Below are positions 1 through 64,000 of a stretch of DNA of 64,000 nt, one piece after another. The DNA is taken from the IMG/VR virus record IMGVR_UViG_2718217859_000011, positions 23,757 through 87,756 of that record. The stretch is one strand, 5' to 3'. Source of the stretch: a virus (Duplodnaviria; Heunggongvirae; Uroviricota; Caudoviricetes). The position numbers and the translations under genes were made by a program. The notes below the pieces were generated by a model, which searched no databases, was not told where the DNA came from, and saw only the letters and a list, made by a program, of their open reading frames with translations. Each line of letters starts with the position of its first letter. Within the stretch, counting starts at the first letter, position 1.

Positions 1-19
1 TCTTCTGCATGTGCCATAA

Positions 20-48
20 CCTGCCGTAACAACCCGGCAGGTTTTTTT
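20..48 (+). terminator. Putative rho-independent terminator (GC hairpin cctgccg/cggcagg followed by T7)
   Basis: Inverted repeat at 20-41 followed by ttttttt at 42-48. Confidence 0.45.
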
Positions 49-255
49 ATTGAATAAATTTCCGGTTTCTTCCACCATCGCACCGGCCAGGCGACTATGA
101 GGGGACAACGCCGCGCTCCGTTAACGCAGTAAACCCCGGTGTGTATCGTTTTTGATTATCCCCGCACACTCGCGCAGAGGAGTCTCCCTGTCGGGCTGCG
201 GTCTCTGTTAATGCGGAAATACGGCGACAATACCGCGCATGGATAATAAGGTCGC

Positions 256-480
256 TCAACACACTGGCTGTAATGCAGCCGATACCATGCGGCATTTAGC
301 GGCATTCATCGTACACTCAACGGTTAGCTCTTCATTCGTGGCATTCACCTGAAAGATCCGGGAGTGTAATTGCGTACATTTACCACTGAACGAACCTTCA
401 ACAAGAACACGACCACGCTGCAAAATACGGAACAGAATTGTTCCCTGAAAAGGCTTTACGGTTACCAGTAATTTCTTCAT
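256..480 (-). CDS. Hypothetical small protein (74 aa) downstream of the lysis genes
   Basis: ORF with GGAG RBS 5 nt upstream of ATG at 480; no family recognised. Confidence 0.4.
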   Translation of the reverse strand: MKKLLVTVKPFQGTILFRILQRGRVLVEGSFSGKCTQLHSRIFQVNATNEELTVECTMNAAKCRMVSAALQPVC

Positions 481-503
481 GCATTCTCCGGATAACAAAA
501 ATA

Positions 504-971
504 CTAGTTAATACACTGAGTGCGGATATATTCCTGCGCCCCTTCCAGCTGCTTCTGCATCATCATCAACCGCTCTCTGAGAGTGAAATAATCCCGTTCA
601 ACTGTGTCTGCCAGTCGGGGGCCGGTTGCATTATCCACGCCGGAGGTGCCGGTGGCTTCACGCACGGTACCGGAGCAGGTGGCGTTGATCCGCAGGCGCT
701 TACGACCAGCGGCAACATCAGCACGCAGAGTTTCATTTTCAGCTCTCGCATCGGCTAATTCCCTCGAGTATCTGGCATCAAGTGCAGCGACATCACGCTG
801 GCGTATCTGCATATCAGTAATTGTCGCGTTCGCCAGCTCCAGCTCTCTGACTTTTTTATCGCGCTGCGCTTTGTAGGTGATGGCGTTATCGCGGTAATGA
901 TTCAGCCCCAGACCAAGCGCACCACAGGCTACCAGCAGGACAATAATCACCACACACAGAACACGGTTCAT
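504..971 (-). CDS. Rz: Rz-like i-spanin (lysis)
   Basis: 155 aa, N-terminal TM segment, strong resemblance to lambda Rz ([31 protein letters not shown] motifs); embedded Rz1 frame. Confidence 0.85.
566..751 (-). CDS. Rz1: Rz1-like o-spanin lipoprotein embedded in the +1 frame of Rz
   Basis: 61 aa, lipobox LVVSAC, proline-rich ([15 protein letters not shown]) like lambda Rz1; fully nested in Rz. Confidence 0.8.
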
Positions 972-1111
972 ATCCCCCTCACCCCAGCATCCCCGACGAA
1001 GACAACATCATCCAGCCTAAGAGCAACCAGCATTAGTGAAAATGAAATGCCGACGATTACACAGAGGATCTTCGCCAGCGTTATGAGCTTGTCTGACATG
1101 CTTAATCCTCT

Positions 1112-1294
1112 TCACGATTTCAACGCAATGACCAGTTTTGCCAGCCCATACAGCATCGGAGACACAGCAATACCGACCGCCACCCACTTAATAGCAAAAG
1201 CCAGCGCTCTGCTGATGTCATCAGTTACAGGCGCTTTCAGTTCAAGGCCGTTTTTCATAGTCAACCTCAACAGAATTCGTTTATACTTTTCCAT
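1112..1294 (-). CDS. Small membrane protein (60 aa) between endolysin and Rz
   Basis: ORF starting MEKYKRILL with GGGAG RBS; C-terminal hydrophobic segment. Confidence 0.4.
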   Translation of the reverse strand: MEKYKRILLRLTMKNGLELKAPVTDDISRALAFAIKWVAVGIAVSPMLYGLAKLVIALKS

Positions 1295-1326
1295 GTTCTC
1301 CCTTGCCTTATCCAAGGTCAGAAACA

Positions 1327-1362
1327 CAAAACCCCGCTTGCTGCCAACAAACGGGGTTTTAC
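1327..1362. terminator. Hairpin aaaccccg...cggggtttt (possible bidirectional or partial terminator)
   Basis: Inverted repeat ccccg(n)cgggg flanked by A/T runs on both strands. Confidence 0.3.
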
Positions 1363-1449
1363 TTTTATTCACTTAGGTTTTGCCAGTTCGCAGGATTTCG
1401 TGTTATCCGTCCGCGTTGGTCAACGTCATTTTTCAGCAAAATATTCTGC

Positions 1450-1983
1450 TTATCTGTCGATTCCCCAGCACGCCAGCGCACTTTCCTGATCTCGCCGGGA
1501 TACCTGACCGTAGCAATTATTTGAGCGGATACGGCAGTCTCTGCCACCGTCCTTAATCCACCAGCGAATCGCTTCACACGCTCCCCTGCGATCGCCTGCA
1601 TTAATTCGTTTATAAAACGTCGACGGGAAACACTTACCGGGGCCAATGTTATACGGACAGAATGACGCGATCCCCGCTTTCTGGGGTTCAGTCAGTGGCA
1701 CTTTGATGTTTTTCGCCACCCATGCCAGCGCCTTGTCACGTTCAATGGCGTTAACCCGGTCGCATTTTTCCTTTGACAGCTTCATGCCAGGAATAACAGG
1801 CTTACCATCCACCCGGGTGGCTCCACGGCAGATGGTCCAGATCCCCGCACCATCACGGTATGCCGTGGTGTGGTTACCTTCCTTTTCATCCAGAAACTGG
1901 TCGAGGATTTCAGGCGCAGGCGCACCTGCGGCAATCAGCGCCAGAACGGCAGCCGACAGACCGTATTTGATTTTGGTGTTCAT
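1450..1983 (-). CDS. SAR endolysin (phage lysozyme, GH24-like)
   Basis: 177 aa; N-terminal signal-arrest-release-like hydrophobic stretch (GLSAAVLALIAAGAPA) followed by a lysozyme catalytic region (EGNHTTAYRDGAGIWTICRG). Confidence 0.8.
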   Translation of the reverse strand: MNTKIKYGLSAAVLALIAAGAPAPEILDQFLDEKEGNHTTAYRDGAGIWTICRGATRVDGKPVIPGMKLSKEKCDRVNAIERDKALAWVAKNIKVPLTEPQKAGIASFCPYNIGPGKCFPSTFYKRINAGDRRGACEAIRWWIKDGGRDCRIRSNNCYGQVSRRDQESALACWGIDR

Positions 1984-2111
1984 GGATATTTATCAGGATT
2001 TATCGGTTCCGAATCCCTGGATATGTTAAGTCTTCAGCCTGCCAGTGGTGGGCACTGGTGTTTTACCTGATGGCTGAAATATATCTGACAATTCCCGTCG
2101 AGGATTTAGCA

Positions 2112-2426
2112 ATGTATAACGATGAACATAAATATACCGCCTGCATGCAGGCCATGAATGAACAATTTAAATCAGCATTCCTTAAACTCATTCAGCAAAA
2201 CCACGAAGCAGTAAAATCCATTCAGGCTGAGCCGTATGGACACCTCACACCACCAACTCTCGACATTATGTCCAGAATATTAACACCAGCCATGCTTCTA
2301 CGTCTGAAAGACAATATAAATGACTGGTTAAACGAAGAATTAAACTACCTTGAATGTGAGTGGGATCATCATTACGCCAAATCACAAAAAGAACGCATCT
2401 TCCGTCGATTATCCGGCAACAGATAA
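2112..2426 (+). CDS. Hypothetical protein (104 aa), oriented against the late operon
   Basis: ATG at 2112 with GAGGA RBS; convergent with the 2436-3077 gene; no family recognised. Confidence 0.5.
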   Translation: MYNDEHKYTACMQAMNEQFKSAFLKLIQQNHEAVKSIQAEPYGHLTPPTLDIMSRILTPAMLLRLKDNINDWLNEELNYLECEWDHHYAKSQKERIFRRLSGNR

Positions 2427-2435
2427 CGAGCCAGC

Positions 2436-3077
2436 TTATATACGTCCTTTAAGATAAGTCAGTCCTGGATGAAACCAGTAAGCCGGCACTTTTTTAAAGG
2501 GCGGATTATCAAAATCACGAAGAAGAGCCTCCCGCACAACTGCATCCTTGTCCGCACCACTGGCCAGCGCTTCAATCTCAGCAGCTACCTGCAGATATCC
2601 CATGCAACGACCAATGCGCTTCATTAGTCCCTGCTTTTTATTGTTCTTCAGGTAATCAATGGCAAATTCAATGAGCGCCTCACTGTGCTGGTGCGATGCT
2701 GGTGTTACTTTTCCATCTTCACGGATCGTGATATTCCAGTCATCGCTTGTCACAATAAAAGATGGCCGATTATCCCCCCATTCCTGGTCTTTATCCGGTG
2801 CAGACGCAATAAAATAACGTTTATTGCCTTCCTCTCCGGCACTTTTAACTGTAATGGAGTACTTTTCTGACAATGCGGTCGGTAAAAACTTTTCCTGCAA
2901 AATCTTCGCAAAGGTCCTGCGAGCAATTTTGATGCAATCATCGTAAAACGCTGCTTCCTGCTCATCGCGGCGTTTTTTTTCATCTTCAGAAACCATCAGC
3001 ACCGACAGTTTTTTATTCAGTTCAGTGATTTCATTTTCCAGGCAACTTATGCGCTGATTCATTTCTTCATGGTTCAT
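2436..3077 (-). CDS. Hypothetical protein (213 aa, N-terminal coiled coil), cargo gene inserted between pinholin and endolysin
   Basis: ATG 3 nt after the pinholin stop with GGGGAGAG RBS inside the end of the pinholin gene; AT-rich relative to flanks. Confidence 0.55.
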   Translation of the reverse strand: MNHEEMNQRISCLENEITELNKKLSVLMVSEDEKKRRDEQEAAFYDDCIKIARRTFAKILQEKFLPTALSEKYSITVKSAGEEGNKRYFIASAPDKDQEWGDNRPSFIVTSDDWNITIREDGKVTPASHQHSEALIEFAIDYLKNNKKQGLMKRIGRCMGYLQVAAEIEALASGADKDAVVREALLRDFDNPPFKKVPAYWFHPGLTYLKGRI

Positions 3078-3080
3078 CGT

Positions 3081-3296
3081 CTACTCTCCCCGCGCCGCCT
3101 TACGCCGGTCCTCTCTGATTTTGAAATACAGGTTAGTCAGGTACGTCAGCAGGCCAAACAGCAGACTCCCCAGCACACCTATCGCCACCCACTGGGACGG
3201 AGAGACTTTGTCCAGCAGCTGCAGTAACCAGTATCCCGTCCCCACCGCTGACGTGGTGTATGACACACCTGTTGTGATTTTTTCCATCTGGTACAT
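3081..3296 (-). CDS. Pinholin (phage 21 S21-like holin/antiholin with dual start MYQM)
   Basis: 71 aa; C-terminus [27 protein letters not shown] matches the S21 pinholin pattern; two TM segments; dual-start motif Met1/Met4. Confidence 0.8.
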
Positions 3297-3597
3297 ACCC
3301 CGTCTCCCGTTATCCGGAAGCTGACAACAATAAAAAAGCCACCCGTTAATTACTGATGGCTCTGATGCATAAACGTCATCATTCCCGACCGTTATGATTG
3401 ACAATGGTTATCATTTTTATATAAAAATACTCCCGATATGTGTTACATATCATTTCTCCACGGGGAATATCCCCACGCCAGCGTCAGACTCGTTTTCCCG
3501 TTCTCTTCTGTGCTGGCGTTTTTTTATCATGATGTCGGTACATTTATCTCCAGCACCAGGCTTTCAATCTCAACACCATACGCGGAATTTTTGGGCG

Positions 3598-3627
3598 TAA
3601 AAAATCCCCTCCGGTGAGGGGATTTGC
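3598..3627 (-). terminator. Strong hairpin (aatcccctc cggt gaggggatt) upstream of the lysis cassette
   Basis: 9-10 bp GC-rich stem with flanking A/T runs; lies between the moron block and the pinholin gene. Confidence 0.4.
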
Positions 3628-3856
3628 TTATGTAAACATTTACACTGCTTACCTGCATGGTGCCGGGTGCCTCCCGGTGAATTCAGTATCAGCACCTGAA
3701 TCCGCAATTATCCCATATACCTACTTGCTGATTGCCCCTCCGCACAGGGGGATTCACCATGCGAAATTTTTTTAACAAATGCTCAGTCTGACAGGCAACT
3801 GTCAACTGACTGAATTGTGAGACAATTAAAATTTTCTGGGCGTAACTGATACCCGG

Positions 3857-4021
3857 TTAACTACCTGGCATGTCCTTTTTCACCAAAGGAAAAAGCACCA
3901 CCACAATACCGACCACCAGCACTCCATCCGCCAGCACCGACATGATCCTGCTGGTGAAATCCACCATCACCACCAGAAACAGCAGGAGTGCCACAGCGGC
4001 CAGACGCAGTTTTACCGTCAC
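3857..4021 (-). CDS. Small hydrophobic peptide (54 aa, GTG start overlapping the TerB-like stop)
   Basis: Reverse-strand frame VTVKLRLAAVALLLFLVVMVDF...VVVLFPLVKKDMPGS; GTGA start/stop overlap with the upstream gene; below the 60-aa ORF-track cutoff. Confidence 0.35.
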   Translation of the reverse strand: MTVKLRLAAVALLLFLVVMVDFTSRIMSVLADGVLVVGIVVVLFPLVKKDMPGS

Positions 4022-4449
4022 AGGTGGTTCTCCAGTCGCAGGCCAAGAACACCAGCAATCTCTTCCAGAACCTTACGCTCTTCCGGCTCAATTTCACCAT
4101 CTGCTTCAGCAATGGCCACCGCCACATCCAGCACATCTTCCGCTTCACGCGTATCGTGTTTCACATCTTCAATTTCACGCAACGCTGCACGACGACCAAT
4201 TTTAAAATTGGTGTCAAGCTGACCTGTGATCGTGGCACTGATGGCATTAATTTCTGACGTAAATGCGGACAATGCTGGCTGGTTACGTAATACCTGTTCG
4301 ATCTTCGCTTTCTCTGAAGTCTCACATTCACCATCTGCATAGGCCACCAGGTAGGCAGCATTAATAACCGCCTGTGCCAGATCGCGTTTCTCAAACTTTT
4401 TAATTTCAGTTGCTGCTCTGCGGGTTTTCTTTTTGAAAATACCAAACAT
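4018..4449 (-). CDS. TerB-like (tellurite-resistance TerB family) protein
   Basis: 143 aa with paired ADGExxxxE-type motifs (LVAYADGECETSEKAKIEQV, IAEADGEIEPEERKVLEEI); AAAGGAAA RBS. Confidence 0.55.
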   Translation of the reverse strand: MFGIFKKKTRRAATEIKKFEKRDLAQAVINAAYLVAYADGECETSEKAKIEQVLRNQPALSAFTSEINAISATITGQLDTNFKIGRRAALREIEDVKHDTREAEDVLDVAVAIAEADGEIEPEERKVLEEIAGVLGLRLENHL

Positions 4450-4622
4450 CGTGACTTTTCCTTTTAGTGGGTGAGCCTGCGCCCGGGGGTGACCAGCCCA
4501 CAGAGAAAGTCACACTGACCATCCAGTAAGCTCCCCCCTGAAAAGCTCTGTGGTTTTTGATATGCGCCGGGCGTGGCGCGGATACAAAAAAGGCCCGCAA
4601 AAGCGAGCCAGGAAAATAAGTA

Positions 4623-4699
4623 TGGCGCGTTGTACTGGATTCGAACCAGTGACCGATTGCTTAGAAGGCAATTGCTCTGTCCGACTGAGCTAACAACGC
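4623..4699 (-). tRNA. tRNA-Arg (anticodon UCU)
   Basis: Reverse complement GCGTTGTTAGCTCAGTCGGACAGAGCAATTGCCTTCTAAGCAATCGG...GGTTCGAATCC..ACAACGCGCCA folds as a cloverleaf; anticodon loop CTTCTAA. Confidence 0.8.
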
Positions 4700-4712
4700 A
4701 TGATGCAGATAA

Positions 4713-4793
4713 TGGACCGCCATCGAGGACTCGAACCCCGCACCAACAACCCTGTTATCGTGTCGTCTGCTCTTCCTGATGAGCTAATGGCGG
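4713..4793 (-). tRNA. tRNA-like sequence with atypical anticodon arm (possible degenerate tRNA)
   Basis: Acceptor stem CCGCCAT/ATGGCGG, D-arm and T-arm (GGTTCGAGTCC) are recognisable but no clean 5-bp stem with 7-nt anticodon loop could be folded by eye. Confidence 0.35.
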
Positions 4794-4800
4794 TATGTTA

Positions 4801-4876
4801 TGGTGGCCCTTGCTGGATTTGAACCAGCGACCTGGCGATTATGAGTCGCTCGCTCTCACCACTGAGCTAAAGGGCC
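4801..4876 (-). tRNA. tRNA with anticodon CAU (Ile2/Met type)
   Basis: Reverse complement GGCCCTTTAGCTCAGTGGTGAGAGCGAGCGACTCATAATCGCCAGGTCGCTGGTTCAAATCCAGCAAGGGCCACCA; anticodon loop CTCATAA. Confidence 0.75.
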
Positions 4877-4916
4877 GGGCGCAGGATAATAACGGTACGT
4901 AACTAATTCTGCAATA

Positions 4917-5975
4917 TCATCCGTTCTGACTGACTAAATCCTGAACTTCCCTCACCGTCTGATCAAAACGCCCGGTCTCCAGCTCAACGCCAATTGCACG
5001 ACGTCCCAGCGCCATCGCTGCTTTGACCGTCGAACCCGACCCCATGAAAAAATCTGCAACCAGAGCTCCCGGACGACTGCTGGTGGTAATTATCTGACGC
5101 AACATCTCCGCCGGTTTTTCACAGGGATGTTTGCCGAGGTAATACTGTACAGGCTTATACATCCAGACATCCGTATACGGAACAGCAGCCGATACAGAAA
5201 AATAACGCCGCAAAGATTTGTACTCCTCCAGCGGGCTGGCATATTGCCGGTTAAGTTCACTGTATGTGCTGACCAGCTGGTGGTGTGGCTTTTCCAGTTC
5301 CCCGCGTTGATGTTTTTCTGCTGCAACACGCGCAAACAACGCCTGCAGTTTTCTGTAATCATCCTCGTTCGGTAACTGCCACTGGCGGGCACCAAACCAG
5401 TGCGACACCATGTTTTTCTTTCCGGTGGCTTCCGCTATCTGTTTTGACGTTATTCCCAGTGATTCACGCGCATCACGAAAGTAAGAAATCAGCGGGGCCA
5501 TGACGTGCTGTTTTAGCTCGCGCCCCTTTGCCGCATAGCCGTCATTTTTGGGCTGGTATGGCCCCTGATAATGTTCTGCAAACAGAATGCGTTCTGTCGC
5601 CGGGAAATACGCCCGCAGGCTTTCCTTGCTGCACCCGTTCCAGCGCCCGGACGGCTTCGCCCAGATAATGTGATTCAGCACATTAAAGCGTTCACGCATC
5701 ATGATTTCGATATCAGATGCCAGGCGATGACCACAGAACAGGTAAAGACTTCCGGCGGGCTTTAATACCCGCCAGAACTGCGCCAGACACTGGTCCAGCC
5801 ATTTCAGGTAATCATCATCGCCCTTCCACTGGTTATCCCAGCCCTCGGGCTTCACTTTAAAGTATGGCGGGTCTGTGACTATCAGGTCGACAGAGTTTTC
5901 CGGTAAGGCCTGGATAAACTCCAGGCAATCAGCGTTGATTAACTCACAACTGGATATTTTTACAGTATCAACCAT
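4917..5975 (-). CDS. DNA methyltransferase (N6-adenine/N4-cytosine type; DPPY motif before the C-terminal SAM-binding FMGSGST)
   Basis: 352 aa; motif IV VTDPPY near the N-terminus and FxGxG near the C-terminus (beta-class permutation). Confidence 0.8.
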   Translation of the reverse strand: MVDTVKISSCELINADCLEFIQALPENSVDLIVTDPPYFKVKPEGWDNQWKGDDDYLKWLDQCLAQFWRVLKPAGSLYLFCGHRLASDIEIMMRERFNVLNHIIWAKPSGRWNGCSKESLRAYFPATERILFAEHYQGPYQPKNDGYAAKGRELKQHVMAPLISYFRDARESLGITSKQIAEATGKKNMVSHWFGARQWQLPNEDDYRKLQALFARVAAEKHQRGELEKPHHQLVSTYSELNRQYASPLEEYKSLRRYFSVSAAVPYTDVWMYKPVQYYLGKHPCEKPAEMLRQIITTSSRPGALVADFFMGSGSTVKAAMALGRRAIGVELETGRFDQTVREVQDLVSQNG

Positions 5976-6125
5976 AGATCAATAAGCACTTCTCTGATAG
6001 GCTCATACCGCTTTTGCGCAAAGCAGATGGGCCTGAGGTTTGCTTGTGACCCCAACGCATGAGCAGATGGCTGGCAGGTGCCGCTAACACCCACCAGCCG
6101 CCCATTACCACAAATTAAAAAGCCT

Positions 6126-6323
6126 TCACTGCGGAAGGCGTCTGTAACAACCGAACTGATAATCTGCCAGACCCGCCATAACAAGCTGGGTCAGTATTAA
6201 CTGACAGCGTTCGCGTGAAAGGTAAGTATTCTGCGCAATTTCCCCGACGGTCGCCGGTTCGGTGACACTTAATTCATTAAACACCACTCTGGCGGTTTCG
6301 GTCATATCCTGCTGTTTTAGCAT
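6126..6323 (-). CDS. Small putative DNA-binding protein (65 aa)
   Basis: ORF from MLKQQDMTETARV; HTH-like segment EIAQNTYLSRERCQLILTQL. Confidence 0.35.
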   Translation of the reverse strand: MLKQQDMTETARVVFNELSVTEPATVGEIAQNTYLSRERCQLILTQLVMAGLADYQFGCYRRLPQ

Positions 6324-6497
6324 GTCTTTTTCCCTTTTCTGGTTAACGTGACATACCAATACCTCTTGTCGAAAAAGCCAGCAAGCTGAAAGACCGGTAT
6401 TAATAACCACCAGCGCGTTTAATATACCGCACCACTTTCGGGGCATAAAAAAATGCTCAATGACGGGCAGTAAAAATTCTTTGTTACTCAGGTGATT

Positions 6498-7217
6498 TTA
6501 ACGCACCCTGACAATGTTAATTTCAAAATCATCAATATGTCCGCTATTAAGTATAACGAATTTCGTACTCCCACTTCTGTACGATTTTGATAACACAAGA
6601 CGATCATCATAGCGTGCAAGAACGTAATACCAGACATTATCATAGTGGATCGACTGATATTCCCTCTTAAACTGGGGTTTGTACCAACCGGCAATAAGAG
6701 AGAATGTCCAGAAATAAATCATGAATCCAGCCATCATGAACTCAATTCGGTGATGGCGAATAAAAGATACTTCCGAAAAGCATTTGACTGAAATAAGTTT
6801 TCTTCCTGACCTGACAAAAAGCGTAATTATAAAGACAGCAATAACACAAAAAATAAGCACATCTGGCTCAACGTACTGATGAATGACCGAAAATTCCAGA
6901 ACAGGTGGAATAAAAAGCAGCAATATTGCCAGAAAAAGTCTGATAAAACTCAAATTCTGTATATTGTTTTTTTGTTTTATGCCTAAAAAGAAAACAATAC
7001 CAACACCCCATCCAGTAAGGAATATAACGATAACGGTCACAGCATAAAACAAACTTCGGGCCACATCATCAACGCCAGCTCCGACAACCCACCATGGAAA
7101 GCCATAGTAAAAGGAAGTACCCCATCCATAGAAATAAGCGCTTCCCCATCCAAGACAGCCCATATAAGCAATAAAAAGTGAAGAGTTCCTCAGTAGAGTA
7201 CTGTCATCCATACCCAT
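6498..7217 (-). CDS. AT-rich multi-pass membrane protein (239 aa), late-operon moron
   Basis: 5-6 predicted TM segments rich in W/Y/F/G; markedly AT-rich coding sequence; lies directly downstream of the candidate late promoter. Confidence 0.55.
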   Translation of the reverse strand: MGMDDSTLLRNSSLFIAYMGCLGWGSAYFYGWGTSFYYGFPWWVVGAGVDDVARSLFYAVTVIVIFLTGWGVGIVFFLGIKQKNNIQNLSFIRLFLAILLLFIPPVLEFSVIHQYVEPDVLIFCVIAVFIITLFVRSGRKLISVKCFSEVSFIRHHRIEFMMAGFMIYFWTFSLIAGWYKPQFKREYQSIHYDNVWYYVLARYDDRLVLSKSYRSGSTKFVILNSGHIDDFEINIVRVR

Positions 7218-7351
7218 CTCTCTAACAATTTAAAAACATTGACTCACCTTACATAACAAAGGAGATTCCATGCAGTCAAGAGACTTCAGAGCAGGAGAAA
7301 CTCATTGCACAATCGCCATCACGTTTAACGTTATGCACCGCTTTTCGGGCA

Positions 7352-7373
7352 CAAAAAACCCGCTCTATGGCGG
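7352..7373 (-). terminator. Candidate early terminator of the late promoter transcript (tR'-like)
   Basis: Hairpin cccgc-tctatg-gcggg followed by T6 on the minus strand, about 50 nt downstream of the candidate promoter. Confidence 0.4.
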
Positions 7374-7422
7374 GCTGTAAAAATTCTTCTAACGTCAGGC
7401 ATAAAGCACCCATAATTAGGGC

Positions 7423-7450
7423 AAACTTACCACAGATTCGGGAAAAATCA
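7423..7450 (-). promoter_or_regulatory. Candidate late promoter (pR'-like) immediately downstream of the Q-like gene
   Basis: Minus-strand TTGATT, 16-bp spacer, TAAGTT; position relative to the Q-like gene and downstream hairpin. Confidence 0.3.
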
Positions 7451-7456
7451 ATAACA

Positions 7457-8278
7457 CTAGCACATTACCCTCTTTAACTGCCGCTCCGCCCATGCCTCTT
7501 CAATGTCAAACCGAACCACCAACGTATCGTAAAAGCGCTTCACTGATTTTTTCCATGTATCAAGTGTAATAGCACTCGTCACTTTGCATATGGCATTAAA
7601 TGCCTCTGTTGACGGCAATCTTTCATAGCCACGACCGCCACAACGCTGGCAGTCCCTGATAACCGGCATCCCCCGTTTTTCCGACTCTTCACGATGAACG
7701 GCAATACCGCGCCCACGGCAGTCTTTACAGGCAGTGGAAATCTCCCCCTTCCCTTTACATTCCGGGCAGGAAACTTTTACCACCTCCCTGACTTTTTTCC
7801 ATTCTTCCCAGTAAGACGGATACACACCTTTCGTACACTTTGCCCATACTGGCGGCTTGCCATCCGGATACTGAACCTTGTTTGTAAAAACTTCGCTTTC
7901 AATAAATCTTTCCCCATGGCAACAAGGGCACTGCTTTTTACTCGCTGCGCTGCGGGCGTAATCCTCAAAAGCGTACGAAGCCATAATGCGCATCACTACC
8001 GGTTTTATTTCTGCCGGGAGTTTTCTTAACGCCGAGACGCGATCGCACTGACTTAATGCATAATCTGCCAGTAATTCTGTTGCCCGCGCCCTGTCATTCA
8101 TACTAATGCCCATTTTCCCCAGGAACGCAGAAAATCCCATCTCAGCCCGGTTCTGTGTCATACCCTGCGCAGCCATCACATCAGTGATACTCAGCGCATC
8201 TTTTGACGTCGAAGCGGATGCATCAGTCAGGCCTGGGGATTTTGGGGAATAGTATTTCGGTAAATCTTCCAGTTTCAT
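7457..8278 (-). CDS. Late-gene antiterminator Q-like protein (Cys-rich zinc-binding)
   Basis: 273 aa with multiple CxxC pairs (CPCC, CPEC, CKDC, CQRC); sits between rusA and the late promoter/lysis region, as in lambdoid phages. Confidence 0.55.
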   Translation of the reverse strand: MKLEDLPKYYSPKSPGLTDASASTSKDALSITDVMAAQGMTQNRAEMGFSAFLGKMGISMNDRARATELLADYALSQCDRVSALRKLPAEIKPVVMRIMASYAFEDYARSAASKKQCPCCHGERFIESEVFTNKVQYPDGKPPVWAKCTKGVYPSYWEEWKKVREVVKVSCPECKGKGEISTACKDCRGRGIAVHREESEKRGMPVIRDCQRCGGRGYERLPSTEAFNAICKVTSAITLDTWKKSVKRFYDTLVVRFDIEEAWAERQLKRVMC

Positions 8279-8649
8279 TTTTGGACCTGACCGTCATGCA
8301 TTATTTCGTAAATCTTCACACCCAGCCGACCACCAGGAACAGGCAGTCCGCGCACAATATTAATTTCATCAAACTGCTCGTCGTCGATAAGCAGTCCCGC
8401 ATGCGTCAGCGCATCCAGCGGTGCCTTCAGGATATTGTCCAGGTCACGACGGCGTTTATCCGGTGGCTCTGCAATAATTTTTATTGCCAGCCTTCCCGAC
8501 AGGTTTAATTTCAACCGCTGCTGGCGAACAATGAGCGCCAAATCACGGCGATAACGCTCACCGGCTTTTGATACAAAATATGTGCTGCCATGACGTCGCC
8601 AGTAGGTGTTCACCGTCAGCGGGTAAGGCAAAACAAACTCTATACACAT
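8275..8649 (-). CDS. rusA: RusA Holliday-junction resolvase
   Basis: 124 aa; LPYPLTVNTYWRR and RRRDLDNILKAPLDAL motifs typical of RusA. Confidence 0.8.
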   Translation of the reverse strand: MCIEFVLPYPLTVNTYWRRHGSTYFVSKAGERYRRDLALIVRQQRLKLNLSGRLAIKIIAEPPDKRRRDLDNILKAPLDALTHAGLLIDDEQFDEINIVRGLPVPGGRLGVKIYEIMHDGQVQK

Positions 8650-8661
8650 CAGTACCCCCTT

Positions 8662-9651
8662 TTACCCAAGCACGCCGGTTGCAAAGGCGTGATCAAGAAA
8701 ACGAAAAATTAAATCAACCTGAGAACCATGGTTTTCTTCGAACGCCAGCAGATCCGCATGAAGTTCGTTGTGATGCTCCCGGCACAGCGGTAGTGTAAAA
8801 ATATCGTGGGCCTTTGTTCCCATTCCGCCCTGACCATGACCAATCAGGTGATGGGGATCGTCGGCTGGCTTACCACAACACGCACACGGCTGTGTCTTTA
8901 CCCAACGCGTGTATTTCTCATTCACCCAGCGGCGACGTTTGGGGCGTAACATAAAAGACACCGGCGACTCCGGATCCACTTTCAGCGCCAGCACCTTTTT
9001 CGCTTTATCCTGGATGATGCTGGTGGCAGGAACCGAAGGCCCAAGGTCACACTCCCGGGTGACAGACGGCACAACAGGCGTCGGTAATCTCAGTGCCTTA
9101 CGGGCTGCACTTTCCGGTAAGGCATCCGCCAGGTCATTACGAGCCAGCCACCAGCACAGTTCCGGCATTGTCACAACGTGACTGTCATCAAAACCGAGAT
9201 CCCGACGCACAACAGACAACACCCAGCGGGCACAGTTATCCGTTGCCATTGATTCCAGCCGTTCCGTGAACTGATCGCGCAGCTGGTTATCGCAGTGCCA
9301 GCACAGACGGATTGCGCCCGGAGCGTGTCGCATTGTTGTCATGTTCTCGCTGTGCCAGTCGGAATGAAGCCACTGGCAGCCTTTTTCACGAAGTAACCAG
9401 CGTTCAAGACATTCCACGCCACCAGCACGACGGATCACTGCCTCATTGCGGAACACGGCCCGAACGGCAGGATCATCCGCCAGCGGTTGTGATGCCGCCG
9501 GAACGGCACCACTGGCGAAAGATGAATAACGTTCCGGCTCAGGCTCCAGCAGGACACGCCCCTGCATAAACAGGGGCATCAACTCTGAACCTGGCCTGAA
9601 CAATACGATCCCCATACGTGGGGCAATTTCAGGGGTCAGTAGTGCTCTCAA
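8662..9651 (-). CDS. DUF968-type nin-region protein with C-terminal HNH-like motif
   Basis: 329 aa; C-terminal CACCGK...HHLIGHGQGG...LCREHHNELH resembles an HNH/zinc-finger nuclease motif. Confidence 0.55.
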   Translation of the reverse strand: MRALLTPEIAPRMGIVLFRPGSELMPLFMQGRVLLEPEPERYSSFASGAVPAASQPLADDPAVRAVFRNEAVIRRAGGVECLERWLLREKGCQWLHSDWHSENMTTMRHAPGAIRLCWHCDNQLRDQFTERLESMATDNCARWVLSVVRRDLGFDDSHVVTMPELCWWLARNDLADALPESAARKALRLPTPVVPSVTRECDLGPSVPATSIIQDKAKKVLALKVDPESPVSFMLRPKRRRWVNEKYTRWVKTQPCACCGKPADDPHHLIGHGQGGMGTKAHDIFTLPLCREHHNELHADLLAFEENHGSQVDLIFRFLDHAFATGVLG

Positions 9652-9660
9652 CGTAGAACC

Positions 9661-10176
9661 TCACAGCACAATCTGTTTCAGTTTCTGTACCGCTTTCCCC
9701 ATATCCGCCATAGCATCAACAAACTCATCAAATTTACGACTTGCCATTCCATACGCCTGGAGGATTTCCAGTTTCAGAGGATCCAGTTGCTTTTTAATTT
9801 CCGCACGATCATTAAATTTCTTCTCTGCTTCTTCCGCAGCCCTGATCAGCTCCTCAGCATGCCTGCGTAATTCATCCGGAGTAACGGTCTTTTTAATCAC
9901 AACGGGTTCCTCTGTTTTTACTGGTATTTCACTATTTACTGCCTGATGTCCAAATTTAGGATGATGTAACGTTGTAGTTCTTCCATCATTCGCAACGACC
10001 AGAAGTCCACTGTCGCGGATAATGCCAATGAGTATCTCCTTATCCCTTTTATTCAGCAGACTGTACGCCTGCACTTTCTGTGATATCTGGGTCAGTGTTG
10101 CGCCTTCCGGCATTCGTTCAACAAAACGTTTAACCCTGGATAAAACTGGCTGCAGATGGGGTGGTGTAATTCTCAT
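9661..10176 (-). CDS. Hypothetical protein (171 aa, coiled-coil C-terminus)
   Basis: ORF in the nin region; no family recognised. Confidence 0.45.
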   Translation of the reverse strand: MRITPPHLQPVLSRVKRFVERMPEGATLTQISQKVQAYSLLNKRDKEILIGIIRDSGLLVVANDGRTTTLHHPKFGHQAVNSEIPVKTEEPVVIKKTVTPDELRRHAEELIRAAEEAEKKFNDRAEIKKQLDPLKLEILQAYGMASRKFDEFVDAMADMGKAVQKLKQIVL

Positions 10177-10191
10177 GCTCCACGCCTCCCA

Positions 10192-11007
10192 TCAGTGAAC
10201 GGTATCGAGCAGCTTTAACAGCTCAGGGAATCGGGATTCGAAGAAATGCGGCTGCGTCTCGCGCGGATTTGCAGGACTGGTGATGTTCTTGCCGAACATG
10301 CAGCCTTTCGCCGTCAGCGACCAGAATTTTTTGATGTTGTTAATCGCGGTACGGCTGTATCGTTCGCGTTGTTCAACAATCCCCAGCTTCGCCATCTGGT
10401 GATATGCCTGACTAGCCGTCAGGCGGATACCATACTGCTTCAGCAGTGCACTCAGCGACAGCGTAGGGCGGCTTGAACCATCTGGCGCATCAGCAGGTGC
10501 ATCAATGGCATAGATCGGCATAAGTTCAGGAAGACCTGCTACCTTTGATAATTTCTGGTATGCACCAAGTTTCGAGGAGTTTGACAGATTTAGAGTCTTT
10601 GCTGCTGATTCAAGCAGAATGACCCCGGATTTAATTTTGTCGGATGTGGTTTCTTCTGGTGATGAATTATGAAGCGCATCAAAAGTACGTATCACTTTTA
10701 AGCTGAATGCCGGGCTGATCCACATTGCATATGCATAGACCAGCTCTTTACAGACATACGTCCCACCATTGCGCCCCTGAATGGTGATGACAGGAATACT
10801 ACGGGAATCTCCCGTAGTTTCTTCTTCCAGTAATTCCACAAGAGCCTTCGTTTCAGGACGACGCATAAACTCGTGAACTTCCAGCGAACGGGAGGAGCGA
10901 TTCTCACCAGCGGCAAGAAGAGCAGCTTTCTGAAGGTCGTTAAGACAGTAGTTAGATTCAAAGTACTGGCGCACAGAAACGCCATCAATTACAAGCAACT
11001 GATTCAT
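10192..11007 (-). CDS. KilA-N domain protein (antirepressor-like)
   Basis: Start at 11007 with GGAGAA RBS; N-terminal KilA-N-like segment (GRNGGTYVCKELVYAYAMWISPAFSLKVI). Confidence 0.6.
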   Translation of the reverse strand: MNQLLVIDGVSVRQYFESNYCLNDLQKAALLAAGENRSSRSLEVHEFMRRPETKALVELLEEETTGDSRSIPVITIQGRNGGTYVCKELVYAYAMWISPAFSLKVIRTFDALHNSSPEETTSDKIKSGVILLESAAKTLNLSNSSKLGAYQKLSKVAGLPELMPIYAIDAPADAPDGSSRPTLSLSALLKQYGIRLTASQAYHQMAKLGIVEQRERYSRTAINNIKKFWSLTAKGCMFGKNITSPANPRETQPHFFESRFPELLKLLDTVH

Positions 11008-11158
11008 TGGTTTCTCCACAAATTTCGGGACTGCACTCCCTTTTCGTTGATGCAAGATGAACTTACTGCGATTTTTAATAGTTATCAAGGATACACTGTT
11101 CATAAATACAGTATCTTTAACGAGGTAATACCCAAATTTAGGGTGTTGCTCAATTCCG

Positions 11159-11554
11159 TTACCGAGTTGCTAATTTGCAACTCGCTTTTTCGTACTTACT
11201 GATAGTGATCTCGACCTTACCTTCCGGGATAACCGGTCCCCACTCCACCAGCATTCTTTTCACCTGACTGTCGTCTTCCCACACCCCCGCGTGGGTCAGG
11301 GCGTCAAACAGCGCCTTGTTATAGTTGTCCAGATCGCGGATCCGGTTATCCGGAGGAAACAACACGATCTCCACTGAAGCAGGTGCCGACGTTGGTTTCG
11401 GCAGACGACGTAACTGCTCAACTATTGCTGCGCACGCCGCGCTCTGGAATTTTCGCCCCGCCGCGCTTATCAGGCTCTTACCAGCAAACGCCCCTTTGTT
11501 GGGGTGTCGCCAGTACGTGTTCACGCTGGGCGGGAAAGGCAGTATTAGCTTCAT
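11159..11554 (-). CDS. Second RusA-family resolvase paralog
   Basis: 131 aa; PPSVNTYWRH and NRIRDLDNYNKALFDALTHAGVWEDD match the RusA signature. Confidence 0.7.
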   Translation of the reverse strand: MKLILPFPPSVNTYWRHPNKGAFAGKSLISAAGRKFQSAACAAIVEQLRRLPKPTSAPASVEIVLFPPDNRIRDLDNYNKALFDALTHAGVWEDDSQVKRMLVEWGPVIPEGKVEITISKYEKASCKLATR

Positions 11555-11877
11555 ACTTTCAGGCCCCTCTCATGTAACCAGTGGGTTGCACGCAGCCTGG
11601 CGTTTTCCTCACCGGCAAGCAGTGAGCGGATAATCCCGACCGCCTCGCTGTCGTCGTCCTTCATCGCAGTATGAAGCGTTATCCCCCGGGCCACGCCACG
11701 CTTTATCGTGATGACGCCTTTTTTCTCCAGTGCGCGAAGATGCTCCACCGCTGCATTCACTGAACGGTATCCCAGCATGGTTGCCACCTCCTGATTGGTT
11801 GGCGGGAAGCCACGTTCTTGCTGGTAAGAAATCAGCATATCCAGCACCTGCTGCTGACATTGAGTTAACGTCGTCAT
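11551..11877 (-). CDS. LexA-like N-terminal DNA-binding domain protein (no peptidase domain)
   Basis: 108 aa from MTTLTQCQQQVLDMLISYQQERGFPPTNQEVATMLGYRSVNAAVEHLRALEKKGVI (LexA-type winged HTH); TAATG stop/start overlap with the upstream gene. Confidence 0.5.
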   Translation of the reverse strand: MTTLTQCQQQVLDMLISYQQERGFPPTNQEVATMLGYRSVNAAVEHLRALEKKGVITIKRGVARGITLHTAMKDDDSEAVGIIRSLLAGEENARLRATHWLHERGLKV

Positions 11878-12371
11878 TAAGCCCCCACGTAATTCCCTGA
11901 CAGATACCATTCATCACCCGATACAGCGCGCTTGCTGCTTTTCCGTAAGCACCGCTCACGACGCGCCAGAAAATTGTTTCGTTCTGGCTGGGAGTGGCTT
12001 TCACGGAATGCCTCCATCCACACCGTTGCAGCTCGACGGAATAAGCTCCTAGACTCCAGTTCTTCAGCCTGGCGGGTCAGGCACAAAATCACCCGGGGGT
12101 CGTTAGTGCCGACATAGAAATTGCGCACAGGTCTGGTTTCACGAACAGATTGTGGTTCCGGCTCCTGCGCTCTCTCAGTCAGGCGCGGGAAATGTCTGCG
12201 TGTATCTCCTTCACAACGGTGAGCCACACGCCCACTCTGACGTAACTTGCTTGCTGACTGCAGAACGCGCTGCCGTGAGTAACCAGCAAAAGCATCCGCA
12301 ATGTCTCCGGAAGTACACCCCGGATGGGCTTCAATGAATTTCTGAACTTCATTCAAAAGACTCATAATCAC
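11877..12371 (-). CDS. Hypothetical protein (164 aa) in the position of the replication partner gene
   Basis: ATGA overlap with the stop of the O-like fragment; no DnaC or lambda P signature seen. Confidence 0.45.
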   Translation of the reverse strand: MIMSLLNEVQKFIEAHPGCTSGDIADAFAGYSRQRVLQSASKLRQSGRVAHRCEGDTRRHFPRLTERAQEPEPQSVRETRPVRNFYVGTNDPRVILCLTRQAEELESRSLFRRAATVWMEAFRESHSQPERNNFLARRERCLRKSSKRAVSGDEWYLSGNYVGA

Positions 12372-12769
12372 CCCCTGAATCCTGCCGGGATCTGGCTGTA
12401 GTCCACGTTGTCGTAACTGGCTTTGAAGTACGGGTCCTCGCGTCTGGCTGCAGATACTGCAGGAACTTCCCAGGATTCTTCGAAATGACGATCCGGACCA
12501 AAGAACGTGACAGCCTGTTTCACAAATTGTGTGCCGCTGTTACCCATCGCAGATACCCAGCCCGCGTAGCGTTTCACACCTTCCAGCATGGTTTCGGGGT
12601 TTACCCCCTCATTCAAACGGGCTTTCCAGGCTTTGAAGGCTGCAGATTTTAAATTGCCACCAGCACGTTTGGGATAGGCCAGCCATGCCTGCTCAAACTC
12701 CGGAGAGTATTCCGGTCGGTTTGAACGAACTCGCACAGACTCATCAGCAGATGCACCAACAGCTATTGG

Positions 12770-12925
12770 TTCATTGACTGGTTCTTTGACTGGTTCAAAA
12801 GAGTGACTGGTTCTGGGTGAATCTCCTGCACTACCCCCTGGTGCAACTCCTGCACTACCTGGTGAATTTGCTGCACCAGATAGTGAATTATTTGCACTAC
12901 CCCCTAGTGAATCTCCTGCACCATC
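12770..12925. repeat. Iteron-like direct repeats (lambdoid ori within the O gene)
   Basis: Tandem imperfect repeats (tgactggttc x3; tgcactacc..ggtgaat units) that remain in frame and encode GSAG-type linker repeats. Confidence 0.5.
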
Positions 12926-12946
12926 AAGATGAAGGAGATAGATATT

Positions 12947-12951
12947 ACTTG
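12947..12951. repeat. Target-site duplication ACTTG (left copy) of the Mu-like insertion
   Basis: Identical 5 bp at 51963-51967. Confidence 0.6.
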
Positions 12952-13110
12952 TGTGGGGTAGTGATCAATTCTGGGCGGACTTAGTGCAGCCTGGTAGAAC
13001 CAGCAAGCCTTGTGTGGCGCGGGGTGTGGTGATTTAGTGTGATTCTGGGCGGATTTGTGAGAAATGACCAAAAACGCTTTTTTTTGCGCTTTTTTCTGGG
13101 CGCTTTTGAT
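12952..13110. repeat. Mu-like left end with three direct TTCTGGGCG-containing repeats (putative transposase binding sites)
   Basis: caattctgggcgga (12966-), gattctgggcgga (13040-), ttttctgggcgc (13093-); terminal TG. Confidence 0.5.
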
Positions 13111-13263
13111 CTGGTTCTGCTACAAACTTAACGGGTTTTAAATGCTTTTAAAAAAGTGTTTTATCCTTACCCGTTTTCCTCAATTTGTTCTCATCTGTGT
13201 GTTCGGTTTTGTTGTGGTTATTGCTGATTAGCTAACAGCACACGCCCCGCCAAAACGAGGCGC

Positions 13264-13926
13264 TTATGCTGATTTCTTGTTTACAGGCTTAGTTTCTTGC
13301 TCCGGTGTGACGGGAACGCGATCACCTGGTGTTCCAGCACAGAAAATAGCTTTGGCGCGGCGCAAAATCTCTTTGTCATTTTCCTCATCGCCAGCTAATG
13401 CCATGCAAACAGCGTCTTTAAGCGATTGCCTGATGTTCAGGCTTTGAATGGCCTTCCTTTGTTCCTCAAGTTCGCTATCGGCTTGCTTGGTTTGCCTGGT
13501 GGGTTGCTGTAGGCGTTCAAGGACTCCTTTGATGCCAATACAACACAGCATATCAATAAGACGCTCTCTATCTTCTGGAGTAGCTCGCCTTAGTATTTCA
13601 TCGACAATACTTGTGTTTGGGCGGTTAACGTCTTCTGTAGGCACCTTTTTTTCTATTATTGGATCACGATCGCCCTCACCGTAGACCAGCCATTCCAGTG
13701 ATACATTCTCTAATTTTGCTATCGTAGCGACCACATTTAGGCCGGGAGTGGTGCCTTTCTCAAAGTAGTTATTTATGGTCGAGTACGGCAACCCCCAGTC
13801 TGAGGTGGCTTTACGCAGACTCCTAGTGCCAACCAGTTGCTTGATTCTGTCCTGAATGCTTTCTTTTCTATTCTGAGAAAAGGAAAAATCATCGGCGGTT
13901 TGTTTACTCACTTTCTTTCCTCTCAA
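13264..13926 (-). CDS. Mu-like repressor (c / Repc family)
   Basis: 220 aa, divergent from ner; N-terminal DNA-binding region and C-terminal region resembling Mu repressor. Confidence 0.65.
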   Translation of the reverse strand: MRGKKVSKQTADDFSFSQNRKESIQDRIKQLVGTRSLRKATSDWGLPYSTINNYFEKGTTPGLNVVATIAKLENVSLEWLVYGEGDRDPIIEKKVPTEDVNRPNTSIVDEILRRATPEDRERLIDMLCCIGIKGVLERLQQPTRQTKQADSELEEQRKAIQSLNIRQSLKDAVCMALAGDEENDKEILRRAKAIFCAGTPGDRVPVTPEQETKPVNKKSA

Positions 13927-14040
13927 TCTATTGATTTACAACACATTTCTACAAAAAGACTTTCTTTTCACCAAAGCAAGAAAAGAAAGCTTGTAATTTT
14001 CTATTTATGGATCAATACTTATATCCGAAGGGATAACACG

Positions 14041-14062
14041 GCGGTGTTATCCGCACGGATAA
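14041..14062. promoter_or_regulatory. Perfect palindrome GGATAACAC-ggcg-GTGTTATCC in the c/ner intergenic region (candidate operator)
   Basis: 9-bp inverted arms with 4-bp spacer; additional GGATAAC half-site at 14066-14072. Confidence 0.4.
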
Positions 14063-14079
14063 CTTTTAAGGGTAACCTA

Positions 14080-14316
14080 ATGATGGTTAGAAATGAAGTA
14101 ATGAACAAAGACTGGCACCGCGAGTACATCGTTGCCGCTGTGCACACCAAAGGTTTTACATTGCGTGAACTTTCTGAACGCGCTGGTCTAAAAAAAGACT
14201 CTTTAAAAAATGCACTGTATCGCTCATGCCCTAAATATGAACGCATCATAGCCGATGCTATTGGTGTGGAACCTGCGGAGATCTGGCCAAGCCGGTATGC
14301 CAGTAAGGCGGCGTAA
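14080..14316 (+). CDS. ner: Ner-like DNA-binding protein
   Basis: 78 aa; WHREYIVAAVHTKGFTLRELSERAGL...IADAIGVEPAEIWPSRY resembles Mu Ner/Nlp. Confidence 0.8.
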   Translation: MMVRNEVMNKDWHREYIVAAVHTKGFTLRELSERAGLKKDSLKNALYRSCPKYERIIADAIGVEPAEIWPSRYASKAA

Positions 14317-16358
14317 TGTTTTATTCAGCCAATGAGCTGGCCGGTCTTCCTGGTTTGCCCGGTACAGTTCAGGGGGTGCGCTGGACGCTCAATCGGATCA
14401 CAGATACGCACCCGGAATGGAAGCGCAAGCGCGAAGGCACCAAAGCATTCGAGTATCACATCGACTGCCTGCCCGCTGAAGCGCAGAAAGTTTTACGTAA
14501 GCGCCTGACCCATCAGGTTCTGGAAGATGCACAACTGCCCGCCGTGGTTGAGCAGAAGGCAGTTAAAAACGTCGCCGTTCGCGATGAACTGGAAGTGATG
14601 GTCAAATGCCCGGAACTGGCATTACGCGAAGTCCAGGCACTGACCGACAAGCAAAAGGCCATTGCTGATGCGCGGATATTGCTGGCTACTGAAGTGCATA
14701 AACTGCGTGAATACGCCGGAATGACCAGGAAGGCCGCGTTAAAGCACATCGTTGATGGTGTGCGCATGGGGGCGTTGCCTGACCGCATTATCGAAGCAGC
14801 GAATACTGCAAATGCACGTCAGGGAAAGCGAACCGGTGTCAGCACCGGCAGCCTGGATAGCTGGTACTCCAGCTGGGTGATGGCGCGCGGTGATGCCAAT
14901 CAGTTACTGGCGTTACTGGCTCCCGGTCATCATAAGGGAACACCGTGGGAGCAGGTCTGGTGGTTGAGCGATTTCTTTATGTTCTATCGCTCATGGAAGC
15001 GCCCGACCGTTGAATATGCGTATCGCGAGTTTTCAGCCTGGTGGCATGAGAAGCACGCGAACGATGCGGGAATGCTGGCGGCACTGCCTTCCGTTCACGC
15101 AGTAAGACGGGTATTAAGCAGTGTCCCGGTGATTGTTAAGGAGCGTTTCCGCTCCACCGGTTCAGCCTGGCGTTCGCTCAATCCCTTTGTGCGACGCGAC
15201 TGGAGCACATTACCGGTTAATGCGGTATGGGTCGGGGATGGTCACTGTATGAAACTGATGGCATTCAGCCCTGCCACCGGGAATACATTCCGGCCAGAAG
15301 TGACGCTGGTTATGGATGCAGGACAACGCTTTATTGTGGGCTGGTCGCTGTCCCTGTCGGAGAACGTGGTGGCCGTTGCTGATGCATTGCGTCATGGCAT
15401 GTCACAACACGGAATACCGCTGATTTATTACTCCGATAACGGGGGCGGTGAAAAAAACCGGGTGCTTGATGCCGATATTACCGGGATTTTGCCCCGGCTG
15501 GGTGTGGAACATCACACGGGGATACCAGGTAACCCGCAGGGGCGCGGGGTAATAGAACGGGCAAACAAAGGAATACCCAAAGATGTGGCTCTGAGTTTCC
15601 AGACGTACTGCTCAAAAAATGCAGACAAGGAAACGGTGATGATGCAGCAACGCATCACACAGTCAGCCATTAAGGCCACCCACAAAGGGAAGGAGCTGAC
15701 AAAGCGGCAGGTTAAAGCAATGGGAGAAGTCCCCACCTTTGAGCAATTGATGGCCGCAATAGAGCTGGAGGTAAAACGGTATAACAACCGCCCACACAGC
15801 AGCCTTCCCCGCAAAGAGGATGGCGAACATTACAGCCCGGCAGCGTATCGCCGGAAACTGATAAAAGAGCAGAAAGCTGAAATCGACATGCTGTCGCCGG
15901 AAGAACTTCACGAAATGTTCCGACCGGAAAGCATCTGCACAGTGCGACGCGGTGAAGTGGTGTTATTCAGAAACATCTATTTCTCCACAGAACTGGCAGC
16001 AGAGCACGGAAATGAAGTCAGGGTTTGTTACGACATTCACGACGCAAACAGCGTGATTGTCAGGCGGATGGACGGTTCTTATATCTGCGATGCCATCTGG
16101 AACGGTAACAAGGTTGATGCGTTCCCTAAAGCTGTTATCGAACAACAGCAGGAGAAACGCACCAGAGGCCGCATTGCACGGGCCGCGCAGAAAATCGAAG
16201 AGGCTAAACGCGAGCTTACTCCGGCTATTACGCAGAAACCTGACTTTAATTTTGGATTTGGTCTGGAGCGCCCGGAGAAAAAGGAAAAAGAAGAACTTTA
16301 TTTATTCGCATCTGAACGCGAACGCAATTTAAAGAAAAACGGCACAAACAACCGTTAA
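14316..16358 (+). CDS. A: Mu-type DDE transposase A
   Basis: 680 aa; N-terminal end-binding region (ANELAGLPGLPGT) and DDE core resembling MuA; followed by the B gene. Confidence 0.85.
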   Translation: MFYSANELAGLPGLPGTVQGVRWTLNRITDTHPEWKRKREGTKAFEYHIDCLPAEAQKVLRKRLTHQVLEDAQLPAVVEQKAVKNVAVRDELEVMVKCPELALREVQALTDKQKAIADARILLATEVHKLREYAGMTRKAALKHIVDGVRMGALPDRIIEAANTANARQGKRTGVSTGSLDSWYSSWVMARGDANQLLALLAPGHHKGTPWEQVWWLSDFFMFYRSWKRPTVEYAYREFSAWWHEKHANDAGMLAALPSVHAVRRVLSSVPVIVKERFRSTGSAWRSLNPFVRRDWSTLPVNAVWVGDGHCMKLMAFSPATGNTFRPEVTLVMDAGQRFIVGWSLSLSENVVAVADALRHGMSQHGIPLIYYSDNGGGEKNRVLDADITGILPRLGVEHHTGIPGNPQGRGVIERANKGIPKDVALSFQTYCSKNADKETVMMQQRITQSAIKATHKGKELTKRQVKAMGEVPTFEQLMAAIELEVKRYNNRPHSSLPRKEDGEHYSPAAYRRKLIKEQKAEIDMLSPEELHEMFRPESICTVRRGEVVLFRNIYFSTELAAEHGNEVRVCYDIHDANSVIVRRMDGSYICDAIWNGNKVDAFPKAVIEQQQEKRTRGRIARAAQKIEEAKRELTPAITQKPDFNFGFGLERPEKKEKEELYLFASERERNLKKNGTNNR

Positions 16359-16376
16359 TTTAAAAGGTATTTAATT

Positions 16377-17270
16377 ATGAGTTTAATTACGCAATTAAAT
16401 GACGTAATGGCCCGTCGCGGCTATACGCAGACCCACGTCGCCCGTGCTATTGGTCGTAGCAGCGCCGTTATCAGCCAGTATTTGCAGGGTAAATATCAGG
16501 GCGATATGTCTGATATTGAAGAACGCATTTCTGCCTTTGTGACCCGTGAGCGGGAAAAAGAAAACAGCCGCCGTATTAAAGCAAAGTTTGTGACCACCGG
16601 TATGGCTGCCAAAGGACTGGAGGTGCTGGCCTACGCTCACCTGGAATGTGAAATCTGTGTGCTGTATGGCGCAGCAGGTCTTGGCAAAACAATGATTCTG
16701 CGTGAATACGCCGCCAGAAACCGGGATGCGGTCCTGATTGAAGCCGACCCGGGCTATACAGCCAGAACACTGCTTGAGGAGCTGTGCCGCCAGCTGGGGG
16801 TAAAAGTTCGCGGCAATATCCACGAACTGATTGATGCATGTGTGCGAGAACTGCGTGATTCCGGTCGTCTGCTGATGGTGGACGAGGCTGAACTGCTCCC
16901 CTATCGCGCACTGGAGGTTCTGCGCCGTCTGCATGACAAAGCGGGTATCGGGGTTGTTCTGGCGGGTATGCCTCGCCTTCTGATTAACCTCAAGGGGCGT
17001 CGTGGTGAGTTCGCCCAGTTATACAGCCGCGTGGCGCTGGCGCTTAACCTGGGCGATACGTTGTCGCAGGAAGATTTTAACCAGATAGCTACCGGGTTGA
17101 TGCCGGAAGCAGCAGAGCCGGAAATCAGCGAGGCGCTTTATACACGTTCGCTGGGTAATGCCCGCCGTCTGTTCAAGCTGGCGCGTGGTGTGTACCGGAT
17201 TTGTGATATCAGCGATGCGCCGGTCAGTGTGCAGGCCATTGATAAATTCGCAGAAATGTTAATTCACTGA
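16377..17270 (+). CDS. B: Mu B-like ATP-dependent target-DNA activator
   Basis: 297 aa; N-terminal HTH, Walker A GAAGLGKT, Walker B LLMVDEAE. Confidence 0.8.
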   Translation: MSLITQLNDVMARRGYTQTHVARAIGRSSAVISQYLQGKYQGDMSDIEERISAFVTREREKENSRRIKAKFVTTGMAAKGLEVLAYAHLECEICVLYGAAGLGKTMILREYAARNRDAVLIEADPGYTARTLLEELCRQLGVKVRGNIHELIDACVRELRDSGRLLMVDEAELLPYRALEVLRRLHDKAGIGVVLAGMPRLLINLKGRRGEFAQLYSRVALALNLGDTLSQEDFNQIATGLMPEAAEPEISEALYTRSLGNARRLFKLARGVYRICDISDAPVSVQAIDKFAEMLIH

Positions 17271-17509
17271 TGGAGAACAAGACGATGGACAAGCAGACCA
17301 TTAACGCCGTCCGTTCCCGTGCCCGTGTGGCCATCCACACCACTGGTGGTCGTGTAACGGGACAACATCACCGTTTACCTGTGGTTTATGCCTGCCCGCC
17401 CGTGGGTGGTCCTGTATGGCCGGTAACGGAAATCATCCAGACATTCAGCGGCCTGCGCCGCGTGGTTAAAACGTCCTGTATCGACGGCTGCACCGTCGTA
17501 TGGCAATGA
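17270..17509 (+). CDS. Hypothetical early protein (79 aa)
   Basis: ATGA overlap with B stop. Confidence 0.4.
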   Translation: MENKTMDKQTINAVRSRARVAIHTTGGRVTGQHHRLPVVYACPPVGGPVWPVTEIIQTFSGLRRVVKTSCIDGCTVVWQ

Positions 17510-17521
17510 GAGGAAATCAGA

Positions 17522-17737
17522 ATGGCGGTCAAGTTAGAAGTAATTATCTATACCGATGAAAACGGTACGCTTCGTGTCAGGAGCATGGGGGCTGTTGATA
17601 AAAAAGGATTTACGGATGAAGAGGTCGGAGTAAGACAACGGTTATGGGAGGTAATGAATCAAACTCTTAATAAAGAATTTAACGGCGTTGATTTATTTTC
17701 TGTTGGCGTGGAACCCTGCGCGCAAAACACACATTAA
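17522..17737 (+). CDS. Hypothetical early protein (71 aa)
   Basis: ORF with RBS in the Mu-like semi-essential early region. Confidence 0.4.
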   Translation: MAVKLEVIIYTDENGTLRVRSMGAVDKKGFTDEEVGVRQRLWEVMNQTLNKEFNGVDLFSVGVEPCAQNTH

Positions 17738-17766
17738 TTTGTAAATATCACTGAGGTAATTTAATT

Positions 17767-18411
17767 ATGACGACTGAAAATAAAGTTAAGCAATACACGA
17801 AAACTGAAGCGCCTGAAGGTTACTGGGTGGATGCCCGTGGCGTAATGACACCTGAAAGTCTTATCAAAGATATTGACCGCGACCGTGAGCAGCTGGTCGG
17901 TGAGCTTGTGGAGATGGTGATTGCTGCCTCCGCCTCACTGCGTGAACTGAAACTGCGTGCGTTTGGTGATATTCAGGCGTTTATTGACCTGTCGGCGGAG
18001 AAATACGGCGCTGTGAAAGGCGGTAAAAAAGGGAATATCACGCTTTACAGCTTTGACGGGCGTTACAAGATTCAGCGCGCCATGCAGGACCGTATCGCGT
18101 TTGATGAACGCATTCAGACCGCGAAGTCGCTGATTGATGATTGCCTGGCTGACTGGACGGAAGGTGCACGTCCTGAAATAAAAGCCATCATCAGCGAAGC
18201 ATTCAGCACGGACAAGGAAGGCAACATCAACACCGGGCGCGTTCTGGCTCTGCGTCGTCTCGATATTACGGAGGAGCGCTGGGATAACGCCATGAAACTG
18301 ATTGGTGAAGCCGTCCAGGTGGTTGGCAGCAAAAGCTATATCCGCGTGTATGAGCGCGTCGGTGATTCCGACGAATACCGCGCAATCCCGCTTGATATTG
18401 CAGGGGTTTAA
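17767..18411 (+). CDS. Mu-like early-region protein (214 aa)
   Basis: ORF typical of Mu-like early regions; family not resolved by eye. Confidence 0.45.
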   Translation: MTTENKVKQYTKTEAPEGYWVDARGVMTPESLIKDIDRDREQLVGELVEMVIAASASLRELKLRAFGDIQAFIDLSAEKYGAVKGGKKGNITLYSFDGRYKIQRAMQDRIAFDERIQTAKSLIDDCLADWTEGARPEIKAIISEAFSTDKEGNINTGRVLALRRLDITEERWDNAMKLIGEAVQVVGSKSYIRVYERVGDSDEYRAIPLDIAGV

Positions 18412-18412
18412 C

Positions 18413-18646
18413 ATGCATCAGGATATCAAAGAGTACAGAGCCGGAAATAGTTGCGCGGCGTATTCGCTGGGCGCGTCCAGAGCAGAACAACGCGGCGATT
18501 ATGCCGAGGCTGAAAAGTTGTGGCGTAAGGCAGCGCAAAGCCCGTGTAGCACCCTGCGCCGCATCTGGGCTGAACATCGTGCGGAGTTCTGCGCTAACGC
18601 TCACCTGAAGGGATGGAGGCCACGCCATGAATGCGAAGAACTTTAA
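18413..18646 (+). CDS. Hypothetical early protein (77 aa)
   Basis: ATG at 18413 directly after the previous stop. Confidence 0.35.
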   Translation: MHQDIKEYRAGNSCAAYSLGASRAEQRGDYAEAEKLWRKAAQSPCSTLRRIWAEHRAEFCANAHLKGWRPRHECEEL

Positions 18647-18818
18647 TAAGCAGTATCCGCCAGGGACTCGCTTCATGCACACGGCACATCCGGCGTTGCG
18701 CGGTGGCCGGGTGGTGAAAACCGTTGCACCGGCCAGAGATTTTAAATGTGGTTGTGTGGTTGAAATTAATGTCGAGCCTTATTTCGTAAAAGTCGAAACA
18801 CTGAAAGCAGCGCATTAA
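18627..18818 (+). CDS. Hypothetical early protein (63 aa)
   Basis: ORF overlapping the upstream gene end. Confidence 0.35.
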   Translation: MNAKNFNKQYPPGTRFMHTAHPALRGGRVVKTVAPARDFKCGCVVEINVEPYFVKVETLKAAH

Positions 18819-18898
18819 TTTAATTCGTTTTTAATTGTTATTTAAAACAGGCGTAAACCCGCCGGGGCTGGCTTACGCCTGAATCTGAGGGATTCATT

Positions 18899-19627
18899 AT
18901 GGAAAATAAAAGCAAATATATCGCCAGAATTAAAAAACTGTTACGCCTTGCCAGAGGAACATCAAGCCCGGAAGAAGCCGCTAACGCTATTGCAAAAGCC
19001 CAGGCTTATATGCGCCAGCATGGTATCAGCGAAAACGACGCGGAATTGTTCGACATTCAGGAAGCTGCCAGCGCGGGTGCGCCGAGTGATGCCAGTACAC
19101 CGCCGCGTTATATGCACATCCTGTGTGACCTGGTATGTAAAGCCTTCGGTGTCGAGTGTTACATCTCCGGTGAATACCGGGCTTCTGGTTCACTCAAACG
19201 TTACGTTCGTTTTTATGGTCCTGACAGCCGCCCGGAAATTGCGGCCTACGCGTTTGATGTGCTTTCCCGTCAGATGATGGCAGAGCGTAATCAATATCAG
19301 GATAAACACTGTAAGCGTTGCAAACCATCCACGCGGGTGGCCCGTGGCGACCAGTTCTGCGAAGGCTGGGTCTTTGGTGCCCGTGATGTCATTGCGGTGT
19401 ATGACGTCTCCCCGGAAGAAAAAAGCCGCCTTGAGCTTTACAGAGAAAACCTGCACAGGACTAAAGTGCGGCGCGACGGGGATATGCGCACAGCTAAAGC
19501 GTGTCGGGGTGCAGAGTTTGCCGCTACTGCTGGTTTTATCGCCGGGAAAAATGCCAGGTTGCATCAGGGGGTTAATGGTCAGAGCAACAGGCCGCTGGCG
19601 CTGGGAGGGGATAACGATGGCTTTTAA
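18899..19627 (+). CDS. Hypothetical early protein (242 aa)
   Basis: ORF with upstream RBS; Cys-containing middle region (CKRCKPSTRVARGDQFCEGW). Confidence 0.45.
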   Translation: MENKSKYIARIKKLLRLARGTSSPEEAANAIAKAQAYMRQHGISENDAELFDIQEAASAGAPSDASTPPRYMHILCDLVCKAFGVECYISGEYRASGSLKRYVRFYGPDSRPEIAAYAFDVLSRQMMAERNQYQDKHCKRCKPSTRVARGDQFCEGWVFGARDVIAVYDVSPEEKSRLELYRENLHRTKVRRDGDMRTAKACRGAEFAATAGFIAGKNARLHQGVNGQSNRPLALGGDNDGF

Positions 19628-19844
19628 ACTTCTCAGTGTTACCGAAGCAATATACCAGCCGCCAGAAGAACGCCACGAATACAGGATGAATGACGGCAGC
19701 GCGGCGGTTGAGTTTCCCAAATATCCGGGGGCTTCCCGGTGGCGGTTCTATGACAGTGCGGGACGCCGGATTATTAAAAGAACCGTGCACAACGCCATGA
19801 AAGCCGCTGTAGAACGTCACAAAAGAAGGTTTAACTGCAAATGA
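19617..19844 (+). CDS. Hypothetical early protein (75 aa)
   Basis: ATG at 19617 with GGAGG RBS. Confidence 0.4.
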   Translation: MAFKLLSVTEAIYQPPEERHEYRMNDGSAAVEFPKYPGASRWRFYDSAGRRIIKRTVHNAMKAAVERHKRRFNCK

Positions 19845-20071
19845 ATATTGAATTTTATGACTACGGAGTCACCTCAAAAATCATTGTTACCTGCTGGTTC
19901 TGGGAGTTCCGTCGCTATTGCCGGGTTGTGGATGCGGCGTTGTTTGTGGCTCCTGAAGTGCGCCACCAGAGTGGCGGTGGCCTTTTAATGAAAACCGTCA
20001 TCACCGGTAAAACGGTCCCGATGTTACGGGCGTTTAAAGTGGCAAAACAGGAGGCTTGCAATGGTCATTGA
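19841..20071 (+). CDS. Hypothetical early protein (76 aa)
   Basis: ATGA overlap with the upstream stop. Confidence 0.35.
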   Translation: MNIEFYDYGVTSKIIVTCWFWEFRRYCRVVDAALFVAPEVRHQSGGGLLMKTVITGKTVPMLRAFKVAKQEACNGH

Positions 20072-20351
20072 TAAAACGATAACGATCGATGTAGCCATGA
20101 ATACAGGTCTGGCGCTTATCGGTTATGGCTATATCACTTTTATGTCATTCAGGTGGTTGATTTCTTCGTTCTTTAAGCAATGTGAAAAACGTTGCCGCAA
20201 AGACAAGCGCGTGAAGGCACTAAATGCGTTTAATGACGCTTTTGATATTGACCGTATGCAACAGGGAGACCCGGCACGCGTAATTACCCAGGGAGATGTC
20301 GTGATTTTGGTATACCGGAGTGAAAAAAATGAACAGGAGGCGGCGCAGTGA
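20061..20351 (+). CDS. Hypothetical membrane-associated early protein (96 aa)
   Basis: Hydrophobic N-terminal segment. Confidence 0.35.
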   Translation: MVIDKTITIDVAMNTGLALIGYGYITFMSFRWLISSFFKQCEKRCRKDKRVKALNAFNDAFDIDRMQQGDPARVITQGDVVILVYRSEKNEQEAAQ

Positions 20352-20656
20352 ACCAGCAAACCAGAATAAGCGATAAGAGCCTGACCAGACTGATTGCCGA
20401 TGCTGACAAAATGCTTGATATGCGCGGACCGATTGTAGACAGAGAGTGGTGGATGCTTTTACGGCAGTCCCTGGTTGAACTTCAGGAACGCCGGAGTGCT
20501 GGAATCATTCCAGTGACGCTGAGAGTAAAGGAGCATCAGGTCAGAGAGCTGGTTAATCAGTTACGAGATGTGGCAATCAAATACCACGGAACGCAGCAAT
20601 TACGGGAGCGTATTGCAACAACAGTCATTTATTCAGAACTGGTTTCAGGGGAATAA
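20348..20656 (+). CDS. Hypothetical early protein (102 aa)
   Basis: Overlapping start/stop with neighbours. Confidence 0.4.
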   Translation: MNQQTRISDKSLTRLIADADKMLDMRGPIVDREWWMLLRQSLVELQERRSAGIIPVTLRVKEHQVRELVNQLRDVAIKYHGTQQLRERIATTVIYSELVSGE

Positions 20657-20660
20657 TCAG

Positions 20661-20843
20661 ATGAAAAACCGTAAGGCAAAAATTCTGTTAGCTCGCAGAA
20701 ACGGTGTTGGGGTCTGGCGATGGTTGAGGATTAGTAACAGACGAGTGAGGTTGACGGGGTGTCGTGGTGTGATGGGGCACAGTTGTTGCAAAAAGCCCAG
20801 CGCGGCGCAAAACCGCTGGAAGAATCACACTAACGCAAAGTAA
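20661..20843 (+). CDS. Small basic protein (60 aa)
   Basis: ATG at 20661 with AGGGGA RBS; Arg/Lys-rich. Confidence 0.3.
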   Translation: MKNRKAKILLARRNGVGVWRWLRISNRRVRLTGCRGVMGHSCCKKPSAAQNRWKNHTNAK

Positions 20844-20874
20844 TTAAATAATAACCAATAGCAGACCAAAATAT

Positions 20875-21189
20875 ATGTTTTGGTCTGCCAAAAGCGATGT
20901 TTTGGTCATTATGAAGATTGAACAAATCGGAATGGCAGCCTTCCGGCAGCAGGCTGAAAGCGGTGGCGTGGATGAGTTCGTCGTGCAGAGGTTCGGTGGT
21001 GTGTATCACCTCTTCGCTGTGAATCGCCGCGCTGGTGTGTCTTATTTTCTACAGGAACGCCGTGGCGATTACAAGACGTGGCTGTCTCTTGACCGTGCCG
21101 CCGCGTTCCTGTCAGGGATTGGCGTTTCACGTTTTACCGTGCGTTTTGAGGATAACAAACATGCTGAAAAAGATGATCGGAGCCATTAA
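20875..21189 (+). CDS. Hypothetical early protein (104 aa)
   Basis: ORF preceding gemA. Confidence 0.35.
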   Translation: MFWSAKSDVLVIMKIEQIGMAAFRQQAESGGVDEFVVQRFGGVYHLFAVNRRAGVSYFLQERRGDYKTWLSLDRAAAFLSGIGVSRFTVRFEDNKHAEKDDRSH

Positions 21190-21559
21190 AGCCGGTCAGG
21201 CGTATCTGGGGTGGGATGATGTCCTTTATCGCCAGACGCTGGCCCGCCTGACCGGTAAAACCAGCACCACACGCTGCAACCTCGATGAACTGCGCATCAT
21301 CCGGGAATACATGCACGAACAGGGATTTCCGCGCAAAGCACCCGCCGGTAAAGGTCGCCGCCCCCGTGTTGCAATGAGCAGAAAATCAGTATTATCCAAA
21401 ATTGAAGCGTTGCTGGCTGATGCCGGTCGTTCCTGGGCATATGCAGAAGGGCTGGCATCTCACATGTATAAGCAACATGTGATCGAATGGCTGACGGATG
21501 AACAGCTTTTTGGGGTAATGGTGGCGCTGGTTAAAGATTCAAGAAGGAGAAATCAATGA
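21161..21559 (+). CDS. GemA-like regulatory protein (Mu gp16 family)
   Basis: 132 aa from MLKKMIGAIKAGQAYLGWDD; position before mor. Confidence 0.55.
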   Translation: MLKKMIGAIKAGQAYLGWDDVLYRQTLARLTGKTSTTRCNLDELRIIREYMHEQGFPRKAPAGKGRRPRVAMSRKSVLSKIEALLADAGRSWAYAEGLASHMYKQHVIEWLTDEQLFGVMVALVKDSRRRNQ

Positions 21560-22035
21560 TGAAAAAATGGTTGTTTTGTTTAGTAGGGGTTATTTTCTCT
21601 TGTTCTGCGTTGGCTCAGACAGAGGAACAGGCGCAAAAGGAACTGAAACGTTATCAGGATATGAAACCACAGGTTGAGCAACTTCTGAGGGAAAGCCTGA
21701 AACTCTATTATGACATGCCAGACGCTGCATCAGAATATAATAACGGTAACCCTGAAAAATGGCGTAAGGTCATAACAGGCCTGAAGGAATTCGATAAACA
21801 AATAGAGAAAATTGGCGGTAATGGCTTCGATCCTGTTTATAGTTCCTGTGTAAATATGGGGATTCAACTACAGGATTACTGGTCTAACGTCCTCGGCAAC
21901 AACAAACAGTTTCTCGAGCGTTCCAGAAGTTTGTTTATACAGGATCGCATGGATTGCTTTGATCAATTCGTCTTTGGTAAAGAACGTATAGAGGCCAGAA
22001 AAGACCTTGCCATTGTTAATGTCTGGGATGAATAA
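21556..22035 (+). CDS. Secreted/periplasmic protein with signal peptide (moron between gemA and mor)
   Basis: AAGGAG RBS; N-terminal signal peptide MMKKWLFCLVGVIFSCSALAQ; followed by its own terminator. Confidence 0.55.
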   Translation: MMKKWLFCLVGVIFSCSALAQTEEQAQKELKRYQDMKPQVEQLLRESLKLYYDMPDAASEYNNGNPEKWRKVITGLKEFDKQIEKIGGNGFDPVYSSCVNMGIQLQDYWSNVLGNNKQFLERSRSLFIQDRMDCFDQFVFGKERIEARKDLAIVNVWDE

Positions 22036-22042
22036 ACAGGAA

Positions 22043-22066
22043 CCTCCGCAAACGCGGAGGTTTTTT
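22043..22066 (+). terminator. Rho-independent terminator after the secreted-protein moron
   Basis: cctccgc-aaa-gcggagg hairpin followed by tttttt. Confidence 0.6.
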
Positions 22067-22129
22067 ATGAACTGTACAGGCGATCATGTATGGCTATAAT
22101 AACAGTAAGTTACTACCGGAGACGCCATC

Positions 22130-22597
22130 ATGCAGACCTTCAGTGAAACAGATCTTCGCGATGCGCAGGTACTGCTGCCCGATTCCGTACAGCAACTGAT
22201 TAGCGTGATTGGCTTCCCCGCCCTGACCCGGTTAATCCGTTCTTTTGGTGGCGTGACGTTAAGCGGTAAAACCGGCGCACACGCCGGACGCACCGGCGGT
22301 GTCCATGCCCTGTTACATGACGTGCTGACCGAAGACGAAATCAACAAATTGATCCGCTTTCTTGGCGGTGCACCGTTTTACATTCCTCGTTGCGATCATG
22401 CGTTACGTGCCCTGCGTAACACCCGTTTTATGGCTGATTTACAGCAGCATGTAAAAGACGGATGCTCACACCGGCAGGCGCTGGCACTACTCTGTCCCCG
22501 TTACGGGATTTCAGACCGGTACGCATGGCAACTGATACACCGACGACAAAAACAGACTTCGCTGAAAAGCCCCACCCAGGTGGGGCTTTTTGATTAA
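22130..22597 (+). CDS. Mor/C-family transcription activator (Mu middle/late regulator)
   Basis: 155 aa; C-terminal HTH region (CSHRQALALLCPRYGISDRYAWQLIHRRQ) typical of Mor/C. Confidence 0.6.
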   Translation: MQTFSETDLRDAQVLLPDSVQQLISVIGFPALTRLIRSFGGVTLSGKTGAHAGRTGGVHALLHDVLTEDEINKLIRFLGGAPFYIPRCDHALRALRNTRFMADLQQHVKDGCSHRQALALLCPRYGISDRYAWQLIHRRQKQTSLKSPTQVGLFD

Positions 22598-22622
22598 CAG
22601 GCCTCAGAAAAAGGAGACACTT

Positions 22623-22901
22623 ATGACCAACTATACGGCACCAGGCGAGTATACGGCCTACTCAGAGCAGGCCCGGGATGCTGCCGGACGCCGCTTCGCT
22701 TATATGAAAAATCTGGCCAGCCAGCTAAACCGAATGGCCGAACAACCGGATATGGTTGTTCAGGAAGAAGCGTTGCAGTGTGCCATTGCTGACATCATCG
22801 CCAGCGAAAACGAGATGCGCGCAGCGATGGAAAAGGCGAACGCCTCTGCTCCGCTTTGTAATAAACCTCTTATTACGCCGGATTCTCTTTCCCGCTTCTG
22901 A
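22623..22901 (+). CDS. Hypothetical protein (92 aa)
   Basis: AGGAG RBS; followed by a perfect palindrome. Confidence 0.4.
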   Translation: MTNYTAPGEYTAYSEQARDAAGRRFAYMKNLASQLNRMAEQPDMVVQEEALQCAIADIIASENEMRAAMEKANASAPLCNKPLITPDSLSRF

Positions 22902-22904
22902 TTT

Positions 22905-22928
22905 AGCACCCCGCCGCGGCGGGGTGCT
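22905..22928. promoter_or_regulatory. Perfect 24-bp palindrome agcaccccgccg/cggcggggtgct
   Basis: 12-bp arms without loop, no downstream T-run; terminator or protein-binding site. Confidence 0.35.
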
Positions 22929-23084
22929 GAACTCCCCCAGCAGTACCCACCACACCAGACCGTTTACCCTCTCCACTCAGACCACAAGGCACCTTAAGGG
23001 ATAGCGCCCGGCAAAAGTCATTCTGTGCCTTTGACCGGGTGTTATTTACGGGCCGTCAGTGGCTCAGATTTACAGGAGAAACTC

Positions 23085-23477
23085 ATGTCTGAACCCTTAT
23101 CAGGCGGCGGAGCTGTGGCAGTCACCATCGGTGGTGCCAGTGTGTTTGGTCTTCTCACCAATACCGATTTTGGCGTCGTGGTGGGCGCGTTTGCCGGGGC
23201 GCTTTTTGTTGTCACGCAACAGAAAGAAATCCCGGTGTGGCGAATGGCCATCCACCTGCTCGTCGCGTTTGTGGTTGGCGTTCTGGGGGCTGGCGTGGCT
23301 GCGTCACTGATGCAGTGGCTGACCCACTACAACGACAAGCCGCTCGATGCATTGTGTGCGGTCGGTGTCTCGGCGTTATCCATCAAGATACTGACCTTTC
23401 TTTATCAACAGGAAATTTCATCGCTGTTCGGCCTGTTTTCCAGACTGCGCGGCGGAGGGGGTGGAAATGGAAAGTAG
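23085..23477 (+). CDS. Membrane protein, holin candidate (130 aa)
   Basis: Several hydrophobic segments; immediately upstream of the endolysin gene. Confidence 0.4.
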   Translation: MSEPLSGGGAVAVTIGGASVFGLLTNTDFGVVVGAFAGALFVVTQQKEIPVWRMAIHLLVAFVVGVLGAGVAASLMQWLTHYNDKPLDALCAVGVSALSIKILTFLYQQEISSLFGLFSRLRGGGGGNGK

Positions 23478-23745
23478 CCTTGCCGGTATCGTGAATGTCT
23501 GGCTGTGTCTCGCCATTGTGCTGGGGTTGTTTGTGTATCGCCGTCACGGTGCGGCGCATAAACCGATGATTACCTGGCTGGCGTACTGGCTGATGCTCGG
23601 CTACATCATCATCCCGTTCCGCTGGCTGTCAGGTACATACACACACTCCAGCTGGCTGGTTGTGGCGCTGAATCTGGTGTTCTGTGCGCTTATCGTGTGG
23701 GCGCACGGGAATTTGTCAAAAATCCTTTCGTTACTGCGGAGGTGA
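23461..23745 (+). CDS. Membrane protein (94 aa, three TM segments), holin/antiholin candidate
   Basis: Hydrophobic profile; lysis-cassette position. Confidence 0.4.
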   Translation: MEMESSLAGIVNVWLCLAIVLGLFVYRRHGAAHKPMITWLAYWLMLGYIIIPFRWLSGTYTHSSWLVVALNLVFCALIVWAHGNLSKILSLLRR

Positions 23746-23747
23746 AT

Positions 23748-24125
23748 ATGTCGGAAAAATTCCGTTTCAGTCAACGTAGCGAGAAAAATCTGGCTGGTGT
23801 AAAACCACAACTGGTGGCGGTTGTACGCCGTGCGCTGGCGTTGTCGGACGTCGATTTTGGTATTACCGAAGGTTTACGCACGAAAGAACGTCAGAAACAA
23901 CTTGTCGCTGAAGGCAAGAGCCAGACCATGAACAGCCGTCACCTTACTGGCGATGCTGTTGATGTCGTGGCTTACGTTGGTGGCACCATTTCATGGGACT
24001 GGCCGTTATACGAAAAAATCGCCCGAGCCTTTAAACAGGCTGCCGCAGAGCTGGGTGTCGCCATCGAATGGGGCGGAGACTGGAAAACGCTGAAAGACGG
24101 GCCTCATTTCCAGTTAAAACGCTGA
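23748..24125 (+). CDS. Endolysin, peptidase M15-like (L-alanyl-D-glutamate peptidase type)
   Basis: 126 aa from MSEKFRFSQRSEKNL; motifs SRHLTGDAVDV and DGPHFQ; GGAGG RBS. Confidence 0.65.
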   Translation: MSEKFRFSQRSEKNLAGVKPQLVAVVRRALALSDVDFGITEGLRTKERQKQLVAEGKSQTMNSRHLTGDAVDVVAYVGGTISWDWPLYEKIARAFKQAAAELGVAIEWGGDWKTLKDGPHFQLKR

Positions 24126-24138
24126 TGCGGGAGGGATT

Positions 24139-24321
24139 ATGAACAGAAGTCACTGGCCCCACAGAACGCCACGTAAAGCCGTGCGCTGTGTTCTGGCCCT
24201 GTTTCTGGTGATGTTGCTTCCGGTGGGATGCACTGACATTAACAGAGCGGGCCAGCTGTTTGACGCGGCGGCACAGGTCTGCCGGATTATCGACGGTATC
24301 CGGCAGTGTTCGCAGAACTGA
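24139..24321 (+). CDS. Small lipoprotein (spanin candidate)
   Basis: 60 aa; lipobox-like LLPVGC after a signal sequence. Confidence 0.4.
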   Translation: MNRSHWPHRTPRKAVRCVLALFLVMLLPVGCTDINRAGQLFDAAAQVCRIIDGIRQCSQN

Positions 24322-24341
24322 TTTTTTGAAGGTCTGGCACA

Positions 24342-24548
24342 GTGAGCGTTATCAGATTTACAGAATACACAGGTTCAGGAGGTGCAGGCGCTGTCATGGT
24401 GCTCGCTGAACGCATCACCCATTTTTACCGTCAGCACGGTACACATGATGGCACTGTCATTGAACTGGATACCGGGAAAAACGTGTTCGTTCTTGAAAAT
24501 CCCGACGAAGTTCAGCGCAGGATTGAACAGGCTCAGAAGGACACTTAA
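24342..24548 (+). CDS. Hypothetical protein (68 aa)
   Basis: ORF between lysis and packaging genes. Confidence 0.35.
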   Translation: MSVIRFTEYTGSGGAGAVMVLAERITHFYRQHGTHDGTVIELDTGKNVFVLENPDEVQRRIEQAQKDT

Positions 24549-25048
24549 TGGCGTGGTCACAGGATATCAGGGACAAAGTCCGTAACGGGTACATCTTTGA
24601 CCAGCTTCCGCTGGATATCGTCGCCATGAAGTACGCCGTGCCGCACGATACCGCGCGGCGCTGGAAAACGCAGGCGATGAAGAACGGTGACGACTGGGAC
24701 AAGCTGCGGGCCGCTCACGCGCTCGCCGGTGACGGGCTGGAAAGTGTCGCCCGCACCGTGCTTATCAGTCTGGTGGTGAAGTGTCAGACGACGCTTGAAC
24801 GGCTGAACCAGAACCCGGACATCCCGCCGCAGGAGTCCGTCGAACTGCTGGCGAGTCTGTCTGACAGTCTCAGTAAGGCGGTGGCCAGCAGTAAAAAAAT
24901 CCTGCCGGAAACCGACCGGCTCGCCACGGCACTGGAAGTGGTGCAGCGGCTCGGCGCGTTCATCAAGGAGCGTCACCCGGCACAGTATGCCGCGTTCCTT
25001 GAGGTGCTCGAAGGCTTCGCTAAAGAGCTTGAGGATAATTTCAGTTAA
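24548..25048 (+). CDS. Putative terminase small subunit / DNA-binding packaging protein (Mu gp27-like)
   Basis: 166 aa, positioned upstream of the large terminase; assignment by position only. Confidence 0.35.
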   Translation: MAWSQDIRDKVRNGYIFDQLPLDIVAMKYAVPHDTARRWKTQAMKNGDDWDKLRAAHALAGDGLESVARTVLISLVVKCQTTLERLNQNPDIPPQESVELLASLSDSLSKAVASSKKILPETDRLATALEVVQRLGAFIKERHPAQYAAFLEVLEGFAKELEDNFS

Positions 25049-25094
25049 CCACAGCGGCCCGGTTTTCCGGGCCGTCTGATATTCGGGATTTGTA

Positions 25095-25835
25095 ATGCAA
25101 AAACAGATTATTGGTAACGCAACGTTGTATTGCGGTGATGTTCTTGATGTGCTGCCAGCGTTATCCGAACGTTTTGATGCCGTCATTACCGACCCGCCTT
25201 ACAGCAGTGGTGGCACACATAAATCAGACCGCAGCATAGCCCCTTCGGACAAGTATGTCGGTCACACCCGGTATGCCGAGTTCACCGGCGATAACCGCGA
25301 CCAGCGCAGCTGGGCGTTCTGGTGTTCCATGTGGATTTCTCATGCATTGCACAGGCTGAATCCCGGCGGTTATTTCATGGTGTTCAGTGACTGGCGACAA
25401 CTACCGGCGCTTACCGATGCATTTCAGGCCGGTGGTGTGCTGTGGCGTGGTCTGGTTGTCTGGGATAAAACGCAGGCTTCCCGTGCGCCACACACCGGCT
25501 ATTTCCGGCATCAGGCCGAGTATGTGGTCTGGGGCAGCAACGGAAAACTCGACAAATGCCCGCACGGTGGCCCGTTCCCTGGTGTGATTACGCAGCGTGT
25601 TGTCCCGTCTGAAAAACTGCACATGACCGCAAAGCCAGTTCAGCTGATGGCCGAGCTGGTTAAACCGCTGGCACCGGATGCGCACGTCCTCGATCCGTTT
25701 ATGGGAAGCGGCACCACCGCCATCCCTGTACTTGCCCGTGGCGGACGGTTTACCGGCATTGAAATGACTAACCAGTATTTTGATATCGCCTGCGCACGTA
25801 TCGAAAAAGCGCAGGCAGAAGCAGCGCAGGTGTGA
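25095..25835 (+). CDS. DNA methyltransferase (N6-adenine/N4-cytosine type) inserted between packaging genes
   Basis: 246 aa; motif IV ITDPPYSSGG N-terminal and motif I FMGSGTT C-terminal. Confidence 0.8.
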   Translation: MQKQIIGNATLYCGDVLDVLPALSERFDAVITDPPYSSGGTHKSDRSIAPSDKYVGHTRYAEFTGDNRDQRSWAFWCSMWISHALHRLNPGGYFMVFSDWRQLPALTDAFQAGGVLWRGLVVWDKTQASRAPHTGYFRHQAEYVVWGSNGKLDKCPHGGPFPGVITQRVVPSEKLHMTAKPVQLMAELVKPLAPDAHVLDPFMGSGTTAIPVLARGGRFTGIEMTNQYFDIACARIEKAQAEAAQV

Positions 25836-25836
25836 C

Positions 25837-27477
25837 GTGGCAAAACGTAAACTTTCCATTAAAGAGTTTCAGAGAAGCTTACAGGAGTACATCGCCAACC
25901 TCCGCCAGACCATTGAGGCTGAATGTCTGGGGTTTGATGTTAACCCGCAGGCCACACAGGCCCGCCGGGCGGCAGTCTGCGACCCGGTGACGGGCTACGA
26001 TTATTTTGTCGAAAACTATTTCCCGCACTACGTCCGCAACCCGGCAAAAAGTGAGCTGCATAAATACCTGTTCAGCCGTCTGCCACAGGTTGTGGCAAGC
26101 CCGGACCCGGAGAACGACGCCATCGCCGCGCCCCGTGGTGAAGCAAAATCCACGCTGGTGACTCAGCTGTTTACCCTGTGGACCATTATCCGGGCCATTA
26201 AACATTATCCGGTCATCATTATGGACAGTATCGACCAGGCTTATCCGATGCTGGAAGCCATCAAGGCTGAACTGGAGTTTAACCCCCGTTTAAAAAACGA
26301 TTTCCCGGAGGTGTGCGGGCAGGGTCGCGTCTGGCGTATGGGGACCATCGTCACAGCCAACAATATCAAGGTGACCGTTGCCGGTAGTGGTAAAAAGCTG
26401 CGTGGTCTGCGCCACGGCCCGTACCGTCCTGACCTGGTTATCCTCGACGATATCGAGAACGACGAGATGGTGCGTAACCCGGAGCAGCGCGACAAGCTGC
26501 ATGACTGGCTCACCAAAACCGTGATGCCACTGGGTGAGGCTGGCGGTAAAACCGATATTATTTATATCGGAACCATCCTGCATTACGACTCCGTACTGTC
26601 GCGCACGCTGAATAACCCGATGTGGAAAACGGCCCGTTTTAAGGCCGTCATTCAGTGGCCTGCCAATATGAAGTTGTGGGACGAGTGGGAAGAACTCATC
26701 CGCAACAAACAGCCGGAAGCGGCGGAGGCACTTTACCGGCAGAACGAAGCCGAGATGCTCGCCGGGTCGGTGGTGTCATGGGCGGCGCGTCCCCTGCTGG
26801 CACTGATGAAAATCCGTGTCCGTGACGGTCACGACACCTTTGATTCTGAATACCAGAACGACCCGGTCAGCGGTGAAGATGCGCTGTTTGCGGGCTGCAT
26901 TAAGTTCTGGGTTAACCGTCTTGATGAATGGGTGTTCTACGGCGCTGTTGACCCCAGTCTCGGGAAGAAAAACAAAAACCGCGACCCGTCGGCCATTCTC
27001 GTGGGGGGCTTTAACCGCTTTACCGGCATTCTGGATGTGGTTGAAGCCGATATCCGCCGACGTCTGCCAAATAAACTTATCGAAGACGTGATCAAGTATC
27101 AGCGGGAATACCACTGTCTGTGCTGGTCGTTTGAGTCCGTTCAGTTTCAGGAGTTTCTGCGTACCGTGCTGGTTGAGCGTTCGGCGGCGCTGGGCGTACC
27201 GGTTCCGGCGCTGCCGGTCATCCCTCTGGAGGATAAGGCGCTGCGTATTGAGTCCCTTCAGCCGCATATGGCCAACGGCCTGATTCGCATCAGTCCCGCA
27301 CATCAGACTCTGATTGACCAGCTGCGCCACTACCCCAAAGCCGACCATGATGACGGCCCGGACTGTCTGCACATGCTGTGGACGCTGGCAGTGTCGCGCA
27401 GCGCAAAATTTCAGATACACACCCCACGCAGCACCGGGCGTGACCGTGGCGGGCGTTTTGGTTCAGGAGGATGGTAA
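25837..27477 (+). CDS. Terminase large subunit (Mu gp28-like)
   Basis: Long ORF (frame open from 25780; likely GTG start at 25837, 2 nt after the MTase stop); precedes the portal gene. Confidence 0.65.
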   Translation: MAKRKLSIKEFQRSLQEYIANLRQTIEAECLGFDVNPQATQARRAAVCDPVTGYDYFVENYFPHYVRNPAKSELHKYLFSRLPQVVASPDPENDAIAAPRGEAKSTLVTQLFTLWTIIRAIKHYPVIIMDSIDQAYPMLEAIKAELEFNPRLKNDFPEVCGQGRVWRMGTIVTANNIKVTVAGSGKKLRGLRHGPYRPDLVILDDIENDEMVRNPEQRDKLHDWLTKTVMPLGEAGGKTDIIYIGTILHYDSVLSRTLNNPMWKTARFKAVIQWPANMKLWDEWEELIRNKQPEAAEALYRQNEAEMLAGSVVSWAARPLLALMKIRVRDGHDTFDSEYQNDPVSGEDALFAGCIKFWVNRLDEWVFYGAVDPSLGKKNKNRDPSAILVGGFNRFTGILDVVEADIRRRLPNKLIEDVIKYQREYHCLCWSFESVQFQEFLRTVLVERSAALGVPVPALPVIPLEDKALRIESLQPHMANGLIRISPAHQTLIDQLRHYPKADHDDGPDCLHMLWTLAVSRSAKFQIHTPRSTGRDRGGRFGSGGW

Positions 27478-27480
27478 TTA

Positions 27481-29076
27481 ATGGCACAGCTTGTTGATAT
27501 TTACGGACGCCCGCTGAAACGTGAGGCACTCAAAACCACGCAGTCGGTCAGAGTGGCAGAACGGCTGCGCATTTATCCCGACCACCCGTCCCGTGGTCTG
27601 AATATCAGAAAACTGCCGCGCATTCTGGAAGCTGCCGAACGCGGCTATCTTCCGGCGCAGGCGATGCTGTTTGCGGATATGGAAGAACGTGATGGCCATC
27701 TGTTCGCAGAGATGGAAAAGCGCAAAAAAGCCTTGCTGACGCTGGACTGGTCGGTGGAGCCGCCCCGCAATGCCTCGAAGGCAGAAAAGGAGCTGGCCGC
27801 CGCCGTGGATGAATGGCTGCACGGTATCCCGGACATGGAGGACATCATCCTCAACGGGATGAGTAGTGTCGGTTACGGCTTCAGCTGTCAGGAAATCAGC
27901 TGGGCGTTCGTGGATAAAACGTGGTTACCGGATGCGGTGACGCTGCGCCCGCATAACTGGTTTATTACCCTGCCGGAACACAATGACGAACTCCGCCTTG
28001 ATGACGGCAACCGTGGGGAAGATGGTAAGGACGGCTCCGCACTGTGGCCGTTCGGCTGGCTGGTTCATCGTTACAACGCCCGGTCGGGGTTCCTGGGTTC
28101 ATCCGGCCTGTTCCGCGTACTGGTCTGGCCGTATCTGTTTAAAAACTTTGCGTTGCGTGATATGGCGGAATTTCTGGAGATTTACGGCCTTCCGGCGCGC
28201 ATTGCGTACTATGCACAGGGCACCAGTGACGAAGACCGGGACAACATTCTCGAAGCCCTGGTTAATCTGGGCCATGAAGCGGTGGCAGCCCTGCCGCAGG
28301 GTAACGAAATCGAGTTCAAGGAAGCCGCGTCCGGTGGGCCGGAGGCGTTCATGTCGATGGTGGAATGGGCGGAGCGTACCACCTCAAAAGTGATTCTGGG
28401 CAGTACGCTGACCAGCCAGGCTGACGGTAAAACCTCCACCAACGCGCTGGGTAATGTGCATAACGAGGTCCGGCACGACATTCTGGCCGCCGATGCGCGC
28501 CAGCTGTCCGGCATGTTCAGCAGCCTGATACAGATGATGGCCAGCCTCAACGGCTGGCAGGATATCCCGCCACGCCGTCTGCCGCGTCTGGTGTTTGATG
28601 TGCAGCAGGAAGCCGACATTAAGGGGGTGGCGGAAGCCGTCAGTGTGCTGGTCAACAATGTGGGAATGAAGGATATCCCGGTGTCGTGGGTGCGCAAAAA
28701 AACCGGTATCCCCACCCCGAAAGACGGCGAAGAGGTACTGGTTCCGGTGGCACAGCGTCTCCCTGTGCAGGCCGGTCTCAGCCAGCTGCGTGAGCGGATG
28801 AATGTTGCCGCACTCAGTCAGCAGGACAACGGGGAGGACGACCCGGCACAGCGCGCCATCGACCGGGCAGCACTTCCGGCAGAGGCCATCGCGCAGGGAA
28901 TGAACGAACTGGTGGCCCCGCTGGTGCAGGCCATACAGGAAGGCCGGAATGCAGACGAGGTCATGAACGTACTGGCGGATGCATGGACGGAGCTGCCGGA
29001 TGACACACTGCGGCAGTTGCTGGCGCAGGCATTCTTTGTGGCGGATATCTGGGGGCGACTGAATGCCGACAGCTGA
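27481..29076 (+). CDS. Portal protein (Mu gp29/H-like)
   Basis: 531 aa; position after the terminase. Confidence 0.75.
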   Translation: MAQLVDIYGRPLKREALKTTQSVRVAERLRIYPDHPSRGLNIRKLPRILEAAERGYLPAQAMLFADMEERDGHLFAEMEKRKKALLTLDWSVEPPRNASKAEKELAAAVDEWLHGIPDMEDIILNGMSSVGYGFSCQEISWAFVDKTWLPDAVTLRPHNWFITLPEHNDELRLDDGNRGEDGKDGSALWPFGWLVHRYNARSGFLGSSGLFRVLVWPYLFKNFALRDMAEFLEIYGLPARIAYYAQGTSDEDRDNILEALVNLGHEAVAALPQGNEIEFKEAASGGPEAFMSMVEWAERTTSKVILGSTLTSQADGKTSTNALGNVHNEVRHDILAADARQLSGMFSSLIQMMASLNGWQDIPPRRLPRLVFDVQQEADIKGVAEAVSVLVNNVGMKDIPVSWVRKKTGIPTPKDGEEVLVPVAQRLPVQAGLSQLRERMNVAALSQQDNGEDDPAQRAIDRAALPAEAIAQGMNELVAPLVQAIQEGRNADEVMNVLADAWTELPDDTLRQLLAQAFFVADIWGRLNADS

Positions 29077-30229
29077 CGATGTTGACCTGGGGTATGCGTA
29101 CACACTGAAACCGGAAGAAGCGATTAAGTATTTCGAAAGTAAGGGATACGTTATCGGCTTCCGCTGGCACGATGTGAAGGATATCGCCAACGCCCGGGCG
29201 TTCACGGTGGCGGGCGTGCTGAAACTGGATGTGCTGAAGGATATCCGTGATGGCCTGACGGCCGCACTGGCTGACGGCGGGACGTTCCGGGAGTTTGCTG
29301 CACAACTGGAGCCACTGCTGGAGAAAAAAGGCTGGCTGGGTAAAAAACTGATTGTGGACGAGGACACCGGCGAACTGCACGGCAGACAGCTGACGCCGCG
29401 CCGGTTGCGCACGATATTTGATACCAACATTCAGTCGTCCTACAACGCCGGACGTTATCAGCAACAGATGGCGAACGTGGCCGACCGGCCTTATTTTGAG
29501 CGCGTGGCGGTGATGGACCTTCACACACGCCCGAAACACGCCGCCCTGAACGGCTTTACCGCCCGGGCGGATGACCCGGTCTGGGAGTATTTCTACGCCC
29601 CTGACGGGTACGGATGCCGCTGCCGTATCCGGGCGCGTTCGGCGTCTGATGTGGAGAAATATGGCCTGACGGTGCAGAGCAGCGAGGGGCGACTGGTTGA
29701 GGTTGAGCAGGAATATGGCCAGCCGGGCCTGACCATCAGAACAATGGGACTGAAGATGCCGGACGGCTCCGTGTATACCGCCGACCCGGGCTTCGGATTT
29801 AATCCCGGTCGGGTGGCATGGCAGCCGGAACTGGAGAAATATGATTACCGCAGTGCCCGCCAGTATGTCACCGGCACTCTGACCGGGCCGGATTTTGCCC
29901 GGGGACTGGCGAACGTCAGCGAACTGGATGCGCGCCAGCGATATCCGCTGGCCATCCGTTCACCGGAACAGGTCGCCGCCACGGGCGCTGCACGGCAGAC
30001 GGTAAACCTTACGGCTGACGTTATGAAGCGCCTCAGTGCAACAGACACGCCCCCGGCCGCCGCCGACTATGTGCTGATGCAGCAGACCATCGAACGGGCG
30101 GAGCATGTCACGCAGGACGGCAACGCGTGGCGGTATGCGTTACAGTCGGGCGACCGCTGGTCAGTGGCGACGGTTGAGGATGACGTGCTGACAGACTGGG
30201 TTATGCAGGATACCCCGGAGGCATCATGA
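29063..30229 (+). CDS. Head morphogenesis protein (Mu F/gp30-like)
   Basis: 388 aa; overlaps the portal stop. Confidence 0.7.
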   Translation: MPTADDVDLGYAYTLKPEEAIKYFESKGYVIGFRWHDVKDIANARAFTVAGVLKLDVLKDIRDGLTAALADGGTFREFAAQLEPLLEKKGWLGKKLIVDEDTGELHGRQLTPRRLRTIFDTNIQSSYNAGRYQQQMANVADRPYFERVAVMDLHTRPKHAALNGFTARADDPVWEYFYAPDGYGCRCRIRARSASDVEKYGLTVQSSEGRLVEVEQEYGQPGLTIRTMGLKMPDGSVYTADPGFGFNPGRVAWQPELEKYDYRSARQYVTGTLTGPDFARGLANVSELDARQRYPLAIRSPEQVAATGAARQTVNLTADVMKRLSATDTPPAAADYVLMQQTIERAEHVTQDGNAWRYALQSGDRWSVATVEDDVLTDWVMQDTPEAS

Positions 30230-30777
30230 GCAACGGTAAACTGGATATTAAGATTGATTTAAGCGCGTATAACACCACGCTGGGGAAACTGATTCGTTCC
30301 GTGAAGGACCGGCGCGATCTGATGACGGCACTTGCGGGTTCCATGCTGGATGCGGTTGAGACTAACTTTGAACAACAGGGGCGCCCGAAATGGATGGGCT
30401 GGAGTCCGGCTTATGCGAAACGGCGCGGCCCCGGGCAAATCCTTCAGAAATCCGGGCGACTGGCTGCCAGTATCCGCTCTGCGGTTAACAATAACGAGGC
30501 CACGGTCGGGACAAACGTCCGTTATGCCCGTATCCACAACGAAGGCGGCGAAATCCGCCATCAGGCACGGACGCAGAACCTGTATTTTAAACAGTACAAA
30601 AACGGCAGCGTCAGCACCCGCTTTGTGAAAAAGCGCAACAGTAATTTTGTGCAGAGCGCAACGGTCGGAGCGTATACGGTCAACATGCCCGCGCGCCCCT
30701 TCCTTCAGCTTGTACAGGACGACATCGACGAGCTGGAGAACACCGCAAACCGCTATTTTGCGCGTGTGATTGACTGA
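30226..30777 (+). CDS. Virion morphogenesis protein (Mu G-like)
   Basis: 183 aa; ATGA overlap with F. Confidence 0.6.
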   Translation: MSNGKLDIKIDLSAYNTTLGKLIRSVKDRRDLMTALAGSMLDAVETNFEQQGRPKWMGWSPAYAKRRGPGQILQKSGRLAASIRSAVNNNEATVGTNVRYARIHNEGGEIRHQARTQNLYFKQYKNGSVSTRFVKKRNSNFVQSATVGAYTVNMPARPFLQLVQDDIDELENTANRYFARVID

Positions 30778-30932
30778 ATGACCACAAACGCGCTGTAATC
30801 GTCTGTGGCAACATAAACGCCTCACGGATGAGGCATTACAGCACCGCACCCCGTAAATGCTGTCAGAATCGTTTTTAAAAGGGTTTTAAAAACGGTTTTA
30901 TTTCCCCTTTTATCCTTTCGCGTTATGGCTGG

Positions 30933-32102
30933 GTGCTGAACACCCTCCACAGTACCCCGTGTTCCCCTTCCGTCATCATGCCGCGTATGAAACTGAACAT
31001 TGCGGCGTTAAGCCTCGAAATTACTAAAGCAACCCACAGCGAAATCCAGCTGTTTCCGGCGGGCGAGTTCAGCGCGGTGGATGGTCGCCCACATACCGAT
31101 GAAGTCGAAAGCGGTAAATGGGTGCTGACCGCTGAACTGGCCGCGCAGCTTGTCGCGCAGGTGGCCGCCCGTACCACGCCTTTTGTCATTGATTACGAAC
31201 ATCAGACGCTGCGCGCCGTAAACAACGGCAAGCCCGCCCCGGCGGCGGGCTGGTTCAGCCAGGTGGAATGGCGAGAAGGCGCGGGCCTGTATGCCACCGG
31301 TGTGGAGTGGACGGATAACGCGGTGGCCATGATTGCCGCCGGTGAGTACAAATTTATTTCCCCTGTTTTTGCCTACAACAAGCGCGGCGAAGTGCTGGAG
31401 CTGTTACATGCTGCGCTGACCAATACCCCGGCGCTCGACGGTATGGACGCGGTCATGCTGGCTGCGGCCAGCCGTCTGGCGAGTCTGTCAACTGAAACGG
31501 AGAACACAACGGTGGATGAAGAACTGTTAAACGACTTGCTGTCCAGTCTGCGCTGGATGCTTAACCTCCCGGTTACCTCAACGGCGGAAGATATCAAAAA
31601 CGAGCTGCAAAAGGTCGTTGACATGATTTCGAACGGTCAGGGAACGGCGGCGGCATCCGTCAGCCTGCTGGCCCTGCTGAATCAGAAAGACGAGCAAATC
31701 GCCAGCCTGTCAGCCAGTGCCTATGACCCGTCAAAACACATTTCCCTTGCGGCCTTTGAAGAACTTCAGGGGCGTTATGCCGCACTGGCGCAACAGTCCG
31801 GTGAGGCCGAAGCCGGGGCACTGATTCAGGCGGCGCTGTCTGACGGGCGACTGCTTCCGGCGCAGGAAGACTGGGCGAAAGATTACGCCAGCCGCGATAT
31901 CAACGGCTTTAAGTCCTGGCTGGATAACGCACCAAAACTTGTTGCACTCAGTCAGACCCAGACCGGCGGTAAACCACCCCAAACGCCGTCGCCTGCCCCG
32001 GCGCAGATTAAAACCGGTGATGACATCGATGTCGATATCGCCATTTGTTCAATGATGGGCGTTGATCCAGAGGATGTCGCCCGTTACGCAGGAGACAAGT
32101 AA
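30933..32102 (+). CDS. Head protease/scaffold (Mu I-like); N-terminus uncertain
   Basis: 389-aa frame starting at GTG 30933 (alternative ATG starts at 30978/30987); precedes the major head gene. Confidence 0.6.
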   Translation: MLNTLHSTPCSPSVIMPRMKLNIAALSLEITKATHSEIQLFPAGEFSAVDGRPHTDEVESGKWVLTAELAAQLVAQVAARTTPFVIDYEHQTLRAVNNGKPAPAAGWFSQVEWREGAGLYATGVEWTDNAVAMIAAGEYKFISPVFAYNKRGEVLELLHAALTNTPALDGMDAVMLAAASRLASLSTETENTTVDEELLNDLLSSLRWMLNLPVTSTAEDIKNELQKVVDMISNGQGTAAASVSLLALLNQKDEQIASLSASAYDPSKHISLAAFEELQGRYAALAQQSGEAEAGALIQAALSDGRLLPAQEDWAKDYASRDINGFKSWLDNAPKLVALSQTQTGGKPPQTPSPAPAQIKTGDDIDVDIAICSMMGVDPEDVARYAGDK

Positions 32103-32498
32103 ATGGATCGCAATACCCCCTATCGTGACGGCGAGCTGAACCCGGTGCCGGTTGCCGCTGCGACCGAAATTTTTGGCGGCCATATGGTGGCCGTTAACGC
32201 ATCCGGTTATGCCGTTCCGGCCAGTGCCACGGCCTCACAGATTACGCTGGGCGTGTCTGATGGCTGGGTGGATAACAGCACCGGCAGCGATGGCGACGCC
32301 ACCGTTCTGGTGCGTTGCGGCAAAGCCTTTCTGATGGCGAACAGCACCTCAGACCCGGTCACGCAATCGCAGGTCGGCAAGGTGTGCTACGTGGAAGACA
32401 GCGTGACCGTGGCAAAAACCGACAACAGCAGCGCCCGCCCTGTCGCCGGGAAAATAATCGGCATCGGTGACGATGGCGTCTGGGTTCATTTCAGTTAA
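32103..32498 (+). CDS. Hypothetical head-associated protein (131 aa)
   Basis: Directly between the protease/scaffold and major head genes. Confidence 0.4.
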   Translation: MDRNTPYRDGELNPVPVAAATEIFGGHMVAVNASGYAVPASATASQITLGVSDGWVDNSTGSDGDATVLVRCGKAFLMANSTSDPVTQSQVGKVCYVEDSVTVAKTDNSSARPVAGKIIGIGDDGVWVHFS

Positions 32499-32508
32499 GG
32501 AGCAAAAC

Positions 32509-33417
32509 GTGATAGTCAACGTTAAAAACGTCAAACAGATTTTTATCAATCTGAAGGCCACCTTCCAGAAAGCCTTCGACCAGTCACCAACTGACTGGCA
32601 GAAGGTGGCAATGGAAGTGCCATCAAACGGCAAGGAGAACGACTACAGCTGGTTAAGTCGTTTCCCGAAAATGCGCGAGTGGATTGGTGACAAGGTCGTT
32701 AAATCACTGGCGGCATTTAACTACACCATCCGTAACAAGGACTGGGAAGCCACGGTTGAAGTCGATCGTAACGACATCGAGGACGACCAGATTATGGGCT
32801 ATGCCCTTCAGGCGAAAGGGGCCGGACAGTCGGCGGCAGAGCTACCAGCAGATATTGTGGCGTCCCTTATCAGTAACGGTTTTACCAATCCCTGTTACGA
32901 CGGCCAGCCGTTCTTTGATACCGACCACCTGGTCGCCGGTAAATCGGTGTCCAACAAAGGCACCAAAAAACTCAAAGTTGGCTCGCTTGCCGAGGCGAAA
33001 GCCTCCTACGGTGCCGCCCGTACATCCATGCGCAGCCTGAAAGATGACGAAGGCGCATCCCTTAAAATTCGCCCGAATCTGCTGGTTGTGCCACCGGCGC
33101 TGGAAGATGACGCGAACTACCTGATGACCGCCGAGAAGTTCCCGGACGGTACGCCGAACCCGTACCGCAACACCGCCGACGTGCTGGTGATGCCGGAGCT
33201 GGCGTCGGATTCTGCATGGTTCCTGTTTGACACCACCAAACCGGTGAAACCGCTGATTTATCAGCTGCGTAAAAAGCCTGTTTTTGTGGAGCAGACGGAC
33301 TACAGCAGCGACAACGTGTTCGCGCGTAAGAAGTTCCTGTTTGGTGCCGAAGCGCGCTGTAACGGCGGTTACGGCTTCTGGCAGATGGCATTTGGTTCTG
33401 ATGGTACGACGGAGTAA
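32509..33417 (+). CDS. Major head subunit (Mu T/gp34-like)
   Basis: GTG start at 32509 with AAGGAG RBS at 32497-32502. Confidence 0.7.
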   Translation: MIVNVKNVKQIFINLKATFQKAFDQSPTDWQKVAMEVPSNGKENDYSWLSRFPKMREWIGDKVVKSLAAFNYTIRNKDWEATVEVDRNDIEDDQIMGYALQAKGAGQSAAELPADIVASLISNGFTNPCYDGQPFFDTDHLVAGKSVSNKGTKKLKVGSLAEAKASYGAARTSMRSLKDDEGASLKIRPNLLVVPPALEDDANYLMTAEKFPDGTPNPYRNTADVLVMPELASDSAWFLFDTTKPVKPLIYQLRKKPVFVEQTDYSSDNVFARKKFLFGAEARCNGGYGFWQMAFGSDGTTE

Positions 33418-33420
33418 TGC

Positions 33421-33762
33421 ATGGAAAAGGTGATTGAAATTACCGCCCGCCGTGAAGGTTTTCGCCGCTGCGGTGTGGCGCACAGTGCAACCACGAAGGC
33501 ATGGCCTGCGGATGCGTTCACCCCGGAACAGCTGGCGGTGCTGAAGGCTGACCCCATGCTGATTGTGGTGGAGCGCGATAAAGCGTCCGGCCAGAACGAC
33601 GCGCTCCGGGGTGATGAACTGGCCGCACAGCTTGATGCCGAGCGTCAGAAAGTCAGCGAACTGACGGCGCAACTGGAAGAAGAGCGCCAGAAAGTCAGTG
33701 AACTGACCGCACGGCTGAACGCCGCACAGAAAACACAAAAAGCGGACAAAAAGGAGAAGTAA
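33421..33762 (+). CDS. Hypothetical head-tail region protein with coiled coil (113 aa)
   Basis: Repeated ELTAQLEEERQKVSELTA segment. Confidence 0.4.
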   Translation: MEKVIEITARREGFRRCGVAHSATTKAWPADAFTPEQLAVLKADPMLIVVERDKASGQNDALRGDELAAQLDAERQKVSELTAQLEEERQKVSELTARLNAAQKTQKADKKEK

Positions 33763-33765
33763 CCC

Positions 33766-34197
33766 ATGTCTTACGCCACACCGGAACAGTTCATCAGGGC
33801 GTTCAGTGAACGCGAGGCACGCACACTGACGGATGAAGACATGACGGGATTCATCGACGAAGAAAAGCTGGCCTCCGCGCTTGCGCGTGCCAGTGCCCAG
33901 ATTGATGGCTATCTGGTGGGGCGTTACCGGACCCCGTGGCCTGACAGCCCGGGGATTCTGGTGGGTTACTGCTGCGATATCGCCCGTTATCACCTGGCGA
34001 CCGATTACCGTATCTGCTCAGAAGAAATTCAGATGCGCTACCGGGACGCCATCCGCTTTCTGGAGAAAGTCGCGGCAGGACAAATCAACCTCGGACGGGA
34101 TACGTCCGGCAGCGTGATCCAGTCATCGTCACAGGTGCGTATCCGCTCCGGCTCCCGTCAGTTCGGGCGTGAGTCCACGCGGGGAGGTGCATTCTGA
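33766..34197 (+). CDS. Head-tail joining protein (Mu gp36-like)
   Basis: 143 aa; position and size. Confidence 0.55.
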   Translation: MSYATPEQFIRAFSEREARTLTDEDMTGFIDEEKLASALARASAQIDGYLVGRYRTPWPDSPGILVGYCCDIARYHLATDYRICSEEIQMRYRDAIRFLEKVAAGQINLGRDTSGSVIQSSSQVRIRSGSRQFGRESTRGGAF

Positions 34198-34250
34198 TTA
34201 CTGAAATTGAACGGGCGCTGGTTGAGCGTCTGCGCTGTGGTCTGGGGCAT

Positions 34251-34847
34251 ATGGTGCAGGATGTCCGCACCTATGCCGGTGAACTGGATGAAGACCCGGG
34301 CCGGATTGTTCGCAGCCTTCCGGCAGCCTGGGTGACGTTCGGCGGCATCGTGAAAACCGAACGCTATTCCACGTCACGCCGGAAATACATTGCCACCGGA
34401 CGCTTTGTGGTTGTGGTGGGTGATTACAACACCCGCAGCGAACAGAGCGCCAGACAGGGAGGCACCGTCCGGGATGAAGTCGGGACAAACCTGCTGGTTG
34501 AATCCGTCCGCCGTCTGCTGACCGGTCAGGATTTGGGGCTGGAGATTGATTATTTCGAACCCGGGCGGGTCAGGACGCTGTTTAACACCGGCGTGGCAGA
34601 GCGGGCAATGTCCGTATTTGCCTGTGAGTTCGATACCCGCTGGGTGGAGCACGCGCTGGAGAACGGCAAATGGCCGGAGCGCGGCGCAGAAGCGGACCGC
34701 CTCTTCAACCGCTACCACGGCAGGCTGTCAGACCCTGACCCGGAACTGCTGAACCTTGGCATCCTGTACCAGATGCAGGACAGCGACGCTGAAATATCAG
34801 GGCTGACTGAATTAAGAGAGCAACAGCATGAACAAAATGAAGGTTAA
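34251..34847 (+). CDS. Mu gp37-like protein; start may lie upstream
   Basis: 198 aa from ATG 34251; frame open upstream to 34194. Confidence 0.5.
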   Translation: MVQDVRTYAGELDEDPGRIVRSLPAAWVTFGGIVKTERYSTSRRKYIATGRFVVVVGDYNTRSEQSARQGGTVRDEVGTNLLVESVRRLLTGQDLGLEIDYFEPGRVRTLFNTGVAERAMSVFACEFDTRWVEHALENGKWPERGAEADRLFNRYHGRLSDPDPELLNLGILYQMQDSDAEISGLTELREQQHEQNEG

Positions 34848-35070
34848 GGCGGCTCCCGGGATGAAGTTCCCGATGGAGGATAACGCCCGGAAATACATCA
34901 CCACGGAAGCAGTGACCGTTGAGAACACCGCTTATTACCGGCGCGCCGTTCAGGACGGTGACCTGATTCTGGTGAAGGATGAGCCTGAAACCACCGTGAC
35001 GGCTGAACAGGACGCCGTGCAGGTAAAAGCGAAGGCGAAGAGAGAGAAACAGGTGGATTCCGATGAGTGA
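34828..35070 (+). CDS. Hypothetical protein (80 aa) preceding the sheath gene
   Basis: Small ORF with conserved synteny position. Confidence 0.4.
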   Translation: MNKMKVKAAPGMKFPMEDNARKYITTEAVTVENTAYYRRAVQDGDLILVKDEPETTVTAEQDAVQVKAKAKREKQVDSDE

Positions 35071-36484
35071 AATTCAGTTTGACACCATTTCGGGCGGCAT
35101 CCGTAAGCCCGGTGTGCATTTTGAGTTCAATACCCGGCTGGCCGTTAACACGCTGCCGGGTAACGAACAGCGTGTTCTGGTGATTGGCCCGATGCTGTCA
35201 GGCGGCACCGCCACGCCCCTGAATGCGGTTTCCGTGTATTCCGAAGACGAAGCGGATTTGTATTTCGGGGCCGGTTCGCTGGCCGCTGCAATGGCGCGCG
35301 CGGCTATTAATGCCAACAGCTATCTGCAACTGGATGTTATCGGTATTGCAGACAGTGGCGCAGGAAAGGCAGCAACCGGCGCGGTTACCGTCAACGGTAC
35401 GGCAATCAGCAGCGGCACACTGTCGGTATGGGTTGCTGGTGAGCAGGTCACGGTGGATGTGGAAACCGGCGATGAACCGTCGAAAATCATTCCTGCACTG
35501 GTGGAGGCAATGACGCAGACGCCATCGCTTCTGGTCACGGGGGAATACAAATCAGAAGCCTCTCAGCTGACGGTGACCACCCGGACCAAAGGAGCCTGGG
35601 GGAATGACATTACCCTGTCAGCATCCACCACGGCAGGTGGTCTGACCGTGAGCGCCACGCCGATGGCGAACGGTGAAATGGACCCGGATATTCAGCCCGC
35701 ACTGGATGCGGTCTTTGCCGCCGGTCACAACATTCTGATTTGTCCGTTCAGTACCACGCCAGCCCTTGCCGCCCTGAAGCAGCATCTGGAGAAAACCGGG
35801 AACGCGATGGAACAGCGCGGCGCGATTGGCTGTGCGGGCTGGACGGGCAGTCTCGGAAACGGGATCACCCTGGCAGCCGGTGTGAACAGCGGGCGCGTGT
35901 CCGTCCCCTGGTATCGCGGCTCCGTGAAGCTGCCAGCGGTACTGGCTGCCATCTACGGCGCTGTGATGGCGGGCGAGGAAGACCCGGCGCGTCCGCTGAA
36001 CTCGCTGGCGCTGTCCGGGCTGGATGTGGTCGCCATGTCACAGCGTGAAAGCCGTAACGAGCAGGAAAACGCCCTGCATAACGGCCTGACGCCGGTTGAG
36101 GTTGGCCCGGGTAACACGGTGCAGATTGTGCGTGCGGTCAGTACGTACACGGTTAACGCACAGGGCGTGACTGACGTCTCGTTACTGGATATCACGTCCA
36201 TCAGAACGCTGGACTACACCCGCAAGGCGTGCCGCGAACGCATCAGCCTTCGCTTCCCGCGCGAAAAACTCAGCACCCGCACTATCGCAAAAGTGGAAAG
36301 CGAACTGTATGACGTGCTGATTAAGCTGGAGGAAGCGGAAATTCTGGAGAACGTGGAAGCGAACAAGGCAAAGCTGCGCGTTCAGCGAAACGGGAAAGAT
36401 GCAAACCGTCTCGACTGCGTGGTTCCGGCGGATGTGGTTAACGGCCTGCATGTGTTTGCCGGTCGCATCGACATGATTTTGTAA
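35063..36484 (+). CDS. Tail sheath protein (Mu L-like)
   Basis: 473 aa; followed by tube, chaperone and tape-measure genes. Confidence 0.8.
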   Translation: MSEIQFDTISGGIRKPGVHFEFNTRLAVNTLPGNEQRVLVIGPMLSGGTATPLNAVSVYSEDEADLYFGAGSLAAAMARAAINANSYLQLDVIGIADSGAGKAATGAVTVNGTAISSGTLSVWVAGEQVTVDVETGDEPSKIIPALVEAMTQTPSLLVTGEYKSEASQLTVTTRTKGAWGNDITLSASTTAGGLTVSATPMANGEMDPDIQPALDAVFAAGHNILICPFSTTPALAALKQHLEKTGNAMEQRGAIGCAGWTGSLGNGITLAAGVNSGRVSVPWYRGSVKLPAVLAAIYGAVMAGEEDPARPLNSLALSGLDVVAMSQRESRNEQENALHNGLTPVEVGPGNTVQIVRAVSTYTVNAQGVTDVSLLDITSIRTLDYTRKACRERISLRFPREKLSTRTIAKVESELYDVLIKLEEAEILENVEANKAKLRVQRNGKDANRLDCVVPADVVNGLHVFAGRIDMIL

Positions 36485-36496
36485 GGAGCGCGGTAA

Positions 36497-36871
36497 ATGT
36501 CCATTAAAGAATATGTCGGCTCGATTGTGCTGGAGGTGGACAGCCAGGAAATCGAGATCACCGACTTCGATGTTCAGATCAACACCGGGCGAAAGCTGGT
36601 CAAGACCATGAACAAAACTGGCAGGGCAAAAGGCTTTGCCCGTGGCATTGCCACTTACGATATTTCAGTTTCGGCGGTTATCCCTGATACCAACGAGCCG
36701 GACTGGGAAAATCTGGAAGGTGTGAAAATTTCAATTTATCCGCTCAGCAACAGCGGCAAGCGCACCTCCTATCTGGACTGCTTCACTGTTGAAGTGGGTG
36801 AGAAATACACCGTCGACAGTGAAGCGAAAATTGATATCAAAATGGCTGCACTCAGGAAGGTGACAGGATGA
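36497..36871 (+). CDS. Tail tube protein (Mu M-like)
   Basis: 124 aa directly after the sheath gene. Confidence 0.75.
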   Translation: MSIKEYVGSIVLEVDSQEIEITDFDVQINTGRKLVKTMNKTGRAKGFARGIATYDISVSAVIPDTNEPDWENLEGVKISIYPLSNSGKRTSYLDCFTVEVGEKYTVDSEAKIDIKMAALRKVTG

Positions 36872-37251
36872 CTTTGATTAATACACAGACCGGCGAACTG
36901 TCTGATGGCGTGGTATTTAACGGCACCGTTCATAAAAACTTTGAGCTGCGTCTGCCGGTCATGCGTGATAACGGGCAGGCACTGGAAGAAACCGAAGAAC
37001 GCTTTCAGACGGTGGACGGCTTCGCGGCAGATTATTACTACCGTTGCGCAGTGATGGCGGCAACGCTGGTCCGTCTTGGGGATATCCCGCAGGAAGAACT
37101 GACGGCGGATCTGTTGCACGACAACATGACGCCGGACGATTTTAATATTCTGCTGGCATCACGCAACGTCCTGAAGGTAAAGCGGAACGGCGGGAATCCC
37201 GGCTCGCCGGACTCCGGCTCGCAGTCCTTATCCTCGGGCGCTACGGAATAA
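36868..37251 (+). CDS. Tail assembly chaperone
   Basis: 127 aa between the tube and tape-measure genes. Confidence 0.55.
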   Translation: MTLINTQTGELSDGVVFNGTVHKNFELRLPVMRDNGQALEETEERFQTVDGFAADYYYRCAVMAATLVRLGDIPQEELTADLLHDNMTPDDFNILLASRNVLKVKRNGGNPGSPDSGSQSLSSGATE

Positions 37252-37428
37252 CCGAAGAGCAAATCATGACCATGAGCCGTCCCGAGCTGGACGGCTGGCT
37301 TGCCGCCGTTGACAGGCTGAACGGCGGCGGTTCAGGAAGAAAGGACACCTCACAGACCACCCGCCAGTCATTTAAATCCCTCAGAAAGAAACGCAGAAAA
37401 GGTAAGCAGAAAAATGGCCGGTAATTTC
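37146..37428 (+). other. -1 frame extension overlapping the chaperone 3' end (candidate programmed frameshift product)
   Basis: -1 frame open from 37146 to a stop at 37426-37428, bridging the chaperone stop and overlapping the tape-measure start. Confidence 0.3.
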
Positions 37429-39393
37429 AAAGTTGGCATGACCCTGACTGCGAAGGACGAAGCCTCGCAGGTTCTGGAAAAGGGACAAAAACAGGTTATC
37501 AAAGCCACCGAAGGTGTAACAAAGGCAACACGGAAGGCAGGCGCAGAGCAGAAGCGTACCGAGCAGGAAAGCATTAACAGCACGAAAAAGGCCGCAAAAG
37601 AGATACAGCGTGCCGCCCGTGCCCGGGAAACGCTCGGTATTCGTGCAGAACGTGAAATCCGGCGTGAAATTTATCAGACAGTTGCCAGCTATAACCGTCT
37701 GGCCCGCGCCGGTTTTGAATCTGCGCAGGAGCAGGAGCGCGCCATGCAGGCCGCCCGGGAAAAAGCCCGGGCACTCAAGCGTGAACTGGATGGCGTCACT
37801 CAGGCTCAGATGAAGATGGCGAAAACACCTGTTATCCCGGAGCCGGGGCGTTTTGCACGTGCGGCAGCATTTGGCGGGAATGCCGTGACAATAGGTGGTG
37901 GTATCGCGGCAGGTGCTGCCATTATGGCGCAGCCGGTCAAAAAGCAGATGAGCTACGAACGCCAGCTGGCAATGATGGCCAATACCGCCTTCAGTGATGG
38001 CGGACTGGAGGGGCGCAAAGCCGGTCTTGAGCAGATGAAAAGCAGCATCCGTAACGCGGTGACCTATGGTGGCGGCACAAAAGAGGATGCAGCCGAAACA
38101 CTGGATGCCCTGCTGAAAGATGGCGGTATTTCATTTGACACAGCCAGCAAGTGGCTGCCTGAACTGATGAAATACGCCACGGCTTCCGGTGCATCAGCGA
38201 CAGACCTGGCTAATGTGATGCTTAAGGGCAAAAAGACTTTTGGATTCAGGGATGAAGATATTTCCACCGTTCTGAATATGGCAATTGCAGCGGGCAAAGA
38301 AGGCAGCTTTGAACTGAGCGACATGGCCCGATGGTTATCTTCGCAACTGGGGTCAGCGTCAGCTGCGGGGATGAAAGGCAAAGATGATTTCGTCAAGATT
38401 CTGGCACTGAATGAAGCTGCTGCCATCACGGCGGGAAGCAGTGATGAGGCCGGAAATAACGTGTTTAACCTGCTGGCTAAACTGACCAGCCACGATATTG
38501 AAACAGCGGCAAAGAGCATTGATTACAACGGTAAAGGAATTGATTTTTCCGGTACGCTGGTTCAGGCGCGCGAGCATGGGCTTGATCCGATAGATGCGCT
38601 GTCCAGCCTGATAGACAAAATCGTTGCCAGCGATAAACGCTTTCAGGAGTTGCAAAAGAAACTGGCCTCCGCCCGGGATAAAGGTGAGCAGACGGCTGTT
38701 TACGATTCGATGGCAAAACTCCTTGAAGGCTTTGGTGTCGGGAAACTGGTTGCAGACCAACAGGCGTTAAAAGCGTTGCTGGCTTACCGTAACAACCCTG
38801 AATACCGCAAGAAGGTTGAAGATGCGGTTAATCAGCAGCGCACCCTGCCGGAAGGTCAGCGCGCGGGTGATGTGGATTTTAACTTCATATCCGGCCTCAA
38901 TGACTTTAAAACCGAACAGGCTAAAAACACGCTTGAATTTTCACAAATGGATGGTGTGAAAAAACTGGCTGATGCATCCGGGACTGTGGCCGATGCCATA
39001 AGCTGGGCGGGTGAAAAATTTCCGGGGCTGACCACAGCAGTGGTGACAGCTACCACAGCCATTAAAGCGATGACAGCAGCGGCCGTCACGTTTGCGGGGC
39101 TGAAACTTATTACCGGTAATCCAGTGTCCGGAGGAGCAGATAAGCCCGATGATACTGGGGATACTGCATCCAAAGTTAAAGATATCAGTGAAGTCGCTTC
39201 CGGCAATCAGGGACGTCTGGGAAAAATAATGGGCGCTGCCGGAAAAATTGCAACCATTTACGCAGGCTATGAGGCCGCAGAAGAACTTTATGGGGCTGTT
39301 GTTGGCGATACCATCAAGAACTTTACAGATAATCATGGTTTGTTTTTTGCAGACGATGGCTCCTTGTTCTTTACCCGTGAAGGAATGCTTAAA
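37414..39393 (+). pseudogene. Tail tape measure gene, 5' part (interrupted by IS66-family insertion)
   Basis: Frame continues in phase at 42093-42361 after removal of the IS and one TSD copy; last 8 codons before the stop at 39418-39420 are IS-encoded. Confidence 0.75.
39386..39393. repeat. Target-site duplication TGCTTAAA (left copy) of the IS66-family element
   Basis: Identical 8 bp at 42093-42100. Confidence 0.7.
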
Positions 39394-39423
39394 GTAAGCG
39401 ACTCGTCAGAACCGTATTGATAT

Positions 39424-40995
39424 TTACTGAGAGCTCAGATCAACTTTCCAGGGCAACAGATCGCGTACCCGGTTTGCCGGCCAGTCCTGGATATGTTCAA
39501 TGACGTAACGCAGCCACTTTTCTGGCTCCACATTGTTCAGACGGCATGTGCCGATCAGCGAGTACAACACCGCCGCATGTTCACCACCGCTGTCGGAACC
39601 CGCGAACATCCAGTTTTTCCGGCCTACGGCCACTCCCCGTAAGGCGTTCTCTGCGATGTTGTTGTCGATTTCCACCCAGCCATTACTGCAGTACACGTTC
39701 AGTGCATCCCACTGTTTCAGCAGGTATGCGAACGCTTTTGCCGTATCTGAGTGACGCGACAGTGTTTTCATCTGTTGCTGTATCCAGTCATACAGTGACT
39801 GCATCAGTGGCGCGGCTCTGGCTTTTCTTGCCGCCAGACGCTGTTCTGCTGAACAGCCCCGGACCTCTGCCTCGATGGCATACAGTTCACCGATACGCTG
39901 CAGGGCTTCCGTGGTGATGTAGGTGGGCGCTCTTGCATGCACATCGTGGATTTTTCTCCGGGCATGAGCCATACACGCGGCTTCCGTTATTCTGCCGGAT
40001 TCGTATAACGCCCGGTAACCACCGTAAGCATCGGCCTGAAGCACACCGCTGTAACCGGCCAGGTGATTTTGTGGATGGATACCTTTCCGGTCCGGACTGT
40101 ACGCGAACCAGACCGCCGGGGGCATCTGTGAACCGGCGTTACGGTCATCACGGACGTAGACCCACAGCCGGGCTGTCCGGGTTTTACCGCTGCCCGGCTC
40201 CTGGACCGGGACGGGGATATCATCAGCATGGACTTTACCGGGCATCAGCACATACTGGCGCAGGACGTCATACAGCGGCTCCAGCAGTTCAGCAACAGCA
40301 CCTGTCCAGCGCCCCAGTGTGGCACGGCTCAGCTCCACTCCCTGACGACGGTATATTTCTGACTGGCGGTATAACGGCAGATGGTCTGCATATTTCCCGG
40401 TGACAACATGGGCCAGAAGCCCCGCTCCGGCATAACTGCGTGCAATGGGTTTTGAAGGTACTGGTGCCTGCACGATATGGTCGCACCGGCAACAGGCCTG
40501 TTTCGGACGTTGTGTTTCGATAACCTTAAAGGCGCTGCTGATAAGCTCCAGTTGCTCTGACACATCACATCCCAGAGAACTGAGTTCACCACCACAGGCA
40601 GGACAGCATTCCTCTTCCGGCCGGATAACCCGGGTTTCACGGGGAAGTGAGGCCGGTAACGGTTTACGGGCTGAAGACTGGCGCAGGGCGGATGGCAGTA
40701 CCGGGTCATATTGCTCACCCAGCGTTTCCGCCATTTCTTCCTGAAGTGCGCTGATTCGCTCCTGTGCTTCCTGTATCTGCCGTTCGGTTTTTGCACGAAG
40801 TTTTTCTGAGCTTTTACCGAACTGCATACGTTGCAGTTTCGCAACCAGCGCCTTCAGCCGGTTGATTTCGGAAGCATAAGCCGCCACCCGCTGTGAGAGC
40901 AGGCGGTTGTATTCAGCCATCTGGCGGATGGTGTCCTGTTGCGTCTGCAACAGTGCCCGCAGGCGGGCGTTCTCATGAGCAAGTGAGGTGTCCAT
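39424..40995 (-). CDS. IS66-family transposase TnpC
   Basis: 523 aa; N-terminal leucine zipper, Cys-rich zinc-finger region (CPACGG...CRCDH) and DDE core. Confidence 0.85.
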
Positions 40996-41014
40996 ATCCT
41001 CACTTTACAACGGG

Positions 41015-41362
41015 TTATATGCGGATTCCAGCGCGTTCCGTTCGTTTCGGGTGCTTCCAGTTGATACCTTCAAGAAGCATGGATAACTGAGCCGGAGTAA
41101 GGTGCACCTTGCCGTCACGGGTGACTGGCCAGACGAAGCGGCCCCGCTCCAGGCGTTTGGTGAAGAGGCACAGTCCGTCACTGTCAGCCCACAACACTTT
41201 TATCTGGTCACCCCGGCGTCCGCGGAAGATGAACAGGTGTCCGGAGAACGGGTCATCCTTCAGGACGTTCTGAACTTTTGATGCCAGGCCGTTAAAGCCA
41301 TTTCGCATATCGGTGATACCTGCAACCAGCCAGATACGCGAACCTGCAGGGAGAGATATCAT
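41015..41362 (-). CDS. IS66-family TnpB (Orf2)
   Basis: 115 aa; typical size and sequence of IS66 Orf2. Confidence 0.8.
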   Translation of the reverse strand: MISLPAGSRIWLVAGITDMRNGFNGLASKVQNVLKDDPFSGHLFIFRGRRGDQIKVLWADSDGLCLFTKRLERGRFVWPVTRDGKVHLTPAQLSMLLEGINWKHPKRTERAGIRI

Positions 41363-42039
41363 CAGTGGCTGCTCCCTTTTATTTCGCGGATAAGTGTCTG
41401 TAATAACGCCGGCGTCAGTTTACCTTTAAGCCTGAGAGTTCCGGCCGGCAGAACCAGCTCACAACACAGACTGTCGGACGGTGTATTTATCTGCTCTGGT
41501 TCCTGTGCGGGGGCCGGGATTTTATTATCCGGCTCCGGCGTTAACGTCACGGGAAGCAGTGCCGGCATATTTTTTCCGGAAGGCAGCAGGCCACCTTTCC
41601 GGTATTGATGGCGCCAGTTGAAGAGCAGGTTATCGTTGATTCCGTTTTCCCGGGCGATCTGCGCCACACAGGCTCCGGGCTGCAGTGACTGCTCCACTAA
41701 GGCGATTTTAAACTCATAAGGGAAGTTGGGCCGCCGGGGACGTTTTTTTACCACGGGGGCTTCGGATATAACGGTGCTTTCAGGACGTACGACTGGTACC
41801 GTGGAAAATTGTCCGTAAAGGCAGGCATCAAGTTCCTGCTCCGACATGCCTGCGGGCAAAGGCCACGAAAGGCCAGCTCTCCGAAAGCGCACGAACATAC
41901 TACAAACTGTTGATTTTGGTACACCCAGGCGACGCCCGGCCACAACCCGGGGTAAATGTTCTTCAAAGTGAAGACGTAAAGCTTCAGTGATCCAGGTCCG
42001 GTGTTTCATACGATAGTGTCCATTAAAAATGATGGACAT
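41362..42039 (-). CDS. IS66-family accessory protein TnpA (Orf1)
   Basis: 225-aa ORF with ATGA overlap to tnpB; HTH-like N-terminal region. Confidence 0.55.
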   Translation of the reverse strand: MSIIFNGHYRMKHRTWITEALRLHFEEHLPRVVAGRRLGVPKSTVCSMFVRFRRAGLSWPLPAGMSEQELDACLYGQFSTVPVVRPESTVISEAPVVKKRPRRPNFPYEFKIALVEQSLQPGACVAQIARENGINDNLLFNWRHQYRKGGLLPSGKNMPALLPVTLTPEPDNKIPAPAQEPEQINTPSDSLCCELVLPAGTLRLKGKLTPALLQTLIREIKGSSH

Positions 42040-42092
42040 TATTTTTGTAGAGCCGGAGGAAACAGACCAGACGGTTTAAATGAGCCGGTTAC

Positions 42093-42100
42093 TGCTTAAA
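42093..42100. repeat. Target-site duplication TGCTTAAA (right copy) of the IS66-family element
   Basis: Matches 39386-39393. Confidence 0.7.
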
Positions 42101-42361
42101 CGGGATAATGAGCTGAAAGCCGCAGCTGATGCTCTGCCATCACCGGAGCAGGTGAACAAAGCCGCCGGAAACACAACGCCTGAATCAGCATCAAAGCAAC
42201 CCGGACGCATCACCCAGCCGGAATACCTCACGCACTGGGGACCACCTGCCAGCCCCATTAATTTCACCACACAACTGGTGCTCGATGGTCAGGTCGTGGC
42301 GGAGGCAGTGAACAAATACAACCTTCAGGACGGCAACAGAGGCACGGGAGGAACTTACTGA
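42093..42361 (+). pseudogene. Tail tape measure gene, 3' part
   Basis: In phase with 37414-39393 across the duplicated 8 bp; ends by overlapping the next gene. Confidence 0.7.
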
Positions 42362-43710
42362 TGGGCTGGGCTGAAAACCTGCAAAACGCCTCCTTTCGTG
42401 GCGTGCAGTTTGATGTACTGAACACGGATGAACAAATCAGCCGCGACCATGCGGTCTATGAATACCCGTTTGTTGACGGGGCGGATTTGCACGACCTCGG
42501 ACGCAAGGCGCGACCGTTCCGCATGACGGCGTTCCTGTGGGGGGAGTATTACGAATATAAACTTGAAAAGCTGATCGCCGCCCTGGATAAAGGCGGTGAT
42601 GGTGAGCTGATTCACCCGGTTTACGGCTCCGTACCGTCGGTGATTGTGACCGGCTACAGCATCCGCCATGACGCAGAAAGCCCGGACAGCTGCACCATCG
42701 ACATGAGTTTTCTGGAGAACCGCACCGGCAGCGCGTTGTTCAGCACCCCGTTACCGGAGCTGTTTGCACAGAAGTTATTTGAAGAACTGGATAAGTTACT
42801 GGCACAGTTAAGCGAATTATTTGACGCTGTTACGGCCCCTTTAAAGACCATTAACAGCGTGATTAAAAAAATCCAGACGGTGCGTGCCACGCTGGTGAAT
42901 ACCCTGCTGACATTCAAAAGCGATTTTCTCTCATCCATCGACAATATGATGTCACTGGCCAGCGAACCCGGAAAGTTCATCGGCGGGCTGGCAGAGGTGC
43001 TGGAAATCCACACGTCAGATGTCGGGCACGCGGTGCCGGTGCTGGAGCGTACTGATTCCGCCACCACGACCGGACTGACCGGGGAAGACAGCGTCGCCAG
43101 TTCTGCGACAGTGATGACCTGCTGGAATGAGGTGATGGCAGATATGGATGAGCTGGTCGCACTGCCGGTCGCACTGGTCAGCGGTGATAAAACGCCGTCT
43201 GTGGCACTTCCGCCGGATGCGTCCGTGGAAGACGTGCAGGACGTGAAAGCGGCATATGCGGTTCTGGCAGCCTCAGAGCTGGCCAGCGTGGCGACGGCGA
43301 TACTGTCAGATGAGGCCCAGTCAGAGCAGCTTATACCGGCGGATATCGGGCGACTGGTCGGGGATGTGCGCACCCGCTTACAGGCAGCCATCACGCTGTT
43401 CCGTGAACGCTATGAAGGCGAACGCGAACGGATAACCGAAACCGCATCACCGCTGGGGCTGATGTACCCGGAAATCATTCAGAGCATGAAGAACGTGGCG
43501 GCATCCGTGCAGGATGTCGGCCTGCTGGTTCTGTCTCGCCGCCCACCGCTGACGCAGAAACAGGTGCAGGCGGACAGCTGTCTGCTGTTGCTGGCGTGGC
43601 AGTGGTACGGCGATTACAGCCGTGCGGCAGAGCTGCAACGTCTGAACCCGCAGCTGCGTGACCCGAACAACATAACCGCCGGGATGGTGATTAATGCCTA
43701 TGCAAAATAA
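42361..43710 (+). CDS. DNA circularisation protein (Mu N/gp43-like)
   Basis: 449 aa immediately after the tape measure. Confidence 0.7.
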   Translation: MGWAENLQNASFRGVQFDVLNTDEQISRDHAVYEYPFVDGADLHDLGRKARPFRMTAFLWGEYYEYKLEKLIAALDKGGDGELIHPVYGSVPSVIVTGYSIRHDAESPDSCTIDMSFLENRTGSALFSTPLPELFAQKLFEELDKLLAQLSELFDAVTAPLKTINSVIKKIQTVRATLVNTLLTFKSDFLSSIDNMMSLASEPGKFIGGLAEVLEIHTSDVGHAVPVLERTDSATTTGLTGEDSVASSATVMTCWNEVMADMDELVALPVALVSGDKTPSVALPPDASVEDVQDVKAAYAVLAASELASVATAILSDEAQSEQLIPADIGRLVGDVRTRLQAAITLFRERYEGERERITETASPLGLMYPEIIQSMKNVAASVQDVGLLVLSRRPPLTQKQVQADSCLLLLAWQWYGDYSRAAELQRLNPQLRDPNNITAGMVINAYAK

Positions 43711-44905
43711 CGACGACAAAATCAGCCTGGTCATTGCCGGAAGGTCGCATTCTGACTGGAGCAGTTATCGTATTGACAGCGATTTCCTGAAAGCCGCCGA
43801 CGGCTGGCAGCTTCAGCTGGGACTGCCTGAAAAGGTGTTCCCGGCGGATATCGTCCGGGGTGCGCCGGTCCGTTTGCAGGTGGGAGACGAGACGGTCCTC
43901 AGTGGTCGCGTGGACAGCGTGCGCCGCAGTGTATCCCGTCAGAGCTGCACGCTGACCCTGTCCGGGCGTGATGATGCCGCCATCCTGGTGGACTGTGCCG
44001 CACCGGTGTTCAGCGCCAACCAGCTGACACTGGACGAGGTCATCGACAGGATAGTCAGACCGCTGGGGATACAGCGCATCCGTATTCAGGCGTCCGGTGT
44101 GTCACGTAATGACAAGGTCGTTATAGAGCCGGGGATGCGTGCGTGGGATGCACTGGCTAAAGCTGCCGCCGGTCGCGGCTTATGGCCGTGGTTTGAGCCT
44201 GACGGGACGCTGGTTGTGGGTGGCCCTGACTACACCACCACGCCGGTGGACACGCTGATTATGAAGCTGGACGGCACCGGGAACAACGTGATGGAGCTGG
44301 ACGATACCCGGTCCATTAACGGCTGTTTCTCCGAGCTGACGGTGCTGGCCCAGAGCCACGCCCGCCGCGCAGACAGCAAGAAACAACTGGCCGTGGTGCC
44401 GCTGGATATCTGGAACGAGGACGGCAGCGTGCGCACATTGTCCGGGCAGGACAGCGGTAATACGGACAGTGGCCAGACGGGCATTCATAACATGAAAGCC
44501 GTGGCCACCGACCCCACCGTGGATTATTACCGCCCGCAGATAATCACCCAGGGCGACACCAGTAACATGGAGCAGGTGAACTGGCGCGCCAAAAAAATGA
44601 TGAGTGATGCCCGTCTGTCGGGGCTGGATATCGTCGCACTGGTTGCAGGTCATCGCACGGCGGACGGTGTCCTGTGGCAGCCCGGCCAGCGTGTGCGGAT
44701 TGTCAGCGAACCCCACGGCATCGACGCCATCTTTTTCCTGATGGGGCGTGAGTTCAGCGGAGGCCGGAGCGGGCAGACAACCCGGCTCCGCTTTAAGGAG
44801 GATGGCGTGTGGATACCTGATGCCTTCCCGCGCGAGACGAAACGCCATCACCGCAGGGGCAAAAAGAAAAAAGAGGTCGCCATTGTTAAGGTCTGGGAGA
44901 AATGA
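43694..44905 (+). CDS. Baseplate hub protein (Mu P/gp44-like)
   Basis: 403 aa; synteny. Confidence 0.7.
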   Translation: MPMQNNDDKISLVIAGRSHSDWSSYRIDSDFLKAADGWQLQLGLPEKVFPADIVRGAPVRLQVGDETVLSGRVDSVRRSVSRQSCTLTLSGRDDAAILVDCAAPVFSANQLTLDEVIDRIVRPLGIQRIRIQASGVSRNDKVVIEPGMRAWDALAKAAAGRGLWPWFEPDGTLVVGGPDYTTTPVDTLIMKLDGTGNNVMELDDTRSINGCFSELTVLAQSHARRADSKKQLAVVPLDIWNEDGSVRTLSGQDSGNTDSGQTGIHNMKAVATDPTVDYYRPQIITQGDTSNMEQVNWRAKKMMSDARLSGLDIVALVAGHRTADGVLWQPGQRVRIVSEPHGIDAIFFLMGREFSGGRSGQTTRLRFKEDGVWIPDAFPRETKRHHRRGKKKKEVAIVKVWEK

Positions 44906-45558
44906 TGTGGGACAAGGTTAATCAGCGCATACAGCAGGCACTGGCCGCCGTTCGCCAGGCATTCAGGGTGGTGACCGGTACGGTGGACAGTTCGACCAAA
45001 GTACAGTTGCTTCAGCTGAACGGGCTGGCAGGCGAACAGCTGGACGGTGCGGAGTATTTTCAACATTACGGCCTCACCACATCCCCGCCGCCCGGCTCGA
45101 TGGGTATTGCCGTTCCGCTGAATGGTAATACCTCCCATACCGTCGTCGTGGCCACAGAGCACGGCGCATATCGCCTGACGGAATTGAAACCCGGGGAAGT
45201 GGCCCTGTATACCGACGAAGGCGCGAAAATTGTGCTGAAGCGCGGACGTGTGATTGAAACGGAGTGTGATATTTACCGGGTGAAATGTAATTCGTTTGAA
45301 GTTGAAGCAAAGGACAGCGCTGGTTTTATTACTCCCCAACTTACCGCAAGTGAGCAATTAATTGCTGAAGGGAAAATATCCGGTAATGGGGGTATGGCCA
45401 TTAAAGGCGGCAAAGGAAAATATACTGCCACCTTTGAAGGCAATATCAACCACACAAGCGGTGTGATTACCTCCGTTGACGTCACCATTAATGGCGTTAA
45501 AATCGGAACGCACAAACACCCGACCCCACACGGCATGTCTGACACGCCGGTTAATTAA
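44902..45558 (+). CDS. Baseplate assembly protein (Mu Q/gp45-like)
   Basis: 218 aa; synteny. Confidence 0.6.
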   Translation: MMWDKVNQRIQQALAAVRQAFRVVTGTVDSSTKVQLLQLNGLAGEQLDGAEYFQHYGLTTSPPPGSMGIAVPLNGNTSHTVVVATEHGAYRLTELKPGEVALYTDEGAKIVLKRGRVIETECDIYRVKCNSFEVEAKDSAGFITPQLTASEQLIAEGKISGNGGMAIKGGKGKYTATFEGNINHTSGVITSVDVTINGVKIGTHKHPTPHGMSDTPVN

Positions 45559-45611
45559 GTGCTGAACACCCTCACCTGATTCTGACCTGTCCATGCTGCC
45601 AGACTGGCGGC

Positions 45612-45962
45612 ATGGACCAGACGATTTCACCTGCAACCGGCGACTACGAACGCCGCCGGATTTATACACTCCATAACGCGGTTTATCTGCGACTGGCGAC
45701 ACCGCTTGGCAGTTACTGGGCGGATGCGTCGCTGGGGTCACGCCTGCACGAACTGAAGCGGGAAAAAGACGTTTCCCGTGTTCACAGGCTGGCGGCGCAG
45801 TATGCCAGCCAGGCACTTCAGCCCCTGCTTGATGACGGGCGGGCAAAATCCATTACCGTTGACACGAAAGCGGGCCAGCGAGGCTGGCTGTTGCTGTTAA
45901 TCACCGTCACGGATAACGCGGGCACACCGCAGACGTTTGAACACCCTGTGAGGATTATGTAA
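45612..45962 (+). CDS. Baseplate protein (Mu gp46-like)
   Basis: 116 aa; synteny. Confidence 0.5.
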   Translation: MDQTISPATGDYERRRIYTLHNAVYLRLATPLGSYWADASLGSRLHELKREKDVSRVHRLAAQYASQALQPLLDDGRAKSITVDTKAGQRGWLLLLITVTDNAGTPQTFEHPVRIM

Positions 45963-47041
45963 TGCCGTTTCCTGTTCCGGGCGTTGCTGAAAACACAGAA
46001 CGCCAGCTACGTGATATCGCTAACGCCCTGCCGGGAGAAACCATCGACACCGGCGCTGACAGCGATTACCGCATTCGTGCAAATGCCGTATCCGGCGTGG
46101 CGGACGGACTTTATATGCATCAGGGATGGATCCTCCGTCAGGTGTTTCCTGACACGGCAGACCCTGAATATCTGGAGCTGCACTGCCGTACGCGCAATGT
46201 TTTTCGTAAAAAAGCAACGGCCTCATCCGGTCCGGTAGTGATTACCGGCACACCCGGTAAGACGCTGCCAGCCGGTGCGGAAATTCGTGGTGAAGGTGTC
46301 AGCGTGGCCACCACAGCAGACTGCACCATCGGTGATGAAGGCAGCGCAGAGGTGACGGTAAAAAGCACCGCCACGGGTGTACAGACGAACGCATCCGCAA
46401 CGCAGACGGCAACGCTGGTCAGCCCGCCGGAAGGCATCAACAGCACGGTGACGATTAAATCCCTGACCGGTGGAACGGACAGGGAAAGTGACACCGACCT
46501 GCTGGCGCGTTATCTGGATATCCTGCGCAGGCCGCCCGCTGGCGGTAACAAATATGATTACAAACGCTGGGCGCTGGAAGTGGATGGCGTTACCTCAGCA
46601 TATGTGGAGCCGTTACGTCGTGGGTTGGGGACGGTTGATGTGGCCATTACGTCAGCCAATGACCTCCCTTCGCAGGAACTGATTAATGCCGTGCTGGCAC
46701 ATATTGAGGAAGTCCGCCCGGTCACAGCGAAGGACACAATGGTACTGGCCCCGACGAAAAAAGCCGTTGATTTCGTTGTTCGGGTAAAAACCAGCGGCCT
46801 GACCGTTGAGCAGATAAAACCGCAGATAACTGACGTTATCACGGATTTTATGAACCGGCTGGAGCCGGGGCAGGAATTAATAATTTCACAACTGGAAACC
46901 CAGATTTCATTAATTTCCGGTGTCAGTGACCGGCGAATCATTACGCCAGCAGACAACGTAAAAGCCATTATTAACGCGTCAACGTGGGAATGGCTGCGCC
47001 CGGGAAATATTGATATTCAGTCTTTTCCACGTGAGGGGTGA
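45962..47041 (+). CDS. Baseplate J-like protein (Mu gp47-like)
   Basis: 359 aa; synteny. Confidence 0.65.
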   Translation: MPFPVPGVAENTERQLRDIANALPGETIDTGADSDYRIRANAVSGVADGLYMHQGWILRQVFPDTADPEYLELHCRTRNVFRKKATASSGPVVITGTPGKTLPAGAEIRGEGVSVATTADCTIGDEGSAEVTVKSTATGVQTNASATQTATLVSPPEGINSTVTIKSLTGGTDRESDTDLLARYLDILRRPPAGGNKYDYKRWALEVDGVTSAYVEPLRRGLGTVDVAITSANDLPSQELINAVLAHIEEVRPVTAKDTMVLAPTKKAVDFVVRVKTSGLTVEQIKPQITDVITDFMNRLEPGQELIISQLETQISLISGVSDRRIITPADNVKAIINASTWEWLRPGNIDIQSFPREG

Positions 47042-47045
47042 TTTT

Positions 47046-47618
47046 ATGAATATGGTCGATTTATTTCGCGCCATGCTGCCACCTGTCAGTTATGACCTGA
47101 ACGGGAAATATATTTCCGCAGAACTGACAGCCGAGGCTGACGTCATGGAGGCCGTGAAGGCCTCAGCGGCGCGCGTTCTGGCACAAATCACCCCGTTGCA
47201 GGCATCGATGACGCTGTCCGACTGGGAGCGCGTGTACAGTGTTGTCCCCCGTGAAGAGGCAACACAACAGGAGCGGCGGCAGAACATTCTGGTAAAAATG
47301 GCAGCCACTGGCGGACTGTCAATCCCTTACTTTAAGAGCCTTGCCGCCAGTCTGGGCTATACCATCACCATTACGGAGCCGCGACCGTTCCGGGTGGGGA
47401 TAAACCGCTGCGGCGACCGTCTGCTGATACCGGAAATCCGCTGGGCGTGGCAGGTCAACGTTATCGGGACAAAAACACCGGTCTACCGGTTCAGAACGGG
47501 CGCATCGGCAACCGGCGAACCTCTGACGGCCTTTGGTGAATCCATTTTAGAAAACACGTTTAAAGACCTTAAACCGGCTTTTACAGACTGTTATTTTACG
47601 TATGAGGTGGAGGAATAA
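47046..47618 (+). CDS. Tail protein (Mu gp48-like)
   Basis: 190 aa; ATG at 47046. Confidence 0.55.
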   Translation: MNMVDLFRAMLPPVSYDLNGKYISAELTAEADVMEAVKASAARVLAQITPLQASMTLSDWERVYSVVPREEATQQERRQNILVKMAATGGLSIPYFKSLAASLGYTITITEPRPFRVGINRCGDRLLIPEIRWAWQVNVIGTKTPVYRFRTGASATGEPLTAFGESILENTFKDLKPAFTDCYFTYEVEE

Positions 47619-48421
47619 TGCAGAATTTAATGCCCCCGGTGAATACGCCGGATAAGTTATTTCATGATGGTGACCCGACTCAGGGAATTGAGGGAACCAT
47701 CGTTACTGCTGAATTTATGAATAATCATCAGGCAGCAACGCGTGATTTGCAGCAGGAGGTGATTAACGTCCTTAAAGAGGCTGGCGTCACCCCTGACCCG
47801 GAAAAACAAAACCAGCTGGTTGAGGCGCTGACCTCGTTTATTGGTCAGAAAGTCCCGGATGCATCGCTGACGCAAAAAGGCGTGGTGCAGCTTAACAGTG
47901 CTGTTAATAGTGAATCAGAAACAGAAGCTGCCACACCAAAAGCGGTCAAAATTGCGATAGATAACGCAAACGCCAGACTGGCAAAAGACCGTAACGGCGC
48001 AGACATCCCGAATAAACAGTTGTTTCTGGATAACATCAGCGGTGTGCCAAAAGCACGCAAGGTCAACGGTATGGCCCTGACTTCGGATATCACCATCAGC
48101 AGCATCAGCGGCAACGCCGGAACAGCAACCCGCCTTCAGAACGCCCGCAGAATCAACAATGTGCTGTTTGATGGCTCCAGCGATATCACAATCACCAGTA
48201 CCGATTCTGGTGCTGTGCGTAATTTCCAGTATACCAACGAGGTGTTTCATAATCCCGGCGGTGCTGAAATTACATGGACATTCCGGGCACCTTCCGGCTG
48301 TCAGTTGTCAGGCATTTATGTCCAGGAAACGGGAGATAATACAGCAGACAATATCGGTGGTGTGTATTACAAATCCGCGCAGATTTATATCAATGGCTCA
48401 TGGCGCACCGTATCCGGTTAA
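47618..48421 (+). CDS. Tail fibre protein (set 1)
   Basis: 267 aa; shares an ATPKAVK motif with the second fibre. Confidence 0.6.
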   Translation: MQNLMPPVNTPDKLFHDGDPTQGIEGTIVTAEFMNNHQAATRDLQQEVINVLKEAGVTPDPEKQNQLVEALTSFIGQKVPDASLTQKGVVQLNSAVNSESETEAATPKAVKIAIDNANARLAKDRNGADIPNKQLFLDNISGVPKARKVNGMALTSDITISSISGNAGTATRLQNARRINNVLFDGSSDITITSTDSGAVRNFQYTNEVFHNPGGAEITWTFRAPSGCQLSGIYVQETGDNTADNIGGVYYKSAQIYINGSWRTVSG

Positions 48422-48435
48422 TTAAGGAGAAAATA

Positions 48436-48960
48436 ATGGAACTCAGAAACGTCACGCGTTATTACCCGGAAGAAATGCCTTATGGTGAAAACATTCAGTA
48501 TTTCCGCAGTGAAGACGGACAGGATTTTTATGAATCACTGGATAAATTCACGAAGAAATACAAATTGTGTATTCACCCTGAAACCGGCGTGATTTATTCG
48601 ATGGCGGAAGACGTGTCCCGTCTTTATCCGGCTGGTTTCACTATTGTGGAAGTGGACGAACTGCCGGAGGGTTTTGGCATTGAAGCCTGCTGGTATTACC
48701 GGGATGGCGAAGTGCTGCCGGTTCCGGTTGATTATTCGCAACTGGCAGAAAAGCAACGCCAGCGTCTTCTGGCTGAAGCCAGGGACATCACCTCCGACTG
48801 GAAAACCGAGCTGGGACTGGGCACCATCAGCGACGATGACAAAGCCCGTCTTACGCAGTGGATGGCATATATCAAAGCGGTGAAGGCGCTGGATTTAAGC
48901 CTGGTCAGTGATAAATCTTCCTTTGATTTAATTCAGTGGCCGGAAAAACCTGACGTGTAA
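48436..48960 (+). CDS. Tail fibre assembly chaperone (set 1)
   Basis: 174 aa directly downstream of fibre 1. Confidence 0.65.
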   Translation: MELRNVTRYYPEEMPYGENIQYFRSEDGQDFYESLDKFTKKYKLCIHPETGVIYSMAEDVSRLYPAGFTIVEVDELPEGFGIEACWYYRDGEVLPVPVDYSQLAEKQRQRLLAEARDITSDWKTELGLGTISDDDKARLTQWMAYIKAVKALDLSLVSDKSSFDLIQWPEKPDV

Positions 48961-49008
48961 AACAGTAACGGTCGCTGTCTGGTGACCGTTTTCAGTTCAG
49001 AAGGCTTT

Positions 49009-51288
49009 ATGTCTGTATTAATTTCAGGAGCGCTGATTAATGGCGCTGGCATTCCGATGGCGGAATGCAAAATTTATTTAGATGCACTGGTTAATACCAG
49101 TGAAGTGGTTATTGAATCATTTGCGGTTATTGAAACCGATGCGGCGGGACAGTATGCCTTTGAAGCACAAAAAGGCAAATACACCGTACACATCAAACAA
49201 AAGAACGGCCCTAAGTGCTGTGTGGGTGATATTTCGGTTTACGATGACTCAAAGCCCGGCACACTGAATGATTTTCTGACCGCGCTGGATGAAGGCGACC
49301 TCAAGCCCGACGTGGTGAAACGCTTTGAGGAAATGGTGGCGCAGGCGCAGCAGAGCGCGGAAGCAGCAGCGGAAAGCGAGCGACAGGCCGGGCAACATGT
49401 CGCTGATGCGCAGAAGATAAAGGAAGACTGCGAGACGCTGGCGGATAACGTACAGCAGAATGCAGAAGCCGTTGCCGAAGACAAAAATCAGGTGGCGTTG
49501 CTGGCGTCATCTGCCACACAGGATGCAGCCCGCGCAGAGCAGGCTGTCAAGGATGCCGACACGATAGTCCGGAAAGCGGTCGATAAACTTGCTGATGCTG
49601 CAACGCTGACCGGCGAGGCAAAAGCCAGTGCCGGAGCTGCCGCACAAAGCGAACAGAATGCGGAAAATCACGCTGATAATGCAGCACAAAGCGCACAGCA
49701 GACCGCGCAGGATGTGCAGGCAACGGTCACAGCCCGCAGTGATGCGGAACGTTTTGCGGGTGAGGCAGAAAACAGCGCACAGTCATCAGGCACAGCGCGG
49801 GACGAATCAGTCGATGCCGCCGAACGCGCCCGCCTTTATCATAATACCGCATCATCAGCAGCGACCAGTTCAGGACTGTCGGCAAATGCGGCGCTGGGGT
49901 ACAAAAACAGCGCCGCTGAATACGCCCGACAGGCTAAAGCCAGCCAGGATGCAGGTGCAGACAATGCGCAGGAAGCGAAACAGTACAGGGATGAGGCACA
50001 GCAGATAGTTGATGACCTGAATGCAACAAATGCCAGCACGACAGAAAAAGGTCTGGTGCAACTCTGTAGTGATACGGACAACGACAGCGAGGAACTGGCT
50101 GCCACGCCAAAGGCTGTCAAAGACGTCATGGACGAGACGAAAACAAAAGCGCCACTGGACAGCCCGGCCTTCACCGGCACCCCAACCACCCCAACCCCAC
50201 CGGATGATGCCGCCGGTCTGGAAGCAGCGAACGCAGCGTTTGTGCGCAAACTGCTTGCTGCGCTGGTTGGCTCATCGCCGGAAGTTCTGGACACCCTGAA
50301 CGAGCTGGCAGCGGCGCTGGGCAATGACCCGAACTTTGCGACGACAATCACAAACGCGCTGGCAGGCAAACAACCGCTTAATGACGTCTTAACGGCAATC
50401 AGCGCACTGACGCAACGGGCAGATAATCTTCTGTACTTCAATACAGACGGGAATGCCTCACTGTCTCTGCTGTCAGAGAAGGGCCGCGCATTACTGGCGC
50501 ATGACACGGCTGAAGCCATGCGCACGGAGCTTGAGCTGAGCGCGTCTGCGACGATGGAACCCCAGAGTGATATCCGTGACCGCACACCGGGCAGGCTGGC
50601 CCTGTCCGGGATGTATGGGTTTGGACAGGCATTCACCAGCGCCGAAGCTCTGTCATTTAACGGACAGGCTGATTTCGTTGAGTGGTTGAAGAAAGTCACG
50701 CCGGGGCGGTATGCGGTCAGTATTGCGGACTCCTCCACGCTGCTGGTGGGCACCACGAAATTTAACGGTATCATTGATGTGATGTGGTCACCCTCTGATA
50801 ACAATGGTTCAGACTCAGCGCGTAAATTCAAAACGCTGCTGTACTACAACCAGTATTACGAGGATGAGCACAGCATACATTGTATGCGTTATCGCTACAG
50901 TGGTAACAGCTGGAATGCAACATCAAGCCTTATTGTGTATGACGGCAACTCCCTGGCATATCTGATGTCCTCAACCGCCGGTAATGGTCCGTTCTCATAT
51001 TACCAATACCCGGCCGTCGGTGTGCCGATTATGGCGGTATATCAGGGAGAAAGTTTTGGTGAAAATGCTTCTCTGGGACTCGGTGATACTGTGCCGGGTT
51101 CCCGTCTTGGTCCTCTGGCCATGAGTGCACAGGTTAGTGATACAGGGACATACGCATCCTCACCGCAGGTTGTGATTGGCGGTGCCGGTGAATACAACTT
51201 CCCCGGTCGTTACAAGGCGCTTTCGGGCCTGGGTAACAATTATGGTACTCAGCGTGGCTTTATCGGTCTTTTTGTACGCATTGAGTAA
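49009..51288 (+). CDS. Long side tail fibre protein (set 2)
   Basis: 759 aa; Ala/Gln-rich repeats, ATPKAVKDVMDE motif, C-terminal variable domain. Confidence 0.7.
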   Translation: MSVLISGALINGAGIPMAECKIYLDALVNTSEVVIESFAVIETDAAGQYAFEAQKGKYTVHIKQKNGPKCCVGDISVYDDSKPGTLNDFLTALDEGDLKPDVVKRFEEMVAQAQQSAEAAAESERQAGQHVADAQKIKEDCETLADNVQQNAEAVAEDKNQVALLASSATQDAARAEQAVKDADTIVRKAVDKLADAATLTGEAKASAGAAAQSEQNAENHADNAAQSAQQTAQDVQATVTARSDAERFAGEAENSAQSSGTARDESVDAAERARLYHNTASSAATSSGLSANAALGYKNSAAEYARQAKASQDAGADNAQEAKQYRDEAQQIVDDLNATNASTTEKGLVQLCSDTDNDSEELAATPKAVKDVMDETKTKAPLDSPAFTGTPTTPTPPDDAAGLEAANAAFVRKLLAALVGSSPEVLDTLNELAAALGNDPNFATTITNALAGKQPLNDVLTAISALTQRADNLLYFNTDGNASLSLLSEKGRALLAHDTAEAMRTELELSASATMEPQSDIRDRTPGRLALSGMYGFGQAFTSAEALSFNGQADFVEWLKKVTPGRYAVSIADSSTLLVGTTKFNGIIDVMWSPSDNNGSDSARKFKTLLYYNQYYEDEHSIHCMRYRYSGNSWNATSSLIVYDGNSLAYLMSSTAGNGPFSYYQYPAVGVPIMAVYQGESFGENASLGLGDTVPGSRLGPLAMSAQVSDTGTYASSPQVVIGGAGEYNFPGRYKALSGLGNNYGTQRGFIGLFVRIE

Positions 51289-51302
51289 TGAGGAAATCAG
51301 GC

Positions 51303-51881
51303 ATGAAAATCAGAGCGGTGAAAGGCATCAGAAACGCACATTATCTTGAAAATGGTGCGGTTGACTGCGAGGTGTTATTTGAAGGTGAAACGGAGTTTGC
51401 CCTGTATACCGCCATACAGGATGACACGGCCCCGACAGGCCAGCACATCTGGCAGGAGCTGCAAAGCGGGAAATGGGGCGAAATCGCCCCGTTCACTGTC
51501 ACGCCTGAACTTATTGCAGCGGCAAAGGATGCCAAAAGGCGGGAAATTGAGGCATGGCGCGACAGTCAGGAAAACGTTGAGTTTATTTTCACGTTTGATG
51601 GCCGTCGTTTTGATGGCGGAAAAACCTCGCAGTCACGCCTTGCCCCCGTGGTTGCAACAGCACAGGCCGGACTGCTTCCGGATGGTTTTTTCTGGACTGA
51701 TGCGGATAATAACAACGTCGTACTGACCAGGGAGAAACTTATTGCGCTGAACGATGCCATGATGGTGGCCATGGTGGCGGAGGGCTTTAAAATCCACGAA
51801 CGTCAGCGGAAGATGAAAGAGGAACTGAGTAGCCTGGAGGATTTACGCTCAATCAGAGCGATGGCGATTAGTGGTAATTAG
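51303..51881 (+). CDS. Tail fibre assembly chaperone (set 2)
   Basis: 192 aa directly downstream of fibre 2. Confidence 0.65.
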   Translation: MKIRAVKGIRNAHYLENGAVDCEVLFEGETEFALYTAIQDDTAPTGQHIWQELQSGKWGEIAPFTVTPELIAAAKDAKRREIEAWRDSQENVEFIFTFDGRRFDGGKTSQSRLAPVVATAQAGLLPDGFFWTDADNNNVVLTREKLIALNDAMMVAMVAEGFKIHERQRKMKEELSSLEDLRSIRAMAISGN

Positions 51882-51962
51882 CGGTCAATTCTGGGCTTTT
51901 GGGTTGCGCGCTCCCCGCCCGGAATTGCGCGTCAATTAGCCCAGAAAAAAACGCGAAGTTAC
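51880..51962. repeat. Mu-like right end with inverted copies of the end repeats
   Basis: gcccagaaaaaaacgc and cgcccggaattg are reverse complements of left-end motifs (gcgcttttttctgggcg, caattctgggcg). Confidence 0.5.
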
Positions 51963-52202
51963 ACTTGAGTTACCTTTTTCACCTTTCCGGGTGACTTTTT
52001 TTACCAGCCCAGACTCACAAAGGGCCGCAATATGATTCATCACAGAACGTTTGCTAATCTCGCACTGGTCAGCAATATGCTGGTAGCTGGGCCAGCACTC
52101 CCCCTGATCGCTGGCATTATCAGCCAGCTTGATCAGAACCAGTTTTCGCAATGGATTACCCACTCGAATTTTCATCGCTTTAACCATCAGCTCCATACTC
52201 AT
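51936..52202 (-). pseudogene. 5' fragment of lambdoid O-like replication initiator gene (N-terminal HTH domain), truncated by the Mu-like insertion
   Basis: 88-aa ORF whose last 9 codons are encoded by the Mu-like right end; joins in frame with 12368-12951. Confidence 0.6.
51963..51967. repeat. Target-site duplication ACTTG (right copy) of the Mu-like insertion
   Basis: Matches 12947-12951. Confidence 0.6.
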
Positions 52203-52423
52203 GCTGCACCTCCGAGATGCTTCATGTTTTTTCCGGAGCGAAAGGCTATAAGCGGCATACTGACGCGGTAATTACGGCCCAGCGGTTCACAAATCACCTT
52301 CTGACATTCACGGTCAACCAGGCTAACACGTAGAACATGCCCTGCTGGCGTGGTGTACCACTGACCGGGGAGAGGACAACGGAAAGTCTGATTGGTAAAT
52401 CGTTTGAAAATATTCCGGATCAT
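52199..52423 (-). CDS. Hypothetical protein (74 aa)
   Basis: ATGA overlap with the downstream gene. Confidence 0.4.
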   Translation of the reverse strand: MIRNIFKRFTNQTFRCPLPGQWYTTPAGHVLRVSLVDRECQKVICEPLGRNYRVSMPLIAFRSGKNMKHLGGAA

Positions 52424-53571
52424 TTACGCCCCCTTACCTCTGAAGAGTTCAGCGACGAATGAATAAGACGGGCAAGAAATGCCGCATCGTTAATTCGGTC
52501 ATACAGACTTACAGCCAGCGGTGATTCAGCTTTTTCCAGCATGGGATAAAGCTGCTGCAACCAGACCTGATGAATTGATGAAATGTAGGAATAGAGTACG
52601 CTGGCGTTATGTGCAACGTCGCTCGGTACAGCGGGCTTTGAAAGCTGTTTCTCCATCTGGTTAAAGGCATTGATGTATGCCTCTTTGAACTGGGCAGCAC
52701 GTTTACCCGTGAAACCCATAGCAAGAAACGCAAAACCGTCGCGGGTTATTTGATAGCAAGGTAGTTTGCGGCCTGTGCAATCGGTGTAATCACTCACCGA
52801 AAAATTGCGGGCAGTGAATGATGCGGAGCATTCAAGCGTGCGGATCTTTTTCAGTACATCGTCATGACGTTTGGAGAAGAAGTTGGCAACAGCCAGGGAT
52901 GAAGTAACAGCCTGACCATCAACGATGGCAATTTCAGGTTGAGTGAGGGTTGGGATCGTAGCCATGATGGCAGCCTCTTTGGTGATTTTTAATAACTCAC
53001 CACCAAGGCTTTCCACGACCTTATTGGTGGTGAGACGTACAGGGGTGGAAATACCGGTCACCAAAGAACCCGGCCCAACCGAAGTTGGCCCTGCACGCCC
53101 CACCATAATTTGGGCGTAATGCTGCTCATGACACAAAAAAACCGCAAGAGCGCGGTTGTGCGCTTTGGTGAATTCCGGGTTTCCACGCCCGGCACCCGCT
53201 TTATAAGGTGCCTGAACAGTGTAACGTCCCGGAATGGCAGAATCAATGTGCTGGTGGTCCTTCACACTCAACAAAATCACGCCTGAATTTCCACAAAGGG
53301 CTAAAGCACTCATGCGGGTAGTCTTTGCGAAGATAGATAACGCGCTGTGTTTCTGGCTCCCAACGAATAACATGAACATAAAGTCCTCTTCCGTCACGAA
53401 ACCAGCGGTTAAGTTCCTGCACAACTCGCCCCCCACAGTCAGGTAAAGTTCTCTGTGGTTACTTACAGCCAGGAGATTTGGTAATCTGCATTCATGCCGT
53501 AACAACAGGTGTTCAGCGACGCTGACCACCAGCTGTTGCGACAAATGGTTATTTGCCGTTAAACTGTTCAT
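52420..53571 (-). CDS. Rha-family regulatory protein (Rha domain from the ATG at 52965; the N-terminal 200 codons of the open frame are of uncertain status)
   Basis: C-terminal 181 aa MATIPTLTQPEIAIVDGQAVTSSLAVANFFSKRHDDVLKKI resembles the Rha family; AAGAGG RBS before 52965. Confidence 0.5.
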   Translation of the reverse strand: MNSLTANNHLSQQLVVSVAEHLLLRHECRLPNLLAVSNHRELYLTVGGELCRNLTAGFVTEEDFMFMLFVGSQKHSALSIFAKTTRMSALALCGNSGVILLSVKDHQHIDSAIPGRYTVQAPYKAGAGRGNPEFTKAHNRALAVFLCHEQHYAQIMVGRAGPTSVGPGSLVTGISTPVRLTTNKVVESLGGELLKITKEAAIMATIPTLTQPEIAIVDGQAVTSSLAVANFFSKRHDDVLKKIRTLECSASFTARNFSVSDYTDCTGRKLPCYQITRDGFAFLAMGFTGKRAAQFKEAYINAFNQMEKQLSKPAVPSDVAHNASVLYSYISSIHQVWLQQLYPMLEKAESPLAVSLYDRINDAAFLARLIHSSLNSSEVRGRK

Positions 53572-54131
53572 GCGTTAGTTTCTCCACAGATACAAAACGC
53601 CACGACGCCCGGAGCTGCACACTCGCGGGCGTCACTCTTTTCTGGAGCGCAAAAGATTTTGTAGACCAGTGCTGCATGCTCCTGGAGCTTCGAAATTGAC
53701 AGATACAACTCATCATTAATTGCTGTCTGCTCGTGTGGCTCCACTACCCCATCTTCGATTGCCGAACGAATCTGCTTTGAGTAACTCCCGATCTGTTCGA
53801 TGACTTCCAGCAGGCGCTGGTTTATATCGGCGTTCTCTACTTCCTCAATTTCAGGAAGCGATACAAACACCCCACCAGCAGACTGTGCGACAGCATCCGC
53901 AATGTAGTGAGTGCCAGCCGCGCGCTGTAAAATCATTGCCCATCCCAGCGGGAAAATCTGATCGCCATCTGCACGAAGGCGGTTGAATAAAGCGTTCTCT
54001 GTTACATCCAGCCACTCAGCAGCTTCAGAGTAACCCCCCGGCAACGCCGCGATAGTTTTTCTGACAGCTTTCACGTACCACTCAGGCTGTTTTTCTACTT
54101 TCCAGTGATGCTTACCCACGGTTAGCCTCAT
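53568..54131 (-). CDS. Hypothetical regulatory protein in the cII position
   Basis: 187 aa directly downstream of the Cro-like gene; assignment by position only. Confidence 0.4.
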   Translation of the reverse strand: MRLTVGKHHWKVEKQPEWYVKAVRKTIAALPGGYSEAAEWLDVTENALFNRLRADGDQIFPLGWAMILQRAAGTHYIADAVAQSAGGVFVSLPEIEEVENADINQRLLEVIEQIGSYSKQIRSAIEDGVVEPHEQTAINDELYLSISKLQEHAALVYKIFCAPEKSDARECAAPGVVAFCICGETNA

Positions 54132-54162
54132 CGTTCTGTGGTTAAAAATTAAAGGTGTTCTG

Positions 54163-54363
54163 TTAATCTTTCGGATAGATATCCGGTCTTAAGTCAGATT
54201 TCGTAATTGCACCTGACGTGCATTGCTCAAGTTTTTTAGCCAGCACAAAACTGGCTTTTTTATAACCATTGAAAACCAGCCGTAAGTAGCCTGGTGTTGA
54301 GCCAACTTTTCCGGCCAACTCGCCCTGCTGTTCTTTGGTTAAAGAGTCCCAATACGCTTTCAT
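54163..54363 (-). CDS. Cro-like repressor (Cro/CI-type HTH)
   Basis: 66 aa from MKAYWDSLTKEQQGELAGKVGSTPGYLRLVFNGYKK; divergent from the CI-like gene. Confidence 0.6.
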   Translation of the reverse strand: MKAYWDSLTKEQQGELAGKVGSTPGYLRLVFNGYKKASFVLAKKLEQCTSGAITKSDLRPDIYPKD

Positions 54364-54366
54364 ACA

Positions 54367-54437
54367 ATATGTATCTCTTATATACATATTACATGATTGA
54401 AATGAACCTTCAAGATACTTGTACCCTATCGGTACAA
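54367..54437. promoter_or_regulatory. Immunity-region operator/promoter segment with two palindromes
   Basis: ATATGTAT-n7-ATACATAT (54367-54389) and TTGTACC-ctatc-GGTACAA (54419-54437) between the divergent Cro-like and CI-like genes. Confidence 0.4.
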
Positions 54438-54453
54438 AGGTTTTAATTTCGTT

Positions 54454-55128
54454 ATGAAAACAGTCCATGACATCCGGCGGTCTAACGCCAGAAAACTGAG
54501 AGATGGTGTTGGCGGGAATTCTTCCTTTGCCACCATGATTGATCGCGAACCAACCCAGACCAGCAGGTTTATGGGAGATGGTGCTACTAAAAATATCGGT
54601 GACAGCATGGCACGGCACATCGAAAAATGTTTCGACCTGCCTGTCGGATGGCTTGATCAAGAACACCAGACAACGAACATCACAAAAAAACCTGATGTTT
54701 CAATCACTAATAAACAAATAACGTTAGTCCCTGTCATATCATGGGTACAGGCCGGAGCATGGAAAGAAGTTGGCTATTCTGAGGTTGATTTGAGCACAAC
54801 AGAAACATATCCCTGCCCTGTACCCTGTGGCGAAATGACTTATATATTGAGGGTGATTGGTGATTCAATGATTGATGAGTACCGTCCGGGGGACATGATT
54901 TTTGTCGATCCAGAAGTACCAGCCTGCCACGGTGATGACGTTATTGCATTGATGCACGATACAGGTGAAACCACCTTCAAAAGGTTGATAGAAGACGGGA
55001 CACAGCGTTATCTCAAAGCATTAAACCCCAACTGGCCTGAGCCTTACATTAAGATAAACGGTAATTGCTCTATCATTGGTACAGTTATTTTCTCAGGAAA
55101 ACCAAGAAGATACAAAATTAAAGCCTGA
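54454..55128 (+). CDS. CI-like repressor (N-terminal HTH, C-terminal LexA/S24-type peptidase domain)
   Basis: 224 aa; C-terminal region with Ser...Lys-type self-cleavage domain pattern (RVIGDSMIDEY...KRL). Confidence 0.7.
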   Translation: MKTVHDIRRSNARKLRDGVGGNSSFATMIDREPTQTSRFMGDGATKNIGDSMARHIEKCFDLPVGWLDQEHQTTNITKKPDVSITNKQITLVPVISWVQAGAWKEVGYSEVDLSTTETYPCPVPCGEMTYILRVIGDSMIDEYRPGDMIFVDPEVPACHGDDVIALMHDTGETTFKRLIEDGTQRYLKALNPNWPEPYIKINGNCSIIGTVIFSGKPRRYKIKA

Positions 55129-55140
55129 TCAATGTCTATG

Positions 55141-55166
55141 AACCTGCTTCGGCAGGTTTTTTTATA
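55141..55166 (+). terminator. Rho-independent terminator after the CI-like gene
   Basis: aacctgc-ttcg-gcaggtt hairpin followed by ttttttt. Confidence 0.6.
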
Positions 55167-55323
55167 CTTGACAATGTACCATTAAGATACATAATGTACC
55201 TGCATAAGATATCGAACAGGCAGGACGCCCACGAAGTAGCCGTCCGGGGCATACGAAGACCGGAATGATTCGTAAATAAAAAAGCGCCCAAGTGGACGCT
55301 TCACTTTTGAACTGGATTTATAA

Positions 55324-55533
55324 TCAATTATTTTCTTCATAAATGTTTTGTAATGTATTTATGAGATTTGGTATTTCTTTTATGGGAAAAGAATATATTG
55401 GACTTTCGATAATTTTATCAGATTCAAATGGTGGTTGTTTGCAGGACAGTTGAACTATAACTGAATTATGATCTTTAACTGGCACACAGTACCAACCACA
55501 TACATCAAAAACAGGAGTATTTTGATTATCCAT
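55324..55533 (-). CDS. Small AT-rich protein (69 aa) adjacent to the immunity region
   Basis: ATG at 55533 with GAGG RBS; very AT-rich gene and flanks. Confidence 0.4.
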   Translation of the reverse strand: MDNQNTPVFDVCGWYCVPVKDHNSVIVQLSCKQPPFESDKIIESPIYSFPIKEIPNLINTLQNIYEENN

Positions 55534-55799
55534 TATGTCCTCGACAACTAAAAACACTGCGTACAAACCTCAAAAGCAGGGAGTTATTTATAAAATTTCA
55601 TAAAGAATAATTACTGATAGCGACAATTCATTGTTCTTGAATTTTGAAAAATAGCAAGACAAAACAATGTAAACTTATTTAAGAAAACTTCTTATTATGT
55701 AAACAAAACAACCAATTCGTTATATAGGAAAAACAAATAGTACGCAAGAAAATATTCAACAGGGGTATTACATTCAACCATAAGAGTAATCGTCTCTTT

Positions 55800-56377
55800 G
55801 GTAACTAATACCGAACATTTTATTGTAACACGTCGTATGGCACATGCGTCGTTAGCGGTCTGGGGACGTTAAAGGGGACAATCCACTCCTTGCTCGGGCA
55901 AACAAACCAGGTAGCCGGAATGTGCAAGTCAATGATGATGCTGATAAGACGCCTAACCAGCGTGGCGATCCGGTTTGACGCCTGGGAAGAGACCAGGGTG
56001 CAACGATGAGGGCATTTATGGAGCCGCGACAAAGTGTGGTGCCGTAACTGGCTAAGTGCTCTCAGCGTTGTGGTAATCCGCGAAATGGCGCGGCGGTAAG
56101 TATGGCGGGGTTACTCTTTCCCCGTTGAGGACACCGGATTGTCAGGTTGACCATACGCCTGAGTGACAACCCCACCACAACAGCCACTGCTTTGGCGGTA
56201 CCAGTTTGTACACTTGCTTCCGGCTGGTACCGCTCTTTTTACAAAACAGAGAAGAGCATCACCGGACGACGGGCTCATAACCCAATCCATCCGGGCGGCT
56301 GCCACCGCAGGTGTTCTTCTCTGTTTTGTGGAGAAACCAACCGACCTTGCAGGGTCGATATGATGAGGAGCAGCAAA
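55800..56377 (+). other. ORF-poor, structured leader region upstream of the early operon
   Basis: About 580 bp without a convincing ORF on either strand; several long inverted repeats. Confidence 0.35.
56196..56240 (+). terminator. Strong hairpin with U-tract inside the leader (candidate terminator/attenuator with boxA-like CGCTCTTTTTA)
   Basis: gcggtaccag...ctggtaccgc 10-bp stem followed by tcttttta. Confidence 0.45.
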
Positions 56378-56614
56378 ATGGCTAGCGAACGCAGTACTGA
56401 TGTGCAGGCATTTATCGGGGAGCTGGACGGCGGCGTATTTGAAACCAAAATCGGCGCAGTTCTCAGTGAAGTCGCTTCCGGTGTGATGAACACGAAAACC
56501 AAAGGTAAGGTCTCACTCAACCTGGAAATCGAACCATTTGATGAGAACCGTGTGAAAATCAAACACAAACTCTCATATGTTCGCCCGACTAACCGCGGGA
56601 AAATTTCCGAATAA
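56378..56614 (+). CDS. Hypothetical early protein (78 aa); frame continues past an in-frame TAA to 56740
   Basis: GAGGAG RBS before ATG 56378; in-frame TAA at 56612-56614 followed by 41 further sense codons. Confidence 0.45.
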   Translation: MASERSTDVQAFIGELDGGVFETKIGAVLSEVASGVMNTKTKGKVSLNLEIEPFDENRVKIKHKLSYVRPTNRGKISE

Positions 56615-56805
56615 GACACCACCGAAACGCCGATGTATGTCAATCTCGGTGGTCGCCTGACTATTCTGCAGGAAGACCAGGGACAATTACTGACTCTTGC
56701 CGGTGAACCTGACGGAAAACTACGCGCAGCAGGTCATTAATATCGTTCTTAATTAACTGATTATTTATCTCATCACTGAATATCTTTATATAGTGAGGAC
56801 TTATT

Positions 56806-57630
56806 ATGTCTCAGAACTTAGACGCAACCGCAATTAATCAAATCCATGCCCTTATTTCTGCTCAGGGTGTTAATGAAATTATCAGTAAGATTGGTGCCGA
56901 TGCTGTGGCATTGCCTGAGAATTTCCGCATTCATGATCTGGAAAAATTTAATTTAAATCGCTTCCGTTTCCGTGGTGCGCTTTCCACTGCCAGCATCGAT
57001 GACTTTACCCGTTATTCTAAAGATCTTGCAGATGAAGGCACCCGCTGCTTTATCGATGCCGATAATATGCGTGCCGTCAGTGTGCTTAACCTGGGTACTA
57101 TTGATGAACCAGGTCACGCAGATAACACCGCCACTCTCAAACTGAAAAAGACAGCGCCGTTCTCTGCTCTGTTGTCTGTTAATGGCGAGCGTAACTTCCA
57201 GAAGTCACTGGCAGAATGGATTGAAGACTGGGCCGACTACCTTGTGGGCTTTGATGCTAATGGTGACGCCATTCAGGCAACAAAAGCAGCTGCGGCAGTC
57301 CGTAAAATCACAATTGAAGCAAACCAGACCGCTGATTTTGAAGACAATGACTTCAGCGGCAAACGCTCTCTGATGGAGTCTGTCGAAGCGAAGACCAAAG
57401 ACATTATGCCAGTGGCATTTGAATTTAAATGCGTTCCGTTTGAAGGTCTGAAAGAACGTCCGTTTAAATTACGCCTCAGCATTATCACTGGCGATCGTCC
57501 TGTACTGGTTCTGCGCATTATTCAGCTGGAAGCGGTGCAGGAAGAAATGGCTAACGAATTTCGTGATCTGCTTGTTGAGAAATTCAAAGACAGCAAAGTA
57601 GAAACCTTTATTGGTACTTTCACCGCCTGA
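56806..57630 (+). CDS. YfdQ-like prophage protein (DUF2303-type)
   Basis: 274 aa; recalled resemblance to CPS-53 YfdQ (unverified). Confidence 0.5.
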
Positions 57631-57757
57631 TTTCATTACTGCAAATGCCCCTGCGGGGGCATTTATGGAAACGTAATTAACTCAATAATCGCCTGAAGGC
57701 GAGGGTTTTCTTTAACCAAAATTCAGAGCGGTGCAGCGCATATACGTGGAGAACAAA

Positions 57758-58294
57758 ATGTCATTTATTAAAACTTTTTCCGGGAAGCATTTTTATTATG
57801 ACAAGATAAATAAAGACGACATCGTGATTAACGATATCGCGGTTTCCCTTTCAAATATCTGCCGCTTTGCCGGTCATCTTTCTCACTTCTACAGTGTCGC
57901 CCAACATGCGGTGCTTTGCAGCCAGCTGGTGCCGCAGGAATTTGCTTTTGAAGCGTTAATGCATGATGCAACAGAAGCGTATTGCCAGGACATTCCCGCA
58001 CCACTGAAACGCCTTCTTCCTGACTATAAACGGATGGAAGAAAAAATAGACGCCGTAATCCGTGAGAAATACGGGTTACCCCCAGTTATGAGTACACCCG
58101 TGAAATATGCCGATCTCATCATGCTGGCAACCGAACGCCGCGATCTCGGGCTTGATGATGGCTCTTTCTGGCCTGTACTGGAAGGCATCCCGGCAACAGA
58201 GATGTTCAACGTGATTCCACTGGCACCGGGCCATGCCTACGGGATGTTTATGGAACGCTTCAACGAGTTATCGGAATTACGCAAATGTGCATAA
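57758..58294 (+). CDS. HD-domain phosphohydrolase (YfdR-like)
   Basis: ATG at 57758; HD motif region (HLSHFYSVAQHAV, EALMHDATEAY). Confidence 0.55.
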   Translation: MSFIKTFSGKHFYYDKINKDDIVINDIAVSLSNICRFAGHLSHFYSVAQHAVLCSQLVPQEFAFEALMHDATEAYCQDIPAPLKRLLPDYKRMEEKIDAVIREKYGLPPVMSTPVKYADLIMLATERRDLGLDDGSFWPVLEGIPATEMFNVIPLAPGHAYGMFMERFNELSELRKCA

Positions 58295-59163
58295 CTCATG
58301 TAGTTAGTTTTTCTGGCGGGAGAACATCCGCATATCTTGTTCACCTGATGGAAGAACAAAGAAAGGCTGGCAATAACGTCTGCTACATCTTTATGGATAC
58401 CGGTTGCGAACATCCGCTGACATACCGCTTTATCCGGGAGGTTGTGAAGTTCTGGGACATACCACTAACTGTGTTACAGGTCGATATAAATCCTGAGCTT
58501 GGGCAGCCAAATGGTTATACAGAATGGGAGCCAAAGGATATTCAGACACGAATGCCGGTGCTTAAACCGTTTATGGACATGGTTAAAAAGTACGGTACGC
58601 CATACATCGGCGGCGCGTTCTGTACTGACAGGCTAAAACTCATCCCTTTCACGAAATACTGCGATAACCATTTCGGGCGAGGTAATTACATCACATGGCT
58701 GGGTATTCGTGCAGACGAACCCCGTAGGCTGAAACCGAAATCGGGCGTCCGGTATCTTGCCGAGCTGTCAGATTTTGATAAGTCGGATGTTATCCGGTGG
58801 TGGCGAAAACAACCTTTTGATTTGCAAATCCCGGAGCATCTCGGGAACTGTGTTTTCTGCATCAAAAAGTCAACGCAAAAGCTGGGGCTTGCATGTAAAG
58901 ACGAACCAGGTCTGATGCGAGTTTTTAATGAGCTGGTTACAGGCAAACACGTCAGGGATGGTCATCGCAGAACAGGTAAAGACATTATGTACCGTGGTCA
59001 CCTGACGCTTGACGGAATTGCCAGAATGTCTGCCAACAGCGACTACAGAAATTTGTATCAGGCGATGGTACAGGACAGGCGATTCGATACCGGCTCGTGT
59101 TCAGAGTCATGTGAAATCTGGGGTGATCAATTGGAATTGGAATTCGAAGAGGTAGGGGTATGA
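58285..59163 (+). CDS. PAPS-reductase-like PP-loop protein
   Basis: 292 aa; PP-loop SFSGGRTS near the N-terminus. Confidence 0.65.
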   Translation: MCITHVVSFSGGRTSAYLVHLMEEQRKAGNNVCYIFMDTGCEHPLTYRFIREVVKFWDIPLTVLQVDINPELGQPNGYTEWEPKDIQTRMPVLKPFMDMVKKYGTPYIGGAFCTDRLKLIPFTKYCDNHFGRGNYITWLGIRADEPRRLKPKSGVRYLAELSDFDKSDVIRWWRKQPFDLQIPEHLGNCVFCIKKSTQKLGLACKDEPGLMRVFNELVTGKHVRDGHRRTGKDIMYRGHLTLDGIARMSANSDYRNLYQAMVQDRRFDTGSCSESCEIWGDQLELEFEEVGV

Positions 59164-59507
59164 CAACCGAAATTAACTACCATGCACTGCTTGAGCGCGC
59201 ACGGAATAAAGTGCAGAGCATTGAGTTCGCCTTAACACAGAGTGCATTCGCTGAGATTCGCGCTGAGCTTGAAAATGATTTAGAACTGGCACGGATTGCA
59301 CTGGCATCTCTGGAAGTTGAGCCAGATGAACGCGCAGCCTATGAATTATTTATGGAAAAGCGTTTCGGTAAAACAGTCGATCGTCGGAGAGCAAAAAACG
59401 GTGATAACGAGTACATGGCGTGGGATATGGCTCTCGGCTGGGTCGTCTGGCAACAACGCGCTGGCATGAGTCTTTCAACTGCACAACCACAGGAGGGTCA
59501 ACAATGA
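59160..59507 (+). CDS. Hypothetical protein (115 aa)
   Basis: ATGA overlap with neighbours. Confidence 0.4.
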   Translation: MTTEINYHALLERARNKVQSIEFALTQSAFAEIRAELENDLELARIALASLEVEPDERAAYELFMEKRFGKTVDRRRAKNGDNEYMAWDMALGWVVWQQRAGMSLSTAQPQEGQQ

Positions 59508-59698
59508 ACAACTTAATGACAACAAAACAAGTCGCCGAATTCTGTGGCGTTTCAATATCGACGGTGCTTCGCTGGAACAGCGTAAACCGGAGAACTGGCC
59601 AGAAGTACAGGCCTGATTTTCCAGATCCTGATATTAAATCATGCCCAAATAAATGGGCATCACGCAAGATTTACAGGTTTGCAGGAGTTATTGAATGA
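59504..59698 (+). CDS. AlpA/Xis-family DNA-binding protein (excisionase-like)
   Basis: 64 aa; MTTKQVAEFCGVSISTVLRW HTH typical of AlpA/TorI/Xis. Confidence 0.6.
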   Translation: MNNLMTTKQVAEFCGVSISTVLRWNSVNRRTGQKYRPDFPDPDIKSCPNKWASRKIYRFAGVIE

Positions 59699-59987
59699 CG
59701 TATGTGAACAGACACGTCTATGGCACGGTAAGCGTCTGTCTGAGCGATACAGGCACGGACGTTGCTATCCACAAGCATTAATTATCAGGAAACGGGGACC
59801 GCTCCCCAAGCATGATGTATTGAAACGAAGACATTTACACAATGATAGAAAAAATACTAAAATAATGATTCAACTCAAAGAGTTGATGTACATAAAATGC
59901 CTCACCAGCCTAGGTGAACATTTTCATGGGTGGGGAAAAACATGATGTGGACCACACTTCCCCCTCTAAAAAGAGGGGAAAGAGTAT

Positions 59988-59995
59988 GGTTTTGT
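59988..59995. repeat. Target-site duplication GGTTTTGT (left copy) of IS1
   Basis: Identical 8 bp at 60764-60771. Confidence 0.7.
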
Positions 59996-60050
59996 GGTGA
60001 TGCTGCCAACTTACTGATTTAGTGTATGATGGTGTTTTTGAGGTGCTCCA

Positions 60051-60326
60051 GTGGCTTCTGTTTCTATCAGCTGTCCCTCCTGTTCAGCTACTGACGGGGT
60101 GGTGCGTAACGGCAAAAGCACCGCCGGACATCAGCGCTATCTCTGCTCTCACTGCCGTAAAACATGGCAACTGCAGTTCACTTACACCGCTTCTCAACCC
60201 GGTACGCACCAGAAAATCATTGATATGGCCATGAATGGCGTTGGATGCCGGGCAACAGCCCGCATTATGGGCGTTGGCCTCAACACGATTTTACGTCACT
60301 TAAAAAACTCAGGCCGCAGTCGGTAA
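60051..60326 (+). CDS. insA: IS1 InsA
   Basis: 91 aa [23 protein letters not shown]... Confidence 0.9.
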
Positions 60327-60748
60327 CCTCGCGCATACAGCCGGGCAGTGACGTCATCGTCTGCGCGGAAATGGACGAACAGTGGGGCTATGTCGGGGCT
60401 AAATCGCGCCAGCGCTGGCTGTTTTACGCGTATGACAGTCTCCGGAAGACGGTTGTTGCGCACGTATTCGGTGAACGCACTATGGCGACGCTGGGGCGTC
60501 TTATGAGCCTGCTGTCACCCTTTGACGTGGTGATATGGATGACGGATGGCTGGCCGCTGTATGAATCCCGCCTGAAGGGAAAGCTGCACGTAATCAGCAA
60601 GCGATATACGCAGCGAATTGAGCGGCATAACCTGAATCTGAGGCAGCACCTGGCACGGCTGGGACGGAAGTCGCTGTCGTTCTCAAAATCGGTGGAGCTG
60701 CATGACAAAGTCATCGGGCATTATCTGAACATAAAACACTATCAATAA
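60245..60748 (+). CDS. insB: IS1 InsB (expressed as InsAB' by frameshift)
   Basis: 167-aa ORF overlapping insA in the -1 frame. Confidence 0.9.
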
Positions 60749-60763
60749 GTTGGAGTCATTACC

Positions 60764-60771
60764 GGTTTTGT
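60764..60771. repeat. Target-site duplication GGTTTTGT (right copy) of IS1
   Basis: Matches 59988-59995. Confidence 0.7.
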
Positions 60772-60818
60772 TGTACACTAAAGGCCATATGGTTTTTTAT
60801 TATGTTTGGATAAGATAA

Positions 60819-61004
60819 ATGAATGTAATAGCATTTGATGAAATAGAATCTAGCATAGCCGCCAATGATCAGGTTGATTCTATCTGCATTGAATTAACAA
60901 CATTTAATCAAGATAATGTCATTTCATTTGAAAGTAAAAAGAAAAATAAAGAAATTCTTGATGCATTTTTTGAAATAATAAATACTGATATAGTTTTCGA
61001 CTAG
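60819..61004 (+). CDS. Small acidic AT-rich ORF (61 aa) upstream of the deaminase gene
   Basis: Weak; could be a real small protein or a noncoding/sRNA region. Confidence 0.3.
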   Translation: MNVIAFDEIESSIAANDQVDSICIELTTFNQDNVISFESKKKNKEILDAFFEIINTDIVFD

Positions 61005-61091
61005 GTAATTAGCAATGGCTGAAGCAGCAAAAAAACTCCACAAAAGCTGAATGAAAAAAAAGGCTCAACATCGGCATCATCACTTGAGATT

Positions 61092-62609
61092 GTGAATTCA
61101 CGACAATCAAAAGATATTTATCTTGGATTGTGTGGATATGTTGGATGTGGCATGAGAACGATAAACAAAATTATCGAAGAGATATCCAAAGAATGGGGGT
61201 ATAATGTTGTACACATCCGCATAAGTGCGCTTATGGAAAACCCATTATATTTTGAGCCAGCAGCACTGAAGGTATCCGAAAGCACACAAGTTAATAGACA
61301 TTTAAAACTCCAGGATATTGCCAATAAACTTCGTAAACATTACAAAAAAAATGAGTTGCTTGCAGAAGCTGCTATTGCAGCAATCGCAGCAGAGAAAAAT
61401 AATATTGATTATAATAATGATGAATATAAAGGTACTGTCTTCATCATTGATCAATTCAAAAGGCCGGAAGAAATAGAGTTATTCAGAGTTATATATCAGC
61501 ATAATTTCTATTTGTTAGGAGTTTTGCGCGATTTAGATTACCGAATTCCGAATCTCATTGATGACGAATCGACAAAGAACGACCTTCATTTAATTATCAA
61601 TATTGATAATAAATCCTCTGATCCGTATGGACAAAGAACCGGGGAGACCATTCTTGATTCAGATTTTTTTATTAAAAATAACTTCAGCCAAAAAAGTGAA
61701 TTAAAGAAGAAGATTGATCGGTTTTTCGGTCTTATTCATGGCAAAAATGGTTTAACACCAACTTTTAACGAGAAAGGTATGTATGCTGCCTTTTCAACAT
61801 CATTACAATCAGCTTGTTTATCACGTCAAGTAGGGGCTGCACTGTTTGATGATGAAGGGAATTTGCTTGCCGTGGGTAAGAACGACGTACCTAAAGCTGG
61901 TGGCGGGTTGTATAGCAGTGATGATTTTGATAACGATCATCGATGCGTTCACAAAAGTGGTAAGTGTTATAATGATGCAAACAAGCTAAAAATTAAAGAC
62001 CGTATAAAAAGCATATTATCAACCGAAGTAAGAACTGTATTAGGTATTTCCGCAGGACAAACTGTTGCCGATATTAATATAACACGACTTCTAAACAAAT
62101 TAGATAATATTGCAGAAGGCATTTACAAAGACAGCAAAATATCAAGTGTAATGGAGTACTCCAGATCAATTCATGCTGAAATGGACGTCATTACATCAAT
62201 GGCTAGAAAACAAAACGGCGATACTAAAGATAAAATTCTTTTTACGACAACCTATCCCTGCCACAACTGTGCAAGGCATATTGTCGCAGCTGGAATAAAA
62301 AAAGTAGTATATATAGAGCCATTTGATAAAAGCCTTGCTCTTGATCTGCATAATGATGCAATAACAAAGAACGAAGAATCTTCCAAAGTAATATTTTGTG
62401 ATTTTGAGGGGGTATCACCCCGCCGCTACCATAAATTTTTTAGACCAACGGATGAACGTAAAGATGATAAAACAGGGGCTGCAAATAAATTTAATGCTCG
62501 CTACAAAAATCATATAGATGTTCAATATCTTGATGATTATAGAAAGTATGAGACTGTTGTAGCTAAGAAATTTATAAACGAGATTGCTAAACCAGAGTCT
62601 CAGCCATAA
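61092..62609 (+). CDS. Two-domain protein: N-terminal NTP-binding-like domain + C-terminal cytidine/deoxycytidylate deaminase domain (AvcD/dCTP-deaminase-like defence candidate)
   Basis: 505 aa; C-terminal zinc-deaminase signature HAEMDVI ... PCHNCARHIVAAGIKKVVYIEP; N-terminal glycine-rich loop GLCGYVGCGMRT; strongly AT-rich. Confidence 0.65.
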   Translation: MNSRQSKDIYLGLCGYVGCGMRTINKIIEEISKEWGYNVVHIRISALMENPLYFEPAALKVSESTQVNRHLKLQDIANKLRKHYKKNELLAEAAIAAIAAEKNNIDYNNDEYKGTVFIIDQFKRPEEIELFRVIYQHNFYLLGVLRDLDYRIPNLIDDESTKNDLHLIINIDNKSSDPYGQRTGETILDSDFFIKNNFSQKSELKKKIDRFFGLIHGKNGLTPTFNEKGMYAAFSTSLQSACLSRQVGAALFDDEGNLLAVGKNDVPKAGGGLYSSDDFDNDHRCVHKSGKCYNDANKLKIKDRIKSILSTEVRTVLGISAGQTVADINITRLLNKLDNIAEGIYKDSKISSVMEYSRSIHAEMDVITSMARKQNGDTKDKILFTTTYPCHNCARHIVAAGIKKVVYIEPFDKSLALDLHNDAITKNEESSKVIFCDFEGVSPRRYHKFFRPTDERKDDKTGAANKFNARYKNHIDVQYLDDYRKYETVVAKKFINEIAKPESQP

Positions 62610-62615
62610 CTGTTT

Positions 62616-62654
62616 CCACTCCTTATTTCTGTAAGGATAAGGAGTGGTGTTTTT
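62616..62654 (+). terminator. Rho-independent terminator after the deaminase gene
   Basis: ccactcctta...taaggagtgg stem followed by tgttttt. Confidence 0.55.
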
Positions 62655-62761
62655 ATAAGTATAATGACCGTCTCTTCATAAATCGGCAAATCGAAATATC
62701 AGCAACCAGTTAATTATAAGCCAAGAATCATTACTATTTTCTTACTCTGTATGTCTATTCA

Positions 62762-64000
62762 TTATTCAATAGGCTGTCTGTTGGAACCTAAATTAGTGTA
62801 AGTAAGAATCGAATCAACCCTATCCCACCATGCCTGATAGGCTTTACGCTGTTCTTCTAGATAATCGCTCTTATCATAAACTTGCCATACCCCTGGCAGT
62901 TTATGACCGAGCATTATTTCAGCAATATGAGGCGCAGTAAGATCAGAAAAGTTTGTTCGTGCTGTTCGTCTCAAATCATGAAGAGACCAATGAGGAAATT
63001 GATACCCCAAACGCCGCCATGCGTACTGCATTAAATTGTAAGGCAGCGACTGCAATGATGTCCGACCAACTGGCTCCTTGCTTCCTTCCTTGGTAAAAAG
63101 CATATCGGAACCGTTGTTCATAGAGATAACGTATTTTATAAGCTCTTCAACCGGTTCAATAATGGGGCGCTTTAGCGGTTCGCCTGTTATATCACCTGTC
63201 TTATGTCGTTCTGGCGGTACAGTCCATACCTTATTAATGAAATCAAAATCATCCATCCTGGCAGTAATCAGCTCTGAACTACGACAGCCGAAATGCAGCA
63301 ATAGTTTAATGAAGGCCCGGTATTTGGGAACCATTCGAGAACCATCGATCGCAGCATAAAGGATTTTAATTTCATCGTGTGTCAGAAACCGTTTCTTCTG
63401 ACCTTTACGTATATCCATATCTTTACCCGTGATATCCGACAGAGGGCGAGTTTCAATGAGCTTTCTCTTATACGCCCAGACATGGGCCTGCTTTGCGTTA
63501 ATTAGCAATCGGTCTGCTATTGCTGGAGTCTTAGTGCTAAGAGGCTCCAGGACCTCTAACCAATCATGCAATGTAGCTACATCGTGAGGGATAATCCCGA
63601 TTTTAGAGAACAGGTGCAGTTCAAATGAGCGGAGTATCTGCTCAGAACCTTTTTTATTTTTTACACAATATGCGTCATACCAGGCACGGATCACAGACTC
63701 CACCGTCATGGCTTCAGTAGCTTTGCGTTTTTCTGCCTGCTTGACCAATCGTGGATTGCGGTTTGACTCGAGTTCACCACGAAGACGGATAACTTCTTCT
63801 CTGGCCTCTTTTAGTCCAGTTGCCGGGTAAGTTCCGATATCAAGACGCTCACCTTTCCCTGCCCATTGATAACGATATTGGAACACTACGCGACCTTTCG
63901 GTGATACTCTGACAGACAGACCATCCCGATCTGATTTAACCAAAACCTTATCACGTTCCTTTCCAACGACTGAACGCAACCACGCATCAGAAAGCGCCAT
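62762..64000 (-). CDS. Tyrosine recombinase/integrase (prophage integrase)
   Basis: 412 aa; C-terminal catalytic region with R...HxLRR...Y pattern (HDLRRTARTN, LGHKLPGVWQVYD); ATG at the window edge. Confidence 0.85.
   Translation of the reverse strand: MALSDAWLRSVVGKERDKVLVKSDRDGLSVRVSPKGRVVFQYRYQWAGKGERLDIGTYPATGLKEAREEVIRLRGELESNRNPRLVKQAEKRKATEAMTVESVIRAWYDAYCVKNKKGSEQILRSFELHLFSKIGIIPHDVATLHDWLEVLEPLSTKTPAIADRLLINAKQAHVWAYKRKLIETRPLSDITGKDMDIRKGQKKRFLTHDEIKILYAAIDGSRMVPKYRAFIKLLLHFGCRSSELITARMDDFDFINKVWTVPPERHKTGDITGEPLKRPIIEPVEELIKYVISMNNGSDMLFTKEGSKEPVGRTSLQSLPYNLMQYAWRRLGYQFPHWSLHDLRRTARTNFSDLTAPHIAEIMLGHKLPGVWQVYDKSDYLEEQRKAYQAWWDRVDSILTYTNLGSNRQPIE

Follow-up and report, generated by a model that had tools for sequence, protein, structure and literature searches.

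A prophage-borne AvcID-type module with a frameshifted avcD gene and a putative small-protein gene at the avcI position

Background

The window, by which we mean the whole stretch of 64,000 nucleotides of viral DNA analysed here, carries a two-domain deaminase gene between an IS1 element and a prophage integrase. A sequence-only reading had taken this gene for a candidate antiphage system acting by nucleotide depletion. The locus raises three questions: to which family the deaminase belongs, whether this copy is intact, and what is encoded directly upstream of it. The last question matters for AvcID modules in particular. In their published architecture the antitoxin, AvcI, directly precedes the deaminase gene on its 5' side, is encoded on the same strand and occupies the place of a small 'hypothetical' ORF, and the AvcID literature treats AvcI as purely non-coding.

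Identity of the deaminase

The following features of the deaminase gene were used.

61092 to 62609, plus strand: avcD core ORF, GTG start, 505 aa, as callable in the window allele
About aa 9-215 of the 505-aa ORF, plus strand: N-terminal NMP-kinase-like P-loop domain
About aa 225-450 of the 505-aa ORF, plus strand: C-terminal Zn-dependent dCMP/dCTP deaminase domain
61122 to 61157, plus strand: glycine loop GLCGYVGCGMRT (aa 11-22), without Lys
61449 to 61454, plus strand: DQ, Walker-B-like (D120/Q121)
62172 to 62180, plus strand: HAE (H361-A362-E363)
62256 to 62270, plus strand: PCHNC (P389-C390-H391-N392-C393)

Profile searches gave significant deaminase matches, as the earlier reading would have it. 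The NCBIfam equivalog NF041025, 'anti-phage dCTP deaminase', scored 464.7 bits (cutoff 400), and aa 9-457 of the 505-aa ORF were aligned to positions 2-437 of the 437 in the model. The PADLOC dCTPase model PDLC02373 matched the ORF at 2.1e-162, and Pfam dCMP_cyt_deam_1 matched aa 226-408 at 6e-15. The RefSeq name 'anti-phage dCTP deaminase' is carried by 49 of 5,426 complete E. coli genomes, the identical locus included. The avcD product is 63% identical in amino acids to the H10407-type AvcD and 45-46% identical to AvcD of V. parahaemolyticus and V. cholerae. A sequence search of the PDB with this product returned single-domain dCMP deaminases only and no AvcD-family structure, and megablast of the avcID module against phage and plasmid collections returned no match.

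The motifs were compared in alignments of 15 and 53 family sequences. The proposed deaminase signature HAE...PCxxC is present at H361-E363 and P389-C393, with the catalytic Zn-ligand residues in place, and both HAE and PCHNC are invariant in the family. Of the glycine-loop residues, G15 and G18 are invariant, and C14 and G20 show almost no variation; D120/Q121 are conserved. The loop had been called atypical for its missing Lys. The Lys is indeed missing, but it is absent from every aligned AvcD-family member, and the loop is not atypical for the family because it is invariant across it. In V. cholerae AvcD, residues S52, D162/Q163, E384 and C411/C414 are each needed for activity; the catalytic Glu and the Zn ligands are likewise essential in the E. 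coli AW1.7 protein. They align with T22, D120/Q121, E363 and C390/C393 of the window, all invariant or nearly so, and as far as alignment can tell the catalytic and nucleotide-binding residues of the window avcD are intact.

An AlphaFold2 (AF2) model of the 505-aa form had a pLDDT of 89.7, with a confident core beginning at residue 9. Foldseek with its N-terminal domain found the kinases 3lw7, 2if2 and 7e9v, i.e. a likeness to NMP kinases, and with its C-terminal domain the dCMP deaminases 2w4l, 2hvw, 7fh4 and 1vq2. The predicted structure is therefore that of a kinase-like N-domain joined to a deaminase C-domain, as had been suggested from the letters.

One other assignment was weighed, namely that avcD is a housekeeping or competence dCMP deaminase (ComEB/Dcd-like) or a nucleic-acid-editing toxin (MafB19/APOBEC-like). 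Weak Pfam matches to MafB19-deam (1.6e-7), Bd3614-deam and APOBEC-like families, and an NCBIfam ComEB score of 40.6 bits, point that way. This ComEB match (TIGR02571) covers aa 358-422 only and compares with a cutoff of 219.45. A ComEB protein was taken to be a single-domain protein of about 150-190 aa matching above the equivalog cutoff, and the avcD product is not of this kind. The toxin and APOBEC families lie at or below their cutoffs, with matches limited to the shared Zn-binding core, whereas the full-length NF041025 and PADLOC matches are far stronger. Furthermore, the fusion to a kinase-like N-domain and the prophage cargo position fit AvcD, and the relatives act on dCTP and dCMP, with no editing of phage DNA reported. 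We regard this assignment as very improbable. On the Pfam and NCBIfam profile scores housekeeping deaminase, ComEB, TadA and APOBEC/MafB19-type editing toxin were rejected.

Judged by profiles and alignments, the 505-aa ORF belongs by descent to the anti-phage dCTP deaminase (AvcD) family, in a frameshifted allele. Profiles, motif alignment, predicted structure with fold search and RefSeq annotation agree on a nucleotide-depletion gene carried as prophage cargo at the integrase. The earlier identification was thus right; the word 'candidate' was not, as the system is already known and named. By analogy with homologues at 45-63% identity, the avcD product would deaminate dCTP and dCMP and would protect against phage. 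The family is experimentally founded, the window copy is a damaged allele from a single E. coli lineage, and the locus adds little new about the enzyme itself.

Surroundings of the module

Four further features delimit the locus.

59996 to 60763, plus strand: IS1, IS1A-like, 768 bp (insA 60051-60326; insB frame 60245-60748)
60764 to 60818, plus strand: leader of 55 nt from the IS1 junction to a small ORF, conserved in Budvicia and Morganella by alignment
62616 to 62657, plus strand: intrinsic-terminator-like hairpin (62616-62647) with a 13-bp stem, then a T run, just 3' of the avcD stop
62762 to 64000, minus strand: prophage tyrosine integrase, complete, 412 aa, convergent with avcD

The surroundings bear out what had been read from the sequence. 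The G+C content is 0.31-0.37 over 60760-62760 versus 0.45-0.56 in the flanks, the gene has its own terminator, and the integrase adjoins it. IS1 ends at 60763, i.e. 55 bp before the small ORF at 60819-61004. In a matching genome chromosomal yjjG lies beyond the integrase.

IS1 entered by simple insertion and duplicated 8 bp of its target. Its inverted repeats match at 18 of 23 positions, it is bordered by the duplicated GGTTTTGT at 59988-59995 and 60764-60771, and IS-free relatives have a single uninterrupted copy of the target. The same junction occurs in 11 genomes. The element interrupts a conserved block upstream of the small ORF, and the 55-nt leader that is left (60764-60818) must hold the native promoter core as well as the ribosome-binding site of the small ORF. 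An SD-like GGAT precedes the small-ORF ATG. The promoter itself could not be placed, because a sigma-70 consensus scan found no match in the leader (60764-60818) and overall match counts were below the shuffled expectation. When 59700-62900 was scanned against Rfam (E <= 1), the one match was a chance hit of 21 nt (S4 leader, 22.9 versus 35.2 bits), and Rfam has no AvcI family.

Native start and frameshift of avcD

Upstream of the GTG start two features were found which the sequence-only reading had overlooked.

61015 to 61050, plus strand: native avcD start (ATG 61015) and frameshifted remnant, 11 codons to TGA 61048-61050
61029 to 61035, plus strand: poly-A tract, A7, the frameshift site, in frame A AAA AAA, a -1 slippery heptamer

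In IS-free relatives the avcD product has 531 aa and starts at the position of ATG 61015. The poly-A tract is A8 in 37 of the 49 E. coli genomes and A7 in the other 12, which come from three independent sources. In the window a 1-nt deletion, A8 to A7, breaks the avcD frame after codon 7. The frame opened by ATG 61015 ends at TGA 61048-61050 because the tract at 61029-61035 is A7 instead of A8, and the window allele has no intact reading frame from the native start. When one A is added to the A7 tract, the resulting protein is identical to the 531 aa of GB089, which like E. coli 1303 has the A8 allele. The SD of avcD (UAGGU, 61002-61006) overlaps the stop codon of the small ORF. Therefore, although the 505-aa ORF at 61092-62609 is present as described, it is not the native gene, and the comparison makes it a remnant of the native 531-aa gene. 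PGAP still calls a 505-aa CDS, not a pseudogene, in the A7 allele, and the folded core is complete.

In this module IS1 and/or IS421 is found in 12 of 12 A7 genomes and in 0 of 37 A8 genomes, and IS421 lies inside avcD in 11 of the 12. The distributions of IS1 and IS421 over the A7 genomes conflict, which may reflect independent insertion, excision or recombination between prophages. Relaxed selection is suggested, because every A7 genome has an insertion in the module and nearly all of them, 11, have IS421 in avcD.

Could the 505-aa protein from GTG 61092 be fully functional, with the frameshift trimming only a dispensable disordered tail and the defence still working? Several observations are consistent with this. 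Both the AF2 core, at high confidence, and the NCBIfam model begin at residue 9, the lost 26 aa are of low complexity and poorly conserved except for the initial M[AS]..AKK, and the PGAP annotation is a CDS. Against it, H10407 has an Ile codon at the position of GTG 61092, so the start is not conserved, and the upstream CACTTGAGATT-GTG has no well-spaced SD. A basic tail of 25-35 aa occurs in every full-length family member, PGAP starts differ between genomes for the same sequence, and the IS insertions described above also argue for relaxed selection. A fully functional 505-aa form is in our view unlikely. The window copy of avcD is probably attenuated or inactive. With a -1 slip at the A AAA AAA heptamer the product would again be exactly wild-type AvcD.

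The small ORF at the avcI position

The region between IS1 and avcD holds one ORF.

60819 to 61004, plus strand: small ORF, 61 aa, 186 nt, positional homologue of avcI/difV, 10 nt before ATG 61015

In all sources this ORF is labelled 'hypothetical protein' only, and neither Pfam nor NCBIfam has a model for the small protein. It had been described as weak, with the suggestion that the region might instead encode an antitoxin RNA. The position does fit the published AvcID architecture, and H10407 has the same layout with a 186-nt ORF. The description as weak did not survive: dN/dS, codon periodicity, a profile and frame comparison all indicate conserved coding sequence.

The dN/dS of the small ORF is 0.11-0.35 in most pairs. 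Substitutions by codon position were [106, 62, 170], a 3-nt periodicity with p = 4e-12. A profile of the small protein found it in 54 of 83 species-level avcD loci, 41 times 5' and 13 times 3' of avcD; it had no match at any other place in these 83 loci. For pairs of the downstream type dN/dS was 0.16-0.23, and pN/pS was lowest in the ORF frame. Family members share the NV[IV].F motif and a C-terminal amphipathic helix; the fuller set of AvcI small-protein motifs is QLSL.F, NV[IV].F and a basic stretch followed by the amphipathic helix, typically ending in L.W and the stop. Protein-coding selection at the partner locus was seen in Gammaproteobacteria, Betaproteobacteria, Desulfobacterota and others, in both gene orders. 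An exhaustive profile search of 1.8 billion proteins gave 10 significant small-protein matches, a count that is no estimate of family size, because so short a profile does not suit a library of this size. Modelled on its own with AF2, the small protein showed two helices at low confidence (pLDDT 51).

From these comparisons the small ORF is best described as conserved coding sequence under purifying selection, belonging to an unannotated small-protein family, and the window's 61-aa ORF appears to be a divergent member of this family at the AvcI position. We consider this signal, more than the deaminase, the interesting part of the locus.

RNA or peptide

The odds are about even that AvcI is a conserved protein, or an RNA that also encodes one, of about 50-80 aa, which helps to control the deaminase and whose gene lies 5' or 3' of avcD. 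Opposed to this is the published view, in which the upstream element is an antitoxin RNA of type III and purely non-coding, its ORF being incidental and the conservation of the peptide a by-product. For that view speak V. cholerae experiments: versions of the ORF with the start codon changed to a stop, or without an RBS, still inhibit AvcD toxicity. In addition, avcI RNA exceeds avcD mRNA 20-60 times in abundance, and it is lost after transcription shutoff. Later work reported a complex of AvcI RNA and AvcD in vitro. Because of this complex and of the start-to-stop and RBS-less ORFs that inhibit, the small protein may be dispensable for inhibition. Additionally, synonymous divergence is lower in the small ORF than in avcD in 8 of 8 pairs, which is consistent with constraint at the RNA level.

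An RNA-only element, however, predicts neither the 3-nt periodicity nor a dN/dS well below 1 in the ORF frame only. It leaves unexplained why the reading frame always ends just past the conserved ...L.W motif, and why the peptide motifs are retained in genes on the other side of avcD. The published truncations which kill activity also delete the ORF start region or the Trp-stop end. Foldability is barely above that of shuffled sequences, with a mean z of -0.39 over 37 small-ORF regions and about +0.1 to +0.91 for the avcI region of the window; RNA folding gives no useful support for a structured RNA, though no refutation of RNA function. A purely non-coding AvcI thus seems somewhat doubtful to us.

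Should the peptide be produced and act on AvcD, AvcID would be a protein-antitoxin or a dual-function (RNA and peptide) module and not a pure type III toxin-antitoxin system, and both its classification and the model of its trigger would need revision. Defence-system finders should then treat the dCTP deaminase as a two-gene system. Furthermore, the active form of AvcI and its excess over avcD mRNA, both open in the AvcID papers, would become directly testable.

Proposed working of the module

Taken together, we think it highly probable that the locus is a prophage-borne nucleotide-depletion module of the AvcID type, that this copy is attenuated or inactive, and that the avcI locus is also a small-protein gene. 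Its parts in the window are the small ORF at the avcI position (60819-61004), avcD (ATG 61015, stop at 62609) and the terminator.

By analogy with relatives, in which these steps are established, an intact module would work as follows. The avcI locus and avcD would be transcribed together from a promoter 5' of avcI. AvcD, a two-domain enzyme, would convert dCTP and dCMP to dUTP and dUMP, and a labile product of the neighbouring avcI locus would keep it inactive. In V. cholerae the substitutions E123K, A126T, K201R, K511E and Q514R confer insensitivity to AvcI. Once a phage has stopped host transcription, the inhibitor would decay, and the freed AvcD would empty the deoxycytidine nucleotide pool so that phage DNA replication stalls. 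The inhibitor is probably a dual-function mRNA, or protein and RNA together, because the avcI locus also appears to be a conserved small-protein gene. From the A7 allele full-length AvcD could be made only through slippage on A AAA AAA, either of the ribosome (-1) or during transcription (+1A), and an AvcD shorter by 26 aa could start at the poorly placed GTG 61092.

The alleles found, i.e. intact A8 (37 genomes), A7, A7 with IS1 upstream and A7 with IS421 within avcD, offer a natural dissection kit for how a toxic module is tolerated or lost.

Comparison with known systems

Type III toxin-antitoxin systems such as ToxIN and TenpIN resemble AvcID in having a labile antitoxin transcript 5' of the toxin, activation by loss of transcription and an anti-phage role. 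Antitoxins of the ToxI type, however, are strongly structured RNAs built of tandem repeats, and their toxin is an endoribonuclease that processes them. The window locus has no repeats and weak foldability, its toxin is a nucleotide deaminase, and its 'antitoxin' region is conserved coding sequence.

The dCTP deaminases of E. coli AW1.7 and U09 ('dCTPdeaminase' in DefenseFinder and PADLOC) share with the window gene a kinase-like N-domain and a Zn deaminase C-domain. Defence and dCTP depletion both depended on the two domains, and the clones included the native upstream regions of the genes (Tal et al. 2022). The AW1.7 protein has 576 aa and is handled as a single-gene system, unlike the two-part locus of the window.

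Vibrio AvcID (DcdV-DifV; V. cholerae VSP-1 and V. parahaemolyticus) has a two-domain enzyme like that of the window, at 45-46% identity and with the same essential residues. The partner locus is likewise 5' on the same strand, with an ORF of the same small-protein family. The Vibrio ORF ends in ...QAKQLGW and the stop, 77-82 nt from avcD, whereas in the subclade of the window the terminal Trp is lost, the gap to avcD is 10 nt and the avcD SD overlaps the ORF stop.

AvcID of plasmid p58 of ETEC H10407 (Hsueh et al. 2022; NC_017723.1, 2618-4414) has a layout identical to that of the window: a small ORF of 186 nt (61 aa), a gap of 10-12 nt, then an AvcD of 531/532 aa. The two AvcD proteins are 63% identical with all motifs in common, the modules about 67% identical in nucleotides, and the small ORFs share NV[IV].F and the pattern ...F..I[IL]..[DE]I[IV][FL]D before the stop. 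The upstream element of H10407 neutralises its cognate AvcD only, and cells with this module are protected from T3 and SEC phages. The window avcID is chromosomal, in a prophage beside the integrase, whereas that of H10407 is on a small mobilisable plasmid, and unlike H10407 the window has the poly-A frameshift and IS1 55 bp upstream.

Identity of the deaminase and layout of the module

The deaminase gene in the window, avcD, is a known, named defence gene; the sequence-only reading had found something real and had read it correctly. The encoded 505-aa protein scored 464.7 bits against the NCBIfam equivalog NF041025 'anti-phage dCTP deaminase' (curated cutoff 400), E = 2.1e-162 against PADLOC dCTPase and 6e-15 against Pfam dCMP_cyt_deam_1. 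The family is very large: among the candidates scored, at least 4,679 proteins reached E <= 1e-5.

Features of the module (window positions)
59996-60763, IS1 of 768 bp, inverted repeats matching at 18/23 positions, 8-bp direct repeats GGTTTTGT on either side
60819-61004, small ORF of 61 aa, starting 55 bp past the IS1 end
61092-62609, + strand, avcD, called as an ORF of 505 aa with a GTG start
62616-62647, hairpin with a 13-bp stem and a T run, just past the avcD stop codon
62762-64000, complete tyrosine integrase of 412 aa, convergent with avcD

The 505-aa ORF, the terminator-like hairpin after it, the spacing of the small ORF from IS1 and the integrase-proximal position had all been described from the sequence and were found again, as was the AT-richness (31-37% G+C across 60760-62760 vs 45-56% in the flanks). 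Just upstream of the module, at 57731-59163, lie two nucleotide-related prophage genes, one for a YfdR-like HD-domain 5'-deoxynucleotidase (187 aa) and one for a PAPS-reductase-family protein (292 aa).

Conservation of residues was judged in alignments of 15 and 53 family members. The window protein retains all residues shown to be essential in its relatives: the glycine loop G15/G18/G20 with T22 (aligned to V. cholerae S52), D120-Q121 (D162/Q163), H361-A-E363 (E384) and P389-C390-H-N-C393 (C411/C414). The glycine loop had been called atypical for want of a Walker lysine. This lysine is absent from every member of both alignments, and the lysine-less loop is therefore a signature of the family and normal for AvcD. 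In an AlphaFold2 model (pLDDT 89.7, pTM 0.87) the N-terminal half resembles NMP-kinase-like P-loop proteins and the C-terminal half dCMP deaminases, including the PBCV-1 bifunctional dCMP/dCTP deaminase, in agreement with the NTP-binding-like and zinc-dependent deaminase domains proposed earlier. Sequence and fold searches of the PDB returned no full-length AvcD-family structure.

The module was found in 49 of 5,426 complete E. coli genomes. All 49 copies are chromosomal, beside yjjG, with the same integrase adjoining, and are annotated 'anti-phage dCTP deaminase'; that of strain 08-00022 (NZ_CP013662.1) is identical to the copy in the window.

Frameshift at the start of avcD

The window copy of avcD is damaged. 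In the IS-free E. coli relatives GB089 and 1303 the coding sequence is 1,596 bp (531 aa), starting at an ATG equivalent to window 61015. The poly-A tract at 61029-61035 has seven A's in the window and in 08-00022 (A7 allele) and eight in GB089 and 1303 (A8 allele), and because A7 replaces A8 the frame from ATG 61015 runs for 11 codons and stops at TGA 61048-61050. Addition of one A to the tract in silico gave a protein identical to GB089 AvcD. Sequence comparison indicates that 531 aa is the native form. The experimentally tested AvcD of the ETEC strain H10407 begins MAIALKK..., compared with MAEAAKK... in the 531-aa frame of the window, and in every full-length homologue a tail of 25-35 aa precedes the conserved RQS..[IL].G[LF]CG block. 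GTG 61092 aligns with an Ile codon in H10407, and no well-spaced SD was found in the sequence upstream of it.

A7 is a real allele and no read error: 12 of the 49 E. coli genomes carry it, and they come from three sources (08-00022, ten bovine isolates from Okinawa and N96, a strain from a Tibetan pig); the remaining 37 have A8. Read in the ATG frame, the tract is GC-A-AAA-AAA-CTC, a heptamer of the slippery X XXY YYZ kind, at which slippage may occur; exact wild-type AvcD would result from a -1 slip of the ribosome or from a +1A slip in transcription. We infer that the A7 allele is attenuated or inactive, possibly leaky via slippage.

A second homopolymer, of eight A's, lies at 61054-61061 in the region coding for the N-terminal tail, 19 nt past the A7 tract, and the start of avcD therefore carries two mutable or slippery runs. 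In strains Res13-Lact-ER01-35, ESDR8 and EC28 avcD is 1,608 nt long, 12 nt more than the intact A8 allele (1,596 nt), which points to a length variant that keeps the reading frame.

Insertion sequences in the module

At least one IS is present in the module of all 12 A7 genomes and in none of the 37 A8 genomes. IS1 is found at the identical junction in 11/12 A7 genomes, and IS421, within avcD after about window 62420, likewise in 11/12. We read this load as relaxed selection after the frameshift, counted as a single observation since the 12 genomes form one clade. Across window 59996-62609 and E. coli loci L001, L005 and L006, with identical sites throughout, 08-00022 has IS1 only, the ten Okinawa isolates have both elements and N96 has IS421 only. 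This distribution is incompatible with a simple tree, so that repeated insertion, precise excision or prophage recombination is needed.

GGTTTTGT is present once at the target site in the IS-free relatives, and the IS1 insertion was thus simple, without deletion. It fell inside a block conserved among E. coli, Budvicia and Morganella, bounded upstream by a hairpin (about 59961-59978) and downstream by the small ORF. The native promoter would have to fall within this block; no match to a promoter consensus was found between the IS1 junction and the small ORF, and the insertion may have altered expression. The hairpin, CCCCTCT-AAAAA-GAGGGG, immediately precedes the IS1 target, is kept in Budvicia and Morganella and may be a terminator or insulator against upstream prophage transcription. 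In a V. cholerae locus (L087, 2501-6391) avcD encodes 521 aa and IS66-family genes start about 65 nt after it; this AvcD may be C-terminally cut by the IS, as further IS damage to the module.

The small ORF as a conserved protein-coding gene

The inhibitor locus avcI (DifV) is treated as a non-coding RNA in the literature examined, up to a 2025 review, and four small ORFs were stated to have no mutual similarity (AvcID preprint). We compared 80 species-representative loci together with those of V. cholerae, V. parahaemolyticus and H10407 (n=83). Unexpectedly against this literature, the comparison indicates that the ORF in the avcI position is a conserved protein-coding gene.

In most gammaproteobacterial loci avcD is closely preceded by an ORF of 50-80 aa on its own strand, with SD-like motifs ahead of most start codons and a conserved C-terminus such as ...YKKALEKILSRASKIDW*, ...KKEAKERVYKAANNLSW* and ...ATRALLEQAKQLGW*. 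The '174-nt ORF' that defines functional avcI in V. cholerae is this very reading frame. The subclade of the window (E. coli, Budvicia, Morganella, Citrobacter, Dickeya and H10407) has an alignable variant, ...KEILDAFFEIINTDIVFD*, without the final Trp. Small-ORF dN/dS was 0.11-0.36 in 11 of 13 pairs with unsaturated dS, substitutions at codon positions 1/2/3 numbered 106/62/170 (eight independent pairs summed; chi-square 52.4, p = 4e-12), and pN/pS was minimal in the ORF frame in 4/4 frame controls. The 61-aa ORF, earlier regarded as weak, thus belongs to a conserved coding family.

A profile built from upstream ORFs only gave significant matches directly 3' of avcD in loci without an upstream copy, for example L057 (6e-8), L060 (1e-6) and L061 (4e-6), these three all ending ...SLNW*, and downstream-type pairs had dN/dS of 0.16-0.23. 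Gene order is variable: after one iteration the profile placed the gene 5' in 41 of the 83 loci and 3' in 13, with none detectable in 29 and no matches elsewhere in these loci. The 29 (within L050-L086) are mostly from Bacteroidota, Alphaproteobacteria and Xanthomonadales-type/Lysobacterales, clades whose avcD may have another or a more diverged partner, or lack one. The small protein is not covered by any family in Pfam or NCBIfam, and all its database copies are named 'hypothetical'. It may take part in AvcD regulation. Three contigs of Serratia sp. DD3 (L021, L022, L049) carry identical avcD and small-ORF modules, the small ORF 138 nt upstream, either as a multi-copy element or through assembly duplication.

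Possible RNA and protein functions of avcI

In 8/8 pairs the small ORF showed less synonymous divergence than avcD (each small ORF has no more than about 33 synonymous sites), which is compatible with extra RNA-level constraint. Thermodynamic foldability of the small-ORF regions is near background: z = +0.91 for the window and a mean of -0.39 over 37 loci (V. cholerae -1.0, V. parahaemolyticus +0.2). Together with the coding selection, these data would be consistent with a locus of dual function or with a protein antitoxin for which the mRNA matters too. The published genetics are not overturned by them: overexpressed start-to-stop and RBS-less avcI constructs still inhibit AvcD, and truncation by 18 nt at the 5' end or by 4 nt at the 3' end abolishes activity (AvcID preprint). 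These truncations also remove the ORF start region or the Trp-stop end.

Comparison with known systems

In relatives DifV/AvcI and the deaminase share a strand, with DifV/AvcI directly 5'; the two are co-transcribed, and DifV/AvcI reaches 20-60 times the deaminase mRNA level (AvcID preprint). On H10407 plasmid p58 an ORF of 186 nt (61 aa, 2618-2803) is followed by a 12-nt gap and an avcD of 532 aa. The window likewise has a 186-nt ORF, but a 10-nt gap before ATG 61015, and the SD of avcD (UAGGU) overlaps the ORF stop codon. By position, the earlier guess at an upstream antitoxin was correct. The remaining interest is the family-wide evidence for 'AvcI' as a conserved small-protein gene.

According to published work on relatives, both dCTP and dCMP are deaminated by AvcD, which needs both of its domains, and the avcI locus neutralises AvcD post-translationally. 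When host transcription stops, avcI transcripts vanish and the dC pools then collapse; escape mutants of T7 map to modifiers of host RNAP. AvcID (both loci together) from ETEC confers protection against T3 and several of the SEC phages.
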